A stretch of DNA of 24,096 nucleotides from Hyphomicrobiales bacterium (GTDB lineage Bacteria > Pseudomonadota > Alphaproteobacteria > Rhizobiales > S144-35). A program made the position numbers and the translations under genes. The DNA is taken from NCBI GenBank assembly GCA_015494185.1, contig WGBT01000095.1, positions 1 to 24,096 of the forward strand, written 5' to 3'. This document shows, in pieces, positions 1 through 24,096 of the stretch (position 1 is its first letter; every line of letters begins with the position of its first letter). Under the pieces are notes generated by a model that saw only the letters and a program-made list of their open reading frames with translations, ran no database searches and was not told the origin of the DNA.

Positions 1-977
1 ACATTTGAGGAATGGACGAAGATTTCTTCCAAATTGAGCGCTGCTTTGCCATGGCCATGATCGGTGATGACAAACCCCCCCGTGCGCAATGGGGTGGCAA
101 CGTCGATGGTTTCATCTTCGCCCATCAAGCCAAGCTCCAGCACCAAAGCCGAGGTGAAGACCTTGAACACCGAGCCCAGTTCATAAACCCCGCGGACAAG
201 CCTGTTGAACCGATGTGACGCCGCCACGCCGCCGGGCTTGTTGGGATCGAAATCAGGCAGCGAAACCGCCGCCAATATCTCCCCGCTCGTCAGGTCGAGG
301 ATCAAGGCCGAAGCCGCCTTGGCCTGATAGCGCTTAAGAGCCTTTTTCAAGGCGTCATGCAGCACGAATTGGGCCGCCAGATCGAGCGAGAGATAGACCG
401 GTTTATGAATCTTGTTGCGGTCGATATAGGCTTCTATGCCTGCCCGTCCCCGGCCGTCGATATCCACATAACCGACAATGTGGGAGGCCAGCCGCCCTTG
501 CGGATAAACCCGCCGCGGCGCGGTGTGAAAGGTCAAGCCGGGCAGTCCAAGCTGGTGCACCCGGGCTTGTTGTTTGGGGGTCAATTCACGATGAATCCAG
601 ACAAAACGCCGGTCACTGCGCAACGCCTTGAGCAGGCGGGTGGTATCCAGTTCGGGCAGCACCTGCACCAGCTTGTCAACCGTGTCATCGACATCGGGCA
701 AAACCTTTGGGTTGGCCGAAAGTGCCGCGGCAGGCATATTGCCCGCGAGCAAGATACCGTTACGGTCGAAAATCTCAGGACGTTTGGGAGAGGGGGGCTT
801 GAGCTTGCTCATCGCCGGGGTCGTGGGCCGGCTGGCATGGGGAAGGGCTGTCACGCCCATGGCCAAAAGCCGCCACACCACCAGTAAAAAGCCCACAAGC
901 ACAACGCCGGCCACCAGAAGCAACCGGCCATTGTGCCTTTTGACGGCTCCCCCTGATTGTGGACTTTGATCGCTCAT
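1..977 (-). CDS. ftsI: Peptidoglycan D,D-transpeptidase FtsI/PBP3, N-terminal 325 codons; runs off the left edge
   Basis: Hand-translated from ATG at 977 (ATGA overlap with the ftsL stop): MSDQSPQSGG...TM helix...RPEIFDRNG...RRVYPQGRLASHIVGYVD...GSVFK (SxxK)...HSSN (SxN). Absent from the ORF track because there is no stop in the window. Position after ftsL is canonical. Confidence 0.95.
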   Translation of the reverse strand, partial: MSDQSPQSGGAVKRHNGRLLLVAGVVLVGFLLVVWRLLAMGVTALPHASRPTTPAMSKLKPPSPKRPEIFDRNGILLAGNMPAAALSANPKVLPDVDDTVDKLVQVLPELDTTRLLKALRSDRRFVWIHRELTPKQQARVHQLGLPGLTFHTAPRRVYPQGRLASHIVGYVDIDGRGRAGIEAYIDRNKIHKPVYLSLDLAAQFVLHDALKKALKRYQAKAASALILDLTSGEILAAVSLPDFDPNKPGGVAASHRFNRLVRGVYELGSVFKVFTSALVLELGLMGEDETIDVATPLRTGGFVITDHGHGKAALNLEEIFVHSSN

Positions 978-1357
978 GGTTGCGGCTTTGGCTGAGGTGG
1001 TGTGGTGGCGGTGATATCGTCTTGCTGTTTGTCAAAGATATCGGGCGGCAATAGACCTGACGGCCGCGCATGTTTGGGCAGCCGTATATATTGCTCGGCA
1101 CGAACGTCCTGCAAGCCCAGATATTTCCGGGCCAGACGGTCGATCCGCGCTGGGTTGGTCAGGGTCGCCAGCTCGGCTTTCAAGATGTCCTGCCGGGTAC
1201 GCGCTTTTTGAACCGCCGTGGTTTTGGCCGCAACGCGGGCCGCCAACTCCCGGCTCTCCTGTTTGACCATATAGATCGCAACCAATAGCAGGGGGGCTAG
1301 AGCCAGGCCCGTGCGGTAGAGCAAGCGGCATTTTTTCATCACCGTGTTCCCCATCAA
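974..1357 (-). CDS. ftsL: Cell division protein FtsL (start may be ATG at 1339)
   Basis: Short basic N-terminus, one TM helix, coiled coil, and alphaproteobacterial FtsL-like LKAELATLTNPARIDRLARKYLGL; lies between rsmH and ftsI. Confidence 0.85.
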   Translation of the reverse strand: MMGNTVMKKCRLLYRTGLALAPLLLVAIYMVKQESRELAARVAAKTTAVQKARTRQDILKAELATLTNPARIDRLARKYLGLQDVRAEQYIRLPKHARPSGLLPPDIFDKQQDDITATTPPQPKPQP

Positions 1358-1458
1358 GCCCCAGATCGTATCTTGCTGTATTGCCAGTTACTGCATTGCC
1401 CAGGCTGCGGCCGTTCCGAGTTCCAACAGGACACAGCCGCTCGCTCCTGCCTTGGGCC

Positions 1459-2493
1459 TTACAGCACAAAATCGGCAATTCGTGGGACGGACAAGGCCGC
1501 CATGTCAAGCGGATGAGGCGACGCATCGGTCCGCACCCCCACACGCAATTTCGCCGATCTGGCCCGCGGGTTGGCGGCCACTTCTTCATCTCCCGGTGTC
1601 ACCGGCTTACGATTGAAGAGACGAAAACTCGCCGCAGGTCCTGCGGGAACATCTGGCATATGACGGGATGGGCGGTTAACGGTTCCTGAACGGCTAGCAA
1701 AAAACCGTTTCACAATGCGGTCTTCCAGCGAGTGAAAGGTGATCACCGCCAACCGGCCGCCGGGTTTCAAGAGCCGTTCGGCTGCGGCCAGTCCCAGCGC
1801 CAGCTCCTCCAACTCGCCATTCACCGCCAGCCGCAGCGCCTGGAAAGTGCGGGTGGCGGGATGCTTGTTGCGGTCCCGTATCGGCCCTACAGCCTCGGCG
1901 ACGATTTCAGCCAGCCGCAAGGTCCGCTTGATCGGCCGCGACTTGCGGGCGGCGACAATGGCCCGGGCAATCGCTCTGGATTTGCGTTCTTCGCCAAGCC
2001 GAAAGAGGATATCCGCCAATTGTTCCTCGCTGGCGCCATTGACGAGGTCCGCTGCGGTCATGCCCGATTGGGACATCCGCATGTCGAGCGGCCCGTTGGC
2101 CTGAAACGAAAAACCGCGCTTGGCGGTGTCAAGCTGCATCGAGGAAACCCCAAGGTCGAGCAAAATGCCATCTGCGGGGGCAAATCCCTCATGGCGGGCC
2201 AGCACCTCCATATCCCGAAACCGGGCCTGCGCCATGATCAGCCGGTCACCATAGGCCGCAAAGCGCTCCGCCGCGCCAACAAACACATTGGGATCGCGGT
2301 CAAGGGCCAAAACCCGGCAATTCGCAGCGTCGAGCAGGCCGCAGCTATGCCCTCCGGCGCCGAATGTGCCGTCAATAAAGGCATGGCCATCTTGGGGCGC
2401 GAGCGCGTCGAGCACCTCAGAAAACAACACGGGAATGTGCCGCGGTCTCTGTGTCGCGCCCACGCCCTCACTGGCCCGACGTTTCGGCATCAT
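1459..2493 (-). CDS. rsmH: 16S rRNA m4C1402 methyltransferase RsmH (MraW)
   Basis: HIPVL, DGTFGAGGHS, DLGVSSMQLD, GPLDMRM, HPATRTFQALR, FHSLEDRIVK and NPRARSAKLR motifs; ATGA overlap with the mraZ stop. Confidence 0.98.
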   Translation of the reverse strand: MMPKRRASEGVGATQRPRHIPVLFSEVLDALAPQDGHAFIDGTFGAGGHSCGLLDAANCRVLALDRDPNVFVGAAERFAAYGDRLIMAQARFRDMEVLARHEGFAPADGILLDLGVSSMQLDTAKRGFSFQANGPLDMRMSQSGMTAADLVNGASEEQLADILFRLGEERKSRAIARAIVAARKSRPIKRTLRLAEIVAEAVGPIRDRNKHPATRTFQALRLAVNGELEELALGLAAAERLLKPGGRLAVITFHSLEDRIVKRFFASRSGTVNRPSRHMPDVPAGPAASFRLFNRKPVTPGDEEVAANPRARSAKLRVGVRTDASPHPLDMAALSVPRIADFVL

Positions 2494-2987
2494 TCCCGTG
2501 TCTCCTCGGTATCGCTCTGCGGGCGGACTTGTGCCGCAGAACGCCCCGCGCCGAGTAACTTGCGAAGTTCGCGCACTTTTTCCCGAGCTTGGGCAAAATG
2601 TGCCTCAAACCGGGCCGGCTCCCAAATCTGGAATTTCTCCCCCAGCCCGACAAATGTCACCCTGTCCTTGATGCCGGCATGGTCACGCAGCTCCTGCGAA
2701 AGCATGGTCCGGCCATCCTTGTCGATCTTCAACACTTCACTGACCCCATACAACGCCGCCGCCAACATATCCTTTTCATCAGAGTAAGGCGGCAAATCCT
2801 CTAACAGAGCCTCAATTCTGCGAACCAGCCTGTTGCCCCCCGCATCCAGCGCCGGCTGATCCAGTGCAGGATAACAGTATATCCCGTCGTAACCGTCTCG
2901 CGCCAATACCGCCCGGAAAGGAGCCGGCACCGAAACCCGCCCCTTGCTGTCGATCTTATTGGTAAAGCGCGAAACGAATTGATCCAA
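2490..2987 (-). CDS. mraZ: Division/cell wall cluster transcriptional repressor MraZ
   Basis: IDSKGRVSVPAPFR and IDKDGR SpoVT/AbrB repeats, FVGLGEKFQIW; TTG start with upstream GAGG; first gene of the dcw cluster. Confidence 0.97.
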   Translation of the reverse strand: MDQFVSRFTNKIDSKGRVSVPAPFRAVLARDGYDGIYCYPALDQPALDAGGNRLVRRIEALLEDLPPYSDEKDMLAAALYGVSEVLKIDKDGRTMLSQELRDHAGIKDRVTFVGLGEKFQIWEPARFEAHFAQAREKVRELRKLLGAGRSAAQVRPQSDTEETRE

Positions 2988-3060
2988 CCCAACCTCTTCA
3001 CCGGCTCAACACCCCCGTCCAGCCAATTGCAGATGAGTAGGGTTCCCTTACCCCCCCCCA

Positions 3061-3110
3061 TCTGGTTTTTCATGGGATATTATGGTTTTTCATGGGAGTC
3101 AATGGAAAAT
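3061..3110 (-). promoter_or_regulatory. MraZ operator array overlapping the putative dcw promoter (-35 TTGACT at 3102-3097)
   Basis: Five TGG cores at exact 10-bp spacing on the + strand (3063, 3073, 3083, 3093, 3103), directly upstream of mraZ. MraZ is known to bind 10-bp-periodic TGGG-type direct repeats. Confidence 0.8.
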
Positions 3111-3562
3111 TAACCAATAAAGCACCTGTGCACAGGGTTTTTTGTGGACATGAGGCGAGCGTTGGGGGGCTTTTTGCGTCATGGAGTGAGGGGGAGATGG
3201 AGTGAAAGGGAAGGGTCAGGCGGTGACGATCTGACGAAATGGAACGAGAAAGGGAGTAACGCAGCCCCCTTGCCGCGCAGGCGGTAAGACGGCGATCAGC
3301 TGGGCGCGTGTGTTAAAGAATTGTGAGGGGTGAAAGCTTTGCTTGGAGCTGAAGCCTAGAGCCTAGACTAAGGATGCTCGAAGAAAGGTTCCGTGGCTGC
3401 TTGCAGTGACCTTGACAAGGTTGGGAAAAGACCAAAACCTTCACCAGGGAAGGTTGAGACAGGTTTGGGCCGATAAGGGTGAGGGAGATGCGTAAAGCCC
3501 GCGCCTTGTCAGTCTTGTCAATCAAGTCCGGGCAAATGTGGATTTTTTACATTCGATGATGG

Positions 3563-3638
3563 TGGTGGGCGGTACTGGACTTGAACCAGTGACCCCTGCG
3601 ATGTGAACACAGTGCTCTACCAACTGAGCTAACCGCCC
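3563..3638 (-). tRNA. tRNA-Val (anticodon CAC), CCA encoded
   Basis: Reverse complement GGGCGGTTAGCTCAGTTGGTAGAGCA-CTGTG TT CAC AT CGCAG-GGGTCACTGGTTCAAGTCCAGTACCGCCCACCA, 76 nt cloverleaf. Confidence 0.97.
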
Positions 3639-3668
3639 CAGATCGTTTGCTCAAGACCATTTGTTCAT

Positions 3669-3773
3669 GGCCTTTCATCTCTGCTCTTGCACCTTAGGCC
3701 TTTCACCTCTGGCGGCCTTTCACCTCCTGGCGGCCATCTGGCGGCCTTTCACTTCTAGCGGCCTTTCAACGGC
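3669..3773. repeat. Degenerate ~17-bp tandem repeat (GGCCTTTCACCTCTGGC) in the tRNA leader
   Basis: GGCCTTTCA at 3669, 3697, 3714, 3743 and 3760, plus a truncated unit GGCCATCTGGC at 3732. Confidence 0.9.
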
Positions 3774-3818
3774 GTTCGAACAATATCACGCAAGCACGAT
3801 CATCGTTCTTCTTTTTTG

Positions 3819-3847
3819 GCTATAGGAGGGGTATTGTCAACTGTCAA
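3819..3847 (-). promoter_or_regulatory. Sigma70-type promoter of tRNA-Val(CAC)
   Basis: TTGACA (3847-3842), 17-nt spacer, TATAGC (3824-3819) on the minus strand, pointing at the tRNA. Confidence 0.75.
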
Positions 3848-4084
3848 GTCATTGATCGATTGATTGTCAAGACTGACCGTATTCATTTTTCGTTGGTTTG
3901 AAGATCACAGGCCGTGAAACAGTGAAAATTAAGGTGCCTTTACCAGGTGACAGCGAATGATGGGCAATGTTAAATGATAATTTGCTGCGGGCATGAGATG
4001 GTTGGGTAGGCGCAATTTGAACCGGAACGCCTTTCAAGAAAGCGTTTTTGGGGGTTGCGCCAGATTTCTGGGGGCACTGGGAAT

Positions 4085-7000
4085 ATGCAACGGCTTGCCA
4101 AGCCTATAGATGCGCTACGGCTTCATTATGATGTGGTCGTGGTTGGCTCCGGTTATGGTGGTGGTGTTGCGGCATCACGGTTGGCGCGCTGCGGGAAAAC
4201 GGTTTGTGTTTTAGAACGTGGTAAGGAATTTCTCACTGGCGATTTCCCGGACAGTTTGGCCAAGGTCAAAAGTGAATTGCAGATTGCCAACGGCAAAATG
4301 CATGCAGGCTCGCGTACGGCCTTGTTCGATTTACGTTTGGGGGCGGATGCGGCGATGCTGCTGGGCTGTGGGCTGGGAGGCGGATCGCTGATCAATGCCA
4401 ATGTGGCGATGCAGCCCGATCCGCGGGTGTTCGACGATCCGGTGTGGCCCGATGAAATCCGCCAAGATGATGCTTTGCAAGAGGGCTATGCCCGGGCTGC
4501 ACGCATGCTCAAGCCGCGTCCTTTTCCAGAAAAGAGTGATGTGCGCAAACGCCGAGCGCTGGAAAATTCGGCCCAGAAACTGGGATTTCAGTCGGTGCTG
4601 CCCCCGCTGACTGTGACATTTGATGCTCGTCGAAATGCGGCCAATGTTGAACAACCTGCCTGTATCGGTTGCGGTGATTGCGTGACGGGGTGCAATATCG
4701 GCGCGAAAAATACGGTTGCGCTTACCTATCTTGTCGATGCGGTGAATTTCGGCGCTGAAATCTTTGTTGAAACCGATGTGCATTTCATTCGCAAAGAGGG
4801 GGATAAGTGGCGGATTACTTTCGATTTGCCGGGGCATGGCCGGGAAAAATTCGGAGCCTCGCAATTATCGATTTGGGCCGATACGGTTATTCTTGCGGCC
4901 GGGGCCTTGGGGAGCAGTGAAATTTTGTTGCGCTCGCGTGATCGCGGGTTGAAGCTTTCAGACCAGCTCGGCAAACATCTTTCCGGCAATGGCGAAGTTT
5001 TGGGTTTTTCCTTCAATAACGATATTGCGGTTCATGCGGTTGGTTTTGGCACCGGCCGCAAACCGCCAGCCGAACCGGTCGGGCCCTCGACAACCGGGGC
5101 GATCGAGCTGCGAAAGACATTGGAGCTCGAACAGGGGATCGTCATTCACGATGGGGCCTTTCCAAGCGCCTTGGCCTCGGTTTTGGTGAAATTCTTTGCG
5201 CCAGGTCCGGCTCATTTTACGCGCGCCAGTGATTTGACATTTGCAGATGAGCTCGATGCTGCGGACCGCATTCTCAAGAGCCAGCTCTTAGGGCCTTATA
5301 CGGGAGCCATTGCCCATACCCAAATGCTGAGAGCAACCGGTCACGACAATGCGGGTGGACAGTTGGTCTTGGAAGGGGACCGGTTGGTGATCAAATGGCC
5401 GGGCGCGGCGCAACAGGCGGTCTTCAGCCATATGGAATCACAAATCGAACTGGCGGCCGCTGCAAGTGGGGGGCGTTATACCCGCGGGCCGATGGACCAT
5501 CATTTGCTTGCAGGAAAAACATTCTCAACGGCGCCGCTTGGCGGTTGCCGTATTGGGCGGGATCGTCTTTCCGGGGTGGTCAATCACAAATGTCAGGTTT
5601 TCGATGGTGCCGCTGACACCGATGTCACGACCGTTCATGAAGGGCTTTATGTGATCGATGGGGCGGTTGTGCCGCGCCCGCTTGGGGTGGCGCCGATGAT
5701 GACGATCGCGGCGCTGGCGGAACGGGCGATGATTCATCTGGCGCTGGATCATGGGTTGCGCTTTTCAGACGCCCCGGCTCAAGATGCGCCTTTGCGTGAC
5801 GCCTCAGGGCAAAAATCTGATGCGGTGGCTGGTGCTTCCGCCAAGGTTGGGGTTGAGTTCACCAAGAATGTTTCAGGTTTTGTCTCCACAGTGGAACATC
5901 GCGATTATCAAAAGGCCGCTGAAGCTGGCAAGGATGCCCGTTCCCCGCTGACGCTCAAGGCCACCATCCTTGTTGATGATGTTCAAAGTTTTATTTCGGA
6001 TAAATACCGTGCCGCACGCATGTTTGGATCGGTGACCTGTCCGGCGCTGTCCAACGCTCCAATGGAGATTTCCCACGGCGCCTTCAAGGTCTTGCAGGTG
6101 GCGGAAGCGGGCAAACGTACCCGGCATTTCGATTTCCGGATGACCCTGTCCAGCAAAGACAGCAGTGAACAATATTATCTGGCGGGACACAAGGTTGTCC
6201 CGGCCACCCGGGGGCTCGATTTTTGGGAAAATGTCTCCCAGCTATATGTCGATGTGTTTCGCGGCCGAAAAGGCCAGGGCGGACGGCTGGCGCGCGGCAT
6301 TCTGACCCTTAAATTTCCAGATTTCGTCACCGAACTGCGCACTTTGCGGGGAACGGGGGGGCGCACGACACTGGCCCGGCAGCAGGCTGAAGCCTTTTTC
6401 GCCGATATCCTCGGTGGTCCGCTGGCCAAAACTTTTGGGGCGCTTAGCGCGCCGGCCGTGGGACCGGGGCGGGGGCGTGTGTGGAAGCGCCGCGCACTGC
6501 GTCTGCCGTATCCCGAAACCCATGCGGTTACCACGGAAGATCATCTGTTGATCCGCCTGACCCGCTATCAGGGGGGCGACCGGGGAGCCGTGCTGATGGT
6601 CCATGATCTGGCCACATCAAGTCAGATTTTTGCAATCGATACCATCGAGACTTCGCTTTTGGAATATCTTTATGGGGCTGGATATGACTGTTGGCTATTG
6701 GATATGCGGGCTTCGCCGGACCTGCCTTATGCGGAAGGCAACTGGACCTTTGACGATATTGCCCGCCATGATCTTCCAGTTGCTGTCGATCGGGTCCGGG
6801 CGGTTACAGGCCAAGACCGCATTTCTCTCATTGCGCAGGGGATGGGAGGGGTGGCCTCTCTGATGGCCCTGGCGGATGGATTAGCAGGGGTGCGTTCGCT
6901 CATTGCGCTGCAGGCTGGGGCGGATATCATCACAAACTGGTTTCCGCAACGATTGTTGGCGTATTTGCGGCTTCCCCGTCTGTACCGCGTTTTAGGCGCC

Positions 7001-7531
7001 ATGACGGCCGATCCTCGGGCCGTTCCCATCCGTGGCATACATCGGTTTCTTGATACCGTCATTGGCATGACCATTAATCCCGAATCGGGGCTTTCCGGTC
7101 CGGCATTACTTTCAAGCCGTTATGCTGCGCTGTTTGGGACGCTGTTCAATCCCGATGAAGTCAGCTTTCAGACGCGGGCTTTTGGACTGCCGTTGGTGCT
7201 TGGACCTGTCGGCCTGCCGGCCTTGCGCCATCTGGCTCGGATGCGCCGTCAACGCCGGATTGTCGATGCCAGTGGAGGTGACAGCTATTTGCCGAGATTG
7301 GCCAATTTCAGTATTCCGGTCTGTTTCATTCACGGCTCGAAAAATCAATGTTTTGATGTGCAGGGCAGCAAGGCGAGTTTTGAGCGGTTTACGGCCATTC
7401 ATGGGCGTGCTGGATATGAGCATCACGTGATCCGTGATTATGGGCATTTGGATGGCTTGATTGCCGATCAGGCGGTGATCGACGTCTTTCCCATCATCTT
7501 GAAATTTCTCGAACGAACCCGCCGGGGGTGA
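4085..7531 (+). CDS. Cholesterol-oxidase-like GMC oxidoreductase fused to an uncharacterised middle domain and a C-terminal alpha/beta-hydrolase domain; catalytic residues apparently substituted
   Basis: GSGYGG FAD motif, VCVLERG, GCGLGGGSLINANV, CIGCGDCVTGC, ILAAGALGS, PLGGC, LYVIDGAVVP, TIAALAER; C-terminal YDCWLLDMRAS ... YGHLD hydrolase fold. ATG at 4085 preferred over the TTG at 4055. Confidence 0.85.
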   Translation: MQRLAKPIDALRLHYDVVVVGSGYGGGVAASRLARCGKTVCVLERGKEFLTGDFPDSLAKVKSELQIANGKMHAGSRTALFDLRLGADAAMLLGCGLGGGSLINANVAMQPDPRVFDDPVWPDEIRQDDALQEGYARAARMLKPRPFPEKSDVRKRRALENSAQKLGFQSVLPPLTVTFDARRNAANVEQPACIGCGDCVTGCNIGAKNTVALTYLVDAVNFGAEIFVETDVHFIRKEGDKWRITFDLPGHGREKFGASQLSIWADTVILAAGALGSSEILLRSRDRGLKLSDQLGKHLSGNGEVLGFSFNNDIAVHAVGFGTGRKPPAEPVGPSTTGAIELRKTLELEQGIVIHDGAFPSALASVLVKFFAPGPAHFTRASDLTFADELDAADRILKSQLLGPYTGAIAHTQMLRATGHDNAGGQLVLEGDRLVIKWPGAAQQAVFSHMESQIELAAAASGGRYTRGPMDHHLLAGKTFSTAPLGGCRIGRDRLSGVVNHKCQVFDGAADTDVTTVHEGLYVIDGAVVPRPLGVAPMMTIAALAERAMIHLALDHGLRFSDAPAQDAPLRDASGQKSDAVAGASAKVGVEFTKNVSGFVSTVEHRDYQKAAEAGKDARSPLTLKATILVDDVQSFISDKYRAARMFGSVTCPALSNAPMEISHGAFKVLQVAEAGKRTRHFDFRMTLSSKDSSEQYYLAGHKVVPATRGLDFWENVSQLYVDVFRGRKGQGGRLARGILTLKFPDFVTELRTLRGTGGRTTLARQQAEAFFADILGGPLAKTFGALSAPAVGPGRGRVWKRRALRLPYPETHAVTTEDHLLIRLTRYQGGDRGAVLMVHDLATSSQIFAIDTIETSLLEYLYGAGYDCWLLDMRASPDLPYAEGNWTFDDIARHDLPVAVDRVRAVTGQDRISLIAQGMGGVASLMALADGLAGVRSLIALQAGADIITNWFPQRLLAYLRLPRLYRVLGAMTADPRAVPIRGIHRFLDTVIGMTINPESGLSGPALLSSRYAALFGTLFNPDEVSFQTRAFGLPLVLGPVGLPALRHLARMRRQRRIVDASGGDSYLPRLANFSIPVCFIHGSKNQCFDVQGSKASFERFTAIHGRAGYEHHVIRDYGHLDGLIADQAVIDVFPIILKFLERTRRG

Positions 7532-7592
7532 TTTTCGGTGATTGCGCCCAGAGTTCTTGGAGGGGGGCGCCCAATCTTTGCCGATTTTCCGG

Positions 7593-7853
7593 TCAAGATT
7601 GCGATTGCCGTGAACAGTGTTCAAGTTCGGCTTCCAAGCGCTGGAAACGCCGTTCATAATGGGCCAGCAGTTGATTGGTCAGCTCGAAATGGCGTTGCTG
7701 TTGTTCCAGATATTCATGCATCAATTCCGAATAGCTTTTTCCTGATGGGGACTTCTGAGCTTTTCGCACACGCCACACGAGAATGAGATAGGCGCCGATC
7801 AACAAGATGATGGGTGTCCAGGAAATCAGAATTTCGAGATAAGAGTGTCCCAT
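7593..7853 (-). CDS. Small single-pass membrane protein with coiled-coil tail (86 aa, hypothetical)
   Basis: AGGAG Shine-Dalgarno; ATG directly abuts the upstream TGA; hydrophobic ILISWTPIILLIGAYLILVW followed by a basic stretch and an amphipathic/coiled-coil tail. Confidence 0.75.
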   Translation of the reverse strand: MGHSYLEILISWTPIILLIGAYLILVWRVRKAQKSPSGKSYSELMHEYLEQQQRHFELTNQLLAHYERRFQRLEAELEHCSRQSQS

Positions 7854-8141
7854 TCAGCTCTCCTTTTTATGCACGGTATCTTGTGTGCCATCTTTTGCGG
7901 TGTGATGAGGGGGCTCAGGTGGGATTCCGTCCTTGAGATAGCGTTCCAATTGCTGATTATGTTGTTTCAGGGCCTTAAGCGAGTGTTCGAGATAGCTTGC
8001 AGCTGTTATATTTTCAGCCTTTTTGTTGCTTTTCAAGCTCGCAAAACCCGCGCCCAGATATAAGAAGATGACAATCAAAAACAATAGTGGAATTGAAGAG
8101 ATTGCGGTTTCAACGATCAAGTCCCATAAGGCAACAGTCAT
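7854..8141 (-). CDS. Small single-pass membrane protein (95 aa, hypothetical), probable paralogue of 7593-7853
   Basis: ATG at 8141 with upstream AGGGG; TM segment AISSIPLLFLIVIFLYLG; YLE...NQQL tail like its neighbour; stop abuts the neighbour's start. Confidence 0.65.
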   Translation of the reverse strand: MTVALWDLIVETAISSIPLLFLIVIFLYLGAGFASLKSNKKAENITAASYLEHSLKALKQHNQQLERYLKDGIPPEPPHHTAKDGTQDTVHKKES

Positions 8142-8171
8142 AACCAACGGCCCCTGACCTTCTTGGCTTGT

Positions 8172-8201
8172 ATATGGTGCAATTTACCTCGACCCTTCAA
8201 A
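8172..8201 (-). promoter_or_regulatory. Putative promoter for the two small membrane-protein genes (CTTGAA-N18-CCATAT, sigma32- or sigma70-like)
   Basis: CTTGAA at 8201-8196 and CCATAT at 8177-8172, ~30 nt before ATG 8141; spacer slightly long for RpoH. Confidence 0.4.
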
Positions 8202-8267
8202 GGGATACGGAAAGCATGAAGGGGGCAATGGTAAATCGCTTTTCGGTACACAATCGTTTCCTTAAGC

Positions 8268-10133
8268 TTAATTTAGGCCCTGGCGCCGCGCCAAGATCCG
8301 CAAATAGCGGTCATGCACGGTTTCACCGGCTGCAACCCGGGTTTCATCAAGCTGTTCGTCGAGATCCTTTTGCAATTCCTCATCCTGTTGCGGGATGAGC
8401 AGACTGACGGCAATCGTGACCAAAAAACTAACGGGCATGCCAATGATGGCAGCTACTAGGCTGTCGATCCCAAAGATCAAAGGCGTGTAATCCCATTCAA
8501 CACCGAGAATATAACCGCTGGTGACCAGAAAACCGCTCCAGGTGCCGGCAAGGGCTCCCATTGGGGTGATTGGGCGCCACCAGATCGATAGCAACAAAAC
8601 CGGGAAGAAACTGCCCGCACTTATTGAGACTGCCCAGATCAACATGCGCAGGGCATCGAGCTTGGATGAGATGACGAAAAAGCCTGCCAATGCGGCGGTG
8701 GCAATCAAGGCCAGCCGGGCCACGAGAAGACGTTTCGAGGCTGAGGCGCGGGGGAAGGCGGTGCTGTAGAACAGGTCATTGCTGATGGTGCTGGCGATAC
8801 TGACCAGTTGCGCATTGATGGCCGCAAAACCAGCAGACAAGCCAGCAATGGCAAGCAGACCAAACAGGACTACGGCTGAATAACCCGCAAGAAACGGCAG
8901 AGCGAGGGCCACGCTGTCGCGTGGTATGTGAAATTCTTGTAGGCTGAGGATTCCATCACGATTATCATTTGGGGCTTCAATGATTTGTGCATCGCGTAAA
9001 CTGTTCAACCATGATGGCATATCACCAACATTTTTGCCGATCAGATCGTGCAAGGTGAGATATTTGGCGAAACTGGCCAGGGCTGGAAATGTGATCAAAA
9101 GGAAGGCCAGAAAGAGAGTGCCCCAGGCGGCGGATTGCCGGGCTCCGGCAACCCCAAGAGAGGTGCCCGCGCGCTGGAGCAGACTTGGCAAGGTTGCAAT
9201 CCCCGCCATGAAGCAAATGACCAATAGCAAAAAGTCGGTTTGCCCGATCAACCCAAAGGCTTGCAAAAACGGTTTTTGCATGGTGGTCGATTCTGGTTTA
9301 GGTATGGCATCGGAGAGAGCCATCGGTGTGGTGTTTTGGATTCCACTCTGATTTTCAAAGCTGCTGATTTGATCAAGCAAGTTGCCATAAGAAATGTGAG
9401 GAACAGGCAGATTGGAAAAGGTCATGGTGAGTATCACCAGCGGCACCATCAGACCAATGAACAGGACGATGCCTTGTGCGCATTGTGTCCAGGTCAGGGC
9501 GCGAATCCCGCCCAGCAAGGTCATGGCCACGGCCAGGCCGGCAAGCAGGGTGAGCATCGTACTGGGTTCAAGAGCCACGAAATGACCGGTGATCTTCGCG
9601 GCTAAACCGAGTTCTGCGGTCAACAGCATAAAGCTTGGCACAAGCAGCAATAACACCGTCATGATCCGTAATGCTGGCGAGCGAAACCGTTCACCAAAAA
9701 AACCGGGCAATGAGTAGGCGCCGAATTTACGCAAATAAGGGAAAAACAGAAACACCATAAGAGTGAACCCGGCGGCCCAGCCAAGGGCCAGCGCCAGGAT
9801 ATCAAACCCGATCAAATATAACGCGCCGGTGAATGAGAAAAAGCCAATGCCGCCAATGCCGCTGGCCGCCAAGGCTAGACCGTTATAGATCGGTGGCACG
9901 CGGCGTCCTGAAGTGTAGAAGTCTTCAACCAGAACAGTGCGTGTGATGCCGCCAATGATGACGAAAAACAGGATCGGCACGCCGATGATGAGCGGTTTGA
10001 GCGACTGATTGTTAATGCCAAGCTGTTCGAAAATCGCAAGCACGATCACAAATCCGATGATCGCACTGGTGAAGGTTGCATAGCTGATTCCCAGACGTGG
10101 ATTGGTCGGTCGAAACTGAGTTGGTATGGCCAT
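8268..10133 (-). CDS. Sodium:solute symporter family protein (ActP-like, VC_2705-type subfamily)
   Basis: Many TM helices, DFYTSGRRVPPIYNGLA, PYLRKFGAYSLPGFFGERF, LLGGIRALTWTQCAQGIV, LVSIASTISNDL, LLSIWWR; preceded by a DUF4212 small subunit. ATG at 10133 chosen. Confidence 0.92.
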   Translation of the reverse strand: MAIPTQFRPTNPRLGISYATFTSAIIGFVIVLAIFEQLGINNQSLKPLIIGVPILFFVIIGGITRTVLVEDFYTSGRRVPPIYNGLALAASGIGGIGFFSFTGALYLIGFDILALALGWAAGFTLMVFLFFPYLRKFGAYSLPGFFGERFRSPALRIMTVLLLLVPSFMLLTAELGLAAKITGHFVALEPSTMLTLLAGLAVAMTLLGGIRALTWTQCAQGIVLFIGLMVPLVILTMTFSNLPVPHISYGNLLDQISSFENQSGIQNTTPMALSDAIPKPESTTMQKPFLQAFGLIGQTDFLLLVICFMAGIATLPSLLQRAGTSLGVAGARQSAAWGTLFLAFLLITFPALASFAKYLTLHDLIGKNVGDMPSWLNSLRDAQIIEAPNDNRDGILSLQEFHIPRDSVALALPFLAGYSAVVLFGLLAIAGLSAGFAAINAQLVSIASTISNDLFYSTAFPRASASKRLLVARLALIATAALAGFFVISSKLDALRMLIWAVSISAGSFFPVLLLSIWWRPITPMGALAGTWSGFLVTSGYILGVEWDYTPLIFGIDSLVAAIIGMPVSFLVTIAVSLLIPQQDEELQKDLDEQLDETRVAAGETVHDRYLRILARRQGLN

Positions 10134-10175
10134 TGTTAAAGTCTTATCCCCACCCCACCGCAATTGAATTGCGAA

Positions 10176-10436
10176 TTAGATTTCTTCGGATGCGCCATAT
10201 TGCCGGTCAATGGTGTCTTGCCGCCGGATGAACCAAAAGCCAATCGCGGCGAATATCAATGGTGCTGCCATGGCGATGAAGAAATAGCCGAGGGGAAAGC
10301 CAAGCCATGTGAAGGCGTCAAAAATATGGTTTAGGAACACGGCGATCAAAATCACGCTCAGGACCAAAATGAAGGTGGTTTTGGCCAGTCTTGCTGTTTG
10401 CCGCCAGTGTGGTTCACGTTGGTCTTCATCGATCAT
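10176..10436 (-). CDS. DUF4212 putative solute:sodium symporter small subunit
   Basis: HW...two TM helices...GFPLGYFFIAMAAPLIF...RQDTIDRQYG pattern; AAGGGG RBS; directly upstream of the SSS gene, the typical pairing. Confidence 0.88.
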   Translation of the reverse strand: MIDEDQREPHWRQTARLAKTTFILVLSVILIAVFLNHIFDAFTWLGFPLGYFFIAMAAPLIFAAIGFWFIRRQDTIDRQYGASEEI

Positions 10437-10603
10437 CGAATGGCCCCTTTCTTGAAGCCCATTGCCATCATTTGCAGCGAGGCTGTTAAAAATCCCGGTG
10501 TCAAGCCTCTCTTAAGAGCCGGTCCAGACAGCCGCGTCATCTTTTGACGGCGCATGCATCACAGTATGGCATTGTGGTCTTGTGTCCAAGACACGGCTGC
10601 TTA

Positions 10604-10834
10604 GGCTCAGGACCCATAAATTGCGCGGCGCCAGTCTGACGCAAAATCATGAAATGGACAATGATTTGTCTCGCATTACTGGGATTTTGCGCAAGACCCT
10701 TCGGGCGGCATTTTCGCTTCATCTCGCTGGCATTTCGCCCTTGGAAATAGCTTCGGCTATTCCCTGCGGGCGAAAAACCAGCGATATTTCGCGAAAATGC
10801 CGCTGGCATCCACGCCCTTTATGGGTCCTGAGCC
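10604..10834. mobile_element. 231-bp MITE (non-autonomous, probably IS5-family-related) with perfect 17-bp terminal inverted repeats and TA target duplication
   Basis: GGCTCAGGACCCATAAA (10604-10620) and its exact reverse complement TTTATGGGTCCTGAGCC (10818-10834); TA at 10602-10603 and 10835-10836; no transposase inside. The IS5 link comes from recalled TIR/TSD style and is unverified. Confidence 0.85.
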
Positions 10835-10868
10835 TAGAAGTTGTCATGAAATTATGACCGCTTGGAGA

Positions 10869-11435
10869 TCAAGGTTCAAGCTCGGTATCCCAATACAGAT
10901 AATCTAGCCAACTGTCATGCAAATAATTGGGCGGGAACAATCGGCCGTTTTTGTGCAACTGATGAACCGTTGGGCGATAGGGCGGCTGGGCTGGCATCAT
11001 ACCAGCCTCTTGGGGCATCTTGCCACCTTTTTTCAAATTGCAGGGGGCACAAGCGGTCACCACATTGTCCCAACGGGTTTGGCCGCCGCGGGAACGTGGG
11101 ATCAGGTGATCGAAGGTCAAGTCTGAGCGGCTGCCGCAATATTGGCAGCTGAAACGGTCGCGCAGAAAGACATTGAACCGGGTGAAAGCAGGGTAAAGGG
11201 CTGGCCGTACATAGGTTTTGAGGGAAACCACTGAAGGCAGTTTCATTTCGAAGCTGGGGCTGTGGACGCGATGGTCATATTCAGAAACGATATTGACACG
11301 GTCGAGAAACACGGCTTTGACCGCGTCCTGCCAACTCCATAGTGACAAGGGATAATAGCTTAACGGTTGATAATCGGCATTCAACACGAGTGCAGGAAAA
11401 GCCCCCGGCGACGTCGTGGTGTAGGCTGTACTCAT
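10869..11435 (-). CDS. HNH endonuclease (McrA/HNH_5-like, 188 aa)
   Basis: RDRFSCQYCG...TFDHLIPRSRGG...WDNVVTACAPCNLKKG: two CxxC Zn pairs and intact DH/N/N residues; GGGAG/AAGGG upstream of the ATG. Confidence 0.93.
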   Translation of the reverse strand: MSTAYTTTSPGAFPALVLNADYQPLSYYPLSLWSWQDAVKAVFLDRVNIVSEYDHRVHSPSFEMKLPSVVSLKTYVRPALYPAFTRFNVFLRDRFSCQYCGSRSDLTFDHLIPRSRGGQTRWDNVVTACAPCNLKKGGKMPQEAGMMPAQPPYRPTVHQLHKNGRLFPPNYLHDSWLDYLYWDTELEP

Positions 11436-11717
11436 TTGCCCTTACTCCCGGTTTCCCTTTCTGGTTTATGTGTTCCGCTTTGCCTCCATTGCCCCCATTT
11501 GTTTTTGATTCACCAACTTACTTATTGATTTTTTTGGGTTGCTTCCACTGATAAGGAATAATCATTCCGTACAGCGAATGATAACCCTGGTGTCGGCACG
11601 GCATAGTATAGGTTTATGACAGCCCTGTGAAGAGGCGATTTTAAGGGGGGAAGCGTTCAGGTTGGTTTGGGCCTCCCCCAAATGGCTTTCTGGAGGTGTC
11701 CGTTGCAGGGGAAGCTC

Positions 11718-11835
11718 GCTTCTGATTCACCAGAAGGATAGCCCGCCATCCTTCCAGACCCATCGTCGCTCACCCAAGAAAGGGTGAGGCGAGCGACGAT
11801 GGCTCCGGAAGGATGGCTGAGCGGCAATCAGGCTG
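11718..11835. repeat. Palindromic REP/MITE-like element (~118 bp) with a 73-nt hairpin
   Basis: GCCATCCTTCC/GGAAGGATGGC (11745-11755/11807-11817) and CCATCGTCGCTC/GAGCGACGATGG stems; flanks GCTTCTGATT and AATCAG--GCTG look like a degenerate TIR pair. Confidence 0.6.
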
Positions 11836-12055
11836 GGGAGGGGGCACATCTGTCGGGACTTATACAGGAGATTTTAAGAGGAGAAATAATTTTGAAGGGG
11901 GAGAGCTTCCCGTTTTGCTTTTTTATATGTTTATGCTTTGAATGTGATCTGCAGGGGGCTTGCTTTCGTTCGTCGAAAGGATGGTTTGAAGGGGAAATGG
12001 AGCCAGAGGCTGCCGCGTAAGCTTTGAAAGTAATCATCGAGGAAAACAATCAAGA

Positions 12056-12495
12056 CCAGCCGGCCTGTAAGCCGGGTTCTGTGCGGGCCGGCGCGCCCGA
12101 AAAGACGCGCGGCCGTAGATGGCCATTCATCTAGGACGGCCATTGCTGGCGCGCCTCATGCAACCTACCCGGACAGTCAGGGGCTGGAAACGGCCCCGGA
12201 CCAGAGCGGTTCTGGCCCTCTGGCCCATGCTGTCCCTATTTGGTCTTGCTCCAGGTGGGGTTTACCATGACCGTTCCTGTTGCCAGGTTCGCGGTGCGCT
12301 CTTACCGCACCTTTTCACCCTTACCAATGCTTTCATGTCAACATTGGCGGTTTGCTTTCTGTGGCACTTTCCCTGGGGTCGCCCCCGCCGGGTGTTACCC
12401 GGCACCTTGTTTCCATGGAGCCCGGACTTTCCTCTGCCAAATTGGACCCCTGTTCGTTGTCGAGCCCATTCGACAGCGGCCATCCGGCCGGCTGG
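12056..12495 (-). ncRNA. rnpB: RNase P RNA, bacterial type A
   Basis: Reverse complement has GAGGAAAGTCCGGGCTCC, GGAAAGTGCCACAGAAA, GGGTGAAAAGGTGCGGTAAGAGCGCACCG, GGTAAACCCCACCTGGAGCAAG and ACAGAACCCGGCTTACAG; P1 is formed by CCAGCCGGCC / GGCCGGCTGG. Confidence 0.98.
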
Positions 12496-12525
12496 TGCTT
12501 TATAAGTGTGTTTTGTGGACCTTGC

Positions 12526-12628
12526 CGTCAAGTCTTTGGCTGGTCTTTTTGTGGAAGTCTGGTGAAAAGCCTTTTCGGAGAGGTGGAAATCACCTGAATG
12601 CTTATAAAGCCTTCAGAGACTATTGACG
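12526..12628. promoter_or_regulatory. Back-to-back putative -35 elements (TTGACG) for rnpB (12531-12526, minus) and tRNA-Val(GAC) (12623-12628, plus)
   Basis: The rnpB hexamer sits ~30 nt upstream of the RNA 5' end and the tRNA hexamer ~85 nt upstream of the tRNA; the -10 elements are ambiguous. Confidence 0.45.
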
Positions 12629-12711
12629 TGCTGCTAAAATCGGTTATGTATGAGCCTGGGATTCGTTGTGTGTCGGTGTGAAGCAAACGCCAGGCACCGT
12701 GATACAGAACA

Positions 12712-12786
12712 GGGCGCGTAGCTCAGTGGGAGAGCACTACGTTGACATCGTAGGGGTCGCAAGTTCGATCCTTGCCGCGCCCACCA
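12712..12786 (+). tRNA. tRNA-Val (anticodon GAC), CCA encoded
   Basis: GGGCGCGTAGCTCAGTGGGAGAGCA-CTACG TT GAC AT CGTAG-GGGTCGCAAGTTCGATCCTTGCCGCGCCCACCA. Confidence 0.97.
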
Positions 12787-12918
12787 TTTCCAATTGCAAG
12801 CCGGCACTTTCATCCTTAGACCGAAATCTTCAGCGTTGATTGAAGGAAGGTATCCATGTCCGGGTGGGGCAAGCTTGCGGCTTGGAATGGCGAATATCGT
12901 TTTTAAAAGGCTATCGAA

Positions 12919-13044
12919 ATGAAAATCAAAAATTCCATCAAGTCGTTGCGCAAGCGCCATCGTGATAATCGCGTTGTCCGCCGCCGTGGCCGTCTTTATG
13001 TTATCAACAAAACCAACCGCCGCTTCAAAGCCCGCCAAGGGTAA
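12919..13044 (+). CDS. rpmJ: 50S ribosomal protein L36, zinc-independent (type B) form, 41 aa
   Basis: Hand translation [41 protein letters not shown]; below the ORF-track length cutoff. Confidence 0.97.
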
Positions 13045-13385
13045 ACCCGCTAAAGGGACAAGGGGGGCCAGAAGGGGTGATTCGAGGGGATACAAGCTAT
13101 CAGGAGGGCATCTCTAAGCCTAAGAAGGCTTGGTGAGGCAAGTTGCGGAATGGGCCTAACTTGACAGATGGTGGCTGGTTGTTGGTCAGCGGCTACAACT
13201 CCAACCTGTCTTTAACTATTCCCTGCTGAGGGCTTTGTATTTTCAGCCGGATTGCGAAGGATAATATCAATCGCCCCTGATCTTGACTCTCGTCTCTCGA
13301 CTCTCGTATAGCCTTCAATTTACGAAGAAATCCCAAATGGATACGGAAAACCTAAACGGTCAATGATATTAAATGCCGCCTGTAT

Positions 13386-13416
13386 AAAACCGCTTTAGGG
13401 GGGGCAAGCGGTCTTT
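13386..13416. terminator. Putative bidirectional intrinsic terminator between convergent rpmJ and pyk
   Basis: ACCGCTT/AAGCGGT stem (13389-13395/13406-13412); TTTT follows on the minus strand and CTTT on the plus strand. Confidence 0.5.
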
Positions 13417-13470
13417 GGCGAGCTTTCTGAACCCGGCTGCGCCAGCCGGTCATCGAAATCCTCTGTGGCT

Positions 13471-14931
13471 TCAGGCTTTTACCCCTTTATGGAGCACCGT
13501 GCCGTTTTTGCCGACGCGGGCTACGCGTAACATATTGGTGCTGCCCGGGGTGCCAAGGGGGACGCCGGCGGTAATAATGACCTGATCCCCCTGCTTGGCA
13601 AATTTCATTTCATAGGCGATGCGGCAGGCGCGTTCCACCATATCATCCAAATCGGTCGGATCGCCCGTCAAACCACAATCGAGTCCCCAGACGATGGCCA
13701 GCCGGCGGGCTGTATCCGGGATGGGGGTCAGCGCCAGCACCGGCTGTTCCGGCCGTTCGCGTGCGACACGCAAGCCGGTGGAGCCCGTCGAAGTATAACA
13801 GATGATCACCGCCACATTGAGCGTATTGGCAACGGTATGTGCGGCGGCCGAAATCGCGTCCGCCCCGGTGGCCCGCGGAATGGCCTCTTCAGCGTGAATG
13901 AGACTGTCATAGGCGGGATCTTGTTCCACCTCATAGGCGACACGATCCATGGTCTTGACAGCCTCAACAGGGTATTTTCCAACTGCTGATTCCGCTGACA
14001 ACATCACCGCATCCGCCCCGTCGAAAACAGCTGTTGCCACGTCGTTCACCTCGGCACGGGTGGGAAGCGGAGACGTGATCATCGATTCCAGCATCTGTGT
14101 GGCAATGACGACAGGTTTTCCGGCCGCCCGCGCCGCCCGGATGATTTTCTTCTGCAGGCCTGGGACTTTTTCAACCGGAAGCTCGACCCCCAAATCCCCA
14201 CGGGCAACCATCAGCCCGTTGGAAAACTCAAGCACCCGATCAAGATCCTCGATGGCGGAGGGTTTTTCGATCTTGGACATGAGAGCCGTGCGGTCGCCAA
14301 CAATTTCGCGGGCGGCGATGACATCTTCAGCACGTTGCACGAAGGACAGAGCCACCCAATCCACCCCCAGTTCCGCTGCAAAGGCCAAATCTTCGCGGTC
14401 TTTATCGGTCATCGCGCTCACCGGCAACAAAGTATCTGGCAGCGAGATCCCCTTGCGGCTGCTTAGATGGCCGCCAACGAGAACTTTGGCCTCGATACCA
14501 TCGAAATTGGCTGAGGGCACCTTGGAAACCTGAAGCCGTAATTTGCCATCATCGAGCAGTAACTGATCGCCAATGGCCACACTTTCGAAAATTTCTGGAT
14601 GGGGCAGTTGCACCCGGTTTTGATCGCCGGGTGTTTGCTTGCGATCGAGTTTGAAGAAATCACCGGATTTGAGATCAATGCCGCCGTTGGCAAAATCACC
14701 GATCCTTAGTTTGGGGCCCTGCAAATCGACGAGGATACCAATCGGCCGGCGCAAGTCTTCTTCGATGCCGCGAATGGTCTTGCGCAACTCGACCAATTCT
14801 TCATGGCTTGTGTGGCTCATATTGATGCGGAATACATCCGCCCCGGCCTTGAACAGCTCAAGGATCACTTTTTTGTCGGTCGATGCTGGTCCCAGCGTCG
14901 CGACGATTTTCACACACCGTCTTCTTCTCAT
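13471..14931 (-). CDS. pyk: Pyruvate kinase
   Basis: KIVATLGPAS, FRINMSH, LVDLQGPKLR, LLDDG, WVALSFV, SKIEK, MVARGDLGVE, ATQMLESM, PTRAEVNDVA, DAVMLSAESAVGKYP. Confidence 0.99.
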   Translation of the reverse strand: MRRRRCVKIVATLGPASTDKKVILELFKAGADVFRINMSHTSHEELVELRKTIRGIEEDLRRPIGILVDLQGPKLRIGDFANGGIDLKSGDFFKLDRKQTPGDQNRVQLPHPEIFESVAIGDQLLLDDGKLRLQVSKVPSANFDGIEAKVLVGGHLSSRKGISLPDTLLPVSAMTDKDREDLAFAAELGVDWVALSFVQRAEDVIAAREIVGDRTALMSKIEKPSAIEDLDRVLEFSNGLMVARGDLGVELPVEKVPGLQKKIIRAARAAGKPVVIATQMLESMITSPLPTRAEVNDVATAVFDGADAVMLSAESAVGKYPVEAVKTMDRVAYEVEQDPAYDSLIHAEEAIPRATGADAISAAAHTVANTLNVAVIICYTSTGSTGLRVARERPEQPVLALTPIPDTARRLAIVWGLDCGLTGDPTDLDDMVERACRIAYEMKFAKQGDQVIITAGVPLGTPGSTNMLRVARVGKNGTVLHKGVKA

Positions 14932-15095
14932 AGGCTTTTACTATCTCCGACAGGCCGGCCGAGAGTTGGTTTCATAAACCGCACCATGTTTCTTCTGAAC
15001 GTTCTGGGCTAGGCTTGTGTCTAATCTTTCCGCGGGTCTGGCTGGGAAAGAGGAGAGGAAAACAAGCTGAGCGATCCTCAACCAATCCCAGCAGG

Positions 15096-15668
15096 CTATT
15101 TTGTTGTTGTCTCTCCTGGATCCACCAACCGCACTGTCCAGTTATTTTCCTTGACCGTATCGACCTCGAAAAAACCAGAGCGGCGATAGCCCCGTTTGGC
15201 ACAATCGAGGACACCACGAATGGTGAACGCCTTGTCGGCAGTGCACATGTAAGCCTTGCCGGACCATTCACCGCCGCGGTCATAGTCAATGGCGTGAATA
15301 TAGTAATAACGCGCCACCAGATTGCCTTTCAACAAGGTTTCGCAAGTGTGGGATGGGACATTCCACCACCCCTCGGTTGTCCAACCGTCTTTGTCCTTGT
15401 AGCCAATGGCAACGCCGACACGGCTGGCCGTTGCATTGCAGAGCTTCAGGTCGGCAAGGGCTTGCGGGACGGCTGTGGTTGATGAAATGAGCAATGCAAG
15501 CCCCGCGCTTTTCCCCAAAGCTCGTAAGCTTGCTTGTTTTTTGCGACGAAATGACCGATAGGCCAGACGCCACGTCACACGGCTTGTCCGTCGATGCCAC
15601 CTCTTGAACCTATTGCGTTGCTCTATTGCTTTCATATCTTTCGAGCTCTCTATTTCCAGTCGTTCCAA
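15096..15668 (-). CDS. DUF1036 family exported protein (true start uncertain, probably downstream of 15668)
   Basis: Signal-like segment ending ALA|DLKLCN, then VGVAIGY, WTTEGWWN, YYYIHA.D, C...F.I.G..DC..RGY...GF.EVDT; DUF1036 next to pyk is a recalled Rhizobiales arrangement. Confidence 0.85.
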   Translation of the reverse strand: MERLEIESSKDMKAIEQRNRFKRWHRRTSRVTWRLAYRSFRRKKQASLRALGKSAGLALLISSTTAVPQALADLKLCNATASRVGVAIGYKDKDGWTTEGWWNVPSHTCETLLKGNLVARYYYIHAIDYDRGGEWSGKAYMCTADKAFTIRGVLDCAKRGYRRSGFFEVDTVKENNWTVRLVDPGETTTK

Positions 15669-15695
15669 TTTGCATCGAGCCTATTCGATTACAGT

Positions 15696-15729
15696 GTCTT
15701 CACACTCTATTGGTCTTCACACTCTATTG
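15696..15729. repeat. Perfect 17-bp tandem duplication
   Basis: GTCTTCACACTCTATTG at 15696-15712 and 15713-15729. Confidence 0.95.
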
Positions 15730-15968
15730 AATGAACATAGAAATCAACATATCGAACAGAAAGCCCCGCGATGGGGGAGGCAGAACTCATCAGAACCGAT
15801 GGAAGCTGTCTTAGAAGCCCTGGTATGATTAACACAAGTGCCCTATTGGGTCGACTGGAATTATACAAAACTTGAGGAATGTGATGGGACAATCTATTCC
15901 AGCGCCACCTCTTGGCCTGCGCTCCATTTTCCACCAAAAACCATAGGCGGCGGCAAGGTTGGCTAATC

Positions 15969-16052
15969 ATGACCAAAGGGTCTTTGGGTCTTATTATGAC
16001 CACAGGGCCTTGGTCTTATTCAGAGGTTCCTCAAAGCTCTTGAAAGCTCTTG
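15969..16052. repeat. Two degenerate ~26-bp palindromic tandem units plus a 10-bp tandem duplication
   Basis: ATGACCAAAGGGTCTTTGGGTCTTATT (15969-15995), ATGACCACAGGGCCTTGGTCTTATT (15996-16020); AAAGCTCTTG x2 at 16033-16052. Confidence 0.85.
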
Positions 16053-16126
16053 GCCGTCTTTGTGAACGACCACTGGGGGCTGTTTTCGGGCTTTGAATTC
16101 ATTGCGTGAATTTGGCTGGACATGGC

Positions 16127-16708
16127 TTAGAGGCGGGGGGAATTGTAAGGAGGTGCGATTGCCTGCAGCGGTCCCGTGAAATCGTCAAGCGCCTGCTCTT
16201 GCAATTCAAAGTATAAAAACCGCGCCGGATTGACGGGGCCTGGCAAGGTGAGCTGACCGCTGGGCACCTGCCTAAATCCAAGCCGGCGGAAATAGGGCCA
16301 ATCACCAACCAATAACACCAGCCGGTAGCCCAGTGTCTTGGCGGTTTTCAAGCCATGCCGCACCAGCGCCGAGCCGATTTGCCGCCGTGCATACTCTGGT
16401 TTGACCACCAACGGGCCAAGCAGCAGGGCACCAGATTGCTGTGGTGTGGCAACCGGGGTGAAATAGACGGCGCCGACGAGCTCGGTTCCGGCTTCGGCGA
16501 CAAAGCTTAGCCGTGGATCGGGGCCGCTCTGTTCGCGAATTCGATAAGAGGTGCGGGCAAACCGGCCGGGGCCGAAGACTTGGTTGAGAATGGCCTCCAA
16601 CTCAACCGCATCACCTGCTTCGGCGCGGCGTATTTGTTCCGTTTCCAGCTTGATTGCGCGGCTTGAATGCTTCTCGGCCAATTGCAGCTCCCGCCAATTC
16701 CTGTTCAC
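16127..16708 (-). CDS. GNAT family N-acetyltransferase (YhbS-like)
   Basis: FGPGRFARTSYRIRE, LLLGPLVVKPEYARRQIGSALV (acetyl-CoA motif A), LLVGDWPYFRRLGF, LPGPVNPARFL; GTGA overlap with the NUDIX stop. Confidence 0.9.
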   Translation of the reverse strand: MNRNWRELQLAEKHSSRAIKLETEQIRRAEAGDAVELEAILNQVFGPGRFARTSYRIREQSGPDPRLSFVAEAGTELVGAVYFTPVATPQQSGALLLGPLVVKPEYARRQIGSALVRHGLKTAKTLGYRLVLLVGDWPYFRRLGFRQVPSGQLTLPGPVNPARFLYFELQEQALDDFTGPLQAIAPPYNSPRL

Positions 16709-17175
16709 CAATCTTCTTTCCGTGGCACACCATGGAAAATTTCTGCGATTCGGTTGCGGGCGCCGGTGGCGGTTTGCTCAGGGAGCGCATCGATCGGAAA
16801 AAAGCCCTGTTCGACAATTTCGCGATTAGGCGCGGGAACCTGGTCACGCTGCCAGTGCCTGATCACATAGAAGGCGATGTGATCATTGGGAAAGGCTTGA
16901 AAATTGGCAAACAGCCCATGCAATTCCGGCTCGCCGCATATTCGTGTGCCGGTTTCTTCGATGAGTTCTCTGTGTAATGCGGCGGTAACCGTTTCACCGC
17001 GTTCGACGCCCCCGCCGGGAAAATGCCAGCCGGGCCGGTAACTATGACGCACCAACAACACCTGGTTTTCCGGGGCAATGATCATGCCTTGCACGCCTAA
17101 GGTGTGGCTACGTGTCAAGCGCCACCATTTTTGCATTAATCTTAATGGTAATTCTGTCACCCCGGTTTTCCTCAT
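16705..17175 (-). CDS. NUDIX hydrolase
   Basis: Nudix box GGGVERGETVTAALHRELIEETG; TLGV, LVRHSY.PGWHFPGGG; ATG at 17175 preferred over 17229. Confidence 0.93.
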   Translation of the reverse strand: MRKTGVTELPLRLMQKWWRLTRSHTLGVQGMIIAPENQVLLVRHSYRPGWHFPGGGVERGETVTAALHRELIEETGTRICGEPELHGLFANFQAFPNDHIAFYVIRHWQRDQVPAPNREIVEQGFFPIDALPEQTATGARNRIAEIFHGVPRKEDW

Positions 17176-17705
17176 GTTGTCACCGGCGTCATGATCTGAT
17201 TTGCTCTTTGATACCCTAAAAACTCTCATTTTGGTGTTTTTGGCAAGAGGAGAAGAGCACCTGTCGGCAATGCTGGTTTTAGGCCTAGGGAAATCCCTTA
17301 TACGCCATAACTGTCTGATATGTATGTATAAAACATCTGTTCTGCGGCTAAAAATTTAATCCGTAGGGGGAGGGATGGGGGAAGGAATTGCGACAAATTG
17401 TAATTTTTTGCTGGTGCTTCGGCCCGTAATATGTACAATAGCTCTTGTCTGGATGGCATCCGGGATTGTGCGCCGCGGGTTGGCAGACCGTTTGGGATGC
17501 AACCTGAATTTTATGGCGTAAGCGCCAAAGCGTTGATCATTTTTGTGCCTTTTTTTCGGTGCAAGAATACGACGTGCGGGGACGAACTTTAGAAGTTGGC
17601 CGTTGTTCCAATGCAATGGCTATCATGTTTTAAAAGTTTCCGACCGGATGGGGGATCATCCTCAATACGAAATAAATTTTGACGATTCAAACGAGGGGAG
17701 GAATT

Positions 17706-19010
17706 ATGCCCAAGCTAAATCGTCGTGAATTCACGAAAATCATGGGGGCAGCAGGTGCTGTCGCCGGTACGTCCGCTATGTCCATGCCTGCCATTGCGGC
17801 TGGTAAAGGCAAAGTGGTCATCATCGGTGGGGGGATCGGCGGTTCAACCGTGGCCCATCACATCAAGAAGAAAGCTCCAAGCATCGACGTGGTCTTGATT
17901 ACCGCGGCGAAAGACTATACGACTTGCTTCTTCTCAAACTGGTATATGGCCGGGTTGCGGAGCTTTTCCGACATCACCCACGACTATTCCGGCCTTGCCA
18001 AATTGGGCGTGAAGGTCGTTGTCGATACCGCTGTTGGCGTCGATACGGCGAAAAAGACGGTGTCCCTCAAGGGCGGCGGGACCGAGTCTTATGACAAGCT
18101 CGTCGTCTCACCGGGCATTGACTTCAAATGGGATACCATTGAAGGTTATGATGCCAAAGTGGCTGAAAAAATCCCGCATGCCTGGGTCGGCGGCTCTCAG
18201 AGCAAGATTCTGAAGGCTCAGCTCGATGCCATGGCCGATGGGGCAACCTATATTCAAGCACCTCCGCCCAATCCGTTCCGTTGTCCTCCTGGGCCGCAAG
18301 AACGGGTGTCGCTCATCGCCTATATGTTCAAGAAGAAAAAGCCGAAATCAAAGATCATTACCCTGGATCCGAAGCCGAAATTCTCCAAAGGCCCAGCTTT
18401 CATGGCCGCTTGGAAAGAGCTTTATCCTGGCATGATCACCGCCAATCTCTCGACCAATAAAGATGAGCATTTCCGTGTCGTGAAGGTTGATCCGAGCACC
18501 AATCAGGTGACCACCAAAGGCGGTGAGAAATTCGGTAAGAAGGGCGATGTTCTCAACATCATTCCCGCGCAAAAAGCCGGTAAAATTGCCTTTACGGCCG
18601 GTCTGACAGAAGGTGACTGGTGCCCAATTGATCCGGTTGACTTCTCATCGACAAAAGCCAAAGATGTGCATGTTTTAGGTGACGCCTCGATCGCCAAGCC
18701 GATGCCGAAATCCGGCTTCTCAGCCAACAGCCAGGCCAAAGTGGTGGCCGCTTCAATCGTACATGCGCTTGGTGGCGGCAAAAAACCGAAGTCGAAATAC
18801 CGCAACACTTGCTACTCGGCAATTGACGGTGATTCGGCCATCAAGGTTGGTGTCGCTTATCATGTTACCGATCTTGGCGAATTCCAGAAGGTGCCGGGGA
18901 CTGGCTTTGTCTCCAAGCCAACCGATGACCGCAAGAAGTGGGACGAAAACTTTGGTCAGGCCGAAGCCTGGTACAAAGGGATCACGGCGGATACTTTTGC
19001 CAAAGGCTAA
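17706..19010 (+). CDS. Sulfide dehydrogenase (flavocytochrome c) flavoprotein subunit, FccB/SoxF family, Tat-exported
   Basis: Tat signal LNRREFTK...MPAIA; GGGIGG FAD motif; TCFFSN (covalent-FAD Cys position); FRCPPGPQER and NTCYS (redox disulfide Cys pair); MPKSGFSANSQAK; strong GAGGGGAGG RBS. Confidence 0.92.
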   Translation: MPKLNRREFTKIMGAAGAVAGTSAMSMPAIAAGKGKVVIIGGGIGGSTVAHHIKKKAPSIDVVLITAAKDYTTCFFSNWYMAGLRSFSDITHDYSGLAKLGVKVVVDTAVGVDTAKKTVSLKGGGTESYDKLVVSPGIDFKWDTIEGYDAKVAEKIPHAWVGGSQSKILKAQLDAMADGATYIQAPPPNPFRCPPGPQERVSLIAYMFKKKKPKSKIITLDPKPKFSKGPAFMAAWKELYPGMITANLSTNKDEHFRVVKVDPSTNQVTTKGGEKFGKKGDVLNIIPAQKAGKIAFTAGLTEGDWCPIDPVDFSSTKAKDVHVLGDASIAKPMPKSGFSANSQAKVVAASIVHALGGGKKPKSKYRNTCYSAIDGDSAIKVGVAYHVTDLGEFQKVPGTGFVSKPTDDRKKWDENFGQAEAWYKGITADTFAKG

Positions 19011-19048
19011 TAAAAGCTTCTGCAAGATTCTGAAGCAATCTTACGGAG

Positions 19049-19077
19049 GGGGGGCCCGAAAGGGTGCCCCTTTTTTT
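19049..19077 (+). terminator. Rho-independent terminator of the fccB/soxF-like gene
   Basis: GGGGGGCCC-GAAA-GGGTGCCCC followed by T7. Confidence 0.85.
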
Positions 19078-19490
19078 GTGGGAGATGTTGTGAATTTTAT
19101 TTGTAAATTCAGTGTCTTACGCCAAGATTCCCTTCCTTGATCTTGACTGGTTTTACCGCGGCGCATTTCCTCGCTGGACGCCCAGATGCACCCCTTGAAT
19201 TAGCACCCGCCAGTTCTGCGGGTTTCAATACCGCCCAGTGTGGAAATGCGTTCGGCCTTGCGGGGGGCCTGACCTGCCTATCTGGTGCGTTGTGGGCTTT
19301 GCCCGATACCAGTATTGCGCTGCAGGTTAGGCCTTCCATATGAACCGGATGTTTTATAAAAACGATCCAAGATCAAGGGCCCTTGGTGTAGGGGGAATTT
19401 TGGGGGCAGCGGCGCAGAAAGCCAAGCATGACGGGCTTCCTGATTTTAATTTTACAGCCTCTGTTTTTCATTGATAGTTTTTTCAGCCCG

Positions 19491-22400
19491 CTAGCTGGGG
19501 TGTTTGCCACGCAGAACCTGAGGGGCGGCCAATAATGTTGGGGTCAGCACCAAAGTCAAAAGGGTGGCAAAGGTGAGGCCGAAAATAATCGCCGTTGAGA
19601 GTTGCACCCACCAGAAAGAGGTCAGAGTGCCGTAAATCACCTTACGATCGAAGAAATCAAGTGACACTTGTAATGCCATGGGCAATAGGCCAAAAATGGT
19701 GGTGACAGTGGTCAAAAGCACGGGGCGGAGACGTTGCGCGCTGGCATGAATTGCCGCTTCAACGGCATCCAATCCTTGGGCGCGAAAGCGATTGAATGTG
19801 TCGATCAGCACGATTGAGTTGTTCACGACAATGCCCGCCAGGGCCACCACTCCGGTTCCGGTCATGATGATCGAAAAAGTTTGATGGGTGATCAGCATCC
19901 CGGCCAGAACTCCAACAACGGACAAGACAACCGTCAGCAAAGTGATAAAGGTTTGATAAAAGCTGTTGAATTGGGTCACCAGGATCATAAACATCAAAAA
20001 CAAGGCGCCCGCCATGGCCTTGCCCAGAAAGGCGCCTGCCTCTTTCTGCTCTTCATCGGCGCCGCGGAATTTGGTTTCAATGCCCGTGGGGAAGTGTTGG
20101 GTTTTGAGCCATTGGCTGATTTCGCGGATTTTTTCGGAAGGCAAAACGCCATTCCCCACATTGGCTTTGACATACATCGAATAGCGGCCATTGGAACGCG
20201 CAATGGTCGAGACTTTGGGTTTTGCACGCCGGGTAACGAAATAATGCAACGGAACAAGTCCTTCGTTCGTGAGCACCCGCAATCGGTCGAGTTCCGAGAG
20301 ATGGCGCATAGGCGCGGGATAGCGGATCCGGATTTCGACTTCATCTTCAGAATCATCGGGGCGGTAAGTGTCCAGTAAAATGCCATTGGTGACGAGTTGG
20401 ACCATGGCCCCAATGGTGGCAATATCGGTACCAAACCGTCCGGCTTCACGCCGGTCGACTTCAATAACCCATTCGATTCCGGGTTGAGGGCTGGTGTCTT
20501 CGATATCGCGCAGGTCCTCAAAATCCTGTTCGAATTTCTGGCGCAGCTTACGGGTGACTTTTAAAACCGTTTCCCACTCCGGCCCCAAGACCTGAAGCCG
20601 GATATCTTTGCCCGTGGGCGGCCCATCTTCCCGCTTGCGAACCTCGACGACGATGCCAGGAATGGTCTTCACCCGCTGCCGGATTTCCGCAAGGATTTCC
20701 TTGCCGGGGCGGCGGTCATTGAAATCCTTAAGCTCGATGATGATGGTGCCGATCTTGTCCACCGGCGAATCCTGTCCGGCTCCTTGAAACTGGGCGGTGA
20801 TATCATTGCCGCCGCCAATAGTTGTGAAAACGGCCGCAAGCCCTTCAACCGCCAAAACCTGTTCCTCCACCTGTTGGACAAGAGCCAATTGTTCAGCGGG
20901 TGAAAGATTGCCACGGGCCGAGACGAAAATGATGGCTTGTTCCGGTTCCGTATCGACGAAAAATTCCACCCCACGGCCCCATTGGGAAAAGGCCGCAATG
21001 ACTGTGATGATCAGGCCAACAGATACAATCATGACCCGGATCGGATGCGCAATCGCTCTTTTCAGAAAGCGCAGATAGGCGCCGCTTAAGCCTGCCAGTT
21101 TGAGGTCATCGGTTCTGGTGGTGCCAGAAAGCTGTTTGGCGGCCTCCCTTTCCGCCGCTGTTGTCTGTTTGCGTCCCAAATAACGGCCCAAGACCGGCAG
21201 GAAAATCAGCGCGGTGATCAGTGCGGCTGTCAAGACGACGATCACCGTGATCGGCAACAGGCTCATGAATTGTCCGGCCACCCCAGGCCAGAACAACAGC
21301 GGGAGGAACGCCGCCAAAGTGGTTGCGGTTGAAGAAACGATGGGCCAGAACATCCGCTGCGCCGCCAGAATATAAGCCTTGTCACGGGGGAGCCCATCGG
21401 CGATTTTGCGATCGGCATATTCAACGATGACAATCGCCCCATCGACCAGAATGCCGACCGTGAGCACCAGCCCAAACATCAGCATCATGTTGACCGATAA
21501 GCCAAACAGCCCAATCAACAAAAACCCGATCATAAAGGAAGCCGGGATCGCCAAGCCTACGAGCAAGGCCGAGCGCGGACCAAGCACGGCAACGATGACG
21601 ATCATCACCAGGGCGATTGCGGTCATGATCGCCGATTGCAGCGATCCCAAAATTTCAAAAATCAGCTTCGATTGATCAAGGGCAAAACCAACCTCGACAT
21701 TGGCGGGCCAGCTGGCGGCTGCGGCGGTGACAAGCTTGCGAACCTGGCGGTTGGTTTCGATGATATTGGTGCCCGTGCGCTTGACGATTTCGAGTATCAA
21801 GGCGGGTTTGCCATTGAAGCGGCTATAAGAGGTTTGGTCTTTGAAAGTGCGGCGGATGGTGGCGATCTGGCCCAGGGTGACAACAGCCTCACCGGTCGAT
21901 AAAACCGGCAGGTTGTAAACATCCTCTGGCGTTTCGATCAGCCCCGGAACCTTGACTGAAAAACGGCCTTTTGGGGTGTGCAAGGTGCCCGCGGCGATCA
22001 ATTGATTGTTGCGGGTGATGGCAGTGATGAGTTGCTGTTGACTGATATTGTAGCTTTCAAGCCGTGCGGGATCGATCTCCACTTCAAGCAGTTCTTCGCG
22101 ATGCCCTTTGAGTTTCACTTCCAGAACCGAAGGAATGGCCTCAAGCTGATCTTGCAATTTGCGGGCAAGGGAAAACAGGGTGCGCTCTGGCAAATCGCCG
22201 GAAATCGCCACCACAATCACTGGAAACAGCGAAAAATTGATCTCATGAACCGTTGGCTCATCACGATTGGGGGGGAGTTTGGCCTTCGCCCGGTCAACCT
22301 TTTCGCGGATCTCACGAGAGGCTTTTTCATGGTCGGTCCCGGACAGAAATTCCAGCACGATGGCCGCATGCCCTTGAGCCGCAAAGCTCTGAATTTCCTT

Positions 22401-22637
22401 TAATCCTTCGAGCCCGCGAAGTTCCGCCTCCATTGGCTTGACCAGCAGCCGGTTGGCATCTTCTGGCGAAATCCCCTGAAATGGGATCGAAACATAAAAG
22501 ACCGGGATATCGATATCAGGTTGGGCCTCTTTCGGGATGGTGATGTAAGTGATCGTGCCGGCGATTACCATCACGATCAGCAAGGTCAAAACGGAACGGG
22601 GCCGATTGAGAATGGCTGTGAGCGCGGATGCAATCAT
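19491..22637 (-). CDS. RND efflux transporter permease subunit (AcrB/AcrD/AcrF family)
   Basis: 1048 aa; IPKEAQPDIDIP, GILVDGAIVIVEYADR, STATTLAAFLPL, ILVTQFNSF, GIVVNNSIVLID, RLRPVLLTTVTTIFGLLPM. Confidence 0.96.
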   Translation of the reverse strand: MIASALTAILNRPRSVLTLLIVMVIAGTITYITIPKEAQPDIDIPVFYVSIPFQGISPEDANRLLVKPMEAELRGLEGLKEIQSFAAQGHAAIVLEFLSGTDHEKASREIREKVDRAKAKLPPNRDEPTVHEINFSLFPVIVVAISGDLPERTLFSLARKLQDQLEAIPSVLEVKLKGHREELLEVEIDPARLESYNISQQQLITAITRNNQLIAAGTLHTPKGRFSVKVPGLIETPEDVYNLPVLSTGEAVVTLGQIATIRRTFKDQTSYSRFNGKPALILEIVKRTGTNIIETNRQVRKLVTAAAASWPANVEVGFALDQSKLIFEILGSLQSAIMTAIALVMIVIVAVLGPRSALLVGLAIPASFMIGFLLIGLFGLSVNMMLMFGLVLTVGILVDGAIVIVEYADRKIADGLPRDKAYILAAQRMFWPIVSSTATTLAAFLPLLFWPGVAGQFMSLLPITVIVVLTAALITALIFLPVLGRYLGRKQTTAAEREAAKQLSGTTRTDDLKLAGLSGAYLRFLKRAIAHPIRVMIVSVGLIITVIAAFSQWGRGVEFFVDTEPEQAIIFVSARGNLSPAEQLALVQQVEEQVLAVEGLAAVFTTIGGGNDITAQFQGAGQDSPVDKIGTIIIELKDFNDRRPGKEILAEIRQRVKTIPGIVVEVRKREDGPPTGKDIRLQVLGPEWETVLKVTRKLRQKFEQDFEDLRDIEDTSPQPGIEWVIEVDRREAGRFGTDIATIGAMVQLVTNGILLDTYRPDDSEDEVEIRIRYPAPMRHLSELDRLRVLTNEGLVPLHYFVTRRAKPKVSTIARSNGRYSMYVKANVGNGVLPSEKIREISQWLKTQHFPTGIETKFRGADEEQKEAGAFLGKAMAGALFLMFMILVTQFNSFYQTFITLLTVVLSVVGVLAGMLITHQTFSIIMTGTGVVALAGIVVNNSIVLIDTFNRFRAQGLDAVEAAIHASAQRLRPVLLTTVTTIFGLLPMALQVSLDFFDRKVIYGTLTSFWWVQLSTAIIFGLTFATLLTLVLTPTLLAAPQVLRGKHPS

Positions 22638-23890
22638 TGAATCCTGCCCCCATCGATGGATCGCTGTTGCCCGATAGAGCGATAGGTTCGAGGGCTGGCG
22701 ATGGCCGGGTTACGGGGAGAGGGGACGGCGGGGCGGACCAAAACCTTTTGCCCCTCGCGGACATAGTTCTGTCCAATGCGAATGATCCGCTCAGTTGGGT
22801 TAAGTCCTGTGACCCAAATGCCGTTTTTGTCATTGGCGAGAATTTTGACCGGTTTGAAATGCACGATATTGCCGTGATCGACAGTGCGCACGCCCATCCG
22901 GCCATTGGCGTCGAGCACCAATACGGAAGGGGGGAGAAGATGGCCGCGGGTTCGCGCCAAGGGAATTTTGAGGGTGGTTGTGATGCCGCTGCGTAAACGG
23001 TTGGCAGGGTTGCGAATTTCCACTTCGATCTTGAAGGTTCGGGTTTGGGGGTTGGCCATGGCGGCGATATAGCGGATGCGGCCGCTGACAGCTTCACCGG
23101 TGACGAGTTTGGCGGTTGCGCGTTGGCCGGTTTTCAATTTTGCAATGTCATTTTCCGACACTTCAGCGACAACAAGAAGAGGATTGAGGCGAACCATCGT
23201 TGCGCAAGTCCCGCCCACGGGCAGATAAGCTCCCTTTCTGGCGGGCTGTTCCTCGATGATACCATCGATGGGGGCGGTGATTTGGGTATAGTCGAGATCG
23301 AGCCGGGCACGTTCTGTCTCCGCAACGGCTGTTTGATAACGGGCTTTGGCCGCCAGTAATTTGGTTTTGGAAGCGTGTCCCTTGGCGTAAAGACGGCGTG
23401 TTGCCAGATATTTTTGCCGGGCCTCGGCCTGTTGGGCCCGGGCTTGGTCGAGGCGTGCGGGCCTGACGCCTTTTTCGAGCGCGCAAAGCAAAGTCCCAGC
23501 CTTCACAAATTGCCCTTTACCGTTGTGAATGTGACGCACAATGCCCGCGGTTTGCGCCCGAACCTGAACTTGGGCTTCGGCCTTTGTGTGCCCGCGCAAT
23601 TGCAACATGGCATCGCGCTGCCGTGCCGTTGAGATCATGGTCTGGACGGTAAAGGCCGGGAGGGGAGTAGAGGTTGGAACGGTAAGTTTTGCAGTATGCG
23701 TGGGGTGTCTTGAAGGCGGGTTGGCTTTGTGTCCCCCAATAATGATTTCCCCGCTCAAAAACCACGCCGCGATCAATAGAGTGATCAGCATGGCCCCGCT
23801 GTAAGTATTGCGCGGAATTAACCGCAGCCAAGATTGTGAGTATTGCAAAAACTGGCGTTTTTTCGATTGTGGCACATTGGCCTTCTTCAT
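22634..23890 (-). CDS. RND efflux periplasmic adaptor (membrane fusion protein)
   Basis: N-terminal TM anchor, VRAQTAGIV lipoyl half, helical hairpin, ITAPIDGII, VVAEVSENDI, ANPQTRTFKIEV, GIWVTGL; ATGA overlap with the permease; ATG at 23890 (GAGGT upstream) preferred over 23974. Confidence 0.93.
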   Translation of the reverse strand: MKKANVPQSKKRQFLQYSQSWLRLIPRNTYSGAMLITLLIAAWFLSGEIIIGGHKANPPSRHPTHTAKLTVPTSTPLPAFTVQTMISTARQRDAMLQLRGHTKAEAQVQVRAQTAGIVRHIHNGKGQFVKAGTLLCALEKGVRPARLDQARAQQAEARQKYLATRRLYAKGHASKTKLLAAKARYQTAVAETERARLDLDYTQITAPIDGIIEEQPARKGAYLPVGGTCATMVRLNPLLVVAEVSENDIAKLKTGQRATAKLVTGEAVSGRIRYIAAMANPQTRTFKIEVEIRNPANRLRSGITTTLKIPLARTRGHLLPPSVLVLDANGRMGVRTVDHGNIVHFKPVKILANDKNGIWVTGLNPTERIIRIGQNYVREGQKVLVRPAVPSPRNPAIASPRTYRSIGQQRSIDGGRIQ

Positions 23891-24096
23891 TGTTTTATCG
23901 TTACCTCGACCGGAGCCCCCCGGCCCTCCCTTGAAATAGAGCACATCCGATCGCCGATGTGCAAGCCAGAGCATGGAATGGGCATTTGGGAGCCGTCTCT
24001 TTGCAAGAGCGAAATCGCTGGAAATAAATAATGAAAAGGATTGCGTTTTTTACCACGATCCGAGCGATGACATGCTTTGCAACATTCTTGGCGGCA

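Follow-up and report, generated by a model that had tools for sequence, protein, structure and literature searches.

In enzymes of the GMC family, a conserved His and a second conserved residue, His or Asn, face the flavin, as seen in cholesterol oxidase with H447 and N485. Cholesterol oxidase mutants altered at His447 reportedly retain residual activity according to published mutant studies, and PDB entries 1CC2 and 1CBO represent such mutants. Pseudo-enzymes are common in large families, and a literature search revealed neither a paper on the fusion family analysed here nor a described case of a maintained GMC pseudo-enzyme. In the FAD-GDH of B. cepacia, a loop comprising Cys212-222 holds a 3Fe-4S cluster, through which the electrons of FAD reach a partner subunit (PMC6719666).

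The window analysed here, a stretch of 24,096 nucleotides from a Hyphomicrobiales bacterium, contains a gene (P0002) encoding a fusion protein of three modules. Its open frame spans 4055-7531 on the plus strand, with the ATG at 4085 as the likely start; the end coordinate of 5760 given in the sequence-only reading delimits the GMC domain only, and the gene extends to 7531. No RNA run containing the gene was found.

4085..7531, plus strand: whole gene, a GMC flavoprotein / beta-barrel / alpha-beta-hydrolase fusion of 1148 aa (ORF and translation)
5846..6439, plus strand: middle domain, residues ~588-785, an 8-stranded up-and-down beta-barrel plus helices (AF2 domain model, pLDDT 91)
6500..7528, plus strand: alpha/beta-hydrolase domain, residues ~806-1148, acid-lipase-like (Pfam Abhydrolase_1; sequence and fold match to acid lipases)

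The protein is matched by the Pfam families GMC_oxred_N (PF00732; 49.7 bits, cutoff 23), GMC_oxred_C (PF05199; 38.7 bits, cutoff 24.6) and Abhydrolase_1 (PF00561; 30.5 bits, cutoff 25.8), and its full-length AF2 model has a pLDDT of 85.4. For the beta-barrel neither a Pfam family nor a clear PDB relative was found, the structural matches being generic small barrels only (Z about 9), and an acetoacetate-decarboxylase-like fold was not supported; the same domain is present in other 'cholesterol oxidase' fusions in AFDB. Homologues number in the thousands and are collinear over their full length, with 42-47% identity over 100% of the length, and the three-module architecture together with a four-Cys loop is shared at 100% coverage with more than 100 members. 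A minus-strand ORF overlapping the end of the gene (7112-7657) has no counterpart downstream of P0003, the gene of a relative, and no Pfam match, and was treated as spurious.

At both GMC catalytic positions the window protein carries Ala, as the sequence-only reading had proposed.

5531..5533, plus strand: GCG codon of Ala483, aligned to cholesterol oxidase His447, the GMC catalytic His (profile alignment)
5690..5692, plus strand: GCG codon of Ala536, aligned to cholesterol oxidase Asn485 (profile and single-sequence alignment)
5525-5548, plus strand: STAPLGGC motif, which contains Ala483
5684-5725, plus strand: GVAPMMTIAALAER motif, which contains Ala536

The catalytic sites were placed by searching a family profile against the PDB. 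In the resulting alignment the family motif itvHPLGGC falls on fcyHPLGGC of Streptomyces cholesterol oxidase (His447) and the family motif GvNPlltitalaer on GVNPFVTITALAER (Asn485), and a search with the single sequence also gave the Asn485 alignment; no other His or Asn was aligned to the catalytic positions. A survey of 267 family proteins, 147 of them representing clusters at 50% identity, gave His at the first site in 256 and Asn at the second in 254, and the motifs of 118 close homologues read TVHPLGGC or SVHPLGGC, and GVNPLLT. No other protein among these 118 shows the Ala/Ala pair, and with Ala483 and Ala536 the window protein lacks the His plus His/Asn pair of GMC enzymes.

The FAD and Cys-cluster motifs, in turn, were found where they had first been recognised.

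4145..4162, plus strand: GSGYGG dinucleotide-binding (FAD) motif, retained (invariant in a 115-sequence alignment)
4364..4402, plus strand: GCGLGGGSLINAN flavin-loop motif, retained (aligns with GRGVGGGSLVNGG of cholesterol oxidase; largely invariant among family members)
4661..4693, plus strand: CIGCGDCVTGC four-Cys motif (C193, C196, C199, C203), a probable Fe-S site (sequence motif)

The protein thus has both the N-terminal GxGxxG motif and the flavin loop, from which FAD binding is predicted at the motif level. The four Cys are kept in 258 of the 267 family proteins; Fer4 Pfam matches to the loop were weak and below cutoff. By a weak alignment (E 0.044; query 179-300, chain 197-318) the loop would correspond to the one with Cys212-222 in B. 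cepacia FAD-GDH. Judged from motifs, as for FAD, the four-Cys loop probably binds an Fe-S cluster.

Going beyond the claim of the sequence-only reading, we observed that a second enzymatic domain, the hydrolase, is disabled too.

6602..6607, plus strand: His840-Asp841, replacing the family oxyanion-hole HG (HGLGVSS to HDLATSS; family alignment)
6833..6847, plus strand: nucleophile elbow AQGMG, in which Gly919 (GGG at 6839-6841) replaces the family Cys (AHCFG; family alignment)
7445..7447, plus strand: His1121 (YGHLD), the conserved C-terminal His of the hydrolase, retained (invariant column)

Among the 223 family proteins that align over the nucleophile position, 208 have Cys and 14 have Gly, and with Gly919 the window protein has no Ser, Cys or Asp as nucleophile in the Sm-x-Nu-x-Sm elbow. 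The oxyanion HG has become HD, while the catalytic His1121 is kept. Since catalytic residues are replaced in both domains, the protein would be expected neither to oxidise alcohols nor to hydrolyse acyl substrates by the mechanisms usual in the family.

The changes are unevenly distributed along the protein. Conservation among 113 relatives reaches at least 95% at 358 alignment columns; the window protein deviates at 97 of them (27%), and other members of the family deviate at a median of 3 and a maximum of 27. Within residues 1-295, which comprise the FAD/Cys part, 7% of the conserved columns are altered, as compared to 39% in the GMC substrate part; the corresponding values are 36% for the barrel and 38% for the hydrolase. 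The loss of both catalytic centres, found in a genome that is a fragmented metagenome bin of 426 contigs, might be taken as the signature of a dying gene, i.e. a pseudogene too young to have gained stop codons, or of a sequencing, assembly or binning artefact. We consider this highly improbable, because the frame of 3.4 kb has stayed open in two genomes diverged to 63% identity and because dN/dS between the window gene and P0003 is 0.17, an approximate value with dS at 1.7 and near saturation. This value is not near 1 and lies inside the range of 0.11-0.33 of intact orthologue pairs at equal divergence, and for the GMC domain alone dN/dS against P0003 is 0.135. In addition, 37 of the best-supported 40 strain differences in vent metagenome contigs are synonymous and 3 are non-synonymous. 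Contigs from a second, independent sample (X2) cover both GMC sites with the Ala codons unchanged, so that these are not an assembly slip, and carry the same Gly codon at the nucleophile. A variant strain, roughly 9% diverged, has GCC at 5690-5692, which still encodes Ala, and GGA at the nucleophile codon 6839-6841, which still encodes Gly. Since His to Ala and Asn to Ala need two base changes each, the initial argument that a single sequencing error is unlikely also holds.

Purifying selection of ordinary strength acts on the entire protein. Taken together with the near-unchanged FAD/Cys part, this indicates that its fold and probably its cofactors are still needed. The initial suggestion of a maintained pseudo-enzyme or re-purposed flavoprotein is thus supported, and the gene is probably one or the other, and neither a decaying gene nor a cholesterol oxidase.

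In a search of 5.8 billion proteins, only P0003 and the fragment P0096 were found as members of the same clade, and no clade orthologue was present among 40 genomes of the same order. P0003, which is 63% identical to the window protein, has Ser/His at the two GMC catalytic sites, and P0096 has His at the second; as judged from these sequences, the loss of catalytic residues is partly common to a small clade. In a FastTree phylogeny the sister of the clade was P0132, in which His/Asn are present but HD..ATSS and the Gly elbow occur as in the clade; if this grouping is right, the hydrolase died first. The grouping was not reproduced by an IQ-TREE mixture-model tree, and the AU test neither rejects nor supports it (p 0.44). 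Elsewhere in the family, at least one other protein seems to have lost catalysis in both domains independently: P0124 shows Gln/Gly at the two GMC sites, an HD oxyanion motif and a Gly nucleophile.

Instead of having lost catalysis, the window protein might use its flavin/Fe-S module in a reaction independent of the His/Asn pair. A changed chemistry is conceivable because GMC-fold proteins without the His exist, for example fatty-acid photodecarboxylase; non-canonical GMC-fold chemistry is also represented by hydroxynitrile lyase, which is among the fold matches of the window protein. Such a reaction could consist in passing electrons to a bound lipid-like substrate or accepting them from it, in a reductase/desaturase-type step or in a non-redox role of the flavin, or it could depend on a relocated base such as His355, which lies in a loop of the substrate domain, at a position that is Glu or Gln elsewhere in the family. 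The strong conservation of the cofactor-binding part is consistent with this explanation, as are His355 itself and the His at the second catalytic site of P0003 and P0096. Moreover, at 42 family-invariant positions, 27 of them in the hydrolase, the window protein and P0003 have the same new residue, a pattern that suggests a new conserved constraint more than it does drift. However, no new catalytic residue is common to the window protein (A/A) and P0003 (S/H) at the two GMC sites, and positions 483/536/355 read A/A/H in the former and S/H/Q in the latter, so that the clade members have no new active-site residue in common. With Ala at both sites, a proton acceptor or donor close to flavin N5 is also missing, and the fact that the second domain is disabled as well fits better to a general loss of catalysis. 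An enzyme of altered chemistry therefore appears rather unlikely to us.

A non-catalytic role is the reading that we favour, and the genomic context offers a candidate partner. In 32 of 40 canonical loci of the family a stand-alone GMC gene is located 130-230 nt upstream on the same strand; at least four of the other eight are cut off or short of upstream DNA. In Hyphomicrobium (L038), the one canonical locus with its neighbours annotated, a phosphoesterase-membrane gene precedes the stand-alone GMC gene. The window gene stands alone, with a tRNA and a divergent mraZ cluster in place of a GMC gene upstream; neither hitchhiker nor cytochrome subunit genes were found in the window, and there is no synteny between the window and the P0003 locus. 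Intact GMC paralogues, which the sequence-only reading had suggested looking for, occur in the same genome, and contig C346 encodes a phosphoesterase-GMC fusion of 1422 aa with His/Asn intact. This protein is the counterpart of the first two operon genes of related bacteria, joined in one protein, and the relative's genome encodes an orthologous phosphoesterase-GMC fusion (P0160), which shares its assembly with P0003. In the 85%-complete genome from which the window comes, the barrel-plus-hydrolase part occurs only once, in the window gene.

The family combines a GMC flavoprotein domain resembling ChoD and cholesterol oxidase, which contains a four-Cys (probably Fe-S) loop, with a small beta-barrel and an acid-lipase-like Cys hydrolase. 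In the lineage of the window protein, the GMC hydride-transfer pair of His and Asn is replaced by Ala/Ala, the hydrolase Cys by Gly and HG by HD. Most likely the window protein would act as non-catalytic partner to the intact fusion of membrane phosphoesterase and GMC protein encoded in its genome, and in this role it could relay electrons via FAD and Fe-S, bind a ligand or serve as a scaffold; this idea rests on the gene content of two related and thus non-independent genomes, in which the genes are unlinked. We consider it likely that the window gene encodes a maintained family member that has lost the ancestral reactions, has kept the cofactor part and most likely acts as a non-catalytic partner. 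The narrower proposal of a 'double-dead' subunit, in which FAD and Fe-S are kept, both catalyses are lost, and the protein serves as electron-relay or regulatory partner of the membrane phosphoesterase-GMC enzyme, is put forward tentatively, as one possibility.

The window gene represents a natural experiment, in which one lineage of a very widespread three-module family dropped the catalytic residues of two enzyme domains. That this lineage kept the flavin and probable Fe-S module and normal constraint points to a catalysis-independent function of the family, for instance in forming complexes, relaying electrons or binding ligands, and offers a handle on the role of the canonical phosphoesterase / GMC / GMC-hydrolase system.

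Among known systems, class I cholesterol oxidase (Streptomyces ChoA / Brevibacterium; 1B4V, 1MXT, 1COY) has the two-domain GMC fold of the window protein and ranks first among solved structures in fold similarity (Foldseek E 6e-27, TM by target 0.76), and M. tuberculosis ChoD (P9WMV9) is the best Swiss-Prot model by predicted fold. The FAD motifs and the frames of the HPLGGC and GVNPxxTIxALAER motifs are common to cholesterol oxidase and the window protein. JGI labels many homologues 'cholesterol oxidase', others being annotated 'alpha/beta fold hydrolase', and the former label together with the fold might suggest an ordinary cholesterol oxidase or sterol-oxidising enzyme. That the window protein is one is, however, extremely improbable: about 20% of its residues are identical to those of cholesterol oxidases with solved structures, the score against the ChoxAB equivalog NCBIfam NF058674 is 149.3 bits at a cutoff of 850, and Ala replaces both His447 and Asn485, the two mechanistic residues. 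In addition, the barrel, the hydrolase and the Cys cluster are foreign to cholesterol oxidases; the CxxCxxCxxxC loop stands where cholesterol oxidase has a GEVIYGNNAGK stretch, and the window protein, unlike cholesterol oxidase, is without a signal peptide-like N-terminus. The HMMER alignments to cholesterol oxidase do not extend over the region of Glu361, its isomerisation base. The warning that automatic annotation would mislead here proved justified, as both labels are wrong in mechanism for the window lineage.

The next-best folds are those of direct-electron-transfer FAD dehydrogenases whose GMC subunit carries a 3Fe-4S cluster, namely B. cepacia FAD-GDH (6A2U) and Gluconobacter fructose dehydrogenase (7W2J/8JEJ). 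By the weak alignment, the Fe-S-holding Cys-rich loop of FAD-GDH and the putative Fe-S loop of the window protein would lie at equivalent places of the sequence, and the Cys spacing differs (CCx4Cx3C in FAD-GDH versus Cx2Cx2Cx3C). Enzymes of the FAD-GDH / FDH type keep their catalytic residues, whereas the window protein does not. Residues ~806-1148 resemble gastric and lysosomal acid lipases (1HLG, 1K8Q, 6V7N) in fold (TM by target 0.66-0.70) and sequence, and the family G-x-C-x-G elbow resembles the lipase box of PhaC-type Cys hydrolases (weak TIGR01836 match); compared to both, the window protein has Gly as nucleophile and HD at the oxyanion hole, with only the His left. Members of the canonical fusion family (~1145 aa; Hyphomicrobium, Sinorhizobium and many others) carry TVHPLGGC, GVNPLLT, HGLGVSS and AHCFGAT, and the window protein, while lacking all four signatures, agrees with them in its three modules and in the four Cys.

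The + strand of the window carries one long gene, whose frame is open from 4055 and whose last base is 7531; the Met at 4085, the start in homologues, gives a protein of 1148 aa. The AlphaFold model of this protein, with 115 homologues as input, is confident (pLDDT 85.4, pTM 0.70) and shows three modules.

Modules of the window protein (AlphaFold model) and its Pfam matches, all above cutoff
Residues 1-560: GMC flavoprotein module (model)
Residues 88-284: GMC_oxred_N (Pfam)
Residues 482-545: GMC_oxred_C (Pfam)
Residues about 588-785: beta-rich domain and trailing helices (model)
Residues about 806-1148: alpha/beta hydrolase module (model)
Residues 835-963: Abhydrolase_1 (Pfam)

In Foldseek the GMC module matches the cholesterol oxidase of Streptomyces best (E 6e-27, TM by target 0.76), then Fe-S-bearing fructose and glucose dehydrogenases; the matches to the hydrolase module are acid lipases, lysosomal and gastric. 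Modelled alone (pLDDT 91), the middle domain folds into an up-and-down barrel of eight strands; Pfam searches assigned it to no family, and structure searches gave no convincing relative among solved structures. By architecture the protein belongs to the GMC fold, to the alpha/beta-hydrolase fold and to an uncharacterised fusion family; it lacks catalytic residues expected in each. In the literature we found no publication on the fusion family or on GMC pseudo-enzymes.

The sequence-only reading had named five motifs and two GCG codons at the GMC catalytic sites, and all of these are exactly where it placed them. In a comparison of the family profile with PDB, TVHPLGGC of the family aligned to YHPLGGC of cholesterol oxidase, whose His is SEQRES position 442 (counted on the printed alignment) and His447 in usual numbering, and GVNPLLTITALAER aligned to GVNPFVTITALAER (Asn485). 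The window sequence by itself, in a single-sequence search, gave the identical Asn485 alignment, and the family alignment is gap-free around both motifs. In a family set of 267 proteins, 147 of them representing 50%-identity clusters, 256 have His at the first site and 254 have Asn at the second; the Ala/Ala state occurs in no other protein among 118 close homologues. Profile alignment and family counts thus confirm the proposed replacement of both catalytic residues, which is far from chance: the residues acting in GMC enzymes as proton acceptor and flavin-N5 partner are absent. In cholesterol oxidase, mutation of His447 and Asn485 lowers activity by two to three orders of magnitude; the PDB matches include 1CC2, 1CBO and 1IJH, which are mutants of this His447/Asn485 type. 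That the protein is a true cholesterol oxidase is contradicted by the data, including its failing score of 149 bits with the cholesterol-oxidase equivalog model, which requires 850.

In the hydrolase module, the family elbow AHCFGAT, with a Cys nucleophile like that of PhaC-type lipase boxes, reads AQGMGGV and the oxyanion motif HGLGVSS reads HDLATSS; checked against the family alignment, nucleophile and oxyanion motif are both gone, and the C-terminal His (YGHLD) is kept. Of 223 family proteins that align at the nucleophile position, 14 have Gly, and since most of these 14 still have His/Asn, the hydrolase has been disabled repeatedly within the family. Proteins with Gly for the hydrolase Cys and GMC His/Asn kept are P0128, P0132, P0136, P0143, P0150, P0153, P0173, P0200, P0210, P0217 and P0226. 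Another family protein, P0124, has Gln/Gly at the GMC sites, HD and a Gly elbow, and stands at a separate place in the tree; its lineage would have lost both catalytic sets independently of the window clade, and because the same double loss is found there, this trajectory may be recurrent.

To judge from the sequences, the window protein is a member of a small divergent clade and not a one-off. Its nearest relative, P0003 (63% identity; NCBI assembly GCA_054014085.1), carries Ser at the first GMC site and His at the second, together with HD and Gly in the hydrolase as in the window protein, and the fragment P0096 shares Ser/His; a search of 5.8 billion proteins and 40 genomes from the same order yielded no additional members. 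Trees place the clade on a long stem of 0.5-0.9 substitutions per site, with tips of ordinary length (about 0.3). The other 113 aligned members define 358 columns with 95% conservation or more. The window protein and P0003 each deviate at 97 of these, 75 positions being common to both; for the other members the median number of deviations is 3 and the highest 27. Change is uneven: 7% of conserved columns are altered in residues 1-295 (FAD motifs and Cys loop), 39% in the substrate part (296-482), 36% in the barrel and 38% in the hydrolase.

Between the window and P0003 genes dN/dS is 0.17 overall (Nei-Gojobori), and 0.135, 0.18 and 0.23 for GMC, barrel and hydrolase, values that are approximate as dS (1.7) is near saturation. 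By the same method, intact-orthologue pairs at equal amino-acid identity (0.60-0.66) give 0.11-0.33, so the dN/dS comparison proposed earlier speaks against decay, and by this measure the clade is apparently constrained as strongly as working enzymes. The window DNA is present in hydrothermal-vent metagenomes, where second-sample contigs have identical Ala483 and Ala536 codons, which excludes an assembly error or artefact. In a roughly 9%-diverged strain, codon 536 is GCC (Ala) and codon 919 is GGA (Gly), and 37 of the 40 best-supported strain differences are synonymous third-position changes. Recent decay to a pseudogene is excluded by dN/dS, the intact-orthologue comparison and these synonymous differences; cofactor-binding module and overall fold are kept under selection. 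We are highly confident that this is a maintained protein without both canonical catalytic sets.

In canonical loci the fusion gene is preceded, at a distance of 130-230 nt and in the same orientation, by a separate gene for a GMC paralogue of about 560 aa (32 of the 40 loci, L007-L046; at least four of the other eight are cut off or short on upstream DNA). In Hyphomicrobium sp. 1Nfss2.1 (L038:2128-9435), the one canonical locus annotated for neighbours, a gene for a 663-aa metallophosphoesterase-like membrane protein precedes the GMC gene, with stop and start overlapping. From this gene order the Hyphomicrobiaceae canonical locus looks like a conserved operon. L046 (JBNOAI010000011.1) is a 256-kb contig that bears the label Leptospira interrogans strain LS0056. 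Its GMC pair groups inside Hyphomicrobiaceae clades, within about 0.06 substitutions per site (fusion domain) to 0.18 (upstream GMC) of the pair in the alphaproteobacterial MAG L030, so the contig is probably contamination in its assembly.

In the annotated window, neither a stand-alone GMC nor a phosphoesterase gene adjoins the fusion gene, which has a tRNA gene and the divergent mraZ-rsmH-ftsI cluster upstream and unrelated genes downstream.

Other features of the window
3-2987 (-): start of division/cell-wall cluster
3-977 (-): PBP transpeptidase gene (ftsI-like), 5' part
1459-2493 (-): rsmH/mraW
2490-2987 (-): mraZ
3566-3638 (-): tRNA gene, between mraZ and the fusion gene (gap of 1.1 kb)
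10869-11435 (-): stand-alone HNH endonuclease gene, between sodium:solute symporter and RNase P RNA
12052-12495 (-): bacterial RNase P RNA class A, 310 bits
12712-12783 (+): tRNA gene
17679-19010 (+): flavocytochrome c sulfide dehydrogenase (FCSD) flavoprotein-like gene, FCSD domains

A short ORF (-) lies between rsmH/mraW and the transpeptidase gene, and ORFs at 12119-12626 (+) overlap the RNase P RNA and are probably not genes. The FCSD-like gene, which no evident cytochrome subunit gene adjoins in the window, is consistent with a hydrothermal-vent origin of the DNA.

The window's own genome bin (426 contigs, 85% complete) does contain the intact paralogue that had been suggested as a check. 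Its contig C346 (L086:1095-5363, -) encodes a 1422-aa fusion of a metallophosphoesterase-like multi-pass membrane protein and an intact Fe-S-type GMC domain, the exact fusion of the two genes upstream of the canonical fusion member in Hyphomicrobium. Over 707 alignment columns its N-terminal part shares 37% identity with the phosphoesterase-membrane protein of Hyphomicrobium, and the GMC domain, 48% identical to that of the window, has TVHPLGGC, GVNPLLTISAVA and the Cys loop all intact. C391 and C385 each encode one more GMC paralogue that retains the His, full-length on C391 (555 aa) and truncated by the contig end on C385, and the window gene is the sole copy of the barrel-plus-hydrolase part in this 85%-complete bin. 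Given the C346 fusion and the window gene, the lineage seems to keep the three-part system split over two unlinked genes, of which the C346 gene is intact and the window gene catalytically disabled. An orthologue of the C346 protein, P0160 (1447 aa, 64% identity), comes from the same assembly as P0003; the genomes being related, the two co-occurrences are one observation.

The window protein is probably non-catalytic for the ancestral reactions, such that oxidation and acyl hydrolysis would no longer be performed and FAD binding would be kept. An enzyme with changed chemistry might be expected from the 42 family-invariant positions with an identical new residue in the window protein and P0003 (27 in the hydrolase), from His355 in the substrate-domain loop and from the His at the second GMC site of P0003; however, the active-site substitutions differ between these two clade members, and we consider this unlikely. 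We favour the reading that it partners the intact phosphoesterase-GMC protein without catalysing a reaction itself, and relays electrons, binds a ligand or serves as a scaffold; the specific role of partner or relay is proposed only tentatively. The Cx2Cx2Cx3C loop would probably bind an Fe-S cluster, because it falls, in a weak alignment (E 0.044), where the FAD-glucose dehydrogenase of B. cepacia has a 3Fe-4S cluster, which in that enzyme passes electrons from FAD to the partner subunit (PMC6719666).
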